Assembly: GCA_937992175.1 (NCBI GenBank)
Contig: CALKLF010000022.1
Location: 16,318 to 80,317, forward strand
Direction: 5' to 3'
Length of the DNA stretch: 64,000 nt
DNA from: an uncultured Fimbriimonadales bacterium
GTDB taxonomy: Bacteria > Armatimonadota > Fimbriimonadia > Fimbriimonadales > GBS-DC
Position 1 is the stretch's first letter. The number at the start of each line of letters is the position of its first letter. The translations under genes and the position numbers were made by a program. A model generated the notes under the pieces. That model had not been told where the DNA came from and did no database searches. It was given only the letters and a program-made list of their open reading frames with translations. This document shows, piece by piece, positions 1 to 64,000 of this stretch.

Positions 1-105
1 ATTTGCGGGTGTATCGGCGGAAACGGTTCGCGGGATAATCTTTTTTTCCTGCAACGCGCCTAAGGGGTATTGTTAGGATTCCCCGTCAGGTAAAATTCGC
101 TCGCC

Positions 106-1392
106 ATGCCGACCGCCGCCTTTACGACTCTGGGGTGCAAGGTCAATCAATACGAGACGCAGAAGATTCTGGAGAGTTTCGAGGCGCAGGGCTTCGAAAT
201 TGCGCCATTTGACGCGCCTGCCGATGTATATGTCATCAATACCTGCTCGGTGACGCAGTCCGCGGAGGCGAAGTCGCGCCAGACGATTCGTCGCGCGGCG
301 CGCCAGAACCCGAATGCCATCGTTGTCATGACAGGCTGCTACGCGCAGTTCACCATCCGACGCGGCGAAAAGTTAGATGAAGCGCATCTCGTCGTCCCGA
401 ACCCCGACAAACTGCGCACGGTGGAGTATCTACTGGAGCATTTTCCCCACTTCAAGGCTGCGCTGGAGCAGGCGCGTCGGCAGGGCGAGGTTCCTGCGCG
501 TCGCCGCAGCCGCGCCGTGTTGAAAATTCAGGACGGCTGTAATGTCTACTGCAGTTTCTGCTCCATCCCCTACACGCGCCCTGTCATGCGCAGTATCCCC
601 TACCAGGAGCTGCTGGACGAGGCGCGCGCGATGGTAGCGGACGGCTACCGCGAAATCGTGCTGACGGGCGTGCTGATTGGCGACTACGGACCCGAAACGG
701 GCAGCGGCGGACCCGACCTGGCGGACCTGTGCGCTCTGCTGAGTGAGATTGAAGGGCTGGAGCGCATCCGCATCAGCTCCATCGAACCGACGCTAATCAG
801 CAACCGCCTAATCGACCTGATTGTGGGAAACCCGAAGATGTGCCCGCAACTGCATATCCCCTTGCAAAGCGGCGACTCGCGTATTCTCAAGGCGATGAAC
901 CGCCCCTACGACCAGGCGTTCTATCTGGATTTGATTTGCCGTTTACGCGAGCGTATCCCCGACTGCGGTGTCAGCACGGACATCATGGTGGGCTTTCCTG
1001 GTGAGGACGAGCTGGCGTTTCAGAACACCTGTAGCGTCGTGGAGCAGGTGGAATTCTGCCGAGCGCATCTGTTTCGCTACTCGCCGCGCCCGGGCACGCC
1101 CGCGGAGGCGATGCGCGACCATGTGCCCGACTCGGTCAAATCGGAACGGATTCAGCAGCTGCAGCAGGTCTGCAAGGCGGCGGCGCGCCGCTACGCCGCG
1201 CGCTTTCTCGGCAGGGTCGAGCGCGTGCTGGTGGAGAGCCGCTCGAAGCTTTCGGGATTGATGACGGGCACGAGCGACCACTACCTGCATGTGGAGTTCG
1301 CCGCCTCGCCCAGCCTTGCAGGACAGCTGGTCCGGGTGCGTATCACCGACCTCGCGGCAGACGGTGTGATAGGCGAAGTAGTAAGTGGGTGA
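106..1392 (+). CDS. mtaB: tRNA t6A37 methylthiotransferase MtaB (radical-SAM MiaB/RimO family)
   Basis: 428-aa ORF. N-terminal UPF0004-type domain (TLGCKVNQYETQ...VINTCSVT). Radical-SAM cluster motif CNVYCSFCSIP. C-terminal TRAM-like segment. Confidence 0.85.
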   Translation: MPTAAFTTLGCKVNQYETQKILESFEAQGFEIAPFDAPADVYVINTCSVTQSAEAKSRQTIRRAARQNPNAIVVMTGCYAQFTIRRGEKLDEAHLVVPNPDKLRTVEYLLEHFPHFKAALEQARRQGEVPARRRSRAVLKIQDGCNVYCSFCSIPYTRPVMRSIPYQELLDEARAMVADGYREIVLTGVLIGDYGPETGSGGPDLADLCALLSEIEGLERIRISSIEPTLISNRLIDLIVGNPKMCPQLHIPLQSGDSRILKAMNRPYDQAFYLDLICRLRERIPDCGVSTDIMVGFPGEDELAFQNTCSVVEQVEFCRAHLFRYSPRPGTPAEAMRDHVPDSVKSERIQQLQQVCKAAARRYAARFLGRVERVLVESRSKLSGLMTGTSDHYLHVEFAASPSLAGQLVRVRITDLAADGVIGEVVSG

Positions 1393-1401
1393 TAATAGGC
1401 T

Positions 1402-2229
1402 ATGCGCAACGACCTGAGCGAGCGTGTCGCCCGCGCGTGGGCGTCGGGCGAGGTCAGTGAGGCGCTGATTCTGGAGCTCATCGACGCGCTGGAGCGGGGC
1501 GAGGCGCGCGCGGCAGAGCCAGCCCCCGACAGCCCCACTGGCTGGCGCGTGAACGCGTGGGTGAAAGAGGGCATCCTGCTCGGCTTTCGGCTGGGCAGGC
1601 TGGTCTCGATGTTCTGGGGCGGCGTGGAGTTTCTGGATCGGCATCTCTATCCCCCGCGCGAGTTCGGGCTCAGCGACGGCGTGCGGATTGTGCCTGGCGG
1701 CACAAGCATTCGGCGCGGCGCGTGCCTTCGCCCAGGCGTGGTCGTGATGCCCCCGACCTATGTGAATGTCGGCGCATATGTTGGAGAGAACACGATGCTG
1801 GATTCCCATGTGCTGGTCGGCTCCTGTGCGCAGATTGGGGCGCGCGTGCATCTAAGCGCAGGCTGTCAGATTGGCGGCGTGCTGGAGCCGGTGGGCGCGC
1901 TGCCCGTGATTATCGAAGACGACGCTCTGATTGGCGGCTGTTCGGGGATTTTCGAAGGCACGGTCGTCAAGCGGCGCGCCGTGATTGGGGCGGGCGTCAT
2001 CCTCACGCGCTCCACGCCCCTCTATGACCTTGTGAATGAGCGCGTTCTCCGCGCGGAGGGCGACCTGCCGCTGATTGTGCCCGAAAACGCCGTTGTGGTG
2101 GCGGGCAGCCGACCCGTGTCGGGCGAGTTCGCGCGACAACATAACCTCCAGCTCTATGCGCCCGTGATTGTCAAATATCGCGACGAACGCACCGACGCCG
2201 CAACCGCGCTGGAAGACGCCCTGCGATAA
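1402..2229 (+). CDS. dapD: 2,3,4,5-tetrahydropyridine-2,6-dicarboxylate N-succinyltransferase
   Basis: 275 aa, collinear by eye with E. coli DapD. Shows hexapeptide-repeat left-handed beta-helix motifs ([35 protein letters not shown]...GGVLEP). Confidence 0.85.
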
Positions 2230-2270
2230 ACCGAAAATCAGGTATACTTAGCCACTATTCACAGGAGGTT

Positions 2271-2594
2271 ATGCTTATGGCGAAGGCTATTACTCAGAGC
2301 GAGTGGCAGACGGAGGTCATCAACTCGCCCGTGCCCGTGCTTGTGGACTTCTGGGCGGTCTGGTGCGGTCCCTGCCGTCTTATCGCGCCGATTGTTGAAG
2401 AACTGAGCCGTCAGTATGAAGGCAAACTAAAAGTTTTCAAGGTGGATGTCGATCAGGAGCAGCACCTGGCGATGCAGTATGGGATTATGAGCATCCCGAC
2501 GCTGCTGCTGTTCAAGAACGGGCAGGTGGTCGAGCAGATTGTGGGCGCGCTGCCGAAGGGCGCAATTGAACAAAAGATTGCCAAACATCTGTAA
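2271..2594 (+). CDS. trxA: thioredoxin
   Basis: 107 aa with the canonical WCGPC active site and thioredoxin fold signature (VDFWAVWCGPCRLIAP...SIPTLLLFKNG). AGGAGG-like RBS upstream. An alternative ATG lies at 2277. Confidence 0.9.
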   Translation: MLMAKAITQSEWQTEVINSPVPVLVDFWAVWCGPCRLIAPIVEELSRQYEGKLKVFKVDVDQEQHLAMQYGIMSIPTLLLFKNGQVVEQIVGALPKGAIEQKIAKHL

Positions 2595-2607
2595 GTCTTT
2601 TGCACTC

Positions 2608-3648
2608 CTACCCATTTATCGCCTGTAATAGCTGCCCTGCGCCGAACCGCACTGGGTCGGTGCAGGGCAATTTTGTTTCGGCTTCTACCTGCGCGATAGC
2701 CGCTTGCGCTTCCGACTCGCTCAGGTGCGCCGTGTTCAACGCGACGGCGACCACTTTCGAGGGATAAAATGCCCCGCCCATCGAGGCGACCGCCTCGTAG
2801 ATTCGAATCACCTCAGTCAGCGGCGGAATGGGCACATCGGGGAAGGTGCGGATATGCGTCTGTCCTGCGCGATGCACCAGAATCAGGTGGGTGGGCTGCC
2901 CGCCGCGCAGCAGGGGCAGCGTAGCGGTGGACGCGGGGTTCGTAAGCGCGCCTTGCCCCTCGATGTGAATGATGTCGGCGTCGTCTGCCAGCTCGCAGAC
3001 GAACTTTTCTACGGCTCCGGAGGCGAAGTCGACGCGCACAGCGTCCAGCGCGACGCCGCTGCCCTCGATCATGATTCCCGTTTGTCCCGTCGCCAGGAAG
3101 CGCGAGCGAATCCCCTGCTGCAGGCAGGCGCGATGCATTTCGAGGCTCACGGTCATCTTACCGACCGCCATGTCGGTTCCAACGGTCAGCACGCGCCTGC
3201 AATGGAGATAACGCGCCTTGCCCGAGCCGACGCCCAGCCCTGGCGGCTCTTTGCGCACATCCCAAATCCACTGGCAGCTATGCAGGAACGGCTCCAGGTC
3301 GGGATGCTTGGCTAAGGGCGCGTGCATTCCGTTCACGAGGTTCAACCCCGCCAGCACCGCAGTGCGCACCTCGCGCCACATGTCGGCGGGCAGTGCGCCC
3401 CCCGACGGCGCGATTCCAATCACCAGCGTATCGGGGCGATACGCCATCGCCTCCTGCACCGACGCCACGATGGGCGTATCACGCGCGATGCCTGTGAGTT
3501 CCTGCAACGACTGCCCTGCGCACTCACGGTCGATTACCGCAACAATCGGGTTCGGGCTGTAGCGCAGCAAGCCCAGCCCCGTCTTGCCGAACTTGCCACG
3601 GATCCCCTCGTGCATCAAAATCGCGAGCCGATTTTCAGGTTTGAGCAT
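2608..3648 (-). CDS. DUF1611 domain protein (DgcN-like N-acetyltransferase family)
   Basis: 346 aa. Family-typical pattern: KTGLGLLRY...VAVID, VIGIAPSGG, VGTDMAVGKMT, TGQTGIMI...VDFASGAVE, EGQGAL. Confidence 0.7.
   Translation of the reverse strand: MLKPENRLAILMHEGIRGKFGKTGLGLLRYSPNPIVAVIDRECAGQSLQELTGIARDTPIVASVQEAMAYRPDTLVIGIAPSGGALPADMWREVRTAVLAGLNLVNGMHAPLAKHPDLEPFLHSCQWIWDVRKEPPGLGVGSGKARYLHCRRVLTVGTDMAVGKMTVSLEMHRACLQQGIRSRFLATGQTGIMIEGSGVALDAVRVDFASGAVEKFVCELADDADIIHIEGQGALTNPASTATLPLLRGGQPTHLILVHRAGQTHIRTFPDVPIPPLTEVIRIYEAVASMGGAFYPSKVVAVALNTAHLSESEAQAAIAQVEAETKLPCTDPVRFGAGQLLQAING
2633..2678 (+). terminator. intrinsic terminator downstream of trxA
   Basis: Long hairpin tgccctgc-g-ccga-a-cc [gcact] gg-g-tcgg-t-gcagggca (2633-2669), followed by aTTTTGTTT. 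It overlaps the 3' end of the convergent DUF1611 gene. Confidence 0.7.
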
Positions 3649-3857
3649 GGTCGGGAGGGGATTATACCTTCACCCCAAGTAAGGGATCGTCTTTTGCATT
3701 TATGGTTCGACCATCATTTTTGGGTAATGGGCTGCCTCGTTGAGCCTACGGGCGGTTAACTCTTCCCACCCGCTCAGGTATACTTTTACTGCCTTGTTCC
3801 TCCGAGAGCCGTTCACCTGGACGCAAGGCGTATCTTGAACAGCGAGGTGAACCCGTT

Positions 3858-4547
3858 ATGACGGTCAAGTGGGCGCTGGTGAAAACCAGCCCGTTTCAGT
3901 GGCTCAGTGAAGACGAGACGCACGAAATCCTGAGCCGTATGCTCAGTGTGCGTTATAATCCCGGCGAGCGACTGGAACTGGGACGCGAGCCGGGCGGCTG
4001 GTGGGTGGTGGAGAAAGGGCTGATGAAGGTCTATACAATCGCGCCAGACGGCAGCGCGCTCACTTACGCCATCTTGGGCGAGGGCGACTCGTTCGGCGAG
4101 ACCACCATCCTCACCGGGCACTGGGTGCGTGCCACCGTGGAAGCGCTGGAGCCGACCGAAGTACGCTACCTCTCCGCCGAACAGTTCGAAAGTCTGCTCA
4201 AAGAACACCCCGACTTTGCGCTCGCGCTGCTGCGCAACTTAGCGGAGCGTATCCGTCAATCGGAGGAGCGCGTGTTTCACATCAGTCGGCTCAAGTTAAG
4301 CCAGCGGGTGGCGCACGCGCTCATGGGGCTGGCACGGAGCATCGGCGAACAGACCGACGCAGGCATCGAAATCCACCTGACCCATCAGGAAATCGCTGAT
4401 TATGTGGGGGCGAGCCGCGAGGCGGTCAGCCGCACCCTCGGACGCTGGGCGCGCAAAGGATGGCTCACCACCAACCGTAAGTCGGTTGTCCTCAAAGACC
4501 TGCGCCCGTTCCAGATTATGACCAACCAGCTGAACTTCGCCGCTTGA
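3858..4547 (+). CDS. Crp/Fnr family transcriptional regulator
   Basis: 229 aa. N-terminal cNMP-binding beta-barrel (GEGDSFGE). C-terminal HTH (LTHQEIADYVGASREAVSRTLGRW). Confidence 0.8.
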   Translation: MTVKWALVKTSPFQWLSEDETHEILSRMLSVRYNPGERLELGREPGGWWVVEKGLMKVYTIAPDGSALTYAILGEGDSFGETTILTGHWVRATVEALEPTEVRYLSAEQFESLLKEHPDFALALLRNLAERIRQSEERVFHISRLKLSQRVAHALMGLARSIGEQTDAGIEIHLTHQEIADYVGASREAVSRTLGRWARKGWLTTNRKSVVLKDLRPFQIMTNQLNFAA

Positions 4548-4579
4548 AAAAACGGGTGGAGAGATGCCCCTCTCCACCC
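4546..4579 (-). terminator. intrinsic terminator for the fasciclin gene
   Basis: On the minus strand, GGGTGGAGAG [gggcat] CTCTCCACCC is followed by GTTTTTTCA. It lies 27 nt after the stop at 4606, between convergent genes. Confidence 0.65.
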
Positions 4580-4605
4580 GAATGAGTTGCGAGGTGATAG
4601 GTTGG

Positions 4606-5007
4606 TTACTTGGGCATAATCACTTTGTCGATGACATGGATGACGCCGTTATCCGCCTCGATATCGGTCTGGATTACATTCGCGTCATCCACCCGCACGC
4701 CGCCGTCCGTGTTGACGGTAATGCTCTGCCCCTGCACGGTCTGCAGCTGGCTGCTGCGCACGACATCCGCCGCCATCAGCTTGCCCGGCACCACATGGTA
4801 GGTCAGGATTGCCGTGAGCCTCTCCTTGTCCGCCAGCACGGCTTGCAGCGTGTCCTGCGGGATCTGAGCGAACGCCTCATCGGTGGGAGCAAACACAGTG
4901 AACGGTCCCTCGCCGCTGAGCGTCTCTACCAGACCCGCTGCCTGAACCGCTTGAACGAGCGTATTGAACTTCCCTGCCTGAACAGCGATATCAACAATCG
5001 TTGGCAT
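4606..5007 (-). CDS. fasciclin (FAS1) domain protein
   Basis: FAS1 motifs [19 protein letters not shown]...[13 protein letters not shown]...LTYHVVPGK...IHVIDKV. Start chosen at ATG 5007 because a GGAGG RBS lies at 5014-5018. The ORF track extends to 5064. Confidence 0.8.
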
Positions 5008-5141
5008 AACACACCTCCTGTCGGTTTTCGCGCGATCGTTCGCGCACAACATAGTATCCCTCATCGAATCGGGCGTTGTCTGTGATTAGAATCACACTGC
5101 CCGAATTTCGGGGTATAATTGCCTTATAAAGGAGGCGGCGC

Positions 5142-5429
5142 ATGGAGCAGACTCCAGAACGCACGGATGTCTACACTCTGCTGCGCTATACGCTGGATTT
5201 GTATATTGCGGGCGCGTGGCAGTGGATGGGCTTTTTGTCGGACCCGACGACCGGAAAGACCCATGTCGCGCTGGAGGAGGCGCAAATCGCCATCGACTGC
5301 GCCGATTTTCTGGCAGGAAAACTCAAGCCGCGCCTCGAACCTGAAATGCAACGGGAGTATGAGCGTCAACTCCGCGACCTGAAGTTGAACTTTCTGATGA
5401 AGCAGAACGAATCGCGCACGGAGGCATAG
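5142..5429 (+). CDS. DUF1844 domain protein
   Basis: 95 aa, recognised by overall pattern (hydrophobic helix followed by DP.TG....L..A...ID....L..K). GGAGG RBS upstream. Confidence 0.55.
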   Translation: MEQTPERTDVYTLLRYTLDLYIAGAWQWMGFLSDPTTGKTHVALEEAQIAIDCADFLAGKLKPRLEPEMQREYERQLRDLKLNFLMKQNESRTEA

Positions 5430-5430
5430 G

Positions 5431-5976
5431 ATGGGACTGTTGATTTGGGCGCGCGCTCTTGCGCAAGGCGTGTGGGAAAGGCGAATTCAGGCGCAAACCG
5501 CAATCCGAATCGGGCTGCTACGCACGACCGCCGTGCTGAGGTCGTTGCCAGAGACGGCGTGGGAACAGATTCGACACTGGCGCGGTAAGAGCGTCGAGTT
5601 TCCGATTGAGGAACAGCGGGCGCTGCTGGCAGAGTATTATGAGCGGTTCGAGCAGTTAGCGGAGCTGATTTGCGACGCGGCGTTTGCGGGCGAGGGCGCG
5701 CCGTTTCAGGAGCACTACGCTGCGCTCCGTCGCTGGCTCCAGCGCGCCTATCCGCAGCTTAAACCCTACATAACGGGGCACATGAACTGCGACTCCAGCG
5801 ACGCCGAGTTCGGCATGCGCACTGTCGGCAAGCCCACAGACGCGATGGAGGCGCTGTTCGCGGCGGAGACCGTCGAGGACATCCTGCGCCACGATCAGGG
5901 CGACCTGATTGGTCGCCTCGAACGCGCCCGCAGCGCGCTCTATCGCTACGCCGACTACCTGCGGGAAATGGTCTGA
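5431..5976 (+). CDS. hypothetical protein
   Basis: 181-aa ORF starting 2 nt after the previous stop. Coding-like composition. No motif recognised. Confidence 0.5.
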
Positions 5977-6004
5977 ACGCGCAGGCGGGTACAATTATCC
6001 CGCT

Positions 6005-7219
6005 ATGAACCCGATTGTTCCGCTAACGGCTGTTCAGCTGCCGATGAGCAAGCCGCGTCGTCGCACGCGCGAGGTCAAAGTCGGCGACATCGGCATCGGC
6101 GGCAATAACCCGATTCGCGTACAGTCCATGATTACCGCCGAGACGATGAACACGCAGGCGGCGGTGGAGCAGATTATCCAGCTCTACGAAGCAGGTTGCG
6201 AAATCGTGCGCGTGACGGCCCCGAATCTGCGTGAGGCGCAGAACTTGGGCGAAATCCGCAAGGAACTCCAACGGCGTGGCTACGGACGCATCCCCCTCGT
6301 CGCCGATGTCCACCATCAGGGCATGGACATCGCGCTCGAATGCACCAAACATGTCGATAAAGTGCGCATTAACCCGGGACTCTTCGTGTTCCGCAAGCCT
6401 GACCCGAACCGCTTAGACTACAGCCCCTCTGAGATTCAGCAGGAGCTGGAGGCAATCGAACAAGCGTTCCTGCCCGTGATTCGGGCGTGCAAGGAGCGCG
6501 GGCTGGCGATGCGCATCGGCGTCAATCACGGCAGCCTCTCGGAACGAATCAAAGTGATGTACGGCGACTCGCCCGTTGGCATGGTCGAGTCGGCGATGGA
6601 GTATCTCAAAATCTGCGAGGCGCACGGCTTTAGGAACCTTGTCATCTCGCTCAAGGCGAGCCGCGTGCCCGTTATGCTCTCCGCCTACCGCCTGATGGTC
6701 AAGCGCATGGATGAGGAGGGGATGGACTACCCGTTGCATTTAGGCGTGACAGAGGCGGGGGATGGGATGTATGCCCGCATCAAGAGCGCGATTGGCATCG
6801 GCACCCTGCTGGCGGAGGGCATCGGCGACACCATCCGCGTCTCGCTGGCGGAAGACCCCCTCAACGAAATCGAAGTGTGCTACGACATCCTGCAAGCGCT
6901 GGGCTTGCGCAAAACCAAAGTGGAGTATATTGCCTGCCCCTCCTGCGGGCGCACGAAGTTCGATCTGCCCACCGTGCTGAACCAAGTGCGCGACGCTACG
7001 AAACACCTCGTGGGGTTGGATATCGCCGTGATGGGCTGTATTGTTAACGGACCAGGCGAGATGGCAGACGCCGACTACGGCTATGTCGGGCGCGGCGGGG
7101 GCAAGATTGCGCTCTATCGCAAGGGACAGCTGGTGAAGAACGACATCCCCGCCGAACGCGGCGTGGAAGAACTGATTGCGCTGCTCAAGGCGGATGGCGT
7201 GTGGCGGGATCCTGAATAG
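6005..7219 (+). CDS. ispG: 4-hydroxy-3-methylbut-2-en-1-yl diphosphate synthase (flavodoxin)
   Basis: GcpE motifs ([49 protein letters not shown]). Start set at ATG 6005 (MNPIV...). The track ORF start at 5909 overlaps the upstream gene. Confidence 0.9.
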
Positions 7220-7231
7220 GCTACCGCCGCT

Positions 7232-7270
7232 ACAAAACGAAAAATGGGCTGAGGAAATATTCCCCAGCCC
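7232..7270 (-). terminator. intrinsic terminator for the PEP-CTERM gene
   Basis: Hairpin 7246-7270 (gggctg-a-gg / cc-cagccc). On the minus strand it is followed by ATTTTTCGTTTTGT (7232-7245). Confidence 0.6.
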
Positions 7271-7306
7271 CAGTCTGTTACGCCCGGAAAGGAAAGTCGG
7301 ACGGGA

Positions 7307-7987
7307 TTACTTCTTGCGGCGTCGCAGCGCCAGCGCGCCCAGACCCGTTGCCAGCGCAATCAGGCTCGCAGGCTCAGGTACCCAGTCCTGCTCCACCAGC
7401 AGCAAGCTGGCGGTGGAAGTGCCTGGCGCAGGCGCGCCGTCAATATGCAGGATGGCAACCTCAAACACGAGGAAATGGCTCGACGGGGACGAGAGGGCAA
7501 AGAACTGGTTTAGCCCTACCGCGCCATCTGAGCCACCGTAGGAACTCCCGCTCCAGACCCAGCTGCCCGTGAATAGCACCGCGCTGGTTTCGTAGTCGAC
7601 GACCTTCTTGAAGAAGATAATCTGACCGAACTCAAACACGAAGCCGTTCAGCACGAAGTTGAAGCCCGTCAGCGGGCCGCCGCCCGCGCTCTTGACCTCG
7701 TAGACACCCGTGAAGGTTGCATTCGTGAAAGAGAAGCCATTCCCCGCGATAATCGGGGGGTTGCTGTTGTTCGTGAGAAAGGTCACTTTTGGCAGGCTTG
7801 GTACATTAACCGTGGCAGGGGCGTTTACAGGGTTTCCGTTGATGTCAACAGGAACTGAGACATTAACCACGCCTGGATTCAGAGTGCCTGAACTGTTTAT
7901 CGCCGTAACATCCCATCCTGCAGCGTATGCTGCAAAGGCTACCGCCGAAGCGGTTATTGACAGTATCAGTTTATTCAAGCGCATCAT
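7307..7987 (-). CDS. PEP-CTERM sorting-domain secreted protein
   Basis: Signal peptide MMRLNKLILSITASAVAFAAYAAG. C-terminal VPEPASLIALATGLGALALRRRKK (PEP motif, TM helix, basic tail). Start at 7987 has an AGGAGGA RBS. Confidence 0.8.
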   Translation of the reverse strand: MMRLNKLILSITASAVAFAAYAAGWDVTAINSSGTLNPGVVNVSVPVDINGNPVNAPATVNVPSLPKVTFLTNNSNPPIIAGNGFSFTNATFTGVYEVKSAGGGPLTGFNFVLNGFVFEFGQIIFFKKVVDYETSAVLFTGSWVWSGSSYGGSDGAVGLNQFFALSSPSSHFLVFEVAILHIDGAPAPGTSTASLLLVEQDWVPEPASLIALATGLGALALRRRKK

Positions 7988-8143
7988 GTATCCTCCTTTC
8001 TGAGGTTGGGCTACTGTGCTAGGGCGAACCAGCACAGTGCGTCTAAATTATAGCACATTTTGCAGGGTTTGTCAAGGGGTTTCAAAGCCATGAGGGGGAA
8101 ATTCGGGGGAATTTAGAGACTATCTACGAAAGTGAGTGAACTA

Positions 8144-8256
8144 CCCTCACCCCCAACCCCCTCTCCCACAGCGTGGGAGAGGGGGGCTTCCTGAAAGTAG
8201 CGCAGCGACGCTATCTCCCCTCTCCCGCGTCGCGGGAGAGGGGCTGGGGGTGAGGG
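8144..8256. repeat. 113-bp nested GC-rich palindromic element (type A)
   Basis: Outer inverted repeat ccctcaccccca / tgggggtgaggg encloses two hairpins (cccctctccca[cagcg]tgggagagggg and cccctctcccg[cgtcg]cgggagagggg). Confidence 0.85.
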
Positions 8257-8418
8257 CAAAAAAGCGCACGATAAGCCCTCCTGCAGGGAGAAACGGAAAG
8301 CCCACCACTTTTCCCAGATAGCCTTTCAGGGCATTTTCCGAACACCCTCAGGAGTTTCAAAGCCATGGGGGGGAAATCCGAGGGACTTTAGAGACTATCT
8401 ACGAAAGTGAGTGAACTA

Positions 8419-8530
8419 CCCTCACCACCAACCCCCTCTCCCACAGCGTGGGAGAGGGGGCTTCCTGAAAGGAGCGCAGCGACGCTGGCTCCCCTCTCCC
8501 GCGTCGCGGGAGAGTGGCTGGGGGTGAGGG
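8419..8530. repeat. 112-bp type-A palindromic element, second copy
   Basis: Same architecture as 8144-8256, inside tandem unit 2. Confidence 0.85.
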
Positions 8531-8659
8531 CAAAAAAGCGCATGCCAACCCATCCCGCACTGGCAAACGCACAGAAAGCTCCCTACATTCCCAAGATAGC
8601 CCCTTACCCTTTTACTGTACACGCAGGAACCGCCTAACGGGGTACAATTACCTCTGTCT

Positions 8660-10444
8660 ATGACAACGACTTGGCAACGGACTCATCCCTGCGGTGTTTT
8701 GCGAACGGAGCATATCGGACAAACAGTGCGCTTGAACGGCTGGGTGCATCGCGTGCGCGACTTGGGTGGCTTGGTATTTGTAGACCTGCGCGACCGCACA
8801 GGGCTGGTGCAGGTGGTGTTCGACCCTGCGATTAGCCCCGAGTTGGTGGAACAGGCGAGCAACCTGCGCGTGGAGTATTGTATCGCCATAGAGGGCGAGG
8901 TGCGTCGCCGACGCCCCGGCGCGGAGAACCCCAAGATTGCCACTGGCGAGATCGAAGTGTTCGCCCACGCGCTGCATATCTTCAGCCCTTCCAAAACGCC
9001 GCCCTTCCAAATCAACGAGGAGAACCTGGAGGTAGACGAGAGCCTCCGCCTCAAGTATCGCTACTTAGACCTGCGCCGTCCCGCGATGTACCAGCGACTG
9101 GAGCTGCGCCACCGCATCGTGAAATACATCCGCGATTTCCTCTCCGAGCGCGGCTTTCTGGAGGTGGAGACGCCCATCCTCATCAAAAGCACGCCTGAAG
9201 GCGCACGCGACTACCTCGTGCCCAGCCGCCTTTACCCGGGCAAGTTCTACGCGCTGCCCCAGTCGCCCCAGCAACTGAAACAGCTGCTGATGGTGGCAGG
9301 TGTGGAGCGTTATTTCCAAATCGCGCGCTGCTTCCGCGACGAAGACCCCCGCGCCGACCGCCAGCCTGAGTTCACTCAGCTGGACTTGGAGATGGCGTTC
9401 GTCACGCAGGACGACATTTTGAACCTCATCGAGGAACTCTATATTGGGATGATCGAAACCTGCACGGACAAGCGCGTGCTGAAGCCGTTCCCACGCCTCA
9501 CCTACGACGAGGCGATGGAGCGCTACGGCACAGACAAGCCCGACCTGCGCTTCGGGCTGGAGCTGCATAACCTGACCGAACTACTCCGCGAGACTGAATT
9601 TCAAGCGTTCCGAAGCGTGATAGAGGCAGGGGGCGTGGTGAAAGCCCTCTGCCTGCCCCAGTGCGCCGACTACTCGCGCAGGCAGATTGACGAACTCACC
9701 GAATTCGTGAAACGCTTCGGTGCGAAAGGGCTGGCGGCGATTGCGTTTACCAGCGAGGGCATCCGCTCACCCATCGCAAAGTTCCTCAGTGAGGCGGAAC
9801 TCAACGCTATCCGCGAGCGCACGGGGGCGAACACGGGCGACCTGGTGGCAATTGTCGCCGATAAGCCCAAAATCGTGAACGAGTGCCTCAGCCGCCTGCG
9901 CCATCGGATGGGGCAGGAACTCGGCTTAGCCGACCCCAACCTCATGGCGTTCGCTTGGGTGGTGGACTTCCCCCTACTGGAGTGGGATGAGACGGAGGGG
10001 CGCTGGAACCCTTCGCACCATCCGTTCACCGCGCCACGCGAGGAAGATATCCCCCTGCTGGATACCGACCCTGGCAGGGTGCGGGCGAACTGCTACGACC
10101 TCGTGTGCAACGGCAACGAACTCGCCAGCGGCAGTATCCGTATCCATCGGCGCGACCTGCAGGATAAGATTTTCAAGCTGCTGGGCTACTCCGACGCCGA
10201 GATTCAGGAGCGGTTCGGACACCTGCTGGAAGCGTTCGAGTACGGCGCGCCCCCACACGGCGGTATCGCGCCCGGCATCGATCGGCTGGTGATGCTCTTG
10301 GCAGGCGATGAGACGATTCGGAATGTGATTGCCTTCCCGAAGAACACAGCGATGGTGGACTTGATGTTCGGCGCGCCCTCGCCCGTCAGCGAGGAGCAGC
10401 TGAAGGAACTCCACTTGCGCATCGTACTGGACGATGAGGATTGA
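8660..10444 (+). CDS. aspS: aspartate--tRNA ligase
   Basis: 594 aa. OB anticodon-binding N-terminus and class II motifs ([32 protein letters not shown]). Confidence 0.95.
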
Positions 10445-11498
10445 AAGGAACGCGTCGGCGAAAATCAACCTCACCCTTGAGGTGCTGGGACGCCGTTCGG
10501 ACGGCTATCACGAGATTGCGAGCGTGATGCACACGCTGAGCCTGTGCGACACGCTGGTTATGGAGTTGCCCAACGCGCCCGTGCTGGATGCGGCACGGGG
10601 GGAGATTGTGATTGAAGACCCTCACCCCCCTTCCCCCCTCTCCCACGGCGTGGGAGAGGGGGGATTAGGCTCCCCCTCTGCTGCGTCGTGGGCGAGGGGG
10701 CAGGGGGGTGAGGGCGTTCCCACTGATTCACGCAACCTTATCTGGAAGGCGGTGGAGGCGTTTGTGAACAGTTGCCCTCACCCCCAGCCCCTCTCCCACG
10801 GCGTGGGAGAGGGGGGAATAGGCTCCCCCTCTGCTGCGTCGTGGGCGAGGGGGCAGGGGGGTGAGGGCTGCTCATGGAAAGCCACTCTGATTAAGCGCAT
10901 CCCCACCCAGGCAGGCTTAGGCGGGGGCAGCAGCGACGCCGCAACCGCGCTCCTGTGCCTTGCCGAGTGGGCGCGGCGGTGGGATATCCACCCGCCTGAT
11001 TTGCACACGCTCGCCGCCCAGCTGGGCGCGGATGTGGCGTTCTTTCTGAACGGCGCGTGCGCCTTCGCCTGCGGCAAGGGCGAGATTCTCAGGTCCTTGC
11101 CCACCCTGCCCCAGTTCCGGTGGGTTATCGCCAAGCCGTATGGCGTGGGCGTGCCCACCGCGTGGGCATACCAGCAGCTTCAGCGGGGCGCGCTCCCGCC
11201 CAGCCCCCGCGCGCCCTACACCGAACGCCTCGTGAACGCCCTGCAGCAGGGCGCAATCAAAACCCCCGCCAATCTCGTGCCCTTGCTGCATAACGATTTC
11301 GACGAACCCATCCTGAACGCCATCCCCGAACTGCAAACCCTACGCCAGCAAATGGAGCAAGCGGGCGCGCTGAAAGTGATTCTCTGTGGCAGCGGCGCGG
11401 CGCAAGCAGCGTTATGTGAAAACCAGCAGCAGGCTGAGCGCGTCGCCAACGCTCTCCTTCAGCAGGGCTACTGGGCAATCGCTGCAACTACCCCTTGA
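10434..11498 (+). CDS. ispE: 4-(cytidine 5'-diphospho)-2-C-methyl-D-erythritol kinase, carrying two in-frame repeat insertions
   Basis: GHMP kinase motifs ([41 protein letters not shown]). The ATG overlaps the aspS stop. At 354 aa it is about 63 aa longer than expected because of elements at 10619-10714 and 10775-10867. Confidence 0.85.
10619..10714. repeat. type-A palindromic element inside ispE (96 bp, 32 codons)
   Basis: ccctcacccccc...cccctctccca[cggcg]tgggagagggggg...ggggggtgaggg. Translated as [32 protein letters not shown]. Confidence 0.85.
10775..10867. repeat. type-A palindromic element inside ispE (93 bp, 31 codons)
   Basis: Near-identical second copy 60 bp downstream. Translated as [31 protein letters not shown]. 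Confidence 0.85.
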
Positions 11499-11572
11499 CA
11501 AAGCGTACGCTATGATGTATAATTTGTCCTGGTCTGCTATTGCAGACGAATCTACTCTACAGGAGGTCTGTT

Positions 11573-12802
11573 ATGAAAGGCTTTACTTTGCTAAGCGCGG
11601 TAGCGCTGACGACGGTGTTGTCCAGTGTTGCGACGGCGCAGAAGTCCGTTCCCAGCGCGGGCTTGAACGCCGAAGAAGCACGTACTGTTGTTCTGAACCA
11701 GCTCCCCGAGATCCGACACATCGACCTGAGCGGCGACTTCCAGCCTGCAAGCGGCGCGAACCCCTACATCTACCTGCAGACGATGGTTGCCCGCTGGAGT
11801 GACGCAGGGACTTATGCGTTCAGCTACGCGCCGTTTACGAACGCGCGTACTGTAGGCGACGATGTCGTGTTGATGAGCAGCACGCCCGATCCAGGCGCAG
11901 GCTACAGCACGACGACCCCTGTGGCTTGTCTGTCCGGCTTTACCTTCGCAATTGCCGCGGTAAACCCCCTTCCCGATCCGAGTTCGCAGGGTACTCTGAG
12001 GCTCAACATCGCGTTCTACCCATGGAATGGTCTGTTTGGGACAGCGGCAGCAGCCCCCGCAATCGCCACTGAGTCCGTAGACATCACCTTCGCCCCGAAC
12101 ACCACCACTGCGGTCATTTTGGTGACGCTCTCCGCACAGAACATTCAACTGCCCAAGGCGTTCTGGATTGCCTTTGAGCCAGACCAGATTAACTCCAACA
12201 ATGTCAACCTTGCAAACATCGGTCCTGTGATCTCGAACAGCACACCGGGCAGTGTATCGCTGTTGCCAGGACGCGGCTACTTCCGCTCCGCGACCCCGCC
12301 GACAGCGTTTACTACAGTGACGGGCGGCAGTGTATTTACGACGATACCACAAGGCTCGTTGTATCTTGCGCTGCGCGGTACGCACAACTTCGTGGGAACC
12401 ATCGATATGAGCGCGCTGAGCAGCCGGGCGCAGCCTCAGGATCCGCTTCTCTTTGAGTTTGATACGGGTACCGACGCTGAGAAAGCGTTGCGCCGCAACC
12501 TCGTCGATGTGGAAGTGGTGAATGACAGCGGTACGCCGTTCATTTCGCGCTTCAGTACCTATATCGATGAGAAGGGGCAATTCACGTTGCCCGTGTCTAA
12601 CGCCATCGCATCCATCACTATTCGCCGCTGGGACAACGGGCTGGCGGTGACTTTCAACCGCCCGGCAGACGGCTGGAGCACGGATGTGTGCAACCCCACG
12701 ACCGCTACTGCCCAGATGACCTTCGGCGATGTGAACGGCGACGGCATTATCGACGACGCGGATCTGCTGACCGTGCTGTTCGGCTTCGGCAACATCGAGT
12801 AA
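11573..12802 (+). CDS. secreted protein with C-terminal dockerin-like (EF-hand type) module
   Basis: AGGAGG RBS at 11561-11566. Signal peptide MKGFTLLSAVALTTVLSSVATAQ. C-terminus GDVNGDGIIDDADLLTVLFGFG. Confidence 0.7.
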   Translation: MKGFTLLSAVALTTVLSSVATAQKSVPSAGLNAEEARTVVLNQLPEIRHIDLSGDFQPASGANPYIYLQTMVARWSDAGTYAFSYAPFTNARTVGDDVVLMSSTPDPGAGYSTTTPVACLSGFTFAIAAVNPLPDPSSQGTLRLNIAFYPWNGLFGTAAAAPAIATESVDITFAPNTTTAVILVTLSAQNIQLPKAFWIAFEPDQINSNNVNLANIGPVISNSTPGSVSLLPGRGYFRSATPPTAFTTVTGGSVFTTIPQGSLYLALRGTHNFVGTIDMSALSSRAQPQDPLLFEFDTGTDAEKALRRNLVDVEVVNDSGTPFISRFSTYIDEKGQFTLPVSNAIASITIRRWDNGLAVTFNRPADGWSTDVCNPTTATAQMTFGDVNGDGIIDDADLLTVLFGFGNIE

Positions 12803-12804
12803 AC

Positions 12805-12847
12805 CCTCACCCCCTTGTCCCCTCTCCCACGCCGTGGGAGAGGGGGT
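12805..12847. repeat. half type-A element or hairpin between convergent genes
   Basis: ccctcaccccc followed by hairpin cccctctccca[cgccg]tgggagagggg (12819-12845), then gTTTaTacTTT. Possible bidirectional terminator. Confidence 0.6.
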
Positions 12848-12854
12848 TTATACT

Positions 12855-13994
12855 TTACAACCTATTCGCAGACGATCCTGCCTCGATTAGATACCAGCGT
12901 CCGTCCACGCGCTCGAAGGTGTAGGAGATATACACCACGCGTCGCACGCCCGTCGCTTCGTCGATGTACTGATGCTCGCCGCGCACAACCAGCTGCGTCT
13001 CGCCGCGCTTCGCAACCCGATCAAAGCGGATCTGCTCGGTCTTCACGGCGCGGATGGCGTCGCGGGTCATCTCGATATAGTCCTGTGCAGGCAGCGAGTA
13101 GGCATATTGCCCATCCAGATAGATGGCGATGTAGCTGTTCGGGCGGATGTGACGCTCAATGAAGCTGGGGTCGCGCAGCATCCACGCTGCGCGCAGGTCG
13201 CTCAAGAGCTGTTGCCGCTCGTCGGGCGGGCGACGCTCCAGATAATACGGCGAATCTACATAAATCGGCACTTCCACGAGAATCGTGTGCGGACGCGGCG
13301 GCATGTAGACCACGCGATAGACCACCAGGAACGGCGGGCAGGGGTCATAGTACCAGTACGGCGCGTACACCACGCGATACAGCTCGGGATAGATGTAGTA
13401 ATACCGATAGCCGAAACGGAAGTTGCCCAGTCGGTAGTCCACATAGAAGCCGCTGTAAGAGTAGCCCGGGTCAATCGGAACCAGCACATAGCGGTCGCGC
13501 CAGCGGAGAGGGTTCAAGCCTTCGGTCTGGCGCACCAGCGCGGGCAGGGTGGTGTTCTCGATGGGCACAGGGCGGTTCTGAATCTGTGCGGGTTGCTGCG
13601 GCGGGGTCAGTACCGGGCGCGCCTCGAACGGCACAGGACGCCCCTCCAGCGGGACGCGCCCCGAATCGCGTTGCGGTTGCAGCGCGTTCGAGGGGTTCGA
13701 ACCCGACGAACCGCTGCGCGGCTTCTTGCGGAGCGGGTTCTCGTCCGACTGCTTCGACGGCGGGCTCGCGGGTTGCTGCGGGTTGCCCTGCTCTTTGTTC
13801 TCGCTGGGGCGCGGCTTGTTGCCCTTGTTGTCGTCGTTGCTGCGCGACGGGCTGGACTTGTCGTCCGCCTGACGCGACGGCGCAGGCTTGTTGTCGCCTT
13901 TCTTGCCTTCGGTCTTACGCACCAGCCCGCCCAGCCCGTCATCGGCGAAGCTGAAACTGAACACTAATGCCCCAATCAACCATAGATAGCGCAT
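12855..13994 (-). CDS. secreted hypothetical protein (Pro/Ser/Lys-rich linker plus NTF2-like C-terminal region)
   Basis: 379 aa. Signal-like N-terminus MRYLWLIGALVFSFSFA. Low-complexity segment, Tyr-rich middle and a globular C-terminus. The family call is tentative. Confidence 0.55.
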   Translation of the reverse strand: MRYLWLIGALVFSFSFADDGLGGLVRKTEGKKGDNKPAPSRQADDKSSPSRSNDDNKGNKPRPSENKEQGNPQQPASPPSKQSDENPLRKKPRSGSSGSNPSNALQPQRDSGRVPLEGRPVPFEARPVLTPPQQPAQIQNRPVPIENTTLPALVRQTEGLNPLRWRDRYVLVPIDPGYSYSGFYVDYRLGNFRFGYRYYYIYPELYRVVYAPYWYYDPCPPFLVVYRVVYMPPRPHTILVEVPIYVDSPYYLERRPPDERQQLLSDLRAAWMLRDPSFIERHIRPNSYIAIYLDGQYAYSLPAQDYIEMTRDAIRAVKTEQIRFDRVAKRGETQLVVRGEHQYIDEATGVRRVVYISYTFERVDGRWYLIEAGSSANRL

Positions 13995-14086
13995 CGTCGC
14001 CTCCTGATAGTAGTGTACCTCGAATCTTACTTACGCACAGGGACGGTTCGCGTTTCGTGGGGGAGCGACCAGCCACGCTAGTCGCC

Positions 14087-14932
14087 TCAAGGGCAAACCA
14101 CGCAGTTATCGATGAGACGCGCCTTGCCGAAAAAGACCGCCAGTGCAATCAGCGTCGGGCGCACGACGCGCTCCACAGGCTGCAGCGTCTCAGCATCCAC
14201 CACTTCTACATAGTCGATACGCGCGAGTGGTTCAGCAGCAAGGCGCTCATAGACGCCCTCGCGTAGTTTGAGCGCGTTGCGTTCGCCGGATTCCACCTGT
14301 GCCTGCGCCCACTGCAGGCTCCGATAAAGCACTGTCGCCGCCGCGCGCTCCTCGGGGGTCAAATAGACATTCCGCGAGGACATCGCCAGTCCATCCGGCT
14401 CGCGCACAATCGGGCAGGGCACAATCTCAATCGGCAGGTTCATATCCTGCACCAATTGCTCAATAATTCGCAGCTGCTGGTAGTCTTTCATCCCGAAGTA
14501 GGCGCGGTCGGGTGTCACGATGTTGAACAGTTTCAGCACGACAGTCGCCACGCCCTCAAAGTGCCCCAGACGCGACCTACCGCACAGGGGCTTGGAGAGT
14601 TCCTTCACGCGCACTTCCGTCTGATAGCCCGGCGGGTACATCTCGGACACCTCGGGATAGAAAATTGCGTCCACGCCGACCGATTCTGCCATTAGGCGAT
14701 CGCGTTCGAAATCGCGCGGGTAGCGGTCTAAGTCTTCGTTTGCGCCGAACTGCAGCGGGTTGACGAAGATGCTCACGATGACCGCGCCGCCGTCAGCGTT
14801 CGCGCGGCGCATCAGGCTCAAGTGTCCCTCATGAAAGTAGCCCATTGTGGGCACGAAGTGGATGGCGCGCCCCGCCGTTCGCTGGCGACGCGCCCACTCG
14901 CGAACCTCGCTGACCGTGCGCAGAATCTCCAT
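14087..14932 (-). CDS. panC: pantoate--beta-alanine ligase
   Basis: 281 aa. PanC motifs VPTMGYFHEGHLSL, VSIFVNPLQF, RPGHFEGVATVV-like (RLGHFEGVATVV), FGMKDYQQ. Confidence 0.9.
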   Translation of the reverse strand: MEILRTVSEVREWARRQRTAGRAIHFVPTMGYFHEGHLSLMRRANADGGAVIVSIFVNPLQFGANEDLDRYPRDFERDRLMAESVGVDAIFYPEVSEMYPPGYQTEVRVKELSKPLCGRSRLGHFEGVATVVLKLFNIVTPDRAYFGMKDYQQLRIIEQLVQDMNLPIEIVPCPIVREPDGLAMSSRNVYLTPEERAAATVLYRSLQWAQAQVESGERNALKLREGVYERLAAEPLARIDYVEVVDAETLQPVERVVRPTLIALAVFFGKARLIDNCVVCP

Positions 14933-14935
14933 CGG

Positions 14936-15976
14936 TTATCGCGTTCGGGTGACCTTTTGTAGTCCTCGCGGCTGGTCGGGGTTCAGGTCGCGGGCGAGGG
15001 CAAGATGATAGGCGAACAGCTGCCCCGCGACGGCGTATACAATCGGCGAGAGGGTTTCGGAAACGCTCGTCGGCATGGGGATAGGCGTGCGGGCGAGGCT
15101 CAGAATCTCATTATCGCTGGCGAAGATGAGGGTCTCCGCGCCACCCGCTCGCAGTTTCGATGCGCTCTCCAACGCCGTCGGAAAGGTCGCCCCGTCGGGC
15201 GCGAACAGCAGACACGGAAAGCCATGCTCAATCAGCGCGAACGGGCCGTGCATAAAGTCCGCGACGGAGTACGCTTTACACATCACATAGCAGGTCTCAA
15301 TGAGCTTGAGCGCGGTCTCCTGCGCCGTCGCCTGATTGATCCCGCGCGCCAGCGCAACGCACTCGCGCATATAGCGGTAGCGGTCTGCAATCTCCCGGAT
15401 GCGCGGCTCGGTTTGCATGACCTGCTCGACCCGCGTCGCCGTTTCGTGCAACTGTTGAGGCGCGTGGGGGTTATTGCGCAGGGCTTCGGCGAGCAGATAA
15501 ATCACAGCGAGCGTGCCCGTGTAGGTTTTGGTGGCGGCGACGCTGCGCTCTGCCCCCGCGCGCAGCAGCAAGGTGAAATGGCTGGCATGGGCAAGAGGCG
15601 ATTCAGGCTCGTTTGTAATCGCCAGTGTGAACGCGCCGTTCGCCTTCGCATGGGCGAGGTACTCCACCACATCAGGCGCCTGACCCGACTGCGAGATTCC
15701 GACCACCAGCGCGCCTTGCAGGTTCAGCTGCGCTCGGTAGAGCGTGACAACCGACGGCGCGGCTAAACCGCAGGGCATTCCGAGTTCGATTTCAAACAGA
15801 TATTTGAAGTAGGCGGCGGCGTTATCGGAAGTGCCCCGCGCGGCGAGAAAGACATACTTCAAATCGTGGTCGCGAATCTGCTGCACGATGGTCTGCATCG
15901 CGCGCCAGCTCTCGTCCGCGATCCGACGCAGCACTTCGGGCTGCTCGCCAATTTCCGAGCGCATTAGGTAAGACAT
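14936..15976 (-). CDS. double-SIS-domain sugar-phosphate isomerase/aminotransferase-like protein (GlmS C-terminal-like; AgaS/FrlB/NagB-II group)
   Basis: 346 aa with two SIS modules (ARGTSDNAA..., GISQSGQAPD). No glutaminase domain. Its stop lies 3 nt before the panC start. Confidence 0.7.
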   Translation of the reverse strand: MSYLMRSEIGEQPEVLRRIADESWRAMQTIVQQIRDHDLKYVFLAARGTSDNAAAYFKYLFEIELGMPCGLAAPSVVTLYRAQLNLQGALVVGISQSGQAPDVVEYLAHAKANGAFTLAITNEPESPLAHASHFTLLLRAGAERSVAATKTYTGTLAVIYLLAEALRNNPHAPQQLHETATRVEQVMQTEPRIREIADRYRYMRECVALARGINQATAQETALKLIETCYVMCKAYSVADFMHGPFALIEHGFPCLLFAPDGATFPTALESASKLRAGGAETLIFASDNEILSLARTPIPMPTSVSETLSPIVYAVAGQLFAYHLALARDLNPDQPRGLQKVTRTR

Positions 15977-16187
15977 TGGAGGATAATTGTACCTGTTCCT
16001 CCCGCAGGGCGCGTCGCGGACGCGACCCTACAATTTTGTGTGTGCGGTCAGCCAGTACGCCTGCCTGGTGTAGGGGGTGCATCCGCGACGCGCTCTGCAA
16101 GAGGGGATGATTTCAACTGCGATGCACTAAAGTGCCTTAAAGGTGAAATCGTCCCCTTTGCCTGCTGTTCTTTCTCCCCCCTCCCGA

Positions 16188-16237
16188 CCTCCCCCGTTCA
16201 CGGGGGAGGCGTCACGGCTACCCGCTTGCGGGGAGGG
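16188..16237. repeat. double tetraloop-hairpin module (type D)
   Basis: cctcccccg[ttca]cgggggagg-cgtcacggctac-ccgc[ttg]cggggaggg. It shares the 19-mer gggaggcgtcacggctacc with 47931-47949. Confidence 0.75.
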
Positions 16238-16244
16238 TTGGGGT

Positions 16245-16416
16245 CTGACAAGGGTACAACGCCTGAGTTCAACAACGCTGCGCCATCCTTCAATTTCTCG
16301 AACCTCCCCCCTCTTCGTAAACGGAGAGGGTGGGACAGGGGGGGTGAGGTTGAACAGGCGCGGAAAAACGAGGTGCTTGCACCCAAAGCTGAGGCAGAGC
16401 CATGTACCCTTATCAG
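16245..16416. repeat. MITE-like composite element, degenerate copy (type B)
   Basis: Ends ctgacaagggtaca... and ...catgtacccttatcag are inverted. The interior contains a reverse-oriented type-A-like palindrome (cccccctcttcg[taaa]cggagagggtggg...ggggggtgagg). Confidence 0.6.
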
Positions 16417-16537
16417 AGGGTTGGGGTGGGGGCATCGGCTTCGGCAGGCGTCGAGGTAAAAAAAGACGGTTTAACCTTGGAGGCACTTAGTCCCTCAAAG
16501 ATTAAATCGCCGTTGAAACACGCGCAGCACGCATGGT

Positions 16538-16812
16538 GTGACGGCATTCTTGCTGTCGCATGTTGAGGATACCCCAGCGACACGACGGCAGGAATGCCGT
16601 CGCACCAAAAGCCGTGAACGATCGGACGCCTCTGGTCAACCCACGCCTCAGGCGACACGACGGCAGGAATGCCGTCGCACCAAAAGAGGGCGTTTTCACA
16701 TTAGAAACACTTAGGTGTTTCCAATGTAAAAACGCCCCTTCTCTGCACGCTGGCGTCCCTGCCTCGTCGTCGCGGAGCATACCTGGCAAGGCGACGGCAG
16801 GAATGCCGTCGC
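16538..16812. repeat. cluster of four GACGGCA-GGAA-TGCCGTC hairpins (type C)
   Basis: Exact 35-bp direct repeat gcgacacgacggcaggaatgccgtcgcaccaaaag at 16577-16611 and 16652-16686. Third copy at 16791-16812. A reverse-oriented variant lies at 16538-16559. Confidence 0.9.
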
Positions 16813-16845
16813 CCAGAAGAAGGATGATTTCACTCTCCGAGATGC

Positions 16846-17334
16846 TTATTCCTCGTGTGACTCTTTTGAACCCTCTACAGCAGGCGGCGCGGCTCCGCGC
16901 TTGATTTCGGGGTGGCGGATCAGCCCGCCCAGGTGCGCCGTGTAGCCCATCACGCCGAACACGAGCGCGTTCGCTACCCAGACTACCGCTGCGCCCAGCG
17001 TCAGCCAGCCGGGATTACGCATTGCCACACCCAGTGCAACCGCCGCCGCGACCGCCAGCCCCACCCCACACCAGAGCGCGAACTTGCCTATCGACTCGTG
17101 TTCTTCCAGCGAGGCTTCGTCAACACCAGCCATATGTTCTACGACCTCTTCTGCCGACCCTCCCGTGAGGTAGACAGGAACGCTGCTTAGCCCTGTCAGC
17201 AATACAGCGATCAGGGCGACTTTCTGAATCTCCGTGCTGCGCCGAATCAGCCCCCAGCCGAGTAGCAACAGGCTGAACAGCGCGCCCATCACAGGCAAGT
17301 GGTTCAGCATCAAGTGTAATTGCGCCCCATTCAT
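16846..17334 (-). CDS. membrane protein (about 4 TM helices), function unknown
   Basis: Start set at ATG 17334 (MNGAQLHLMLNHLPVMG...). The track ORF extends to 17478. Hydrophobic helices with an acidic C-terminal tail. Confidence 0.55.
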   Translation of the reverse strand: MNGAQLHLMLNHLPVMGALFSLLLLGWGLIRRSTEIQKVALIAVLLTGLSSVPVYLTGGSAEEVVEHMAGVDEASLEEHESIGKFALWCGVGLAVAAAVALGVAMRNPGWLTLGAAVVWVANALVFGVMGYTAHLGGLIRHPEIKRGAAPPAVEGSKESHEE

Positions 17335-17591
17335 CGGAACTTCCGCCTCCTGAAGCGAGTATACCTGAATGGCGCTTGAATTAAGAGCGCGACATGGGTT
17401 ATAATATAGGACGATGCTGACGCACGGACTGAATGGGTTCGATTGTGAGCGCTGGAGCACAGGTTCCTGGTTCGGCACACGCGGGCGCTACCGTTGCCGC
17501 GTCTTTGAGCGCGTGTCGAGCTGGGGAGCCTGCGCGGGTCTGTGCGTATGGCTCCCCTGTTTTATTCGGGGTTCAAGGAGGCTGCGCCGCT

Positions 17592-18125
17592 ATGGCTGAG
17601 GTGCTTGTTCTGAACCAGAACTTTGAGCCGCTCAATATCTGCACGATGCGCCGCGCCGTGAACATGATTCTCACGGGGAAGGCGGAAGTGGTGCTAACGA
17701 ATGGGCATTATGTCCGCACGGTGTCTGGGGGCTTTGAAGCGCCGTCAGTGGTGCGCTTGCGCTATCTGGTGAAGCGTCCGCTGCCGCAGGTGCGAGTGAG
17801 CCGCCGCGCCATCCTCGCGCGCGACAACTACACCTGCCAGTACTGCGGGCATGTGTCGCGCGATTTGACCGTCGACCATGTGGTTCCGCGCAGTATGGGC
17901 GGGGGCGACACATGGGAGAACCTCGTGGCGTGCTGCCGTCGGTGCAACCTGATTAAGGGCGACCGCACGCCGAATCAGGCGGGGATGAAGCTCGCGCGCA
18001 AGCCGCGCCGTCCGACCTTCGTGCCCTACCTCAGCCTGACGCAGTACGCGAAGGCGATCTCGCGTGAGGCGTGGCGCGACTTCTTGCCCGTCTACGACGG
18101 GTTCACGCCCGAGAATCTAGACTAA
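17592..18125 (+). CDS. HNH endonuclease family protein
   Basis: Start at ATG 17592 (MAEVLVLNQNFEPL...). HNH/zinc motifs CQYCGH...DHVVPRSMGG...WENLVACCRRCNLIKG. Confidence 0.8.
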   Translation: MAEVLVLNQNFEPLNICTMRRAVNMILTGKAEVVLTNGHYVRTVSGGFEAPSVVRLRYLVKRPLPQVRVSRRAILARDNYTCQYCGHVSRDLTVDHVVPRSMGGGDTWENLVACCRRCNLIKGDRTPNQAGMKLARKPRRPTFVPYLSLTQYAKAISREAWRDFLPVYDGFTPENLD

Positions 18126-18211
18126 TAGGCGGGGACGCCGACGCTACGACCGCGGTTGCGTAGCATCGGCGTCCCGCCGACGATTTGTGCTACTTGAACC
18201 CTCAGTTGGTG

Positions 18212-18667
18212 CTACTCCTCAGAACCCTGCACCTCGACGGTGACAGTCGCCTCGATATCGGCTTCCCAGCGAATGGGCACGGTATAAGTTCCCGCCATCT
18301 TAATCGGGTCCAGCAAGTCGATCGTGCGTTTGTCCACGCGCACGCCGTGCTGCTGCAGGATTGCCTCGGCGATGGCGTCGGCGGTCACCGCGCCGAAGAG
18401 CTTGGTGGAGTTAGGCGCGGTGCGTCCCTGAATGGTGACGGTTTGTCCGTTCAGTTTCGTGGCGGTTTCGCGCGCCGCTTGACGGAGTTGTTCCGCGCGC
18501 TCTTTGCGCACCCGCTCGCGCTCCGCGCGCGCCTTCAGGTTGCCTTTTGTGGCGGGCACAGCCCAGCCCTTTGGAATCAGGTAGTTGCGTGCGTAGCCGC
18601 CCGCCACTTTCTTGATGTCGCCAGCTTTGCCCAGATTCGGCACATCGCGCATCAGAATCACTTCCAT
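18212..18667 (-). CDS. rplI: 50S ribosomal protein L9
   Basis: MEVILMRDVPNLGKAGDIKKVAGGYARNYLIPKG is the canonical L9 N-terminus. Start set at 18667. Confidence 0.9.
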   Translation of the reverse strand: MEVILMRDVPNLGKAGDIKKVAGGYARNYLIPKGWAVPATKGNLKARAERERVRKERAEQLRQAARETATKLNGQTVTIQGRTAPNSTKLFGAVTADAIAEAILQQHGVRVDKRTIDLLDPIKMAGTYTVPIRWEADIEATVTVEVQGSEE

Positions 18668-18680
18668 CGTATTTGCCTCC

Positions 18681-20105
18681 TTAGCGTTGAATGCGTATCC
18701 CAAACGCGGGCTGATTGCGGCGGAAGGGGCTGTCGAGCCCGCCCCAGAGCCACACGCCTTCCCACACGCGCCAGTGCAGCCGCGCCTGCCCGCGCCAGTT
18801 GTTCGGGTCGAACAGGTCCAGGGTCACTAAACCCTGCTCGCTGAGCCTATAGTCTACCCCAAAGCCCGCCTTCGCGCCGTAGATGCCGTAGCGCAACAGC
18901 AGATTCGCGCTCAGCGGCGTCCCATACTGCGCGATGAGCTGATCCGATTCCGTGAAATCGTACAGTCCAATCCGTATCTGATTCTGATTTTGCAGGTAAA
19001 AAGTGGCAATCAGATCGGTTCGGTACCGCTCGAGGGCGGTGTTGTAGCCCATCTCGAGCTGGTAGGCGGCGTCGCGCACGCCGAAGGTGCGCGCGCTGGC
19101 GAAGCTCTCCAGCGATTCGTTCACTTTGCGGAACGACTCGCCCGCTTGCTGCAAGATGGGCTTCGCTTCGTTCAGCGTGTCGTTCAGGTTGCGCGTGAGC
19201 GTCTCTGCGTTATCCAGCACGGCGCCTGTCTTGTCGGCGAGCTCGATGGCGCGTTCACTCACGACGCGCACATTCTCAACCGTCGATCGGAGATCGCCCT
19301 GAATCTGCTCATCGGCGACGAGCTGGTTCACTTCGTCGAGGATCTGTTCCACGCGCTCGGCGCTGGCACGCGCACTGGCGAGCGTGGCGCGGAGGTCGTT
19401 GTTCAGCTGGGGATCCTGGAGCAGTTGGTTGGTCGTTTGTAGCGTGCGGTTCATTTCGCGCGTGGCGTCAGCGGCGCTGGCAATCAAGCGGCGCACGGAG
19501 TCGCGATTCTCAGCGAGCAGCCCATCTACCTGAGCAATCAGGCGTGCGGACTGGCGCGTCGCACGCTCTACCGCATCAAGCGTATCCTGCACCGCGTCGC
19601 GCAGCTGCTGGTCCTCCAGCAGGGCGCGTGCGGCGGCAAGCGTGCGTTGCATCTCCTGCAGAGTCGCTTCAATTTCAGGCGCGAATCGGTCGAAGGCGCG
19701 GCTAAGGTCTAACGGCGGCTCGCCGTCCACCACGCTGCCCGCTACGAGGGCGCCGCGCACCTGATTCGGCGGCACAATCTCCACGCGCGTCTCGCCCGGC
19801 AGCAGTAATCCGCCCGCGAGCCGAAAGGTAGAGCCTTGCGGAATCTGAACCTCGTCACGAATGGCGAGCGTAAGCGTCGCTTTTGGGGGCGTTCCTTCCA
19901 GCGCGACGGCTTTGACGAAACCGACAGGCACGCCTGCCATCAGCACCAGCGCGCCCGCCGAAACATTCCGCGCGTCCGCGAAGCGCGCCTTGATGAGATA
20001 GTGTCCTCGATCAGAAAAACGCGCCTGCAAAAACTGCAAGCCGACGACGAGCAACGCCACGCCCATCAGCAACACTGCGCCCACACGCGCAAGGTCAGAC
20101 CGCAT
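18681..20105 (-). CDS. MCE/MlaD family protein with long helical C-terminal region
   Basis: N-terminal TM helix plus MlaD domain (YLIKARFADARNVSAGALVLMAGVPVGFV). Extended coiled-coil-like segment. Start set at ATG 20105. Confidence 0.7.
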   Translation of the reverse strand: MRSDLARVGAVLLMGVALLVVGLQFLQARFSDRGHYLIKARFADARNVSAGALVLMAGVPVGFVKAVALEGTPPKATLTLAIRDEVQIPQGSTFRLAGGLLLPGETRVEIVPPNQVRGALVAGSVVDGEPPLDLSRAFDRFAPEIEATLQEMQRTLAAARALLEDQQLRDAVQDTLDAVERATRQSARLIAQVDGLLAENRDSVRRLIASAADATREMNRTLQTTNQLLQDPQLNNDLRATLASARASAERVEQILDEVNQLVADEQIQGDLRSTVENVRVVSERAIELADKTGAVLDNAETLTRNLNDTLNEAKPILQQAGESFRKVNESLESFASARTFGVRDAAYQLEMGYNTALERYRTDLIATFYLQNQNQIRIGLYDFTESDQLIAQYGTPLSANLLLRYGIYGAKAGFGVDYRLSEQGLVTLDLFDPNNWRGQARLHWRVWEGVWLWGGLDSPFRRNQPAFGIRIQR

Positions 20106-20166
20106 CGGCAAAAGAGTACCCGATTCCGCCCTGCTGGAAGGCGGTGGGGGTATCCTTAACCCTCGG

Positions 20167-21315
20167 ATGCGCATGGAGACGGATACGCGGCAGGCGGTGG
20201 GGCTAATTGCATGGCTGGCACTGGGATGGATTGCGCTGATTGCCTTTCTGGATACCTTCGCGATTGTGCCCGTGCTTGCCCCCTACGCGAAGCACGCCCT
20301 GAGCGCGACGGACGCGCAGGCGGGCTGGATTTTGAGCCTCTACTCGCTGGCGAACCTGCTGGCGAATTTCTTTTCGGGGGTGCTGATTGACCGTGTCGGG
20401 CGACGGCTGCCGATGGTGCTGAGCCTGTGGGCGGCGGGAGCCTTGATTGCGCTTTATCCGTTCGCTTCGGACGCAAGGACGCTCATGGTTCTCCGCGCCT
20501 TGCATGGCGCGACGGGTGCGGTGTTTGTGCCTGCGCTGTTCGCGCTGGTGGGCGAGTATGGGCGTTCGAACCGCACGGGCGCGATGGGCGGCGTCGGCGC
20601 GCTCATCGGGCTGGTTGCACTGCTTGCGCCGCCGATTGGCGGCGTGATTGCCCGTAATCATGGCGAACCCGTATTGTTCTGGGGCGTGGCGGCGTTGATG
20701 GTCGTCGGGGGCTTCGCCGCGATGGCGTTGCACGAGTCCGCGCACTGTGAGCGCCGCTCCGAAGCCACGCCTCCCATCGAGGCGTTGCAGTTTCCTGCGC
20801 TCCGCGCGGCGTATCTGCTCACCTTCGGGATGACTTTCGCGATGGGCGCGCTGACCTTCGCGTTGCCAGTGTCGCTGGCGCAGGCGGGCTACGACGCGGC
20901 GGATCGCGGGCGTCTGTTCGGCGTGCTCGCGCTGGTTTCTATCGTGTTGATGGCGACCTTGCGACGCGCGGGGACGCTCGGCGGTGCACGGGGGCGAGCG
21001 CAGCTCGGCGTGGCGTTTCTCGCAGCGGGTGCGCTGGGGTTAAGCCTATCGAGTGCGCCGTCGGGGATGTGGAGCGTGGTCGTCCTCTACGGAATCGGAT
21101 TCGGACTGACCTTCCCCGCCGTGCATCTGCTCGTGTTTGAAGGTGCGCCCGACACGATGCGCGGGGTGAGCCTCGCGCTGTTGCACGCTGTCTACTCGCT
21201 CGGCTATGTGCTGGGACCCGCCGCGGCGGGATGGGTCGGCGCAGCCGCCGCGGGCTATGCAGGCGCGCTGGTGGGCGTGAGCGCGCTGATTCTCGCCATC
21301 CTGCAACGGCGCTAG
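20167..21315 (+). CDS. MFS transporter
   Basis: 382 aa, about 12 hydrophobic helices, MFS loop motif GVLIDRVGRR. Confidence 0.75.
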   Translation: MRMETDTRQAVGLIAWLALGWIALIAFLDTFAIVPVLAPYAKHALSATDAQAGWILSLYSLANLLANFFSGVLIDRVGRRLPMVLSLWAAGALIALYPFASDARTLMVLRALHGATGAVFVPALFALVGEYGRSNRTGAMGGVGALIGLVALLAPPIGGVIARNHGEPVLFWGVAALMVVGGFAAMALHESAHCERRSEATPPIEALQFPALRAAYLLTFGMTFAMGALTFALPVSLAQAGYDAADRGRLFGVLALVSIVLMATLRRAGTLGGARGRAQLGVAFLAAGALGLSLSSAPSGMWSVVVLYGIGFGLTFPAVHLLVFEGAPDTMRGVSLALLHAVYSLGYVLGPAAAGWVGAAAAGYAGALVGVSALILAILQRR

Positions 21316-21355
21316 CGCAGGATTTCGCTTCCCCGAGGCGAATCTAAAAACCACT

Positions 21356-22321
21356 ATGCCTTATCTGCCCAAAGCTGTGGAACGCGCCGACCGCTATCGG
21401 GTCAAGGTCGTCGAGTATGTGCATTATCGGCGCGAGGGGTATCTGCTGGTTCGGGGGCTTGTGCCAGAAGCGGATGTCGCGCGCCTGCATGAGTGGGCAG
21501 TCGCCCGCTGGGAGGGCAAGCCGCCGCCGAACGCGGCGCAGAAAACGCCCGACGCGGAGATTGTGCGCGGCACGCGCGCTCACCAGTTGCACTGGGTAGA
21601 CCCGATTGCGGAGTGGGGACTGCTCCATCCGCGCGTTCTCGATGTGCTGGAAGCCCTAATCGGGCCCGATGTGCTGGCGCTGCAGACGATGTTGTTCCAC
21701 AACCCGCCAGGCACAGGCGGACAGGGCTGGCATCAAGATTCCTATTACATCACGACTTACCCGGACACCCTGATTGGCGCGTGGCTCGCGCTGGAGCCTG
21801 CCGACGAGACCAACGGCTGCCTGTGGGTCGTACCCCGCTCGCACTGCGAACCGATTTACCCTCCGCACAACAATACCTATGCCCATGTTCACGCGGCAAA
21901 CGCGTTTGATGACCTGCACGAGGTGGAAAATGTGAGCCACTTGGATGATGAGGTGAACACGCTCACGCAGGTGGTGCGCAAATATCCCCCGCCAATCCCC
22001 GTGCCGATGGAAGCGGGCGATGTGCTGTTTTTCGAGGGGCACCTGCTGCACCGTTCTTACCCGAACCGCACGGCGGCGCGGTGGCGCAGGTCGTTCGTCT
22101 GCCACTATTGCAACGCGCGGTCGTGGGTTCCGTGGAATCACGGCGCGCCGTATGAGGGCGACAGTGCGAACTACCTGCACATTCTGGCGCGGGGCAGTAC
22201 CCATCTGCCTTACGCAACGCCGCGGTTCGGGACGCCAGTGGATTTATATCAGCCCTCGTCCAACGGCGCGCCGCCCCCGCGCATGATGGGCGATGCCGAG
22301 GGCAACATGGGGATGGGCTAA
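21356..22321 (+). CDS. phytanoyl-CoA dioxygenase (PhyH) family Fe(II)/2OG oxygenase
   Basis: 321 aa. WHQDSYY (His-x-Asp facial triad region) and distal H (LLHRSYPN). Confidence 0.7.
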   Translation: MPYLPKAVERADRYRVKVVEYVHYRREGYLLVRGLVPEADVARLHEWAVARWEGKPPPNAAQKTPDAEIVRGTRAHQLHWVDPIAEWGLLHPRVLDVLEALIGPDVLALQTMLFHNPPGTGGQGWHQDSYYITTYPDTLIGAWLALEPADETNGCLWVVPRSHCEPIYPPHNNTYAHVHAANAFDDLHEVENVSHLDDEVNTLTQVVRKYPPPIPVPMEAGDVLFFEGHLLHRSYPNRTAARWRRSFVCHYCNARSWVPWNHGAPYEGDSANYLHILARGSTHLPYATPRFGTPVDLYQPSSNGAPPPRMMGDAEGNMGMG

Positions 22322-22332
22322 CAGGTGGGCAG

Positions 22333-24462
22333 CTAAGGCGCGGTGTCCAGCAGGAACGCCTCCCGTCGACCCGTGGCGGCGTTGTAGCCGAACCCGACGA
22401 TGTAGCGTTTGTTGGGCGAGACCGCGTATGCCTCCATCAGCGCGCTGCCTGGGCTCAGCAACGGCGCATACTCCAGCTGCAACGGGCGCAGACCGCTTAG
22501 CGTATCCCAGAGCATCGCCATCCCGTTCGCGGAGCCGACCACGACCGAGCCGTCCGCCGAGACGGAGCGCGCGGTCATCGCGCCGAGCGACTGCATCGCG
22601 CCGTCGCGCCAGCGAAAGCCCTGCCACCGCCCTGAGCTGTCGCGACTGATTCCCACAATCGTCCGCCCATCTGCCGAGACGCCGCAGGCAATGCTCTCCT
22701 TGCCGCCGAGCGTACCCATGTCCTGCATGCCTGTGCTGGGCGTCCATCGAAAGGCGCGCCAGTCGCCTGAAGCATTTGAAGCATAGCCGACCACGATGGC
22801 GCCGTCGTTTGAGGCTGCCGTCGCGAACCCTGTCGCGCCGCCGAGCGTTCCCAGCCCTTGCACGATCCCCAGCGTATTCCAGCGCACGGCTTGCCACCGC
22901 CCGCGCCCGTCGCGACTGGAACCCACCAGAAACGCGCCGTTGCCTGAGACCGCCCCGCTGTGCGTAAAGACGCCGCCCGAGAGTGGCGTCAACGCCTGCA
23001 TGCCCTGTGCCTGCGTCCAGCGGAAGCCGTAGGTACGCCCTGCGCTGTCGACGCTATAGCCTGTGACGACCGAACCGTCCGCTGAGACGCCTGTGGCGTA
23101 GCTACCCGCTAAGGTTCCAAGCACACCAATCGTCTGCATCCCGCCGCTCGGCGTCCAGCGGAACGCCCGCCAGCGACGCGCTGCGTCCATGCTGGAGCCG
23201 ACCACCACGCCACTGTCCGAAACGCCCGTCGCTATGCTGCTGGGACCGCCCAGCGTGCCGAGCCAGGTCAGCCGCCCGATCCACTCCGCGCCCATATCCA
23301 GCACGAACACTTCGAACCGCCCCCGTGCTGCGTTGTAGCCCCGCCCCACGATAAAGCGACGCGTGTGCGACACAGACTGCGCGTTTTCCAGATAAGAACC
23401 CGACGCGAGCAGCGCGCTATAGCGTTGATTCAGGTCTACCAGCCCGTTGCGTTCCGTCCACAGCACGGCGCGCAGGTTCGCCTGGGCGTCCTCTGCGCAC
23501 CCTGCGAGCATTCTGCCGTCCCGCGTGCTGTGGTTCATCAGGCTCCACTGTCCGCCCAGCGAGCCGAGGCTCTGAATCTCGCCACTCGCCCAGCGCACTG
23601 CCAGCAGGTTGCCACTGGCGTCTTCGGCGTTGCCGTAGATGACGCTGCCGTCCGCGGAGACCCCAGTGGCGTTGCTCCAGTTGCCGCCGAGCGTACCCAA
23701 TTCTTGCATGCCCGTCGCCTGCGTCCACCGAAACGCCCGCAATTGTCCCTCCGCGTTCTCCGAAACGCCCACGATGACCGAGCCGTCGGCGGAGACGCCC
23801 GTGACGCTGCTCCAGTTGCCGCCGAGCGTGCCCAGATCCTGCATGCCTGTCGCCTGCGTCCACCGAAACGCCCGCAGATTACCCCCTGCATTCTCGAAAT
23901 CCCCCACCACGACGCTACCGTCCGCCGAGACGCGCTTCGCCTCGCTCCAGACGCCCCCCGACGGGACGCCCAGATTCTGCATCCCGCCGCTCGCCGTCCA
24001 GCGAAAGGCGCGGAGGTTGCCGTTGGGGTCTTCCGAGATCCCAACTACCACCGAGCCATCGTCGGAGATGGCATGCACCTCACTCCATGTTCCTCCTAAC
24101 GAGCCGAGCGAGCGCATCCCTGTCGTGGGCGTCCAGCGGAAGGCGAACACCTTGTTGTCCGCCGTTTCTGCGGAGCCTGCCACGACCGAGCCGTCGGAGG
24201 AGACTGCCGTCGCCGCGCTCCAGCGTCCCCCCAGCGTGCCCAGATTTTGTATGCCGCCCGTTAATGTCCAGCGGAATGCGCGTCCCTCGCCTGAACTGAG
24301 CGTCGATTCGCCCACCACAGTCATCCCGTTCGCCGAAACGGCGGCAACCTCGCTCCAGGGACCACCCAGCGTGCCCAGCCAGTGCAGCTGCTGCCCCCAG
24401 AGTGCGTGCGTCAGCCCAACGACGCACAGAATCCCTCCCACGAAACGCGCCGATATACGCAT
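22333..24462 (-). CDS. HAF-family extracellular repeat protein
   Basis: 709 aa with a signal peptide. At least 14 tandem repeats of about 44 aa, of the form FRWT...GMQ.LGTLGG.WS.A.GVSADGSVVVG. Confidence 0.75.
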   Translation of the reverse strand: MRISARFVGGILCVVGLTHALWGQQLHWLGTLGGPWSEVAAVSANGMTVVGESTLSSGEGRAFRWTLTGGIQNLGTLGGRWSAATAVSSDGSVVAGSAETADNKVFAFRWTPTTGMRSLGSLGGTWSEVHAISDDGSVVVGISEDPNGNLRAFRWTASGGMQNLGVPSGGVWSEAKRVSADGSVVVGDFENAGGNLRAFRWTQATGMQDLGTLGGNWSSVTGVSADGSVIVGVSENAEGQLRAFRWTQATGMQELGTLGGNWSNATGVSADGSVIYGNAEDASGNLLAVRWASGEIQSLGSLGGQWSLMNHSTRDGRMLAGCAEDAQANLRAVLWTERNGLVDLNQRYSALLASGSYLENAQSVSHTRRFIVGRGYNAARGRFEVFVLDMGAEWIGRLTWLGTLGGPSSIATGVSDSGVVVGSSMDAARRWRAFRWTPSGGMQTIGVLGTLAGSYATGVSADGSVVTGYSVDSAGRTYGFRWTQAQGMQALTPLSGGVFTHSGAVSGNGAFLVGSSRDGRGRWQAVRWNTLGIVQGLGTLGGATGFATAASNDGAIVVGYASNASGDWRAFRWTPSTGMQDMGTLGGKESIACGVSADGRTIVGISRDSSGRWQGFRWRDGAMQSLGAMTARSVSADGSVVVGSANGMAMLWDTLSGLRPLQLEYAPLLSPGSALMEAYAVSPNKRYIVGFGYNAATGRREAFLLDTAP

Positions 24463-24593
24463 AGCATGGGCGTTATTCCATAAAGAGGCGATTTGTTGGC
24501 AGGGACGCCGACGAACCCCCTGTTATCCGCTTCTGCAAAAACCCTGCCTCACTGCCGATAATTCGGCGTGATGTTGCGCGGGAGACGAACAGC

Positions 24594-25604
24594 GTGAGCG
24601 AGATTCTCTCACAGGCAGAAATCGAGGCGTTGCTGGCAACGCTCTCAGCGGAGGACAACGTCGCAGGCGACTTCGGCTCGCCCGTCGCCGCGCCCGTAGG
24701 CGGGGGCGCAATACGCAAGCCCATCGCCTACGAGGTCTACGACTTCCGGCGCCCCGACAAGTTCTCGCGCGACCAGCTGCGCACCCTGCAAATGGTGTTC
24801 GAAACCTTCGCCCGCCTCTGCTCCACCAACCTCGCCACCTATTTGCGCACGCCGATCCATATCGAGCTCATCTCGCTTGAACAGATTCCCTACGAAGACT
24901 ATTTACGCTCGCTGAAGCAGTCGGCGTTTATCGTGTTCAGTGCGCCGCCGCTCTCTGGCGAGGCGGTGCTGGAGATGGAGTTCGCTCTCGTGTTCACGAT
25001 GCTCGACCGCCTGCTGGGAGGGACAGGCAAGCCCATCGAACGCTCCGCGTTCACCGAGATCGAGAAACCCCTCGTGCTGGCGCTGGGCGAGCGGATGCTG
25101 ATGGCGTTCCGCAGCGCGTGGGAGAGCATCCTGCAGGTGGATCCCAAAATCGAGACACTGGAGACCAGCGCGCAGTTCGTGCAGATTGCCCCGCCCAGCG
25201 ACATCGTGATTACCGTGCTGATGGAGGCGCGGCTGGGCGAGCGGCGCGACGCGATGAGCCTGTGCGTACCGCACATGGTCATCAAGCCTATCACGCCTCG
25301 CCTGAGTTCCCAGAACTGGGTCTCCAGCGCGGGCAAACGTTCCACTCCCCTGCTGCGCCGCGCGCTCACCCAGCACCTGTATCGCACCACCGTCACCTGC
25401 CATGCGCGACTGGGCAGGATGCGCCTGCGCCTCAATGACCTGCTGCAACTCAAAGTGGGCGACACGCTGGTGCTGGATACGCCCGTCCACGGCAAAATCG
25501 ACCTGCTGGTGGAAAATCGCGTGAAGTTTCGAGGCAGACCCGCCGTGCGCAACCGACGGCTGGTGGTCTCGATTACCGATGTCGTTTCGGAGGATAGACC
25601 GTGA
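24594..25604 (+). CDS. fliM: flagellar motor switch protein FliM
   Basis: GTG start. N-terminal CheY-P binding motif LSQAEIEALL. FliM middle domain and C-terminal SpoA-like domain. Confidence 0.85.
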   Translation: MSEILSQAEIEALLATLSAEDNVAGDFGSPVAAPVGGGAIRKPIAYEVYDFRRPDKFSRDQLRTLQMVFETFARLCSTNLATYLRTPIHIELISLEQIPYEDYLRSLKQSAFIVFSAPPLSGEAVLEMEFALVFTMLDRLLGGTGKPIERSAFTEIEKPLVLALGERMLMAFRSAWESILQVDPKIETLETSAQFVQIAPPSDIVITVLMEARLGERRDAMSLCVPHMVIKPITPRLSSQNWVSSAGKRSTPLLRRALTQHLYRTTVTCHARLGRMRLRLNDLLQLKVGDTLVLDTPVHGKIDLLVENRVKFRGRPAVRNRRLVVSITDVVSEDRP

Positions 25605-26554
25605 GTGAAGTATCGGCGGAACTTCTGACCCAATTCGTGGTGAAGCAGACGCAGGTGTGGCAAACCGTCGCTATGTACCTGTCGGAGCAGAACAATACGC
25701 TGGTGACAATCCCCACGCCCACCAGCAACGCGAAACCGATTGGCGACCTGACTGGGCTGACGGCGGATACAGTGCTGCACATTCAGGCGCAGTTCGCCGA
25801 GCAGAGCGACGCGCCCTGTCTGTTCATCGTCGGTGAGGAGCCAGGCGAACGCGAAGCGTCCCAGAACGCGCTGCTCGAAGCGACGGTGGGCAGCGTCCCC
25901 GGCTCCATCGACGATGCCGCGCTGCAAGCCGTACAGGAGTTCGGCGCACACCTGATGCAAGGGCTTGCCCTCGCGTTCGGCAACCTGACCAGCAAGACCT
26001 TCACGCCCGAAGGAGTCAGCGCACGCTACGAACCCGTGACCTTCCCGCCGAACTTTCTCACTGTCGATGAAGTGATTGCCACGCGCTTCACGGTACAGAT
26101 TCCTGAGCGCACGCCGTTTACCCTGACATGGCTGCTCACGGAGAATCTGGCTCGAACGCTGCTGGGCATGCCCCCTGCGGAGTCAGATCCGCTTGCTGCC
26201 CTGATGAACGAGCCAGAACCTCCCGCACCGGCGCCTGCCGCGCCCGCGCCGATGGCGTTCAACCCCTTTGCCGAGACCGACGACGCGCCCGAACGGAACA
26301 TCGACCTGCTGCTCGACATCCCGCTGGAGGTCTCGGTGGAGCTGGGGCGCGTGACGATGCTGGTGCGCGAGGTGCTGGAGGTGGGCACAGGCTCCATCGT
26401 CGAACTGCAGAAAGCAGCTGGCGAGCCTGTGGAGGTGCTAGTCAACGGCAGGCTCATCGCGCGCGGTGAAGTCGTGGTCGTGGAAGACAACTTCGCCGTG
26501 CGGATTACCGAGATTCTCTCGCCCATCGAGCGTGTGCAGCGATTGGGAGCGTGA
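25601..26554 (+). CDS. fliN: flagellar motor switch protein FliN/FliY (long form)
   Basis: 317 aa. C-terminal SpoA/FliN domain (LLDIPLEVSVELGRVTMLVREVLEVGTGSIVEL...VNGRLIARGEVVVVEDNFAVRITEI). Start overlaps the fliM stop. Confidence 0.8.
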   Translation: MSEVSAELLTQFVVKQTQVWQTVAMYLSEQNNTLVTIPTPTSNAKPIGDLTGLTADTVLHIQAQFAEQSDAPCLFIVGEEPGEREASQNALLEATVGSVPGSIDDAALQAVQEFGAHLMQGLALAFGNLTSKTFTPEGVSARYEPVTFPPNFLTVDEVIATRFTVQIPERTPFTLTWLLTENLARTLLGMPPAESDPLAALMNEPEPPAPAPAAPAPMAFNPFAETDDAPERNIDLLLDIPLEVSVELGRVTMLVREVLEVGTGSIVELQKAAGEPVEVLVNGRLIARGEVVVVEDNFAVRITEILSPIERVQRLGA

Positions 26555-27132
26555 AAACGATGCGGATCCTCGCCTGTATCGCGGCTTTCTGGCTGGCAAT
26601 TTTAGCAGCCTTTGCCCAGCAGCAGGACGCGCCCACGCCGTTGGAGCCAGGCGCGTTCGGCACGCGGGCGGGCGCGCCTATTCAGCGCGTCGCTGCGCCC
26701 GACGGCGACTCGTTCGGCTGGGTGCAGCTTGGCGTCGCGCTCCTGATTGTCGCTGCGGGGCTGCGCTGGGGACTGCCCAAACTCCTGCGCTGGGCAGGCA
26801 AACTGGGCGACGGCTCGCCTATCGATGGACAGATTAAGATTATCGAAACCCGCAGCGCGGTCGGGGGCAGCCTGATGCTCGTCAAGGCGCGCGACAAACT
26901 CCTGCTGATTGGCGCGACGGCGCAGGGCATGCAACTGCTGGCAGACCTGACTGACACGCTTCCTAAACCCGAGCCGAGTCTACAGAACGCGAGCGTGTTC
27001 GAGCAGATCCTGCGTCAGGCGCAACCCGCCGCCCCCCCACCCGATTTGCAAGCCGAAGCCGCCGCGCAGGTGCAAACCCGCCTGCAACAAACCAGAGCGC
27101 GGTTGCAAAGTCTGTTGGGAGGTGGGGCGTGA
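26551..27132 (+). CDS. fliO: FliO-like flagellar export protein
   Basis: Lies between fliN and fliP. Single TM helix (VQLGVALLIVAAGL) followed by the IKIIETRSAVGGSLMLVKARDKLLLIGAT pattern. An alternative ATG lies at 26560. Confidence 0.6.
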   Translation: MKTMRILACIAAFWLAILAAFAQQQDAPTPLEPGAFGTRAGAPIQRVAAPDGDSFGWVQLGVALLIVAAGLRWGLPKLLRWAGKLGDGSPIDGQIKIIETRSAVGGSLMLVKARDKLLLIGATAQGMQLLADLTDTLPKPEPSLQNASVFEQILRQAQPAAPPPDLQAEAAAQVQTRLQQTRARLQSLLGGGA

Positions 27133-27896
27133 AGCGGTTTACACCCTTCCTGTGCTACCGACCGGGTTCTATCCTTCTGCTTCTCCTCTTGCCATGTGCG
27201 CTGCTCGCCCAGGAGGCTATTCCCCTCCCTCGCGTCAGCGTCGAGGTCGGCACGGCGCGCAACCCGCAGGAGGTCTCCACCTCCCTGCAGATTCTGGCGA
27301 TGCTGACCCTGCTGTCGGTCGCGCCGTCGATTCTGCTGATGACGACCGCCTTCACGCGCATCGTGATTGTGCTGTCGTTCCTCAAGAGCGCGTTAGGGAC
27401 GCCGAACATCCCGCCGACCCCCGTGATTATCGGGCTGAGCCTGTTTCTGACCTTCTATGTGATGGCGCCGACTCTGGACGACATCAATCGCAATGCGCTG
27501 CAGCCCTACATGAAGCAGGAAATCACCTTCACGCAGGCGATGGCGCGCGCCGAGAAGCCCATCCGCGCGTTCATGTTGCGCCAGACCTACACGGAGGATT
27601 TGAACCTCTTCATTCGCCTGAGCAAGCAGCCTCCGCCCCGCTCCGCCGACGAGCTGCCACTCAGCACGCTCATCCCCGCGTTCATGCTCAGCGAACTCAA
27701 AACGGCGTTCATTATCGGGTTTTACATCTACATCCCGTTCCTGATTATCGACCTCGTAGTGGCGAGCATTTTGCTCTCGATGGGCATGATGATGCTGCCG
27801 CCCGTGGTGGTGTCGATGCCCGCGAAGCTGCTGGTGTTCACGCTGGCGAACGGCTGGGGCGTGCTGGCGCAATCGCTGGTGCAGGGCTTTCGGTAA
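27129..27896 (+). CDS. fliP: flagellar type III export gate protein FliP
   Basis: 255 aa. Conserved FliP blocks (LLSVAPSILLMTTAFTRIVIVLSFLKSALGT, FMLSELKTAFIIGFYIYIPFLIIDLVVASILLSMGMMMLPP). Confidence 0.9.
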   Translation: MKRFTPFLCYRPGSILLLLLLPCALLAQEAIPLPRVSVEVGTARNPQEVSTSLQILAMLTLLSVAPSILLMTTAFTRIVIVLSFLKSALGTPNIPPTPVIIGLSLFLTFYVMAPTLDDINRNALQPYMKQEITFTQAMARAEKPIRAFMLRQTYTEDLNLFIRLSKQPPPRSADELPLSTLIPAFMLSELKTAFIIGFYIYIPFLIIDLVVASILLSMGMMMLPPVVVSMPAKLLVFTLANGWGVLAQSLVQGFR

Positions 27897-27914
27897 TGTA
27901 TACTCTACGCCAGC

Positions 27915-28358
27915 ATGCTCTGGGTTGCCGTGCAGGCGGTTCTATTCGTGGTTTATGGCTACGCGCTGATTGCGACGCCGAGTCCCGATTGGGGCGCGGC
28001 GCGCTGGTTCGGCGCGCTGCTCATTCTGGGTGGCGCGACGCTGGCGCTGCCCGCACTGATTGCGCATGGGCGTAAACTTACTCCACTGCCTGAACCCAAT
28101 CGCGCGCTGGGACTGAAAACGATGGGCGTCTACGCCCATATCCGCCATCCGATGTATACGGGATTGCTCTTGTTCACCTTCGGACTGGCAATCCTGTTCC
28201 AGAAGCCGTGGGGGATTGTGCTTTCTGTTGTGCTGACCGTCTTTTTCAACTTGAAAGCCCGCGAGGAGGAGCGATTCCTGCGTCAGTGCTACCCCGACTA
28301 CATCGACTACCAGCGCACGACGGGACGATTCCTGCCGCGCTGGAGAGGGTTTCTCTAA
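27915..28358 (+). CDS. isoprenylcysteine carboxyl methyltransferase (ICMT)/phospholipid methyltransferase family membrane protein
   Basis: 147 aa. GVYAHIRHPMYTGLLL and EERFL motifs. Confidence 0.7.
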   Translation: MLWVAVQAVLFVVYGYALIATPSPDWGAARWFGALLILGGATLALPALIAHGRKLTPLPEPNRALGLKTMGVYAHIRHPMYTGLLLFTFGLAILFQKPWGIVLSVVLTVFFNLKAREEERFLRQCYPDYIDYQRTTGRFLPRWRGFL

Positions 28359-28546
28359 GCACCGGGGCAGGTTCGGTGGCTAAGGGGTTGCAGGCTCCTG
28401 TTGCAGCCGCGCCGCGACAGCTTCCGCCTTAGACAGCCGGATTTTTGCCAGCAGCGCCGATGTCCACGGCTCGCCCAGCGTCTGCGCGTTGCTCACAGTT
28501 TCCTGAAACAGGAGGGATCCCCCACGCTGCACAGAAATAACATTCT

Positions 28547-29209
28547 ATGCGCTACACGGAGCGACTTTGGCACTCCATTACACCCATCTATGACGCGATT
28601 CTGCGGCATCCCTTCCTGAGGAGGCTAACGGACGGTAGCCTCTCACAGGGAGCGTTCGAGTTCTATGTGGTTCAGGATGCGCACTACCTGCGGTACTATG
28701 CGCAGTGTCTGAGCCTCGCTGCGTCGAAAGCGCCCCACGACGACTGGGTTGTGACCTTCAACGAGCATGCGAAAACCGCGATTCTGGTGGAGCGTTCCCT
28801 GCATGAGAGTTTTTTTGAGGAGTTCGGATTGACGCCGGAGCGGGTGTATGCGACGCCGCTTGCGCCGACCTGCGTGGCGTACACGCACTATCTGCTTGCC
28901 GTCTGCTACGCTCGCCCGTTCCACGAAATGCTGGGCGCGCTGTTGCCCTGCTACTGGATTTACTGGGAGGTCGGCAAGGAGTTAGAGAAGCACGGCTCGC
29001 CGAATCCGCTGTATCAGCGATGGATTGACACTTACGCCTCGGAGGCGTTCGGGAGCGTCGTGCGCGAGGTACTAACCATGACCGACGCTATCGCAGAGGA
29101 GCTTACGGACGCGCAACGCACGGCGATGCAGCACCATTTTGTGATGACCAGCCGCTACGAGTGGATGTTCTGGGATATGGGGTATCGACGGGAGGTGTGG
29201 CCTGTGTGA
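28547..29209 (+). CDS. tenA: thiaminase II / aminopyrimidine aminohydrolase (TenA family)
   Basis: 220 aa. TenA pattern HPFLRRLTDGSL...F.FYVVQDAHYL...CYWIYWEVG. Confidence 0.8.
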   Translation: MRYTERLWHSITPIYDAILRHPFLRRLTDGSLSQGAFEFYVVQDAHYLRYYAQCLSLAASKAPHDDWVVTFNEHAKTAILVERSLHESFFEEFGLTPERVYATPLAPTCVAYTHYLLAVCYARPFHEMLGALLPCYWIYWEVGKELEKHGSPNPLYQRWIDTYASEAFGSVVREVLTMTDAIAEELTDAQRTAMQHHFVMTSRYEWMFWDMGYRREVWPV

Positions 29210-29259
29210 AGGCAGGACAGAGCGCACAGGACGCGAATCGGGGGGGCTGGAGGAAGCTT

Positions 29260-31116
29260 ATGCGACTCGCGTACACAGTTCTGGGATGGATGTGGCTCCT
29301 TTTGGTTTTGCAAAGTGGATGGACGCAGACCGACGCGGCAGCACAGTCCTTGCCGAGCCTGGATCCGAAACAGATTCAGACACCGTTTGTGCCGGACGAA
29401 CTGATTGTGGGGTTGGATCCAGGGGGTGATACCCTGCCTCTGTTGGCGATGGAGATGGTCGGCAGTGTTGCCCAGCAGATCCCCGCAATTAACGCCTATC
29501 TCGTGAAGCTCGCTCCGGGGCTATCGATGCCGAGCGCGGGTGAGTTCCTCCGCGCGATGCCTGGCGTGCGCTATGTGGAGCCGAACTACAAAGTGTTCGC
29601 CTTCGCAACCCCGAACGACCCGTATTACAACCAGCAGTATGGGCTGACCCGAATCCAGGCACACTTAGCGTGGGATCTGTGGCAGCCCCAACGCACTGTC
29701 TACATCGCGATCATCGACAGTGGCATCGACTACACGCACCCTGATCTGACCAACAAAATCCGCCGCCACAGCAACGGTGCGATTTACGGCTACGACGCCT
29801 TCAATCTGATGGGCTGGTCGCAGGATTTTATGGACTATGCAGGGCATGGAACCCACTGCGCGGGGATTGCTGCCGCGGAGATTAATAACGGAATAGGAAT
29901 CGCCGGTGTGGCGTCGTGGAATCCGCTTGTCGCGAACTCGCATAGCTATGTCCAACTGATGCCTGTTAAGGTGCTGGATGAAGAAGGGGTGGGAACTGCC
30001 TCTACAGTAGCCAACGGCATCAGCTGGGCGGCAAGCAACGGCGCCCATATTCTTAGCATGAGCCTGGGAACTTTGGAGATGTCGACGGCGATCTCGGACG
30101 CTGTTAATTACGCGGCGTCGCTGGGCTGCGTGTTGGTGGCCGCGGCGGGCAATTTTGCCTCGAACGCGCCCACTTACCCTGCTTATTATTCGCCGTGCAT
30201 CGCGGTCGCTGCGACCGATGCGAACGATCAGCTCACCAGCTGGTCGCAGTACGGCTTCTGGATCGACATCGCTGCGCCAGGAGAGAACATTCTCTCCACG
30301 ATGATTGGCGGTTCGTACTATACGATGAGCGGTACTTCGATGGCATGTCCCCATGTATCGGGCGCGGCGGCAGTGCTGTGGTCATATAACCCCTACCTGA
30401 CCAGTCAGCAGGTGCGCGCCGCCCTGGAAACCCATGTAGACCCGTATACCCCGTATAACGGTCGCACGATTGGCAACGGCAAGGGACGCCTGAATGTCTA
30501 CCGCGCGCTGCAGGGTATCGGCGCAGGTTCGCCTCCCACTCTGAGCAGCCTGAGCCTCAACCCGACCACCGTACTCAGCGGGAACGCCAGTACGGGAACC
30601 GTGACGCTCACCGGGTCTGCCCCGTCAGGCGGCTTCGTGGTCAACCTGAGCAGCAACAATACCGCTGTTGCAACGGTTCCCAGCAATGTGACGGTACCTG
30701 CTGGTTCGATGACCACGAATTTTACCGTGTCGACTCAATCGGTCTCCAGCACGACCAGCGTGACGATTACTGCTTCTGCAGGCGGCGTAGTGCGTCAGGC
30801 GACTCTCACGGTGAATCCTGCATCCACAGGCGTCAAGCTGGACTCACTGACCATTCAGCCCACTTCAGTGGCGGGCGGTGGTACTGCGACGGGCACGATT
30901 CGCTTGACTGGACCTGCCCCGGCAGGCGGCGCGGTGGTGCAGCTGCGCAGTAGCTCCTCGCGTGCAAGCGTTCCCAGCAGCGTAACCGTCCCCGCGGGCG
31001 CGACCAGCGCAAACTTCATCATCAGAACCCGGAGTGCTCGCACCGTCGCCACGGTCACCATCACGGCGACTTACAACGGCGTCTCGCGCTCAGCGCAGCT
31101 AACCGTCGTGTATTAG
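29260..31116 (+). CDS. secreted S8 (subtilisin-family) serine peptidase with two C-terminal Ig-like repeats
   Basis: Start at ATG 29260 (signal MRLAYTVLGWMWLLLVL). Catalytic D (IAIIDSGID), H (GHGTHCAG) and S (SGTSMACPH). Two C-terminal repeats of about 90 aa (...TGTVTLTGSAPSGG... and ...TGTIRLTGPAPAGG...). Confidence 0.85.
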   Translation: MRLAYTVLGWMWLLLVLQSGWTQTDAAAQSLPSLDPKQIQTPFVPDELIVGLDPGGDTLPLLAMEMVGSVAQQIPAINAYLVKLAPGLSMPSAGEFLRAMPGVRYVEPNYKVFAFATPNDPYYNQQYGLTRIQAHLAWDLWQPQRTVYIAIIDSGIDYTHPDLTNKIRRHSNGAIYGYDAFNLMGWSQDFMDYAGHGTHCAGIAAAEINNGIGIAGVASWNPLVANSHSYVQLMPVKVLDEEGVGTASTVANGISWAASNGAHILSMSLGTLEMSTAISDAVNYAASLGCVLVAAAGNFASNAPTYPAYYSPCIAVAATDANDQLTSWSQYGFWIDIAAPGENILSTMIGGSYYTMSGTSMACPHVSGAAAVLWSYNPYLTSQQVRAALETHVDPYTPYNGRTIGNGKGRLNVYRALQGIGAGSPPTLSSLSLNPTTVLSGNASTGTVTLTGSAPSGGFVVNLSSNNTAVATVPSNVTVPAGSMTTNFTVSTQSVSSTTSVTITASAGGVVRQATLTVNPASTGVKLDSLTIQPTSVAGGGTATGTIRLTGPAPAGGAVVQLRSSSSRASVPSSVTVPAGATSANFIIRTRSARTVATVTITATYNGVSRSAQLTVVY

Positions 31117-31673
31117 GGCGCGCTCCATACTTTTTCAAGGGCGGTGTCTACTTGCAGGGCGCGTTCGCGCAGTTCGAACGCGCCCCATTTCAGCAGAACG
31201 CCCTCGTTCGCGAGGATTCGATCCTCGCGCGACTTCCAGAGGATGCGTCCCGCCTCTAAATGCACGTCGTTCGTTTTGGAGGTTGCGACCACTTTGCCCC
31301 ACGCTTCCACCTCCCGCGTGTCGGCGTCGGCGCGGGCATAGGGCGCGCGGAACTCCAGCACGGGCTTGCCATCGCGATAGAGCCAGCCATGCACCCGAAT
31401 CAGCGTGCCCTGCAACTTCTCGCTTGCCGACTCCGCCCTGAGCGACTGCGCCTGCAGTTTCCAAAGCGTGCGTCCCTGCTCGTCCTGCTGTTCGAGGGTG
31501 GGCTGAACCACCTCGTAGCGGGCGTCGGGCAGACTGACGGACGATTCCTCGCGCGGCGGCTCCGGGGGCGTCGGTGGAGCTTCACGAACGGACTGGCAAG
31601 CGGAGAGAAAGAGGAGAAAGAGATGAGAAACGATTGCGCCAAGTAGAATGTTTCGTCGGGACATGGTCTTCAT
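31113..31673 (-). CDS. LptC/OstA-like periplasmic lipoprotein (tentative)
   Basis: Start set at ATG 31673 (MKTMSRRNILLGAIVSHLFLLFLSAC, lipobox LSAC). Beta-rich body resembling LptC. The track ORF runs on to 32303 through repeat DNA. Its stop overlaps the S8 gene stop by 4 nt. Confidence 0.45.
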   Translation of the reverse strand: MKTMSRRNILLGAIVSHLFLLFLSACQSVREAPPTPPEPPREESSVSLPDARYEVVQPTLEQQDEQGRTLWKLQAQSLRAESASEKLQGTLIRVHGWLYRDGKPVLEFRAPYARADADTREVEAWGKVVATSKTNDVHLEAGRILWKSREDRILANEGVLLKWGAFELRERALQVDTALEKVWSAP

Positions 31674-31764
31674 CCATCGAGGCGTTAGGTTAGCTGAGGA
31701 CAAGCGCCTTAGATGAGAGCGCGGTTGCTTGCCCTCACCCCTACAGCGCGGGAGAGGGGAGCTG

Positions 31765-32002
31765 CTGATAAGGGTACGCTGCGTCGCCTCAACTTGGGGA
31801 GACGCGGCTGGAATTGTCCACGCTGTTTCAACCTCACCCCCCAACCTCCTCTCCGTCAACGGAAAGGGGGTATGCCCGCCCTGCACACGCTCGGCTCCCC
31901 CTCTCCGTTGACGGAGAGGGGGCTGGGGCGTGGGGGTAAGAAAGCGTGGGAAATCGCAAGCGCGTCTCCCCAAGTCGAGGCAACGCGATGTACCCTTGTC
32001 AG
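31765..32002. repeat. 238-bp MITE-like composite element (type B) with 36-bp imperfect terminal inverted repeats
   Basis: Left arm ctgataagggtacgctgcgtcgcctcaacttgggga (31765-31800). Right arm tccccaagtcgaggcaacgcgatgtacccttgtcag (31967-32002). 30/36 positions are complementary by hand alignment. The interior holds a type-A-like nested palindrome. Confidence 0.7.
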
Positions 32003-32105
32003 GGGGGGCAAGGGGGGTGAGGTCGGAAAAATCGGCGGCGTGCGCGGCGAGATGGCGCTCAGACACGGTATCCATATCAGGAGAGAAATCGAGGACGCGC
32101 TTGGC

Positions 32106-32176
32106 GCGACGGCATTCCTGCTGTCGCGCCCGAACCGAGGTACCAGTGCGCCACACGACAGCAGGAATGCCGTCGC
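32106..32176. repeat. pair of oppositely oriented type-C hairpins
   Basis: gcgacggca[ttcc]tgctgtcgc (32106-32127) and cgacagca[ggaa]tgccgtcg (32156-32175). Confidence 0.8.
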
Positions 32177-32308
32177 ACCAAGCGAACGATTTTGGGGGGT
32201 AGGCGCTTATTACTTCAAGCACCAACAGAGGATTCAGCGGCGGAAAGTCGCTGTTGTTCCGAGCGAAGCAAGGAATCTGAAAACGGGGGAGACGCGCTTG
32301 CACAGTTA

Positions 32309-33382
32309 TTACCTCGCCTGTAGCGCGAGCGGGATGGGCTTACCCCGATGCCTGCCACGCAGTTGCCCGCACGCGGCGTCGATGTCATGCCCGCGCTCCA
32401 CACGCAGTGTGACTTCGATGCCCGCCGCCTCCAGAATCGCACGAAATCGGCGCACCCGCTCCGCCTCAGGACGCTGAAACTCGTCGGGCGTGGGTACATA
32501 GTTGAACGGAATCAGGTTCACCAGGCAGGGCACGCCCTTGAGTTTCTTGGCGAGTTGCTCCGCGTGCCAAGGCGTGTCGTTGACCTCGCGCAGCAGCAGG
32601 TACTCGAAGGTGATGCGCCGTTTCGTTTTCTCGAAGTAGTCGCGCGCCGCCTGAAACAGGGTGTCCACCCCCCATTTACGGTTCACGGGCATAATGCGGG
32701 CGCGCGTTTCGTCATCGGGTGCATGGAGCGAAATCGCCAGCGTAATCGGCAGGTCGTACTCCGCGAAATCGTAGATTTTGGGCGCGATGCCGACGGTGGA
32801 GACGGTCATGCGTCGGTAGCTGATGCCCACCTCGTCATGCATCAGGCGCAGCGCGGCGACCACATTATCAAGATTCAGCAGCGGCTCGCCCATCCCCATC
32901 AGCACGACATGGCTGATGCGCCGCTCGCTGAGCCGTTGCAGGTGGAGCGGCTGATCCACTATCTCACCCGCTGTGAGGTTGCGCGTGTAGCCGCCCTGCG
33001 CCGTGGCGCAGAACCGACAGCCCATCGCACAACCCACCTGCGTCGAGAGGCACACCGATACCCGATCTTCGTAAGGCAACAGCACGCACTCCACCTCGTT
33101 GCCGTCCGCAAGGCGCAGCAGGCACTTGACCGTGCCATCTTTGGAGCGTTGCGTAAGGCTGATAGCGTTGGGGCTGACGACGGCGCATTCGCTCAGGCGC
33201 GCGCGCAGGGCAACGGGCAGGTCGGTCATCCTATGGAAGTCTGCCGCAGCTTTTTGGTAAATCCATTTCGCAAGTTGTGTGCCCCGATAGGTAGGCTCGC
33301 CCAGCGTCTCGCCCACCCACGCCCGCAACTGCGCTTCCGACAGCCCCATCAGAACCGTCCTCGTCTCCGCCGAACGCTCCAC
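32309..33382 (-). CDS. rlmN: 23S rRNA (adenine2503-C2)-methyltransferase / tRNA m2A37 methyltransferase RlmN
   Basis: 357 aa. Radical-SAM CAMGCRFCAT, GMGEPLLN and the C-terminal catalytic Cys region (DIDAACGQL). Confidence 0.9.
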   Translation of the reverse strand: MERSAETRTVLMGLSEAQLRAWVGETLGEPTYRGTQLAKWIYQKAAADFHRMTDLPVALRARLSECAVVSPNAISLTQRSKDGTVKCLLRLADGNEVECVLLPYEDRVSVCLSTQVGCAMGCRFCATAQGGYTRNLTAGEIVDQPLHLQRLSERRISHVVLMGMGEPLLNLDNVVAALRLMHDEVGISYRRMTVSTVGIAPKIYDFAEYDLPITLAISLHAPDDETRARIMPVNRKWGVDTLFQAARDYFEKTKRRITFEYLLLREVNDTPWHAEQLAKKLKGVPCLVNLIPFNYVPTPDEFQRPEAERVRRFRAILEAAGIEVTLRVERGHDIDAACGQLRGRHRGKPIPLALQAR

Positions 33383-33495
33383 GAAGTGAATTGTACCTGT
33401 TCCGACAGAAGCGTTTATCTGAGACAGGCGACCGGGTAAAGATACCCTGCGATATCGTGTGAGGTATACTTCCCCCGCAAAAACAGGAGGCAGCG

Positions 33496-34017
33496 ATGGC
33501 AGAGATCTTGGCGGCGCAACTGGTGCGCGACATCCCGAACTTTCCGGAGCCGGGGATTATCTTCAAAGACATTACCCCCGTGCTGAAACATCCGCAGGCG
33601 TTAAAGGAAGTAGTCGACATTATGACCGAGCATGCGCGGCAGCTCAAGCCTGATGTGATTGCAGGCATTGAGTCGCGCGGCTTCGTGTTCGGTTTGCCGA
33701 TAGCGATTAACCTCGGTCTGGGTTTTGTGCCTGTGCGCAAGCTGGGCAAGCTACCTGGCGACAAAATCAGTGAGGAGTACGCGCTGGAGTACGGCACGAA
33801 CACAGTGGAGATGCATACCGACGCCGTCGAACCCGGGCAGCGCGTCGTGGTGGTGGACGACCTGCTGGCGACGGGCGGCACGGCGAGCGCGGCAGCACGC
33901 CTCATCGAACGGCTCGGCGGTACCGTGGCGGGATTCGTCTTCCTCATCGAACTCACTTTCCTGGATGGGCGCAAACACCTGCGCGGCTATGATGTCTTTT
34001 CGCTGATCGAATACTGA
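33496..34017 (+). CDS. apt: adenine phosphoribosyltransferase
   Basis: 173 aa. FKDITPVL and the PRPP-binding loop [14 protein letters not shown]. Confidence 0.9.
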
Positions 34018-34024
34018 AACGGCG

Positions 34025-35080
34025 ATGACGGTACGCGAACGGCTGGAACGGCTGGAATATAAAACCCTCGCGCCTTATGCAACCAAAAGCGCGGATTCGC
34101 GCGGGCGACCGATTCCCGAACCGCCCGACCCCGTGCGCACTGCCTTCCAGCGCGACCGCGACCGCGTTGTCCACAGTAAAGCCTTCCGACGCCTCAAACA
34201 TAAAACGCAGGTGTTCTTAGACCCTAACGAAGACCATTACCGCACGCGCCTGACGCACACTTTGGAAGTGGCGCAAATCGCCCGCACGATTAGCCGCGCC
34301 CTGCGTCTGAACGAAGACCTCACCGAGGCGATTGCGCTCGCCCACGACCTCGGACATCCCCCCTTCGGACACACCGGCGAAGAAGCGCTGGACGCGATTT
34401 TACGCCAGTACCTCCCCAATGCCCGATTCCGCCACTATGAGCAGAGCCTGCGCGTGGTGGACCGCATCGAGAAAGACGGCAAGGGGCTGAACCTCACCCA
34501 CGAGGTACGGGAGGGCATCGTGGGGCACTCCAAAGGGCGCGCCGACCTCACCGCGCACGAAACCCAGAAAACCGTGCATCTGGAGGCGGCGGTAGTGCGC
34601 ATCGCCGACCGAATCGCTTATCTCAATCACGACCTCGACGACGGATTCCGCTCAGGGCTGCTCAGCCCCACCGACCTGCCGCGCGACCTGATGGAGTTCC
34701 TCGGCGATACGCACAGTGGACGCATTGCCCGTATGGTGATGGATGTGGTGGAGCAGAGCGACGGCAAGCCCATCGTACAGATGAGCGAACCGATGCTGGA
34801 AGCGATGAACGCTATGAAGGAGTTTATGTTCGAGAACCTCTACCACCACCCCGATGTGCAGCGCGAGCGAGAGAAGATGACAAAAATCGTGCATCAGATG
34901 TTCGAGTATTATTTTGAGAACCCACACGAGATGTCCGAGAAGTTCCGCCCGAAAGAGGACACGGTGGAGGCGCGCGCGCAGTCCGTGTGCGACTATATTG
35001 CGGGAATGACCGACCGCTACGCGCTGTATAAGTATACGCAGCTCTTTTTACCGCGCAATTGGGGAGGAAGCGCGCCATGA
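34025..35080 (+). CDS. dGTPase-like deoxynucleoside triphosphate triphosphohydrolase (HD domain)
   Basis: 351 aa. RTRLTHTLEVAQI, HDLGHPPFGH and DRIAYLNHDLDD motifs. Confidence 0.85.
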   Translation: MTVRERLERLEYKTLAPYATKSADSRGRPIPEPPDPVRTAFQRDRDRVVHSKAFRRLKHKTQVFLDPNEDHYRTRLTHTLEVAQIARTISRALRLNEDLTEAIALAHDLGHPPFGHTGEEALDAILRQYLPNARFRHYEQSLRVVDRIEKDGKGLNLTHEVREGIVGHSKGRADLTAHETQKTVHLEAAVVRIADRIAYLNHDLDDGFRSGLLSPTDLPRDLMEFLGDTHSGRIARMVMDVVEQSDGKPIVQMSEPMLEAMNAMKEFMFENLYHHPDVQREREKMTKIVHQMFEYYFENPHEMSEKFRPKEDTVEARAQSVCDYIAGMTDRYALYKYTQLFLPRNWGGSAP

Positions 35081-35424
35081 GGCTCCGCTGCCGTCGTTGC
35101 AACACGCCGATTACGCTGGACGACTTCATCTACATCGCCTATCACGCGCACACGATGGGCGCGAATCGCGTGGAGGTGCATTTCCAATGCGGGCGGTGCG
35201 GACATCGCGCCGAGCGGATGCTGAGTCAGACCGCCTGGGACGAGCTGATTTTGAGTTATCTGGAGAACGACGAGCGCACGGTGGATGAGTGGATGACGAC
35301 GGAGCAGCTCGGCCCGATTACCGCCGACGAGATTCGGGCAATGCGCCGCGCCCTGCGCTCCGAGAATGTGTTGGAGAGCCTTCGCGCATGGGAACGCGCA
35401 CGGGATGAGGGGCAAGTGGAGTGA
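35077..35424 (+). CDS. zinc-ribbon hypothetical protein
   Basis: ATGA start/stop overlap with the upstream gene. GGGGAGGA RBS. CxxC...CxxC (CRRCNTP...CGRCGH). Confidence 0.5.
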   Translation: MRLRCRRCNTPITLDDFIYIAYHAHTMGANRVEVHFQCGRCGHRAERMLSQTAWDELILSYLENDERTVDEWMTTEQLGPITADEIRAMRRALRSENVLESLRAWERARDEGQVE

Positions 35425-35480
35425 GAATTGCCTAGTTGAGGTACTATAGAAGTATGGTATTTTACGATGTGAAGCGACGC

Positions 35481-35560
35481 AAGAGATTCCTCGCTTCACT
35501 CGGAATGACACAAGTTTTTCACAAAGACACTGTCATTCCGAGCAAAGCGAGGAATCTCTT
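35481..35560. repeat. 80-bp palindromic mini-element (type E)
   Basis: 30-bp arms aagagattcctcgcttcactcggaatgaca and tgtcattccgagcaaagcgaggaatctctt (28/30 complementary), with a 20-bp spacer. Lies between convergent genes. Confidence 0.85.
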
Positions 35561-35578
35561 GAATCAGTGAAGAAGGCT

Positions 35579-36688
35579 TTACTCAATCTCCCGAATCTGC
35601 ATCGGTGGCTCGGCGTTCAGCGATTCGCAGCCGTTCTCGGTGATGGCGTACACATTCTCGATGCGCACGCCGAACTTGCCCGGAATATAGATGCCTGGCT
35701 CGATCGTGAAGCAGTGCCCCACCTCCAGTGCGCCCTCGTAGGTCTGGGCAAGGTAGGGCGGTTCATGCACAGAGAGACCGATGCCGTGTCCCGTGCGGTG
35801 GATGAAGTAGTCGCCGTAGCCTGCTTTTTCGATGACGCGGCGGGCGGCGGCGTCCACCTCGCGGGCAGGGACGCCGGGCTTGGCGGTCTCGCAGGCGCGC
35901 ATATGCGCCTCGTACACGATTTCGTAAATCGCCTTCGCCTCGTCGGGGGCGCGCCCGACGCTCGCCACGCGCGTGATGTCGCTGCAGTAGCCCTGATACA
36001 CGCCGCCATAGTCAATCACCACCACATCGCCTTTCTGGAGCGTGCGGTGGCTGGTGGTGTGATGGGGCATCGCGCTCATTTCGCCCGACGCCACGAGCGG
36101 GATGCCGAACGCGAGCTTGGAGCCGGAATCGAACAGGGCGCGCTGGATGGCAATCGCCACCGCCCACTCGCTGTAGCCCGCCATGCAGCGTTCGAGTCCG
36201 GAGGCGAGCGCGTCGTCGGTCAGGCGCGCGGCTTCGCGCATGCAGCGCAACTCCTCGGCGTCTTTCACCGCGCGCACGCAGCCCATCAGCTCGCCCCCGC
36301 GCCGAAACAGCGCGGCGGGCAACGCTTCCTGAAGAGTTAGCAAGAACCCTGCGGGCATCTCGTCATCGACAGCAATTGTGGCGGTCTCTAGGTCGTAATC
36401 GCGCGTGCAGGCTTCCAGCGCGCGGGTCGGACCGTCCGAGTCGTGCCAGATATAGCGCGTCTGCCAGCCTGCTGGGTTCGTGGCAGTGCTTTCCGCGCTG
36501 AGCGCAGGCGCGAACCACACAGGATCCCCCTGCTGCGGCGTCAGGAGAAACATCAGTCGCTCCAGCGGTGGCTCCGAAAAGCCGCTCAGATACTGCATGT
36601 TCACCTGCGTCGATGCGAGGAACACATCGACGCCCTCGCGCAGCATCGCCTGCTGCAACTTGCCCACGCGATTCTGATAAATGCTCAT
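35579..36688 (-). CDS. M24 family Xaa-Pro aminopeptidase/dipeptidase
   Basis: 369 aa. Creatinase-like N-terminal domain and pita-bread metal ligands (VVIDYGGVYQGYCSDITR, HRTGHGIGLSVHE, FTIEPGIY). Confidence 0.85.
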   Translation of the reverse strand: MSIYQNRVGKLQQAMLREGVDVFLASTQVNMQYLSGFSEPPLERLMFLLTPQQGDPVWFAPALSAESTATNPAGWQTRYIWHDSDGPTRALEACTRDYDLETATIAVDDEMPAGFLLTLQEALPAALFRRGGELMGCVRAVKDAEELRCMREAARLTDDALASGLERCMAGYSEWAVAIAIQRALFDSGSKLAFGIPLVASGEMSAMPHHTTSHRTLQKGDVVVIDYGGVYQGYCSDITRVASVGRAPDEAKAIYEIVYEAHMRACETAKPGVPAREVDAAARRVIEKAGYGDYFIHRTGHGIGLSVHEPPYLAQTYEGALEVGHCFTIEPGIYIPGKFGVRIENVYAITENGCESLNAEPPMQIREIE

Positions 36689-36689
36689 T

Positions 36690-37370
36690 TCAGCCGCCTC
36701 CTACGCGGATCATTAGCCAGCTATCAAGCAGGTAGTAAACGCGCCCTATCAAGAGCGCCATACGCGCCATGACCGTGTTGCCGAAAATCGTGCCCAAGCC
36801 AATCATCAGGAACCAGCGCCCTACTAGCGCTGTGCGCTTGACCGCGCCGCGATGCTCAAACGAAAAGGTAAAGTAGGTCAGCACGGACAGCAGGATAATC
36901 ACGAATATCCAGTTATTGATGAGCGTAGAGAGATAAATTTCACCTGTAGCGTTCGGCGGATACCAGAGCACCTTGCTCAGTGCGCCCTGCAGCTGAGGAA
37001 GATAGCGCGACGAGAACGCCTGGAAAGTCAGTCCAGCATACGCCCCGATCAGCGAGCCGATTACCAGACGACTGACCCAGCCGTATTTCTCGTTGTAAAT
37101 GAAGTAGAGGTACATCCCAAAAGGTACCACGAACGCCAGCCACCAGATGCCATCGGCGCGGATTGGCTCCCACCAGTAGCGGTAAATCACATCCACCAGG
37201 TAGGGTCCCAGCGCATAGCCCGCTGCCAGTCCGATGTACATATGCTCAAAGAACCGATAAAACGGATTCTCGCGATACAGAATCGAGTAGATGGCGAAGG
37301 TACACAACGCGCCGATCCACACATTGATACGCTCGACGCTTAGCGGTAGAAACTCCTGAATCCAATCCAT
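36690..37370 (-). CDS. integral membrane protein, unknown family (cluster gene 5 of 5)
   Basis: 226 aa, about 6 hydrophobic helices, Trp/Tyr-rich, ends RVGGG. Its stop is 1 nt before the peptidase start. Confidence 0.6.
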   Translation of the reverse strand: MDWIQEFLPLSVERINVWIGALCTFAIYSILYRENPFYRFFEHMYIGLAAGYALGPYLVDVIYRYWWEPIRADGIWWLAFVVPFGMYLYFIYNEKYGWVSRLVIGSLIGAYAGLTFQAFSSRYLPQLQGALSKVLWYPPNATGEIYLSTLINNWIFVIILLSVLTYFTFSFEHRGAVKRTALVGRWFLMIGLGTIFGNTVMARMALLIGRVYYLLDSWLMIRVGGG

Positions 37371-37381
37371 TCGCTCGCCTC

Positions 37382-38206
37382 CTACGCCTGCGTGCGGCGT
37401 TGCATGAACATCGCGAAGTTACCCAGCAAAATAAATGTAATAATCAGCACATGAGAGAACTGGATGGCATTGATGAAGCGCGTGCCCAGTCCCACGATCC
37501 CCAGCAGCTGTTCGTACTCATACGCGCCCTTCGCGCCCGTAATCATGCCCAGAATCTGTTTCGAGTCCAGAAAAGTATACGCCTCTGCCGCCATCACGGA
37601 GGTAGGGCAGTAGATGATGTTCAGGTTTGCTGGGCGATAGGAAATCCATGCCGTGAGCGTATCACTGGGCGTAATGTCGACGACCAGTTTGTAGTCTTTG
37701 AGCGACTTGATACCCTGCATCACCTCGAGCTGCTGGATAGGCGCGCGGCGCACATCTTGACGAATCGCCTGCGCGATGTCCTCGCTCATGCCTTTGATGG
37801 CGAGAATAATGTCGGGCGAGTAGCCAAAGTGCGCCCAGTCTTTACCTTCCACATAGCCTGCCTCCGAGGTGAGGCGTCGGGCGAGGCGGTGCGAGATGTC
37901 GCGTGCGGGCGGCGAGAAAGAGATAATCGTGAAGCGCAATCGCTTACGCATCAGGTGGCGCAGCACCGCCTCAAACTGCGGCTGGTTCTCCGCCAGCGTG
38001 CCTGCGCTCCAGGTGGACGAGACCATGACCATATCGCCCGGCTGTAGCGCCTCGATGGTCTCGTAGAAGTTGCGCACGGCGGGGGGAACGTCGGGTTCGA
38101 TTGCCACGCGCGCCATCAGCGACGCCACGATGTTCACCGCTAGTATCAGGTACAAGATTCGACGGTCAATCGACATCATTCGGCTCCAGAGGGTGCGTTG
38201 CTCCAT
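37382..38206 (-). CDS. bitopic membrane protein with a soluble domain of about 190 aa, unknown family (cluster gene 4)
   Basis: 274 aa. N-terminal TM helix (ILYLILAVNIVASLMA) and C-terminal TM helix (HVLIITFILLGNFAMFM). No motif recognised. Confidence 0.6.
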   Translation of the reverse strand: MEQRTLWSRMMSIDRRILYLILAVNIVASLMARVAIEPDVPPAVRNFYETIEALQPGDMVMVSSTWSAGTLAENQPQFEAVLRHLMRKRLRFTIISFSPPARDISHRLARRLTSEAGYVEGKDWAHFGYSPDIILAIKGMSEDIAQAIRQDVRRAPIQQLEVMQGIKSLKDYKLVVDITPSDTLTAWISYRPANLNIIYCPTSVMAAEAYTFLDSKQILGMITGAKGAYEYEQLLGIVGLGTRFINAIQFSHVLIITFILLGNFAMFMQRRTQA

Positions 38207-38216
38207 AAGCGTCTCC

Positions 38217-39059
38217 TCAGTTGATGCCGCGCTCCAGACTCAGCCACAGCCGAATCGCCATCGCCAGTGCGCCGATGCCAATCCCGAACTCGATGGCGCG
38301 CTGCACAGGCGCATTGAGCGCGTTGAGTATCCAGTTCGCAATTTGCGGCAGGCGCAAATTGTATAAAATATTTTCTAACATAAACGGGTTGGTGCGCATT
38401 TCATCAGTTAGCGTGGTGGGCAGCCCCATCGAGTCGCTAATGAACTTGCCCAGCGGCACGATGCCAATCATCACCACCATTGCAGTGAACATCAGGATGC
38501 TGGCTTCAATTGATCGGATGCGGAACGCGCGATACGCCGCCGAGAAGATGTAAAATGCGATCAGCGAGAACATCGTGGCGTCGAGCTGAATCAGGGTGTA
38601 GTCGAACAGCAAGGTGAAGGCGCGTTCCAACAGGGGAGTGCGCTGCACGCCGAGCAACTCTTTTTCCGCCAGCGTGTTCCAGACGCTAAAGAACGCCATC
38701 GTGACGAAGGCGATGAGCAGCACGAGGCTGTAGCCCCACTGGGGACGGCGTTGCACCGCGTTGCGCAAGTGCAAGCGAATCAAACCATAGGTGCCCAGCC
38801 CCAGCGACAGGGCGGTAATCACTTGCAGTGAGCCTTGCAGTCGCTGGAACGGATCCGTGAGAATGTTTTTGCCTTCTTCATTGACGGGTAAAAAGAACTC
38901 GGCGGCGAAGAATAGCCCTGAGATGAAAGTGAACACCGCAATCAGCATATAGCGTCCGCGCGGGGGTAGAGTCTGTAGGAGGGGTATGAGCGCAAAGAAC
39001 AGCACGAACGCGCCGATAATCCAGAACGCCGCCCAGGTCGCTTGTGTGGTATCGAACAT
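38217..39059 (-). CDS. integral membrane protein, unknown family (cluster gene 3)
   Basis: 280 aa, about 6-7 hydrophobic helices. No motif recognised. Confidence 0.6.
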   Translation of the reverse strand: MFDTTQATWAAFWIIGAFVLFFALIPLLQTLPPRGRYMLIAVFTFISGLFFAAEFFLPVNEEGKNILTDPFQRLQGSLQVITALSLGLGTYGLIRLHLRNAVQRRPQWGYSLVLLIAFVTMAFFSVWNTLAEKELLGVQRTPLLERAFTLLFDYTLIQLDATMFSLIAFYIFSAAYRAFRIRSIEASILMFTAMVVMIGIVPLGKFISDSMGLPTTLTDEMRTNPFMLENILYNLRLPQIANWILNALNAPVQRAIEFGIGIGALAMAIRLWLSLERGIN

Positions 39060-39062
39060 CGG

Positions 39063-39899
39063 TTAGCCTCCTCCCAGTTTGAGTCGGATCCACTCCATGA
39101 ACGGCTCCCAGCCGCCAGGCTTGCCCAACAGCTGAATGATGGGGTGATCGGCCCCGAGTACCGTGCTAAGCACCGCGCCGCCCAGGATCAGTGAGCCGAA
39201 GGCGATTTTCGCAAGGTCTTGACCCACCATGCTGCCCAGCAGCACCGGCTCGCGGCTGATATACGCGCTGGTAGCGTAGAACTCGTCGCCGATAATCGTG
39301 TAATCGCACGCCGCCACAAAGAATGGTACCTGGGTGATACTCACCGTGCCAGCAATCTGCACCGCGCCCACGATGTTGCCTGTCTCGGCGAAGATGAGCG
39401 ACTCGGCGAAGAAGATTCCGAACATAAAGTTCGCAGCGACGCGCTCGCGTTGCAGCAAGCCCGCCACGCCCGACGCGAACGCGAACTGTTCGGAGGAGAG
39501 GAACCGCACGCTGTCGGGGTCATACAGGTCGGGGCGCCCTGCTTCGTTGTAGGCGTCGGCGATAGCTTCCTGCGCGACGGCATACACGGTGGCGTTGGCG
39601 GTCAGCAGGCGCATCGGCGTCGCAAAGCGGGCAATCTGCTTCGTGATGTACTTGAAAATCGTTAGCGCCTGCACCGCCTCCACGCCGAACGCCGTCAAGC
39701 CCGGAATCATTGTGACGGGGCGTCCCAGCTCGGTCGAGCGTCCAATCGCTTCGTCGATGGCGTCCAGACCTGGAATACGGCGGATGTAGAGTTCTCTGCC
39801 TGCGCGGGCACGCCAGATGTTAATCAGCACCGCCAGCGCGATAAAACCGATCATAAACGCCGCGAACCAGTTATCCTGCGCGTGTTGATAGCTGCCCAT
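39063..39899 (-). CDS. membrane protein, unknown family (cluster gene 2)
   Basis: 278 aa. N-terminal TM helix, a region of about 110 aa, then 3-4 further hydrophobic segments. Ends KLGGG. Confidence 0.6.
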   Translation of the reverse strand: MGSYQHAQDNWFAAFMIGFIALAVLINIWRARAGRELYIRRIPGLDAIDEAIGRSTELGRPVTMIPGLTAFGVEAVQALTIFKYITKQIARFATPMRLLTANATVYAVAQEAIADAYNEAGRPDLYDPDSVRFLSSEQFAFASGVAGLLQRERVAANFMFGIFFAESLIFAETGNIVGAVQIAGTVSITQVPFFVAACDYTIIGDEFYATSAYISREPVLLGSMVGQDLAKIAFGSLILGGAVLSTVLGADHPIIQLLGKPGGWEPFMEWIRLKLGGG

Positions 39900-39901
39900 A
39901 C

Positions 39902-40210
39902 CTATTCTCCCGATACCTGAGCGCGTCGCTCCTCCTCCAGCTCCTCAATGCGCTCCACTAAACGCTCCCAGTTCTCGCGCTCGCTTAAGAGTTGCGTATA
40001 CAGGTCTACTTTATCGAAGCCGAAAAACGGCGCGAGGAACGGCGAGAACACAATTCCCGCCTGCGAACCGATAAACGCGAGCGGTTTATGCAGTTCCAGA
40101 AACAGGATTGTCGGCGAGCTGAGTCCGCGCTTGACGACCTGCTGCGCCAGCGCGTCGATTAACTCCTGCTTCTGCGCCTCCGTCAGAGGCTCTTTCCAGA
40201 ACTCGCGCAC
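39902..40210 (-). CDS. small coiled-coil/amphipathic protein, unknown family (cluster gene 1)
   Basis: A GTG at 40210 is preceded by GAGGAAG and gives 102 aa. The track ORF (to 40399, sole ATG) would translate through four hairpin repeats. The start is unresolved. Confidence 0.5.
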   Translation of the reverse strand: MREFWKEPLTEAQKQELIDALAQQVVKRGLSSPTILFLELHKPLAFIGSQAGIVFSPFLAPFFGFDKVDLYTQLLSERENWERLVERIEELEEERRAQVSGE

Positions 40211-40224
40211 ACTTCCTCTCGTGG

Positions 40225-40344
40225 CTTGGAGAGTCCTGTCCAAGCAAGGTTTTTTGCGCACGGACAAGAATGTCCGCGCTACCCTCGCGGCTTGGGCGTC
40301 TCGCCCAAGTAAAACTTTGCGTAGCACGGGCGGGACGCCCGTGC
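40225..40344. repeat. four consecutive short hairpins (type C relatives)
   Basis: cttgga[gagtcctg]tccaag; cggaca[agaa]tgtccg; cttgggcg[tct]cgcccaag; cacgggcg[gga]cgcccgtg. Confidence 0.75.
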
Positions 40345-40449
40345 TCCATTTAGTTCGTTCCTCAAGCGGTTTCTCCTGCTGAGCCTCTGGTTCGAGCAAT
40401 CGGGCTTGATTCCTGCCATTGCGCCAGTTTCGGCTACAATATAGACGCG

Positions 40450-41892
40450 ATGGCGCGTCGGCTGGTTTTACTGACGGGGGCGACGGGCTATGTGGGCGGA
40501 CGACTGGCGCCGCGGCTCATCGAACGGGGCTATGCCGTGCGCGTGCTGGCGCGCGACCCCGAGCGACTTGCGGCGCGTCCGTGGCGCAGTCAGGTAGAGG
40601 TCTATGCAGGCGATGTGGGCGACCCCGAATCGCTGCGCCGCGCCTTGCAGGGTGTGGAAGTCGCATATTATCTAGTGCATTCGATGCAGAGCAGCGGCGA
40701 CTTTGCCGGGCGCGACCGCCACAACGCAAGCACTTTCGCACAGGCAGCGCGCGCGACGGGCTTGAAACACCTCATCTATCTGGGCGGTCTGCTGCCCCGC
40801 GAAGGCACGCCCAGCGCGCACCTGAGCAGTCGTGCGGAAGTGGGCGCGATTCTGCGCGACGCGCTGCCCTGTACCGAGTTCCGCGCGGGTCCCATCATCG
40901 GCTCTGGCTCCGCCTCATTCGAGATGGTGCGCTACCTGACCGAGCGACTGCCCGTAATGGTCACGCCGCGCTGGATCGACAACGAGGTCTCCACCATCGC
41001 GATTCGCGATGTGCTGAGCCATCTGCTTGAGTCGGCGGAGCGTGCGCCGATGGGGATTGTGGAGATTGGCGCGCCGCCGTTGACCTTCCGCGCGATGATG
41101 CAGATTTACGCGCAGGAGCGCGGGCTGAAACGCTGGATTTTCAAAACGCCCGTGCTGGCGCCGCGACTGGCGGCGCTTTGGGTAGGCTTAGTGACTCCTA
41201 TCCCCAATCGGCTCGCAGTGCCGCTGGTGGAAGGGATCGTGCATTCGCTGATTGCGGACACGACGCGGGCGCAAGCGTTGTTTCCCCAGATTCAACCGAT
41301 GGACTACCGCGACGCGGTACGCCTTGCGCTCACGCGTATTGCCGAACGCGCCGTAGAGACCCACTGGAGCGGCGCGCTCGGCGCCACCCACACCTACTCT
41401 CTGGAAGACTGGGAAGGCGTTATCTGCGAGGAGCGCACGACGCTGGTAAACGCATCTCCCCAAACCGTGTTTCGAACCTTCTGTGCGTTGGGGGGCGAAA
41501 CAGGCTGGCTGGCGTGGAACTGGGCGTGGCGACTGCGAGGGTTCATCGATAAACTGCTGGGCGGACCAGGGCTGCGACGCGGACGGCGACACCCCTACGA
41601 GTTGTTGCCCGGCGAGGCGGTTGACTTCTGGCGGGTGGAGCGCGTGGTTCCGAACCGCCTGTTGCGTCTGCGCGCCGAGATGAAGACGCCTGGCAAGGCG
41701 TGGCTGGAGTTCGAGGCAATCCCCGAAGGGGAGCAAACGCGCTTGGTTCAGCGCGCGCTTTTCGAGCCGCGCGGGCTATCGGGCGCGCTCTACTGGTATG
41801 CGCTCTATCCTATCCATCGCGTGATTTTCAGTGACATGGTGCGCGCTCTGGCACAACGCGCGGAGGCGGCGCAGACCAAAAAGAGCAAATAA
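40450..41892 (+). CDS. NAD(P)-binding SDR/NmrA-like protein with C-terminal DUF2867-like domain
   Basis: 480 aa. Rossmann motif LLTGATGYVGGRL. C-terminal half resembles the START/polyketide-cyclase-like fold region typical of DUF2867 fusions. Confidence 0.7.
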   Translation: MARRLVLLTGATGYVGGRLAPRLIERGYAVRVLARDPERLAARPWRSQVEVYAGDVGDPESLRRALQGVEVAYYLVHSMQSSGDFAGRDRHNASTFAQAARATGLKHLIYLGGLLPREGTPSAHLSSRAEVGAILRDALPCTEFRAGPIIGSGSASFEMVRYLTERLPVMVTPRWIDNEVSTIAIRDVLSHLLESAERAPMGIVEIGAPPLTFRAMMQIYAQERGLKRWIFKTPVLAPRLAALWVGLVTPIPNRLAVPLVEGIVHSLIADTTRAQALFPQIQPMDYRDAVRLALTRIAERAVETHWSGALGATHTYSLEDWEGVICEERTTLVNASPQTVFRTFCALGGETGWLAWNWAWRLRGFIDKLLGGPGLRRGRRHPYELLPGEAVDFWRVERVVPNRLLRLRAEMKTPGKAWLEFEAIPEGEQTRLVQRALFEPRGLSGALYWYALYPIHRVIFSDMVRALAQRAEAAQTKKSK

Positions 41893-41896
41893 CCCC

Positions 41897-41956
41897 GTGG
41901 CTTGGGCGGCCCACCCAAGCATCGACCTCTTCACGCACGGACAGGACTGTCTGTAC
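41897..41956. repeat. two hairpins between convergent genes
   Basis: cttgggcggcccacccaag and cggacag[gac]tgtctg. The second overlaps the last codons of the minus-strand gene. Confidence 0.6.
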
Positions 41957-42407
41957 CGCGGCGGCGTTTCTTCTTTTTCTGCTTGGTCTCGCCCAGCGCG
42001 TGGGCGCAGTGCGTGCGCACTAAATTTTCAACCACTTCGCGATGGTCACCGTACCACAGAAACACGCCGCGATAGGCGTTCAGGCGCGAGGGGTGCGCGA
42101 AGGGGCTGAGCAGCACGCCGTCCTCGCCCCACACGACGCGCTTGACTTTGTCCCAGCGCATCATGCGGGGCGACCAGCCGCGTTGGCGCACGCCCTCCGA
42201 ATCGGCTTCGTAGCGGATGGGCAAGAGAAAGTCGGCGGTTGCGCTCCAGAGCATCCACAGCGCCGCCAGCCCGAAAATCCAGTGTCCCATTAGCCACGCA
42301 CCCAGCAGCGACGCGCCCACCAGCGCGAGCATAATCACCGGCAACCGCTCCGGCTGCCGTTTGGCTAAATGTACCTGCCACCGCAAATGAGTCGGTTGGT
42401 TGCTCAT
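41931..42407 (-). CDS. hypothetical membrane protein
   Basis: Start set at ATG 42407 (MSNQPTHLRWQ...). Two TM helices, then a soluble domain and a Lys/Arg tail. The track ORF to 42578 runs through a repeat. Confidence 0.5.
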   Translation of the reverse strand: MSNQPTHLRWQVHLAKRQPERLPVIMLALVGASLLGAWLMGHWIFGLAALWMLWSATADFLLPIRYEADSEGVRQRGWSPRMMRWDKVKRVVWGEDGVLLSPFAHPSRLNAYRGVFLWYGDHREVVENLVRTHCAHALGETKQKKKKRRRGTDSPVRA

Positions 42408-42420
42408 CGTCTGAACGCCC

Positions 42421-42499
42421 AGATTCCTCGCTCCGCTCGGAATGACAGGGGCTTTCTGCAATACGAAATCTTTGTCATTCCGAGCGGAGCGAGGAATCT
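42421..42499. repeat. 79-bp palindromic mini-element (type E), perfect 27-bp arms
   Basis: agattcctcgctccgctcggaatgaca (42421-42447) and tgtcattccgagcggagcgaggaatct (42473-42499), with a 25-bp spacer. Confidence 0.9.
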
Positions 42500-42511
42500 C
42501 CGAAACACATT

Positions 42512-43801
42512 TCAGTTCGCCTGAGAAGCGGTTTCTCCTGCTGGCTTCTCGCGGAACAGCGCGGCGAAGGCAAGCCATGCCATAATTGTTATCACTGTTG
42601 GCACGAGAAACACCATTGTGTAGTTCGTGACGCCGTCCTGCGTGAAGAAGTCCTTCAGCCAGCCCGCGAAGAAGCCGCCAATCAGCATCCCGACGCCCAG
42701 CACGGCGACATTAATCAACGCCTGCGCGGAGGAGCGCACATCGCGCGGCGCGACCATATCGGTATAAATGAACGCCACCACAAAGAAGAACACATAGCAG
42801 AAGCCGTGCAGGGCAAGCGAGGCGACGGCGAGCCACACCGTCCACGGGGCAGTCTGGTGGAACGCCCATGCCAACGCGAACACGGCATACCGCGCGGGCC
42901 ACGCGAAGATGCCCAGCAGCATCGTTTTGCGCACGCCCCAGATGGGCAGCACAGCGGGGAGCATAAACGCAATCGTGAAAATCTCCGCGCCTTGAGCAAT
43001 CACTGACTGAATGAGCGGCAGGCTGGCAGGCGTGATGCCCACCACACTGCCCGCCGACTGCAGGAAAGGAAAAGTCAGCACATAGTACAGGGGCAGCTCG
43101 GTCGCCACAATCAGCGCAATAATAAAGAACACGCGATAATTCGGGTCGCGCAGCAGGCTAAAGGCTTTGGTGAACGCGAGCGGGTCGGTTGCCTCTTTGA
43201 CGGGGGGCGTATGGGGCAGCCTGAGGCACGCCAGCGCCGTGAGGAGTGAGATCCCGCCCGCCAGCGCAAACACATCAATAAAGCTCCACTGTAGCGAGTC
43301 GAAAATCGCCCGCACGAGACTCACCATAGTGTTCGCCACAATCCAGCCGATTGTGCCCCACACGCGAATCGGACCGAACTCAATTTCGGGGTCTTTCAGG
43401 TTGCGGAACGCGACCGAGTTGGACAGCGCGAGCGTCGGGGCGTAAAAGAAGGCGTAGCCCAGCATCAGCAGCGTCATGGGCATCAGCTCGCGCTGGAAGG
43501 CAAGCGCGATCAGCAACACGCCGCCCAGCAAATGAAACAGCGTCAGGGCGCGCTGCGCGGGCATGAAGCGGTCCGCCACCTGCCCTGCCGTAAAGGGCAC
43601 AATCAGGTTCATCAGCGGCAGCGCGTTGTAGATGAACGCCAGTCCCAGCCCTGTGAAGCCGAGTTTTTTCTCTAAATAGCCCGCCAAAGCCACCGACCAT
43701 GTGCCCCAGATGGCATACTGCAGAAACATCATCACCGCCAGAGTGGGGCGCTCGAACAGCACACGAAATGCGATTACGAATGCGCTCTCTCGTCTCTGCA
43801 T
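42512..43801 (-). CDS. MFS transporter, nucleoside:H+ symporter-like
   Basis: 429 aa, 12 helices. The N-terminal MMFLQYAIWGTW pattern is typical of the NHS family. Confidence 0.65.
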   Translation of the reverse strand: MQRRESAFVIAFRVLFERPTLAVMMFLQYAIWGTWSVALAGYLEKKLGFTGLGLAFIYNALPLMNLIVPFTAGQVADRFMPAQRALTLFHLLGGVLLIALAFQRELMPMTLLMLGYAFFYAPTLALSNSVAFRNLKDPEIEFGPIRVWGTIGWIVANTMVSLVRAIFDSLQWSFIDVFALAGGISLLTALACLRLPHTPPVKEATDPLAFTKAFSLLRDPNYRVFFIIALIVATELPLYYVLTFPFLQSAGSVVGITPASLPLIQSVIAQGAEIFTIAFMLPAVLPIWGVRKTMLLGIFAWPARYAVFALAWAFHQTAPWTVWLAVASLALHGFCYVFFFVVAFIYTDMVAPRDVRSSAQALINVAVLGVGMLIGGFFAGWLKDFFTQDGVTNYTMVFLVPTVITIMAWLAFAALFREKPAGETASQAN

Positions 43802-43824
43802 AAGGTCTCTCCTTGCCTGCTGGT

Positions 43825-46485
43825 TTATGGTTGAAGTTGCTCTGCCACCAGTTGCGGGGTTTGCGCCAGCGCGTCGGCGAGTTTTTCGGGGTTCTTGCCG
43901 CCTGCCTGCGCGAAGTCGGGTCGCCCGCCGCCAGAGCCGCCCACCTGCTGCGCAATCTGCCGAATCAGGTTGCCCGCATGCAGCCCGCGCTGCACCCAGT
44001 GGGGCGCGACCTTCACCACTAAGACGACCTTGCCGTCCTGCGCCGCGCCGAGCGCCGCTACGCCAACGCCCTTCTGAATCAGGCGGTCGGCAATCGCGCC
44101 GAGCGATTTAGCGTCCACACCTGAGAGCGCCTGCGCCGCCACCTGCACGCCGTTCACTTCGACGGGAGTGATCTGCTCGATAGCTTGTGCCGCCGCGCGC
44201 TGCTTGAGCTGCTCCAGCTCCGTTTGGAGTGCGTCGATCTGGTGTTGCAGGCGTTCGACGGCGCGCGGCAGTTCGGGCACATGCGTCTGCAGCCGCTCGG
44301 CGGCTTCGCGGATGGCGTGTTCGCGCTCGCGCAGCCACTGGTAGAGCGCGCGCCCCGTGAGCGCCTCGATGCGTCGCACGCCCGCCGCCACGCTGCCCTC
44401 ATGCACTATCTTGAACAGCCCTGCCTCAATCGTGTTGCGCAGGTGCGTGCCGCCGCAGAGTTCGAGCGAGAAGCCCGGAATCTCCACCATGCGCACGCGC
44501 TCGCCGTATTTTTCGCCGAACAGCATCATCGCGCCGCGCTGGCGGGCTTCCTCAATCGGCACATCGTTGTAAACGCGCACCTCCAGCTCCTGCAACAGCT
44601 TCTCGTTCACCAGCGATTCGATGCGCTCCAGTTCGTCGGGCGTCACGGCGCGCGGGTGGGTGAAGTCGAATCGCAGTCGGTCGGGCGCGACCAGCGAGCC
44701 AGCCTGCGCCACATGGGTCCCCAGCACCTGCCTCAGCGCGGCGTGCAGCAGGTGCGTCGCCGTGTGGTTGCGCTGGATGTCCAGCCGTCGCTCAGCATCC
44801 ACTTTCGCGTGAACCTCCTCGCCCAAACGCAGTGTGCCTTCCAAAACTTTCGCGTGGTGGAAGTAGTAGTCGTTCGCTTTCTGGGTGTCCAGCACCTGGG
44901 CGCGTCCACCCTGCCACTTAATCACGCCCGTATCGCCCACCTGTCCGCCGGCTTCGGCATAGAAGGGCGTGCGGTTCAGCACAATTTCGACGGTCTCGCC
45001 CGCGTGCGCCTCGGGAATCAGGTTGCCCTCGCGCACGAGCCCGACGACCTGCGCCTCGCCCTCCAGGTGTTCGTAGCCGATGAAGTGCGTTGGGGCGGTC
45101 TGCTGCGCGAGTTCTGTCAGCGCTGCGCCCGTTTGCACAAAGAGTTTTTCGGAGATGCCGCTTGCTTCGCGGGCGCGCTGGCGTTGTGCCTCCAACGCCC
45201 TCTCGAAGCCCTGCATATCGACGCTGATTCCGCGCTCGGCGGCGATTTCCTGAGTCAGCTCCAGCGGGAAGCCGTAGGTGTCGTACAGCATAAACACGCG
45301 CTCGCCTGAAAGTTGCTTGCTCTGTTGCGTGTCGGGTTCGGCGAGCATCTCTTCCAGTCGCGCCAGCCCTGCCTGCACCGTGTGGCGGAACCGCTCCTCC
45401 TCGTAGCGCAGCGTCGTCTGAATATACTCCTGTCGCTGCACGATTTCGGGGTACTGGTCGCCTAAGGCTTCAATCACGGCGAGCACGAGGTCGGCGAAAA
45501 ACGGTTTCTCGAAGCCCAGCACGCGTTGCCCGCGCAGAATCGCCCGTCGGATGATGCGCCGCAGCACATAGCCGCGCCCTTCGTTTTGGGGGATTACGCC
45601 GTCGGCAATCGTGAAGGTCGCCGTGCGAATGTGGTCAGCAATCAGGCGGATCGCGGTATCGGTCGGCTCGCCCTGCTTGTAGTGCACGCCCGAGAGGTCC
45701 TCGATTCGCTTCACGATGGGGGCGAACACATCGGTTTCGAACGGGCTGTCGAAGCCCATCAGCACGGCGGCGGTGCGCTCCAGCCCCATGCCCGTATCGA
45801 TATTCTTTTTGGGCAGCGGTGTGAGTTTCGGCTTACCATCTTCCTCGCTGCGCTCGTACTGCATAAATACGAGGTTCCAGATCTCCAGCCAGCGCCCGCA
45901 GTCGCAGGCGGGACCGCAGTCGGGGTTCTCGCAACCCGTGTCGAGGTGCGTGTCGTAGAAAATCTCGGAGCAGGGACCGCAGGGGCCGTTGGGACCTTCG
46001 CTGATTGCGTTGGCGGGCCAGAAGTTGGTTTGCTCGCCCAGCCGCCAGATGCGGTTTTCGGGGATGCCCACTTCGCGATTCCACACCTCGAACGCCTCGT
46101 CGTCGTCCTGAAACACGGTGAACTGCAGGCGGTCGGTGTCTACTTTGAGCCGCTCGGTGAGGAACTCCCATGCGTACAGGATTGCCTCACGCTTGAAGTA
46201 GTCGCCGAAGCTGAAGTTGCCCAGCATTTCGAAGAAGGTGAGGTGCGACAGGTCGCCCACCGATTCGATGTCGGTGGTGCGCAGGCACTTTTGGACGGTT
46301 GTGACGCGCGGAGCAGGCGGCTGCGCGACGCCCAAGAAGTAGGGTTTGAACTGCACCATGCCTGCGCTGGTGAATAGCAGCGACGGATCCTTGGGCACGA
46401 GGCTGTCGGAGGGCAGCAGTAGGTGCCCTTTTTCCTGAAAGTAGCCCAAAAACGCCTGTCTCAGCGCACGCGCGTTCCACTGCAT
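43825..46485 (-). CDS. alaS: alanine--tRNA ligase
   Basis: Start at ATG 46485 (MQWNARALRQAFLGYFQEKGH). Class II core, editing domain HxxxH...CGGTH and C-terminal DHHA1 region. Confidence 0.95.
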   Translation of the reverse strand: MQWNARALRQAFLGYFQEKGHLLLPSDSLVPKDPSLLFTSAGMVQFKPYFLGVAQPPAPRVTTVQKCLRTTDIESVGDLSHLTFFEMLGNFSFGDYFKREAILYAWEFLTERLKVDTDRLQFTVFQDDDEAFEVWNREVGIPENRIWRLGEQTNFWPANAISEGPNGPCGPCSEIFYDTHLDTGCENPDCGPACDCGRWLEIWNLVFMQYERSEEDGKPKLTPLPKKNIDTGMGLERTAAVLMGFDSPFETDVFAPIVKRIEDLSGVHYKQGEPTDTAIRLIADHIRTATFTIADGVIPQNEGRGYVLRRIIRRAILRGQRVLGFEKPFFADLVLAVIEALGDQYPEIVQRQEYIQTTLRYEEERFRHTVQAGLARLEEMLAEPDTQQSKQLSGERVFMLYDTYGFPLELTQEIAAERGISVDMQGFERALEAQRQRAREASGISEKLFVQTGAALTELAQQTAPTHFIGYEHLEGEAQVVGLVREGNLIPEAHAGETVEIVLNRTPFYAEAGGQVGDTGVIKWQGGRAQVLDTQKANDYYFHHAKVLEGTLRLGEEVHAKVDAERRLDIQRNHTATHLLHAALRQVLGTHVAQAGSLVAPDRLRFDFTHPRAVTPDELERIESLVNEKLLQELEVRVYNDVPIEEARQRGAMMLFGEKYGERVRMVEIPGFSLELCGGTHLRNTIEAGLFKIVHEGSVAAGVRRIEALTGRALYQWLREREHAIREAAERLQTHVPELPRAVERLQHQIDALQTELEQLKQRAAAQAIEQITPVEVNGVQVAAQALSGVDAKSLGAIADRLIQKGVGVAALGAAQDGKVVLVVKVAPHWVQRGLHAGNLIRQIAQQVGGSGGGRPDFAQAGGKNPEKLADALAQTPQLVAEQLQP

Positions 46486-46560
46486 TGGTTCCCGCTCCAG
46501 ATGTTGGGATGATGAACGGTACAAGTATACCCACTGCCCCGTTTGCTCCGTGTTCTCACC

Positions 46561-47598
46561 CTATTCTCGCAACGCCTCCCACACTGCTTTCTGTTTAGTA
46601 GCCAAAAAGAGCATTTCACGGTTGTGGGTGTGCGAGACCTGCCCGACCTTCTCGCCGCGCGGGTTGTAGACGCCAATCAGTGCGCCCACATAGCGCCGAT
46701 AGGGACGCTCGAAACAGATCACATAGCCCCACTCCTGCAGGATTGCTTCAATCTCATCGCGCGTCAGGTAGCCCTCGTTGTTGAACGAGACGAGCAGGTG
46801 CGACGCCCGTATCTGGCTGACCAGATACGCCATCGCTTCCCGCGCCTGCGCCCGCGCGTTGAACAGGCTCTTGCGCTGCTTGACATCGATGCGCTTACGC
46901 GCCACGCCATAGGTTTCGGGACGGTCCCACAGTACCAGCGTCTCCCATACATGGTAGTTCGCCAGGTAGGAGTGCTGGTTGTAAGGGGGGTCTAAATAAA
47001 ACAGGTCTGCTTGCAGCGCGCCCGCCAGTTCGAGCGCGTCCTGCTGATAGGCTTTGCCCCCGCCCGACAGCAGGGGCGGATACTCCAGTTTCAGGGGTTT
47101 ATAGGCGCGCGGCGCCCACTGCTTCAGGTACGCCATTTGCAGTCCCGTTGTGGAATCGACGCGATCGGCAGCGAGCATCAGGCTGGTCAGCAGGATGGCG
47201 CGGAGCAGCGGGTCGTCGTAGTTCTCGATGCCTTCGCGGATTGCCTCGATGCGCGCGCCGTTTTCGGGGCGGAAGTAGCGCGCCTGCTCGCAATAGGTTT
47301 CCGTGAACCAGCCGCGCTGCGGGGGCAGCCGCATCAGCGCGTCCAAGACGGGTTGCATCTGCTCTGGAGGGTAGGCATCGCGGTCGGCTTCCACGAGCGC
47401 GCGCGCCAGAATGTAAGCGTAGGTGTTGTGGTCGTTCGCGTGCACGAAGTAGCCCTGCGCCTTGAAAGCGTGCGCCACACGCCCACTGCCCGAAAACAGG
47501 TCAACGACGGAAGACACAGGCGAGAGGGCGCGTACCCGATTCGCTACGCCCGTTATCCAGTGCGTCAGCGCACGCTTGGAGCCGAGATACTTAATCAT
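46561..47598 (-). CDS. D12-class N6-adenine DNA methyltransferase (Dam-like, alpha-type order)
   Basis: 345 aa. N-terminal KYLGSKR and SAM motif DLFSGSG. Catalytic DPPY (FYLDPPYNQHSY). No adjacent endonuclease gene. Confidence 0.8.
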   Translation of the reverse strand: MIKYLGSKRALTHWITGVANRVRALSPVSSVVDLFSGSGRVAHAFKAQGYFVHANDHNTYAYILARALVEADRDAYPPEQMQPVLDALMRLPPQRGWFTETYCEQARYFRPENGARIEAIREGIENYDDPLLRAILLTSLMLAADRVDSTTGLQMAYLKQWAPRAYKPLKLEYPPLLSGGGKAYQQDALELAGALQADLFYLDPPYNQHSYLANYHVWETLVLWDRPETYGVARKRIDVKQRKSLFNARAQAREAMAYLVSQIRASHLLVSFNNEGYLTRDEIEAILQEWGYVICFERPYRRYVGALIGVYNPRGEKVGQVSHTHNREMLFLATKQKAVWEALRE

Positions 47599-47793
47599 TT
47601 GGAGTATAAAGGTGCAAGATTTTACCCGACCACATCATCCAGAAAGAGCGAAGCGGGTACGCAATCCCCATCGACCTCCTGTATGCGCTGGCGGTTCTCT
47701 ATTTGCTCACGCGTCCTGCGATTAGGGACGCCATGCACGATTCGCGTCCAGCAAACAGTGTGTTATCGCACAGAAGCATTTCGGTTCGAGTGT

Positions 47794-47983
47794 GACGGCG
47801 GGGACGCCGTCGTACCAAGCGCACTGTCGATGGGCGCACGATTCCTCTTGGTAATAAGTGCCTCCCGCACTAAATCGTCCTTTTTACCTAAACGCAAGCA
47901 ACGAAGCTACCCTGACCCTCCCCGCTTGCGGGGAGGCGTCACGGCTACCTGCGCGTGCGCTCTCTTCCCCCTTGCGGGGAGGG
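47794..47983. repeat. hairpin cluster (type C variant plus type D module)
   Basis: gacggcg[ggga]cgccgtc at 47794-47811. cctccccg[cttg]cggggagg-cgtcacggctacc...cccccttgcggggaggg at 47917-47983. Confidence 0.75.
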
Positions 47984-48027
47984 CTGGGATGGGGGTAAAA
48001 ATGAACGACTTCACCTGTAAGGTCTCA

Positions 48028-49095
48028 TCACACTTCCCCCACCTGCGCCGCGAGCGCATTCAGAATGCGTCGCCGATGGTCCAGATAGGCGTCCTTCTCG
48101 CGCGCATAGTAGACATGGTTCGTGAGCAGGATGACTGCCATCTCGATTTGCGGGTCAAAGAGCATCACGGTTCCCGTGAAGCCCGAATGCCCCACACAGC
48201 GCGGGGGGAACAGGTCGCCGCGCGGTAGCAGCGGGTTCGGGTGCGCGAACAGCCCCAGTGTGTGCATGCTGGGCGCGGCGTTGCCTGTTTGTGCCTGCGG
48301 AGTGAGAAGCAGCTGAATAGAATAGTACGAGAGGAGCGGTCGCCCGCCGCTCAGTACCATCCGTGTGTAGCGAATGAGATCTTCCAGCGTACTGAACAGC
48401 CCTGCGTGCCCCGCCACGCCGTTCATCGCGTAGGCGTTCTCGTCATGCACTTCCCCGCGAATCGTTTTGCCGGGGCGGTTTTCGGAGTGCCCTGTAGGAG
48501 CAATGCGTTCGCGCCATTCGGCGGGCGGGCAGTAGCCTGACGATTGCAGCCCCAGCGGCTCAGCGATTTTCTTTTTGAACAGTTCCGCCTGCGACTGCTC
48601 ATACACGCGCTCCAGAATCGCGCCCATCAGGATATAGCCGAGGTCGCTGTAGGTGTAGCCCTGCGCGGGAGGGCGGGTGCGCGGGGTCGCCAGCGCCGCC
48701 TGAATCACGGCGTCGCGCGAGTCGGCGTTTTTGTAGAGGGCGCGCCAAGCAGGCAGCCCTGAGGTGTGGGTCAGCAGGTGTTTGACCAGCACGCCTGTAT
48801 GGTGCTTCGCCTCTGGGAAAAAGCGGGTGAGAGGCGTCTCCAGCGTCAGCTTGCCTTCTTCCAGCGCAATCAAGGCAAGCGTCGACGTGCTAATCGGTTT
48901 GGTGAGCGAGGCGAGGTCGTAGATCGTGGCGGAGGTGGTCGCCACATCGCTTTCGGGGTCGGGCTTGCCGAACAACCCCTGATACTTCACGCGCCCGCCC
49001 AGCAACACGGCGCACGCCGTGCTGGGGAAGATTTTCTGCTCAATCGCTTCCTGAATCACGCTCTCTACGCTGGGCATCGTTCTGGCTCCTTTCAT
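48028..49095 (-). CDS. serine hydrolase, beta-lactamase/transpeptidase-like fold (class C/AmpH-like)
   Basis: 355 aa. SxxK nucleophile motif (ASLTKPIST) and YSD (YxN-equivalent) region. Its start overlaps the upstream gene's stop by 4 nt. Confidence 0.75.
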   Translation of the reverse strand: MKGARTMPSVESVIQEAIEQKIFPSTACAVLLGGRVKYQGLFGKPDPESDVATTSATIYDLASLTKPISTSTLALIALEEGKLTLETPLTRFFPEAKHHTGVLVKHLLTHTSGLPAWRALYKNADSRDAVIQAALATPRTRPPAQGYTYSDLGYILMGAILERVYEQSQAELFKKKIAEPLGLQSSGYCPPAEWRERIAPTGHSENRPGKTIRGEVHDENAYAMNGVAGHAGLFSTLEDLIRYTRMVLSGGRPLLSYYSIQLLLTPQAQTGNAAPSMHTLGLFAHPNPLLPRGDLFPPRCVGHSGFTGTVMLFDPQIEMAVILLTNHVYYAREKDAYLDHRRRILNALAAQVGEV

Positions 49096-50231
49096 CCGAA
49101 AGGGTTGGGGTTCACCTCCCGCTCAACGGCGCGCAGGTAGGCGTCGCTTTTGCCCGCTTGAGTAATCGCGTCGTAAGAGAAGAGGCAGAATCCGCGCGCG
49201 CCGCTGCGTCGAATCGCCCGAATCTTGTTGACCGTGCTATCTGGGGAGACCTGCCACGCGCCGACGCCGACAATCACAGGACGCCCCTGCGCCTTTTCGA
49301 CTACCTGCACTGCCTGACGCTGCACGACCGCCGTGTCTTTGTCATACGCCATCGGCAGCACGGTATCCAGCCAGTCGCTGCGTAGCCAGTAGAGCCAGTC
49401 CTGCAGTTTGTTCTTCGCGGCGAGCTGCGGGTCGGGCCACACCGCCGCCGAGAGAATCAGGTTCGGGTTGACGCGACGCGATTGACGGCTGAACGCGCCC
49501 ACGAACGCGCTCACCTGGTCGCGCCGCCAGTCGCTCCACTCGGCGGGGAACGCCTGTATCCACGCGAGCGGATTGCGCCCTGCCGCGCTTTTATCGAGCT
49601 GAGCACGGCGCGCCTCGGAGACGCGCTCCCACATCGCCTCGCGAAACCGCGCCCGACAGCCCGCGCAGTAGCAGTAGCCGTCGTAAGGATAGCGCACATA
49701 GTCCAGATGCAACCCATCAATTTGGGGATAGCGCTGGGCAACCTCCGCGAACACTTTGAGCAGGTGTGCCCGCACATTCGGGTTGCTGGGGCAGAGGTAA
49801 ACGCCCTCTACCCTGCCCGCAGTGGTCATCTGATAGCGGTTCTGCGCGTCGCGGGCAATCCAGTTGGGACTGCGACTGACGACATGCTGCCCGCTGCGAG
49901 GTTTACGGGGCTGACTCCACACATAGAACACATTCAGCCATGCGTGAACCTGCAACCCTGCACCGTCGGCGCAGCGCAGCAGGTAGCCCAGCGGGTCGAA
50001 ATCGGCGGGCTGGTCTGCCAACGCCTCCGCGCGGGGTTCATAGCTCGAGCGATAGTAAGCGTCGCCGCGCCCGCGAACCTGCACAAACAGCGCGTTGAAC
50101 CCATAGCGTGCGGCGTACTCCACCACCCGCTCGATGGAGCGCGGCGAAACCATCGAAGTGCGCACCACCCACAGGGCGCGCACTTCCTCCGGCAGACGGT
50201 GTCGGGCTGTGCTATGCATCGTTTTTGTCAT
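49092..50231 (-). CDS. glycoside-hydrolase-like family 10 protein (GHL10/DUF187, YngK-like)
   Basis: Start set at ATG 50231 (MTKTMHST...). Pattern VRALWVV...GFNALFVQVRGRGDAYY...FDPLGYLL...GLQVHAWLN. Confidence 0.65.
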   Translation of the reverse strand: MTKTMHSTARHRLPEEVRALWVVRTSMVSPRSIERVVEYAARYGFNALFVQVRGRGDAYYRSSYEPRAEALADQPADFDPLGYLLRCADGAGLQVHAWLNVFYVWSQPRKPRSGQHVVSRSPNWIARDAQNRYQMTTAGRVEGVYLCPSNPNVRAHLLKVFAEVAQRYPQIDGLHLDYVRYPYDGYCYCAGCRARFREAMWERVSEARRAQLDKSAAGRNPLAWIQAFPAEWSDWRRDQVSAFVGAFSRQSRRVNPNLILSAAVWPDPQLAAKNKLQDWLYWLRSDWLDTVLPMAYDKDTAVVQRQAVQVVEKAQGRPVIVGVGAWQVSPDSTVNKIRAIRRSGARGFCLFSYDAITQAGKSDAYLRAVEREVNPNPFG

Positions 50232-50300
50232 TCGGCATCGGTGAGGAGATTCCTGCGTAAGTTCCAGAATGTCGCCGTTGCTGCCGATAATCCGATTCGC

Positions 50301-52091
50301 ATGAGTCCAGTCTGGAAGTGGGCGCGGGTGGGCGTTTGCCCGATGACCGCGACGGGACGAATTTCCAGCGGGGCGCTTCCTCTGAACGCGCGCCTGTTCG
50401 AGGCGTTCGCGTGCTACCGTCTGATGCACGCGGGATTTCTGCTGGACTGGCTCCTGCCCGCCGAGCTGCCTGCACGCCTGCCTCATCTGAGCGTGTTGAT
50501 TACCATTGGGCACGGGGCGTTTGGGGATGCAACACGCCTCGCGCTGAACCAGTTTCTGGAGAGTGGGGGGATCTGGATTGCGATTGGCAGTCCCTGCGAC
50601 GCGCCTGACTTACTGGGGGTGGAACCCTGCCTCCATTCAGGCGGCGCACTGATGCGATTAGGCGAGGGCTACGCCTGCGTCGAGCGCGAGAATCCCCTTT
50701 TCAAGCGCGATTGGGAACTCCTGCACGGTTTTGGAGGGGCAGCGGTCACGGCGCAGGAAGGAACGGACATCTGGGCGCGCTGGCTGGATCCCCACGCCCG
50801 CGATACGGGATTGCCTGCGTTGACCCATCGCGCGGTTGGCGCAGGGCATGCGGTGCTTTACACCGTGCATGGGGGCGAGACGCTGGCGCGGATCCAGATG
50901 GGACGCCCCGTGAGCGAGCCGCGCCTGTTGCCCCCCGACGCGCCTCCCGACGAGGAGCCTGCTCTGCGCAGTGAAGACGCCTCGCGACTGGACTGGCATC
51001 TCGACCGTGCGCCGTGTGGCGAGGGGCAACTCTGCTTCGCCAAGCCACTCGCCGACCTCTGGGTGGAGAGCCTGATTCATGCGATTCTCTGGGCAGGTCA
51101 ACAACGCGGCGAGGTAGTCCCGATGTTCTGGTACTACCCTGCCTTCGCGCCCGCCGTCGGCGTGCTGAGCATCACTTCGGAGCCTGAACACGCGGATCAC
51201 GAGATGCCCCTGAACCACCTGCTGACCCTCACAGGCGTTCGCGCGGTCTGGTGCCTCAGCGAGGCGATTCACAACCCGAATTTTTATCGCGATCTGACAA
51301 AACGCGACCATGAGATTGGGCTTCGCTTTCAGCCTGACCCCGACCACTTCTGTCGCGCCAGCACGCTGCAGGGGCAGGTGGACAGTCTCCGTCGGTTCAC
51401 AGGGGTACGCGCGATTACGGCAGTGCAGGTCGCGAATCTGGCATGGCGCGGGTGTCAGGAGTTTTACCACTACGCGGAGAACGCGCAGATTCTGAGCGAC
51501 CTCAGTCGGGGCGGCTATCACCCGCAGGCGAGCGGCTTCCCGTTCGGCAGTGCGCACCCGTTTCGCGCCTGCAATCCGCAGCGCCCCGCTGAGCCTTACG
51601 CGGTGTTTACGCTTCCCTTGGTTGCCTATCGCGCCGTCGAGTGGGTGGGCGCGCCGCAAGCGAACGCGCTGCTGGAGCAGACGGTGAAGGCGTATGGCGT
51701 GTATCACATCACTGTCAGCCCAGCCGTACTGTCCTCCCAAACGCAGGCGGACGCGCTGATGCGCCTGCTCGGACGCGCGCGCCACCTTGGCGCGGAGTGG
51801 CGCACAGCGCACGAACTCGCCCGCTGGCTCGACGCCCGCCTCCACATCCGCTACAAGCTTAGCAGCCTGCCCGGGCAGATGGAACTGGGGCTGCTTTCAC
51901 TGACCACGCTGCACCGATTCGGGCTGCTGCTGTTCACACCGCTCACCGGCTGGGCGAACATCAGTGGGCAACCTGTGGAGTTAACGCCTGCCGAATATTA
52001 CGGCTACCCCTGCCTCGCGCTGGAAACCGACCTCATCGAAAAGACCGTGCGCGAGATACGGCTTTTCGAAAAAGCGTCTGAAGCAGCGTAG
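50301..52091 (+). CDS. hypothetical protein (possible amidotransferase-like N-terminus plus deacetylase-like barrel)
   Basis: The in-frame ATG at 50301 avoids overlap with the divergent GHL10 gene. The 5' part of the track ORF (from 49482) is antisense to that gene. The domain guesses are weak. Confidence 0.5.
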   Translation: MSPVWKWARVGVCPMTATGRISSGALPLNARLFEAFACYRLMHAGFLLDWLLPAELPARLPHLSVLITIGHGAFGDATRLALNQFLESGGIWIAIGSPCDAPDLLGVEPCLHSGGALMRLGEGYACVERENPLFKRDWELLHGFGGAAVTAQEGTDIWARWLDPHARDTGLPALTHRAVGAGHAVLYTVHGGETLARIQMGRPVSEPRLLPPDAPPDEEPALRSEDASRLDWHLDRAPCGEGQLCFAKPLADLWVESLIHAILWAGQQRGEVVPMFWYYPAFAPAVGVLSITSEPEHADHEMPLNHLLTLTGVRAVWCLSEAIHNPNFYRDLTKRDHEIGLRFQPDPDHFCRASTLQGQVDSLRRFTGVRAITAVQVANLAWRGCQEFYHYAENAQILSDLSRGGYHPQASGFPFGSAHPFRACNPQRPAEPYAVFTLPLVAYRAVEWVGAPQANALLEQTVKAYGVYHITVSPAVLSSQTQADALMRLLGRARHLGAEWRTAHELARWLDARLHIRYKLSSLPGQMELGLLSLTTLHRFGLLLFTPLTGWANISGQPVELTPAEYYGYPCLALETDLIEKTVREIRLFEKASEAA

Positions 52092-52175
52092 TGAACAGGA
52101 ACAGTAAATTCCTCAAGCAGTTCCCAGCCATTTCTTAGAGGAATTACTCCTTCCCATGCGTACTTAAAAGACACC

Positions 52176-53936
52176 ATGCGCGTTTACAGTGGGGTTTCGA
52201 TCTGGCTCGCTGCGGCGGCGATGGGCTTTGGTCAGGTCGCCAGCGAGCGTGTGGGCGTTACGGTCGCAGGGAACAACCTTACTGTGCGCCCCGCGCCGTG
52301 CAGCGCCAGCAGTCTGGGGTCGGCACAGGCAGGCGTGGACGGCGCTGTGCTGGGCGCGAGTGAGACCTGCAACAGCCTTATCTGGTTGCCTGTCCGCTGG
52401 GCAAATGAGTTGCAGGGCTGGTCGGCGACGGGCGCGGGTGGAGCCGACTACCTTGTTCCGCTGGCGGGACAGGGTGTGTTCCCGAATGTGTCGGCGCCGC
52501 TGGCGTATCCCGTGCGCGTCGGACCGAACGCCTCCGCGCTGAATGTGCGCACAGGACCAGGCACAGAATACGCTATCATCACCTCCCGAGCGGCAGGCGC
52601 GACAGGCTGGGCGTTTGAAGTAGCCAACAACACAGCGACCAACATCGTGTGGTGGAAAATCCGCTGGGACGACGGTGTGGTTGGTTGGTCGGCGGAGGCG
52701 GTGCGCGGGGCGGGCGTCTACCTGTCCCGAACAGGCGCGCCGCGCTTGAAGTTTCGCATCACCCTGCATATCCACGGCGCGACAGGCGTTGCTGTGAGCG
52801 TCAGCCCTGCCGACATGAACACGGGCGCGGCGGAAGTGAATGCGCCCGCAACACTCGTTTATCTTGCCGGACAAACGGTGACCCTCACCGCGCCCGATGT
52901 CGCGCCCAACGGCGCGACCTTCAGTCGCTGGCTGGTCAACGGTGAGTCGTTCTTGCGCCGTACCATCACGCTGCGGCAGGCGCAACACTACCGAATCACG
53001 CTGATTTACAGCCCCACGATCCCCGCCACCGAGGACGAGTTCCTGTGCAATCTGGTCGCGCCATGGCGACAGGGGCAAATCTGGCTCCCCTCGACCTATG
53101 ACTCCCACGCGGGCGGCAACCCGCAGTTTGCCGTGGACTTCAACCGCCTCTCCAGTGCGCGCAGCACTTGCCCCTACTTTAACGGCTTTGTGCAGGATTG
53201 CAACGAGCCGATGCTGGCGTCGCACTGGGGGCGCGTTTACACCCGCGCTCAGAGCGGCTGTGCGGGCTACGGTAATTTCGCGGTTGTCGTGAGTAATGTG
53301 CGCCTGCTCGGCTCCAGTAATATCTACCTTGCCACGATTTACGCGCACCTGAACTATTTTCTGGCTCCGAACGGCGCGGTGGTGGACGCCGGCGCGCCGA
53401 TCGGACGGCTCGGCAGCACGGGCAACTCGTCGGGGCCGCATCTGCACTATGAGGTGCGCTATGTGACGGTTTCCGGGGGCGCCATCACGCTGGGGACACG
53501 CATTCAAGTGTTGAACAACCCGCGTGTTCGGCTCAGTGGGCAACCGTTGCAGGTCGATTTCAACTGCCCCGTTTCGGGACTGGGGTACGGCGGTCCAGCG
53601 ATTGTAGGCACCGCGCCGCTGGGCGGTCTGCCGGCGAACATCGAGCCGCCCTGTGCGCCCTTTAACTGCCCCGGCGGCTTGACCGGCGGGGAGTATTTTC
53701 CCGATTTCGAGCCGAGCCGTTGCGAGGGCGAGCTGCCTGAAACCCTCACGCTCTACCTTGCCGATGTGAACGGCGATGGCTGCGTCGACGACGCCGACCT
53801 GTTGCAGGTGTTGCAGCGTTTCGGCGAGGCGTGCGAATCGGGCGAGGATATCAACGGGGACGGTGTGGTGGATGATGCCGACTTGATGCAGGTGCTCCTC
53901 GATTTTGGGCAGGGCTGCACCGCGTCGGCGCCGTAG
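52176..53936 (+). CDS. secreted M23 metallopeptidase with SH3-like domains and tandem dockerin-like C-terminus
   Basis: Signal peptide. Two bacterial SH3-like segments (LNVRTGPGTEYAII...). M23 motif GSTGNSSGPHLHYEVR. C-terminal DVNGDGCVDDADLLQVLQRFG and DINGDGVVDDADLMQVLLDFG. Confidence 0.8.
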   Translation: MRVYSGVSIWLAAAAMGFGQVASERVGVTVAGNNLTVRPAPCSASSLGSAQAGVDGAVLGASETCNSLIWLPVRWANELQGWSATGAGGADYLVPLAGQGVFPNVSAPLAYPVRVGPNASALNVRTGPGTEYAIITSRAAGATGWAFEVANNTATNIVWWKIRWDDGVVGWSAEAVRGAGVYLSRTGAPRLKFRITLHIHGATGVAVSVSPADMNTGAAEVNAPATLVYLAGQTVTLTAPDVAPNGATFSRWLVNGESFLRRTITLRQAQHYRITLIYSPTIPATEDEFLCNLVAPWRQGQIWLPSTYDSHAGGNPQFAVDFNRLSSARSTCPYFNGFVQDCNEPMLASHWGRVYTRAQSGCAGYGNFAVVVSNVRLLGSSNIYLATIYAHLNYFLAPNGAVVDAGAPIGRLGSTGNSSGPHLHYEVRYVTVSGGAITLGTRIQVLNNPRVRLSGQPLQVDFNCPVSGLGYGGPAIVGTAPLGGLPANIEPPCAPFNCPGGLTGGEYFPDFEPSRCEGELPETLTLYLADVNGDGCVDDADLLQVLQRFGEACESGEDINGDGVVDDADLMQVLLDFGQGCTASAP

Positions 53937-53937
53937 C

Positions 53938-54942
53938 ATGCGGCGTCGCCTGACGAAAACAGGAATCTGGGCGCGGCGCGCGAATTGTATATATGTGAAC
54001 ACACTTTTCGCAGCCACATGGTGGTTTGGTCGCACAGCGGTTGAGGCAGCGTGGCGACGCTGGCAGGAGTCGCGGGAGAGCGACTCGGCGTTGCGCCTGC
54101 TGGACGCGGTCGTCGAGGGCGCCGCGGCGGTCGAGCGCGACCCACAGGTGATGTCAGTGGGCTACGGCGGTCTGCCGAACCGTGACGGCGAAGTGGAGTT
54201 AGACGCCGCCGTCATGGAAGGCTCACGGCTCCGCGCCGGCGCAGTGGCAAGCGTGCGTGGCGTTCTGCCTGCGATTTACCTTGCGCGGGATGTGCTGCAG
54301 CGCACCCCACACCTAATGCTCGCCGGCGAGGGCGCGATCCGATTCGCGCTCCAGCAAGGCTACGAACCGCAGCAGTTGCTTACAGCGGAATCGTTGCGTC
54401 GCTGGCAGGAGTGGCGTCAGCAACGCACCGCCCCGAAAGAGGTGTCCACCGAACGCAGCGAGGAGCCCCACGATGTGCGGGTAAGCAACGAGTGGCACGC
54501 GCGCACGCCCGCCGAATCGCACGACACCGTGGGCGTATTGGGGTGGAATGAGGGACACCTGGTGGTCGCCTGCACCACCAGTGGGCTTGCGTGGAAAATT
54601 CCGGGCAGAGTCGGCGACTCGCCGATTGTGGGTGCGGGATTGTACGCCGATAACGAGGCGGGCGCGGCGGTCTGCACAGGTGTCGGCGAGGAAATCTGGC
54701 GGTTCGCGTTAGCAACGCGCGTGGTGGAAGCGATGCGCGCAGGCTACTCTGCGCAGCAGGCATGTCAGCGCAGCGTGGAGTTCATGCTCCGTCGCCTACC
54801 TGATGTAGCGGCGCACCAGTGCGCCGTGATGGCTGTGCGCGCAGACGGCGAGTTCGGACTCGCGGCGACCCAACCCGAAAGGTTCGATGCGTTCCTGTGT
54901 CGCGATGGCAGGATAGAAAGCGTTTCGGCGCACAATCCATAA
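53938..54942 (+). CDS. Ntn-hydrolase asparaginase family (glycosylasparaginase/isoaspartyl peptidase-like)
   Basis: Motifs VGYGGLPNRDGEVELDAAVMEG, autoprocessing site HD|TVGVL, GRVGDSPIVGAGLYAD and TGVGEE. The start is uncertain. ATG 53938 is the first ATG after the upstream stop. Confidence 0.7.
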   Translation: MRRRLTKTGIWARRANCIYVNTLFAATWWFGRTAVEAAWRRWQESRESDSALRLLDAVVEGAAAVERDPQVMSVGYGGLPNRDGEVELDAAVMEGSRLRAGAVASVRGVLPAIYLARDVLQRTPHLMLAGEGAIRFALQQGYEPQQLLTAESLRRWQEWRQQRTAPKEVSTERSEEPHDVRVSNEWHARTPAESHDTVGVLGWNEGHLVVACTTSGLAWKIPGRVGDSPIVGAGLYADNEAGAAVCTGVGEEIWRFALATRVVEAMRAGYSAQQACQRSVEFMLRRLPDVAAHQCAVMAVRADGEFGLAATQPERFDAFLCRDGRIESVSAHNP

Positions 54943-55008
54943 ACCGCTCCCCACACTGGTAATTTGCGGTCCCCGCGCGTTGTGCGCGAGGACCGCGGAT
55001 GGAGAGTA

Positions 55009-56676
55009 TTACGCCTCGCACACGCGGCAACTCAGCAGTAGCTCGCGGTTGAACTCCTGAGCTGCGTTCACACTGTATTGATAATAGAGCGACTTCACGC
55101 CTAGCTCGGCGGCGCGCAGCACCAGCAGGTTAATGTCGCGCACGGGCGTTTCGGGGTGAATCATCAGGTTCAGCGACTGTCCTTGATCGATAAACTGCTG
55201 TCGCTGCGCCGCCTGCTGCACGAGCGTCATCTGCGAGATCTCGCTGAAGGTCTTGAACACATCGCGCTCCTCGTCGCTCAGAAAGTCCAGGTGCTGCACC
55301 GAGCCGTCGTGCGCGGCGATGCTCTGCCACACTTCGTCGGCGTCTTTGCCCCGCTCGCGCAACACCTGTTGCAGATAGGGGTTCTTGAAGGTGGTCTTCA
55401 CCTTCGCGAGGTCTTTCACATGGTAATTGCTCATGAACGGCTCGATGGAAGGCGAGACCTGCCCTAGAATAAACGAAGACGACTTGGTGGGCGCGATTGC
55501 CAGCAGCGTGGTGTTGCGCCTGCCGTAGCCCTGCAGGTACTCCGGCTCGCCGAACCGACGCGCTAAGTCCATCGAGGCGTTGTAGGCACGGTCGCGAATC
55601 GTGCGGAACACTTCGGTATTGAGCCGATAGGCGTCCATGCTCTCGATGGGGATGCGCTTGGACTGCAACAGCGAGTGCCAGCCGAGCACGCCCAGCCCCA
55701 ACGCCCGATGGCGCGAGGCAAAGTTGTACGCCCGCTCCATGAATGGAATACCCTTCACACGGCGGATGAAGTCCTCCATCACGGCGTCTAAGAAGAAGAC
55801 CATCGTCTCCACCGCGTCGGTGTCCTTCCACTCGTCGTAGTGCAACAGGTTCATCGAGGAGAGGCAGCAGACGAAGCTTTCGTCATTATTTGATGGCAAC
55901 ACTATCTCGGAACAGAGATTTGATGCATAAATCGTTTTACCGAGATCTTTATACACATCCACCGTGCCGTTGTTGGCGTTGTCTTTGAAGAAGATGTAGG
56001 GGATGCCGACTTCGGAGCGGGCTTGCAGCACTTTCGCCCAGAGGCGTCGTTTGTCGGCGTCGCCGTTTTTCATCGATTCCAGCCAGTCGTTGCCCACGCA
56101 CACGCCCCAGTAGAGCAGCTGGATGTCGCAACCCTCGCGCTGAATCCAGAGCCACTCCTCGATGTCGGGATGCTCGATATCGATGTAGGCGGCGCACTGC
56201 CCGCGGCGCGTGCTGCCCTGACTGAAGACTTCAATCATGCGGTCGAAGAGTTTCGCGAAGGAGAAGCTGCCGTTGCTGGTTCCGTTATCGCGGATGGGTG
56301 CGCCCCGCGGGCGGAGCCTGCCGAAATACGCCGAAGTGCCCCCGCCCAGCTTGGTCATCATGCCCACTTCAGAGGCGGTGAACAGGATGGAGGCAGAGTC
56401 GTCCTCGATGTAGCTGCCGTAGCAGGAGATGGGCAGCCCCCGCTGCAGCCCAAAGTTCGTCCACACGGGCGTCGCGAGCGAGTACCAGCCCCGCGCCATG
56501 TAGTTGTAAAACCTGTCTGCGAAGCCCTCGATGCCCAGCAGGCTTTCCGCATAGTCGGCAATCTGGCGGATGCGCTGCTCCGCCGAGACGCCTGGCAACA
56601 GATAGTCGCGCGAAAGAAATCGACGGCTCTCCTCGTTGAGCCAGTAGAATAACGGTCTATCCATAGACGCTTGCAT
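55009..56676 (-). CDS. nrdA: ribonucleoside-diphosphate reductase alpha subunit, short ATP-cone-less form
   Basis: 555 aa. Class I catalytic motifs (NLCSEIVLPS, GLGVLGW, C-terminal YY/CxxC tail LYYQYS...CRVCEA). GGAGG RBS at 56684-56688. Confidence 0.85.
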   Translation of the reverse strand: MQASMDRPLFYWLNEESRRFLSRDYLLPGVSAEQRIRQIADYAESLLGIEGFADRFYNYMARGWYSLATPVWTNFGLQRGLPISCYGSYIEDDSASILFTASEVGMMTKLGGGTSAYFGRLRPRGAPIRDNGTSNGSFSFAKLFDRMIEVFSQGSTRRGQCAAYIDIEHPDIEEWLWIQREGCDIQLLYWGVCVGNDWLESMKNGDADKRRLWAKVLQARSEVGIPYIFFKDNANNGTVDVYKDLGKTIYASNLCSEIVLPSNNDESFVCCLSSMNLLHYDEWKDTDAVETMVFFLDAVMEDFIRRVKGIPFMERAYNFASRHRALGLGVLGWHSLLQSKRIPIESMDAYRLNTEVFRTIRDRAYNASMDLARRFGEPEYLQGYGRRNTTLLAIAPTKSSSFILGQVSPSIEPFMSNYHVKDLAKVKTTFKNPYLQQVLRERGKDADEVWQSIAAHDGSVQHLDFLSDEERDVFKTFSEISQMTLVQQAAQRQQFIDQGQSLNLMIHPETPVRDINLLVLRAAELGVKSLYYQYSVNAAQEFNRELLLSCRVCEA

Positions 56677-56694
56677 GATGACGCCTCCATAATT

Positions 56695-57121
56695 GTCGCT
56701 TGGGCGTCCCGCCCAAGCAGGACTATGTCGCCTGGACAGTCCTGTCCAGGCCTCGTCGCTCGGGCGTCCCGCCCAAGCAGGAAATATTTCGGCTCATGCC
56801 AAGGACCTCTCGCCTTCAGCTCGGAATAACAGGATCGTTTTTGCTCAAATTACGCGGTCATTCCGAGCGGAGCGAGGAATTGCGCCCGATCAAAACGGGC
56901 GGGTCGCAAGTCAATAATTTGCCGTCAGCGGGACACTGACGCTCCGCAACCACTAAGTCGTATTACTGGGGGAGCGACGGCAGGAATGCCGTCGCGCCAA
57001 GTAGCCGTATTGCCGAGGGGCGACGGCAGGAATGCCGTCGCGCCAAGTAGCCGTATTGCCGAGGGGCGACGGCAGGAATGCCGTCGCACCAAAGGGCGGC
57101 ACGGACAGGAATGTCCGTGCC
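56695..57121. repeat. dense hairpin/repeat array filling the nrdB-nrdA spacer
   Basis: Two cttgggcg[tcc]cgcccaag hairpins (56695-56722, 56755-56782). ctggaca[gtcc]tgtccag (56731-56750). A degenerate type-E element (56805-56882). cgtcag...ctgacg (56923-56941). A 46-bp tandem repeat x2.7 carrying type-C hairpins starting at 56975, 57021 and 57067. ggcacggaca[ggaa]tgtccgtgcc (57098-57121). Confidence 0.9.
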
Positions 57122-57123
57122 CC

Positions 57124-58098
57124 TTAGAACAGCTCCGCTTCGCTGAAACTCTTCATCTTCTTCGAGTAGGTGATGCTCCGCTTGTTGAAAAAGTCGTTCT
57201 CTTTGGTGGCGAGCAGCTCCTCGTCGAACCAGCGGGTGGCGGCAAGAGCCTGTTCATCGACCGTGAACAGGGGCTGAATCCCCACGCTGCGCAGCGAGTT
57301 GTTGAAGCGGTTCTTGAGGAATTCGTCCACCTGCACGCGGGGCAGGTAGTCCAGCTCGCCGCGCTCGAAAATCCAGTCCAGAATGCGCTGCTCAGCGGTG
57401 TAGGCACGTTCCACTGCACGCAGAATCGTGTCCTCCGTCTCGGCGTCGAACCACTCTGGGTACTCGTGCTGCAGGATACGCACCAGCTCCACGCCGAACA
57501 TGCCATGAATCTGCTCCTCTTTGCTGGTGGCTTCCACGATGTTCGACACGCCCTTGAACGCCGCACGATGTTTGTTGAACGCCATGATAATCAGGAACTG
57601 TGAGAAGAGCGAAATATGCTCCACGAACGCCGAGAAGAGCAGCACGGTGAGGGCGAACTGGCGGTTGTCGCTGCTGCGGATGCCTTCCTGCGCCTGCTGC
57701 AGGTACTGGATGCGATCCATAATCGCGGGGATGCTGTGAATCTTCTCGAACTCGCCGCTCAGCCCCAGCATATCGAGCAGGTGCGAATAGGCGTTAGCGT
57801 GGCGCACCTCGCTCTCGGCGAAGGTCATGCCCACCTCAGCGATTTCAGGCTTGGGCATGCGGTCATAAATCCGTGCCCAGAAGGTCTTCACGGAGACCTC
57901 AATCTGGGAGATTGCCAGCATGGTGTTCTTGAGCGCGTTACGCTCGTGCGGCTCGGTGCGCGCGTACCAGTCCTGTACATCACCGGAGAGGGAAAACTCG
58001 GTATGCAGCCAGTAGGAATGGCGGATGGCGTCCCGAAACTTCAGCAGGTCGGGATACTCATACGGCTTCAAATGCACCCGTTTCTCGAACAGCGCCAT
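57124..58098 (-). CDS. nrdB: ribonucleoside-diphosphate reductase beta subunit
   Basis: Start set at ATG 58098 (MALFEKRVHLKPYEYP). Ferritin-like metal motifs ESEVRHANAYS (ExxH...Y) and KEEQIHG. C-terminal tail ...SFSEAELF. Confidence 0.85.
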   Translation of the reverse strand: MALFEKRVHLKPYEYPDLLKFRDAIRHSYWLHTEFSLSGDVQDWYARTEPHERNALKNTMLAISQIEVSVKTFWARIYDRMPKPEIAEVGMTFAESEVRHANAYSHLLDMLGLSGEFEKIHSIPAIMDRIQYLQQAQEGIRSSDNRQFALTVLLFSAFVEHISLFSQFLIIMAFNKHRAAFKGVSNIVEATSKEEQIHGMFGVELVRILQHEYPEWFDAETEDTILRAVERAYTAEQRILDWIFERGELDYLPRVQVDEFLKNRFNNSLRSVGIQPLFTVDEQALAATRWFDEELLATKENDFFNKRSITYSKKMKSFSEAELF

Positions 58099-58348
58099 CG
58101 GACATAGCCCTCCATCTATTGTAGTTTTTCTCGCCGAAACGCGAAATTTCTCGCCTGCAGCCACAACCTGTAGCGGTACACTCCGTTGTGGATGCGCCTG
58201 CAGTATACCCTATCCCTTGACGCCTTTGTCAAGGGGTTAGGAGGGGTGAATTGTTAAATTTGCCCCTAAATCTGGGATGTCGGGGTGGCTAAAGGTCACC
58301 CTACCCCATAGTGGGCTGTAGGGCACGGCTCTGGGAAGTCATTAGGGT

Positions 58349-58528
58349 ATGATTCACGCGATGAGCGGGCAATCTTTCCTTGCGCATGGACAGAGCGTCA
58401 AAGAGCGCATTCCCTTTCTCAACGAAATTGTGCAGAGCGATAGCCGTACCTTGCTGCGTCAGATTCCTGATGAGAGCGTCGACGCAGTCATCAATAGATT
58501 GTCCAGACTATGCTCACCGAAACCCTGA
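58349..58528 (+). pseudogene. N-terminal remnant of a beta-class N4/N6 DNA methyltransferase
   Basis: A 59-codon ORF, below the ORF-track cutoff: MIHAMSGQSFLAHGQSVKERIPFLNEIVQSDSRTLLRQIPDESVDAVINRLSRLCSPKP. The stretch IVQSDS..LL..IPDESVDAVI matches the I..GD....L..LPdeSVDli..DPPY lead-in of CcrM/M.PvuII-type enzymes. It breaks off before DPPY and overlaps the cca start. Confidence 0.4.
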
Positions 58529-59892
58529 ACCGCCTCCGCACAGGCTTAGCCGGCACTCCCTATGAGGGCAAGGTGTACCTTGTGGGGGGGTATGTGCGCG
58601 ATAAGCTGCTTGGACGCCCCCTGCCCAACGATATCGACCTTGTGCTGGAGGGCGACGCGCTGCAACTCGCGCAGTTCCTGTACGAACGGGGGATTGCTGA
58701 GCATCACCCCGTGACCTACCCGCGCTTCGGCACGGCGATGGTGCATATCGGCGACACACTGGTAGAGCTGGTGATCGCCCGCGCCGAGTCATATCACGAC
58801 GCAAGCCGTAAACCGCAGCAAGTGCGCCCCGCCACGCTCTACGAAGACGCCCTGCGCCGCGACTTTACCGTCAATACCCTGCTGGAGAACCTGCATACCG
58901 GCGAAATCGTCGACCCGCTCGGCACGGGGCTGAGCGACCTGCAGGCGAAACGCTTGCGCACGCCGCGCGCCCCGCACGAGACCTTTTATGAAGATCCGCT
59001 GCGCATGCTGCGCGCGGTGCGATTCGCCGTGCAGCTCGGCTTCACGATTGACCCTGCCGTCTATCAGGCGATTCTGGAGCAGGCGGAACGGCTCGCGATT
59101 GTGAGCATCGAGCGGATTCAGACCGAGTTCACGCGCCTGATGGAGTCGCCCCAGGCGGCTGCGGGGCTGCAAATGCTGCTGGACACGCGCCTGCTGCATC
59201 AGTTCGGGCAGCCGCTCTTGCCGATGGTCGGCTGCACGCAGAACGAGTATCACCTCTACGATGTGTGGGGGCACAGCCTGAAGACAGTGGAGTATGTGAA
59301 CCCTGAGGGGCTGGAGCTGCCCGCGTGGGAGTTGCGTTTGGCTGCGCTGCTGCACGATGTCGGCAAACCCGCCACGCGCACGGTGGACGAAAACGGCGCG
59401 ATTCACTTTTATGAACATGACCGCGTCGGCGCGCGAATCGCCGCTGAGTGGCTCCGCTTCCTGCGCTACCCGAACGCCGTCATCGAGCGCGTCGCGAAAC
59501 TGGTGCGCCTGCATATGCGCCCCGGCTTCTACACGCCCGAATGGAAAGACTCCGCCGTGCGCCGCCTGATTCGAGACGCAGGCGAGCTGCTGGAGCCGCT
59601 GCTGCGTCTCGTGGAAGCGGACATCAAGGCGCAACGCCATGATGTACCGCATGCCGACCTTCCCGCCCTGCGAGCGCGGATTCAAAAAGTCCAGGAATCG
59701 CAATCCCCCCAACGCTGGCAAAGCCCGCTCACAGGCACGCAAATCATGGAGCGGTTCGGTCTCAAGCCCAGTCCGCTGGTGGGGCAGATTAAGACCTATC
59801 TGGAGGAGCAGGTTATCGAGGGCAACCTCGCGCCCGACGATGTAGAAGGGGCGTGGCGGCTGGCGGAGGCGTTTTTGAGAAGTGGGCAGTAA
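58510..59892 (+). CDS. cca: CCA-adding tRNA nucleotidyltransferase with HD domain
   Basis: 460 aa. PolyA-polymerase head (GGYVRDKLLGRPLPNDIDLV), RRDFTVN and HD domain (LLHDVGKP). Confidence 0.85.
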   Translation: MLTETLNRLRTGLAGTPYEGKVYLVGGYVRDKLLGRPLPNDIDLVLEGDALQLAQFLYERGIAEHHPVTYPRFGTAMVHIGDTLVELVIARAESYHDASRKPQQVRPATLYEDALRRDFTVNTLLENLHTGEIVDPLGTGLSDLQAKRLRTPRAPHETFYEDPLRMLRAVRFAVQLGFTIDPAVYQAILEQAERLAIVSIERIQTEFTRLMESPQAAAGLQMLLDTRLLHQFGQPLLPMVGCTQNEYHLYDVWGHSLKTVEYVNPEGLELPAWELRLAALLHDVGKPATRTVDENGAIHFYEHDRVGARIAAEWLRFLRYPNAVIERVAKLVRLHMRPGFYTPEWKDSAVRRLIRDAGELLEPLLRLVEADIKAQRHDVPHADLPALRARIQKVQESQSPQRWQSPLTGTQIMERFGLKPSPLVGQIKTYLEEQVIEGNLAPDDVEGAWRLAEAFLRSGQ

Positions 59893-59990
59893 GTTCGTCG
59901 GGAAACGAACGGCTCCCCATCCCAATACGCAGGAATTTGTTTGCATAAGGCATACTGTTTCTACTGAGCTTGGTAGGAGGAGGTGAATGT

Positions 59991-62126
59991 ATGCAGCACT
60001 CGGGTCAGCGAAATGTTATCGTAACGCGCCACTATTTTAAAGCGCGTGAGCGTCTTGCTGAGTACCAGAAGCAGATCGATGAGAAGTTCGAACTGTTCCG
60101 ACGCGACCCATTACATCAGTCCCTGCGCTTTCACGAATACGATCGGGCGCGGTATAAAAACTGGTGGAGTTATCGTGTCAACAACGATATTCGTACCGTT
60201 GTGTCCGACCAACAGGACTGCTGGGTTGTGTGTTATGTTGATCACCACGATGATGCTGAGGAATGGATCAAGCGACATCGGTTTACTTTAGATATGTTGA
60301 ACGGCTCCTATTCCTTTGCACCGCCAGCGGCGGAAGTGGTAGAAGCCGTCGTCGAGCCCCCAGAATCCGCCACTGTTTACCGATGCCCGCTCAGTGGATA
60401 CACTCCCGACCAGATTATGCGTCTGGGCGTGCCGAATCGGGACTGGGCAGAGGTATTTACTCAGGCGACGGAGGAGCGTTTCGAACAGCTACTTGCTCAG
60501 GCGCTCAGCGAGGGCTGGTTTCCTGAAGAGGTCATAGAGCGGCTATTCGATTTAGCCAGCAGCGCAAAGTCCTACCGAGAACTGCTTCCACCTCAGGTGT
60601 CTATTCTCCTGCCTTCAGAACTGTTCCGTCGCCGCCCCCGCGATTTCTGGACACCTGAAAGTGAACAGGAAATCCGCAGGGCGATTACCAGCGGCTGGCA
60701 GGAATGGGTTATCTTTTTACATCCCGCGCAGCGGGCGGCGGTGGAGCGCGATGTGCAAGGCGCAATTCGTATCGGGGGCGGCGCAGGAACAGGAAAAACT
60801 GTGGTGGCGGCGCATCGAACAGCGTGGCTGGCGGCGCGTTACCCCGATCAGCCCATCTTACTCACCACCTTTACGCGCGTGCTGGCGGAAAACCTCAAAC
60901 AGCGTGTAGAGCAAATTATTGGGTCTCTCAAGGGCACGCCGGTTGAGGTCGTCCATCTCCACTCGCTCGCCTACCGCCTCTTCACACGGAGTCTGGGACG
61001 AACCGAAGCGCCTCTGGAGTCTACGCCTGAGCATGACGAATTGAATGAACTCCTTGCGGAAGCAATTCGTCGTTCAGGGGCGTCATTTGACCTCAAGTTT
61101 GTTCGCCCTGAGTGGGAAACGATTATCGATGCATGGAACATCCGCGACTTAAAAAGCTATCTCGATACAGAGCGCATAGGGCGCAAGATGCCGCTCCAGC
61201 GTAGCCAGCGCGAAAACCTCTGGCCCGTTTTCGAGCAGATGTGGCGACTGCTTGAGGAGCGAAGGAAGGTCACCTACAGCACAATCTGCTATAGCGTGGC
61301 TGAGTACCTTGAACGACATCCCGAAGCTCGCTATCGCTGCGTGGTGGTCGACGAGGCGCAGGATTTCGGACCTGCCGAGCTAACGCTGATTCGCGCGCTG
61401 GCGCCTGATGACAAAGAGAACGCTCTGTTTCTGTGCGCCGATTCCCGTCAGCGCATTTACCGCCCCGCGATACCCTGGACGCGATTCAACATCGATACAC
61501 GGGGACGCAGCTACATCCTGCGAGTCAACTACCGCACGACCCGGCAAATTCAGGATTTCGCCGAGAGCGTTCTACCCTCTACTGTAGAAGATGTGCAAGG
61601 CGAAGAGTCGCGTGCGCTTGCTGACCGTCCCATCGCACTGATGCATGGCGTCGCCCCTGAGGTACGCGGCTATGAAAATATCCCTGCGGAGATGCGCGGT
61701 TTGAAGGAATGGATTTACCGCTGTTTGCAAGAGAACATCCAGCCAGGGGAGATTGCGATTTTTGCTCGTGGGAAATTCCTTGCGGAGGTTGAACAACTCC
61801 TCAAAGAAGTGTTTCAAGAGCGTGGCGTGCGATACCGCAAGCTGGGACGCGACGCGCAACCCGTGCCCCACGAGCTAAATTACGGCACGGCGCACGGCGC
61901 CAAGGGACTTGAATTTCGCGCCGTCGCCGTCGTTGGCGTCACAACCTCTAACTTCCCCAACCACGCCGTTATCAAGGATGTCAGCGACGCGGCTGAACTT
62001 CAGGCGAAAGAGAATCAGGAGCGGCAACTGTTGTACACGGTGTGTACCCGCGCCCGCGAAAAACTGTATGTGAGCTGGTCGCCCACCACGCGACGCAGCG
62101 CGTTTGTGAAAGTGAGAAGCGCCTGA
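59991..62126 (+). CDS. SF1 UvrD-like helicase with N-terminal RelE/ParE-superfamily-like domain
   Basis: GGAGGAGG RBS at 59976-59985. The first ~100 residues show a RelE/YafQ-like pattern (F.K....L...Q..I.EK..LF..DP.H.SLR.H......WSYRVNNDIRTVV....CWVVCYVDHHDDA). Walker A GGGAGTGKT, Walker B VVVDEAQDF, motif VI-like HGAKGLEFRAV, and C-terminal LLYTVCTRAREKLYVSW. Confidence 0.8.
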   Translation: MQHSGQRNVIVTRHYFKARERLAEYQKQIDEKFELFRRDPLHQSLRFHEYDRARYKNWWSYRVNNDIRTVVSDQQDCWVVCYVDHHDDAEEWIKRHRFTLDMLNGSYSFAPPAAEVVEAVVEPPESATVYRCPLSGYTPDQIMRLGVPNRDWAEVFTQATEERFEQLLAQALSEGWFPEEVIERLFDLASSAKSYRELLPPQVSILLPSELFRRRPRDFWTPESEQEIRRAITSGWQEWVIFLHPAQRAAVERDVQGAIRIGGGAGTGKTVVAAHRTAWLAARYPDQPILLTTFTRVLAENLKQRVEQIIGSLKGTPVEVVHLHSLAYRLFTRSLGRTEAPLESTPEHDELNELLAEAIRRSGASFDLKFVRPEWETIIDAWNIRDLKSYLDTERIGRKMPLQRSQRENLWPVFEQMWRLLEERRKVTYSTICYSVAEYLERHPEARYRCVVVDEAQDFGPAELTLIRALAPDDKENALFLCADSRQRIYRPAIPWTRFNIDTRGRSYILRVNYRTTRQIQDFAESVLPSTVEDVQGEESRALADRPIALMHGVAPEVRGYENIPAEMRGLKEWIYRCLQENIQPGEIAIFARGKFLAEVEQLLKEVFQERGVRYRKLGRDAQPVPHELNYGTAHGAKGLEFRAVAVVGVTTSNFPNHAVIKDVSDAAELQAKENQERQLLYTVCTRAREKLYVSWSPTTRRSAFVKVRSA

Positions 62127-62151
62127 AAACAAACCCTGAATTGGTTTACAT

Positions 62152-62634
62152 TTGTCTACCCTTGCGTCCTTCGATTACGGCATGCGCCGTTCGCTATCGA
62201 AGGACTGGGTGGCGCAGGAGATTGCGCAGACTTTCCAGTTGCCGCTGCTGAGCGTGCCTGTGCAGCTGGCGACGGAGGCGATTTGTCGCTTAGCGCGTCG
62301 GCAACGCGATAAACACGCGCGCCCGCGCGCCCTGCCGCCGCACCTCTGGCAAGCCGCGCGCGAAGAAGCGTGCCACTTCTGCTTACAGACCCTCGCTCAA
62401 CTCATCCAGCTGGAGCGCGGTCCCGACGCCCTGCCGCCCGAGACGGCGGCAATGTACGACGCCTTTTTGCAAGCCGTGCGCCAGTATTTAGAGACCCCTT
62501 CCCCCCAGATGCCGTCCCCTACACCCGACCTCTCGCCTTCGGAGCAGCTCAAACAGGAGCAGATGCTGTGGCGTCAGGCGCGGGAGGCGTTAGACCTCTG
62601 CGAAAAATGGCGCAAGGCGATGCAGCGGGATTAA
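62152..62634 (+). CDS. hypothetical protein
   Basis: 160-aa ORF (TTG start; alternative ATG at 62182) beginning 25 nt after the helicase stop. No motif recognised. Its GC is higher than the helicase's. Confidence 0.45.
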   Translation: MSTLASFDYGMRRSLSKDWVAQEIAQTFQLPLLSVPVQLATEAICRLARRQRDKHARPRALPPHLWQAAREEACHFCLQTLAQLIQLERGPDALPPETAAMYDAFLQAVRQYLETPSPQMPSPTPDLSPSEQLKQEQMLWRQAREALDLCEKWRKAMQRD

Positions 62635-62660
62635 ACTAACCCATGTTGCTCCCTATGATG

Positions 62661-62689
62661 AGATTCCTCGCCTTCGGCTCGGAATGACA
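62661..62689. repeat. solo arm of type-E element
   Basis: agattcctcgccttcggctcggaatgaca with no partner arm nearby. Confidence 0.75.
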
Positions 62690-62802
62690 AGTTCCTTTTC
62701 AGCCATCACGAAAACTTCAAGTAGCACTCCTGTACACGCTCCAAGAACAAGCTACAGATCGAGAACTATTTCTCCGAAAACAATTAGCGGAGGTTCTGTC
62801 GT

Positions 62803-64000
62803 ATGCAGTACCAAAAGGCTTGGTTGTGGTTGACGGTCTGGCTGTGGGCGGTAGGCTGGCCCGTAATTGCATCCGCCCAGCTGATTGAGGAGAGAGTTAT
62901 CGCGCGTGGAGACGTTCGCAACCTGAGCGTCTCGTTCATCCATAATAACCGCGTCTATGTGTCGACCAGCAGCGAGAAGATGCTGGCGATTTACGAACAT
63001 AGCGCAACCCCGACCCCGTGGCGCGGCAGTCTGAACTATCCGGGTAATACGCCGCGTCCCAGTAGCGCGATTTTCGTAGACGGCAATTACGCTTACATCC
63101 ACTACGAGTCTGGCAGTCAGGGCAAATTGGCGATTGTGAATGTTTCCAACCCCGATTCGCCCACGCTGGTGGGCGAGCTAACCTTCCCATCATCCGATCC
63201 CACTTACATCTCGATGGCAAAGTCAGGCAACTACTTGTATCTGTTCCCTTATCAGGGCAACTTCGCGGTGGTCGATGTGTCTAACCCTGCCAGCCCGACA
63301 GTGGTGCGGCGCGTCACGGCGACAGCGTCGGCAGGCGTGGCGGTGGGCAATCGCCTGTACACCGCTGAAGGTCCGAATGGGGTGCGCGTTTACGACATCG
63401 GTCAGCCCGACACCCCCACGCTGGTGACGACGATTAGCGGCGTAAGCAACATCGGGCGCGTGGCGGCGGCGAACGGACGCCTGTACGCCCTGCGTTCCTA
63501 CAACCCCCCGCTGCAGTTACATATTTTTGATCTCAGCAACCCCGATAACCCCACCTTGGTTCACAGCTACAACACGGAGCGCGTGATGGGGCTGGCGGCG
63601 CTGGGCGACTTCGTGTTCCTTTCAGGCTATGAGCGCGGCACAGAAGTGCTGAATGTTGCGAACCCCAGCGCGCCTACCTCTGTGCGCGTGCTGCCGAATC
63701 ACAGCGTCCAGAACGCGGATCCTGTTTCAGGTCGCGTGTTGATTCAGGGGCAATCGATTCTGGTGCTCCATAACCCTGCAACGAACCAAACCGTGCGTCA
63801 GGAGCTGCCGTACCCCATCCGCGCCGAGCAGCGGGGCAATATCGTCTATACAGTTGATGAACAGAGCGTTCTCGCATTTGATGTGTCGAACCCCTCTGTG
63901 CCCAGCCTGCGCGGCGTGGCGTATCTGCAAACGCAACGCGAGTCGAACACGGATCTCGCCCTGATAGGCGCGAACCATCTCGCTGTGTCGTCGGCGGGCG
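62803..64000 (+). CDS. secreted LVIVD-repeat beta-propeller protein (3'-truncated by the window edge)
   Basis: Not in the ORF track because it has no stop within the window. My translation from ATG 62803: MQYQKAWLWLTVWLWAVGWPVIASAQ..., then repeated units such as GKLAIVNVSNPDSPTLVG, NFAVVDVSNPASPTVV, GVRVYDIGQPDTPTLV, LHIFDLSNPDNPTLV, TEVLNVANPSAPTSV and VLAFDVSNPSVPSL. RBS gcggagg upstream. Confidence 0.7.
   Translation, partial: MQYQKAWLWLTVWLWAVGWPVIASAQLIEERVIARGDVRNLSVSFIHNNRVYVSTSSEKMLAIYEHSATPTPWRGSLNYPGNTPRPSSAIFVDGNYAYIHYESGSQGKLAIVNVSNPDSPTLVGELTFPSSDPTYISMAKSGNYLYLFPYQGNFAVVDVSNPASPTVVRRVTATASAGVAVGNRLYTAEGPNGVRVYDIGQPDTPTLVTTISGVSNIGRVAAANGRLYALRSYNPPLQLHIFDLSNPDNPTLVHSYNTERVMGLAALGDFVFLSGYERGTEVLNVANPSAPTSVRVLPNHSVQNADPVSGRVLIQGQSILVLHNPATNQTVRQELPYPIRAEQRGNIVYTVDEQSVLAFDVSNPSVPSLRGVAYLQTQRESNTDLALIGANHLAVSSAG

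Follow-up and report, generated by a model that had tools for sequence, protein, structure and literature searches.

Two palindromes of a dispersed repeat family were found in frame within the ispE gene of an uncultured Fimbriimonadales bacterium. The gene lies in a 64,000-nucleotide stretch of contig CALKLF010000022.1 (assembly GCA_937992175.1), which is referred to here as the window. It is probable that the palindromes go back to an ancient in-frame colonisation of two IspE loops by BoxC-type unit pairs, with a kinase that would still be functional and copies that were later homogenised. The gene, its neighbour and the relevant segments have the following window coordinates:

8660 to 10444, plus strand: aspS (aspartyl-tRNA synthetase), operon partner 5' of ispE (open reading frame; Pfam tRNA-synt_2/GAD on syntenic orthologues)
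10434 to 11498, plus strand: ispE coding sequence (4-diphosphocytidyl-2-C-methyl-D-erythritol kinase, 354 aa; open reading frame list, profiles and structure model)
10619 to 10714, plus strand: insert 1, a 96-nt palindrome, inverted BoxC/TMECO-like unit pair, residues ~62–94
10715 to 10774, plus strand: native 60-nt spacer between the inserts, a conserved segment (P96 and N101 invariant, D98 nearly so; pLDDT 84–98)
10775 to 10867, plus strand: insert 2, a 93-nt palindrome that matches insert 1 in family, strand and codon phase, residues ~114–145
10902 to 10943, plus strand: coding region of the glycine-rich ATP-binding loop, residues 157–170, intact (alignment; pLDDT >95)

The ispE gene and its two inserts

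The reading frame at 10434–11498 is a bona fide ispE. The window protein scored 174.8 bits against the IspE equivalog profile TIGR00154 (curated cutoff 138.7), GHMP_kinases_N (PF00288) and GHMP_kinases_C (PF08544) were both detected, and the best solved-structure matches in a PDB search were IspE. For structure prediction, an 89-sequence alignment was used as AF2 input, and the resulting model had a mean pLDDT of 89.2 and a pTM of 0.87. With this model, the top 18 Foldseek matches were all IspE (TMt 0.78–0.84), the best being 4dxl, 1uek and 3pyd (TMt 0.81–0.84). The ATG of ispE overlaps the 3' end of aspS by 11 nt, and the synteny and overlap of both genes were kept in every relative locus fetched (L001–L003, L103–L105). 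No second ispE was found within the 64-kb window. The window protein has K10, N12, H26, G161–S167, D200 and G319–G321, all of them in columns that are invariant or nearly so across 89 homologues. Lys10, Asn12, His26 and the Asp of G-x-D-V-x-F are taken by us to be substrate or catalytic residues, after E. coli IspE (PDB 1OJ4). In the ATP loop, P157, G161, L162, G163, G164, S166, S167 and A169 are invariant in the same homologues. The catalytic motifs had been called intact in an earlier reading of this DNA from its letters alone (the sequence-only reading), and the conserved active-site and ATP-loop columns of the 89-homologue alignment bear this out.

The first base of either insert is a third codon position (codons 62 and 114), and the ispE frame runs through both without stops. 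Two of six frames are open in insert 1 and three of six in insert 2, so that a stop-free ispE frame is a modest coincidence and not in itself improbable. The two in-frame palindromes were recovered as first described, with the same coordinates, encoded peptides and lengths (96 and 93 nt, multiples of 3). They have in common an 81-nt core with one mismatch, at a spacing of 153 nt (repeat family D10). As RNA, the inserts were predicted to form hairpins of -89.9 (insert 1) and -82.8 kcal/mol (insert 2) at 37°C. At 70°C, the values were -51 and -47 kcal/mol. Other 96-nt windows of ispE averaged -35. Hairpins of -83 to -90 kcal/mol could well impede translation where two of them lie within a coding region.

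For loop comparison, residues were counted between fixed anchor columns of the 89-homologue alignment. Outgroup IspEs had 9–12 residues at site 1 and 4–14 at site 2 (the latter range by our own anchor definition), and the window protein had 37 at each. Compared with Mycobacterium IspE structures, it carries ~34 and ~28 extra residues at sites 1 and 2, respectively. The pLDDT of the AF2 core was 95–99 and dropped to 43–77 only over residues ~61–95 and ~111–150 (43–71 for residues 61–90 in insert 1; 49–77 in insert 2). The inserts are therefore modelled as two surface-loop excursions that are Pro/Gly-rich and probably disordered. Their placement in two variable loops, originally made by hand alignment, agrees with the short outgroup sites and with the low-pLDDT excursions.

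Selection was estimated by the Nei-Gojobori method. Core dN/dS was 0.17–0.19 in insert-bearing pairs (window/L002, window/L003, L002/L003 and L103/L104) and 0.16 for the window against the insert-free L105. Core values of 0.16–0.19 with or without inserts argue that ispE is not a pseudogene, and the gene appears from these ratios to be under purifying selection. For insert codons, dN/dS was 0.35–0.70 and amino acid identity 40–50%, against 73% for the core, which suggests that the inserts are much less constrained. The protein is presumably produced with the inserts, and ispE is presumably essential in the host.

The repeat family and its units

Besides the ispE inserts, the window contains the following members of the family (no strand is assigned unless given):

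8144 to 8256: 113-nt copy between genes, a canonical double hairpin whose centre is longer
8419 to 8530: 112-nt copy between genes, in the second half of a tandem duplication
12804 to 12846, minus strand: single unpaired BoxC/TMECO-like unit, 3' of the gene after ispE
about 31730 to 32023: degenerate, interrupted family copy

Both intergenic copies are contained in a ~275-bp tandem duplication (8075–8574; families D7/D8). The ispE inserts are 90–91% identical to the intergenic copy IG1 and align with both intergenic copies except for a ~21-nt central segment. Strand-hits of the hairpin motif numbered 18 in the window, with 0 expected from shuffled sequence. Over the 64 kb, the family amounts to four pairs, of which ispE holds two, together with a lone unit and an interrupted, degenerate copy. 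The earlier statement that the palindrome litters intergenic DNA was correct as to the relatives at 8144–8256 and 8419–8530 and overstated as to density.

The palindrome, termed type A, is built as an inverted pair of ~42-nt units with the block order CCCTCTCCC, loop, GGGAGAGGG, short linker and GGGTGAGGG. Viewed on the opposite strand, each half reads CCCTCACCCC, a 2–4-nt linker and a 12-bp hairpin (CCCCTCTCCCAC / GTGGGAGAGGGG). To judge by this block pattern, type A is an inverted pair of BoxC/PIT/TMECO three-block intrastrand-triplex motifs. Earlier descriptions of the motif are reportedly those of Bachellier et al. in the 1990s and Hoyne et al. in 2000. Nine window units fit the three-block pattern with no more than 2, 1 and 1 mismatches in the successive blocks, and the same search also recovered the hrpB-mrcB units of E. 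coli (blocks from Table 1, PMC4666352). In the ispE copies, the right-hand units have a degenerate block 1 (CCCTCTGCT) and block 2 (GGGCGAGGG). Block-to-block spacers were 7–9 and 5–8 nt, compared with 1–6 nt in the ITxF search definition, and the hairpin stem runs 2 bp past block 1, leaving a 3-nt loop. By block definition, loops are longer in the window units than in E. coli TMECO, and the likeness to the triplex motif is one of sequence.

The TMECO triplex motif is present in >260 genomes (Holder et al. 2015, PMC4666352). E. coli MG1655 has 23 copies, always intergenic; the units sometimes form inverted pairs, are associated with local rearrangements and partial deletions, and have no link to known mobile elements (PMC4666352). 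The window element has in common with BoxC/PIT/TMECO the block order, a GC-rich and multi-copy character, the occurrence as single units and inverted 'palindromic' pairs, a presence in many phyla, local rearrangement or partial deletions, and no known transposase. It differs from the strictly intergenic E. coli TMECO in that paired units lie inside ispE and, in relatives, within further genes such as carB and tilS. The GGGTGAGGG blocks of the hrpB-mrcB pair of E. coli point inward, whereas those of the window pairs face outward, at the base of one long hairpin. With GGGTGAGGG/CCCTCACCC blocks outward, a single ~45-bp hairpin can form from the entire element, and the MFE structures of the paired elements of the window were single hairpins of this size (-83 to -91 kcal/mol, 37°C).

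For the dispersal scan, one genome per species was used, and the family was found at at least 98 loci. Among the matches listed, most were from Fimbriimonadales/Armatimonadota MAGs, and other hosts were Chloroflexales (Viridilinea, Oscillochloris) and Burkholderiales (Cupriavidus, Roseateles, Mitsuaria). Full paired elements among these matches measured 87–127 nt, with size classes of ~87–98 and 109–113 nt. The at least 98 loci included in-frame copies in long open reading frames, and for six of these Pfam domains were detected on both sides of or around the insert: CarB (L044), TilS (L014), M16 peptidase (L033), DUF5693 (L025), ResIII helicase (L080) and SNF2 helicase (L096).

Intragenic-like copies in the length census measured 93, 90, 90, 109 and 127 nt, with an ambiguous class at 96 nt, and 11 of 25 intergenic-like copies were multiples of 3 (mostly a 111-nt class); terminus-to-terminus length need not be 3n where the flanks changed too. 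The length-filtered colonisation proposed in the sequence-only reading was not demonstrated: the 87–98-nt class is also intergenic, and 111 nt, the most frequent intergenic length class of a relative, is also 3n.

The element is presumably mobile. In the 791 kb of sequence analysed, a crude scan of six-frame open reading frames with an HUH...Y regular expression returned no RAYT/IS200-like protein. No target-site duplication was found at the ispE or intergenic junctions; the flanks (GAAGA|C...C|GTTCC, AGTTG|C...C|TGCTC and AACTA|C...C|AAAAA) contain no direct repeat. A GTAG/CGTC end tag was absent from the units, which end GCCCTCACCCC / GGGGTGAGGGC, and CGTC occurs only inside the hairpin loop. 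Rfam returned only sub-threshold microRNA-precursor-like matches (21–37 bits against gathering scores of 40–128), as a generic long hairpin would. A literature search for palindromic repeats in Armatimonadetes found only CRISPR-related papers.

Age of the insertions and competing explanations

The IspE homologues were labelled as Fimbriimonadales/Armatimonadota MAGs, many of them from hot springs. In an NJ tree of the IspE core, loops were extended at both sites in all eight members of the window clade (P0001, P0003–P0007, P0009 and P0010), and inserts were absent from the sister group (P0013, P0014, P0019, P0053 and P0055) and from outgroups; the tree is approximate, and the number and order of gains and losses read from it are uncertain. 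The site-2 left junction, TTGC|CC, is identical in L002 and the window. Insert 2 and the site-2 copy of L002 are 78% identical, and the flanking coding DNA 77–81%. The L003 copy at site 2 has lost its left half, and the site-1 copies of relatives are heavily decayed. These comparisons indicate that the insertions are clade-wide and old, not recent, and that the site-2 copy is orthologous. The orthologue alignment that the sequence-only reading had proposed accordingly places the inserts as clade-specific, with decayed copies at the same junctions in relatives, and not as private to the window lineage.

Inserts 1 and 2 of the window are 97% identical. Both carry a derived right half, CCCTCTGCTGCGTCGTGGGCGAGGG, with four substitutions from the canonical hairpin. 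This half occurred nowhere else in the 791 kb of sequence analysed, and CCCCTCTGCTGCGTCGTGGGCGAGGGG gave 0 hits in a metagenome scan (JGI data), a result that is uninformative if the population is absent there. The four private substitutions common to both copies imply that the copies are not independent and point to gene conversion. The simplest account of these sequences would be old insertions at both sites, followed by gene conversion in the window lineage. A 153-nt tandem duplication was rejected as the origin of the two copies: the sequences after each copy are unrelated, and orthologues have separate decayed copies.

In a second clade, site 2 is occupied by other elements. These are type A in another frame (PLSRVAGEG...GRGAGGEG), a long type A with a nested module (59 aa; L104), or a type D palindrome ACCCCCCTCCTTAAGGTTCCCCC...GGGGGAACCTTAAGGAGGGGG that encodes PPLREGN...RGNLKEG (L103). 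The variants alternate among sequences that are close relatives of one another. The genomes concerned also have type D as a repeat scattered between genes, with a folding energy of -72.6 kcal/mol; both type D and the long type A belong to families with intergenic copies nearby. With a type-A variant or another palindrome family at the same site, the loop appears as a hot spot that tolerates inserts and is remodelled again and again. A third insertion, after the FFLNG motif, is present in P0008 and P0011.

The preferred explanation runs as follows. Copies of the dispersed family would have entered two surface loops of the N-terminal domain in an ancestor of a Fimbriimonadales (Armatimonadota) clade, in a stop-free frame, and would since then have persisted as loop extensions that are rich in Pro and Gly and probably disordered. 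As such extensions leave the GHMP-kinase core undisturbed, the enzyme would have remained functional and under purifying selection. The inserted segments would erode under relaxed constraint by substitutions and in-frame deletions. In the window lineage, the site-1 copy may have been overwritten by, or co-converted with, the site-2 copy. A pair of direct repeats at 153-nt spacing and 97% identity would result, with risks of recombination and of misassembly. Both the order of events and the gene conversion are presumptive. The core of the sequence-only reading, a tolerated insertion of palindromic elements into ispE, fits with gene identity, family membership, loop position, motifs and selection.

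It appears unlikely that an active sub-family inserted, or re-inserted, recently and independently in both loops of the window lineage. The window copies are indeed 97% alike and ~90% identical to intergenic copies of the same genome, but only 78–82% to the orthologous-site copies of L002 and L003, and site 2 was demonstrably re-used by different families in other lineages. However, no master copy of a recent sub-type is known, since the four private substitutions were found nowhere else in the 791 kb and the metagenome scan; the left junction is as in L002, and the 78% between insert 2 and L002 equals the divergence of the flanks, as for an orthologous copy. Exaptation, in which hairpin- or triplex-prone DNA or the Pro/Gly-rich peptide is functional (temperature-dependent ispE translation, interaction loop), is distinctly improbable: the amino acid identity of the inserts is only 40–50% against 73% for the core, they are partly deleted in P0006, P0007, P0009 and P0010 and swapped for unrelated elements elsewhere, the sister clade and outgroups do without them, and AF2 gives them no confident structure. 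It would account for in-frame inserts kept across the clade with ~67% amino acid identity, for their dN/dS below 1 (0.35–0.70), and for very stable structures (-90/-83 kcal/mol at 37°C) that weaken to -51/-47 kcal/mol at 70°C.

An assembly artefact, with repeat reads mis-joined, was considered on account of L001, an ENA contig of the same population (99.8–99.97% identical) that lacks exactly the 153 nt separating the repeats; such sequences are a common source of error in MAG assembly. L001 carries a hybrid copy in frame, with the conserved spacer segment deleted. This missing segment encodes an invariant motif, so that L001 is more likely the artefact; its 153-nt loss is most likely an assembly collapse, or alternatively a deletion variant, and was carried into protein databases as P0002. 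At least seven related, independently assembled MAGs have in-frame inserts at both sites, and a decaying pseudogene is at odds with the intact frame, the full set of conserved motifs and the core dN/dS of 0.17–0.19; artefact and pseudogene alike are very improbable. That the segments are ancient conserved parts of IspE and not insertions is hardly conceivable. The GQGEG/GEGADQ of mycobacterial IspE, directly before VPTD, bears a superficial likeness to the end of insert 1, but dozens of outgroup IspEs lack both segments, and the insert DNA is palindromic and 90% identical to intergenic repeats; the reading as ancient conserved domains is refuted by this outgroup absence and homology.

Relation to known repeats and meaning

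Rickettsia palindromic elements (RPEs) are AT-rich, and their original descriptions are reportedly those of Ogata et al. in Science (2000) and Genome Res (2002). PMC10969869 and PMC3733652 describe them as in-frame palindromes in many unrelated housekeeping genes, with peptides compatible with fold and function. Intragenic REP dimers encode 20–30 aa, and two insertions within a single gene are on record for uvrA of Opitutus terrae and uvrB of R. conorii (Di Nocera et al. 2013, PMC3733652). Because in-frame copies of the window family lie in several genes, its behaviour resembles that of RPEs and of intragenic REP dimers. The likeness to RPEs is one of behaviour only: in-frame insertion into unrelated housekeeping genes at fold-compatible positions, with copies outside genes too. 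RPEs are ~100–150 bp and confined to Rickettsia, whereas the window family is found in Armatimonadota and Chloroflexota. Given the GC-rich composition and the different phylum, no sequence relationship of the BoxC-type units to any RPE family is expected, and the window peptides are Pro/Gly-rich and modelled as disordered.

REPINs are said to go back to Bertels and Rainey. REPs and REPINs resemble the window units in being short, GC-rich and palindromic, often arranged as inverted dimers with a longer hairpin structure. REPs are also targets for IS/MITE insertion, with a window counterpart at 31763–32003. They differ in the GTAG/CGTC tag, which the window units lack, and in the RAYT, none of which appeared in the crude scan of 791 kb. 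Among MITEs, ERIC, QMITE1 and the Anabaena MITEs form in-frame fusions (PMC10969869). The window element is likewise a small non-autonomous repeat with inverted termini, occasionally in frame inside open reading frames, but it has no target-site duplication or identified autonomous IS and is wholly palindromic, not at its termini alone.

In-frame palindromic repeats in housekeeping genes are already established, so the ispE case is not a new kind of system. Modestly new are the protein-coding use of a repeat family previously described as intergenic and the repeated remodelling of one loop by several families. Selfish in-frame palindromes in essential genes, of which the RPEs of Rickettsia and some REP families are the best-known cases, are extended by the finding to another phylum and repeat family. 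The IspE series, which spans insert-free, decayed, homogenised and family-swapped forms of both loops, is a natural time course of insert ageing and of loop tolerance in a GHMP kinase. Near-identical intragenic repeats also lead to assembly collapses, as probably in L001/P0002 without the invariant motif, and inflate or distort protein families in MAG-derived databases.

A wider reading is possible, if rather doubtful: in thermophilic Armatimonadota and Chloroflexota, BoxC/TMECO palindromes may form a general protein-coding system, for which certain surface loops on essential enzymes would behave as fragile sites or landing sites that perpetuate themselves. The landing-site part is based on site 2, where canonical type A, long type A and the unrelated type D occur in closely related strains. 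If true, a palindrome-bearing loop would be repeatedly broken, converted or re-colonised and would become a hypervariable peptide cassette within a conserved enzyme.

IspE variants in related genomes

A database protein from the same population as the window, P0002 (contig L001, 3001-3912), is identical to the window IspE except that 51 aa between one repeat and the other are absent. The missing stretch includes the invariant PTD..NL motif, and the assembly probably collapsed here at the 153-nt direct repeat.

In a pair of close relatives, represented by loci L103 and L104, site 2 of IspE was occupied by different elements in the same loop: a type-D palindrome in the former, whereas the latter carried a long type-A element. 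The nested module of the L104 element was found again at L104 12405 and 19370.

Elements in IspE site 2 and related copies
L103 10278-10375, type-D palindrome in IspE site 2
L103 853-953 and 15490-15592, intergenic type-D copies
L104 10260-10430, long type-A element in IspE site 2, with nested GGAGTGCGGAAGC...GCTTCCGCACTCC module

Two homologues (P0008 and P0011) had a third insertion of 24-35 aa, located after the FFLNG motif (query residue ~207) and reading DADG..SS.GTPTVR.., repeated; it was present in none of the other IspE homologues compared. IspE sequences labelled 'Synechococcus sp. RC10B2/RC10A2' (P0018, P0028) fell within the Fimbriimonadales clade of the tree. Because they nest there, the tree suggests that these cyanobacterial assemblies contain Armatimonadota contigs.

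Duplication and further repeats in the window

Immediately upstream of aspS, a tandem duplication of ~275 bp (8075-8574; families D7/D8) was found, with copies 87-95% identical and one type-A element per copy. Since L001 aligns to the window only from 8432 onward, this region may be collapsed or rearranged there too.

Other repeat families were located as follows.

16576-16833, 32107-32197 and 56968-57108, second hairpin family, GCGACGGCAGGAATGCCGTCGC then ACCAA
22652-24378, successive repeats with a period of ~135 nt and 60-75% identity (D1/D3/D5)
12727-12790 and 53762-53909, Dockerin/EF-hand-like coding repeats, DVNGDGIIDDADLL...FG (D9)

The second hairpin family included three 46-nt copies arranged head-to-tail at 56971-57108 (D2/D4), and a similar unit was carried by locus L053. 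The ~135-nt repeats are presumably a coding region of repeat domains. Dockerin/EF-hand-like repeats occurred both in the gene that follows ispE and in a distant gene of the window.

Type-A palindromes as putative insertion targets and their distribution

A degenerate type-A element at 31730-32023 was apparently split by a MITE-like insert.

31763-32003, MITE-like insert of ~240 bp, inverted termini CTGATAAGGGTAC...GTACCCTTGTCAG

Its terminus also adjoined type-A units in L006, L047, L061, L099 and L100 and flanked a DDE_Tnp_1 gene in L103 (5796-6968); for these reasons, type-A palindromes seem to be the target of an IS family, as REPs likewise are of some ISs.

Among the matches listed, the ~40-nt type-A unit, including linker and extended stem, was present in three phyla.

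Loci with the ~40-nt unit
Cupriavidus: L005, L019, L021, L036, L048, L056, L066
Roseateles: L028
Mitsuaria: L038
Chloroflexales: L007-L010, L037, L040, L068

The listed Burkholderiales copies were for the most part single units; in Chloroflexales the unit also occurred within large genes, among them those for a PKS and an SNF2 helicase. This spread over three phyla agrees with the broad conservation reported for TMECO (PMC4666352).
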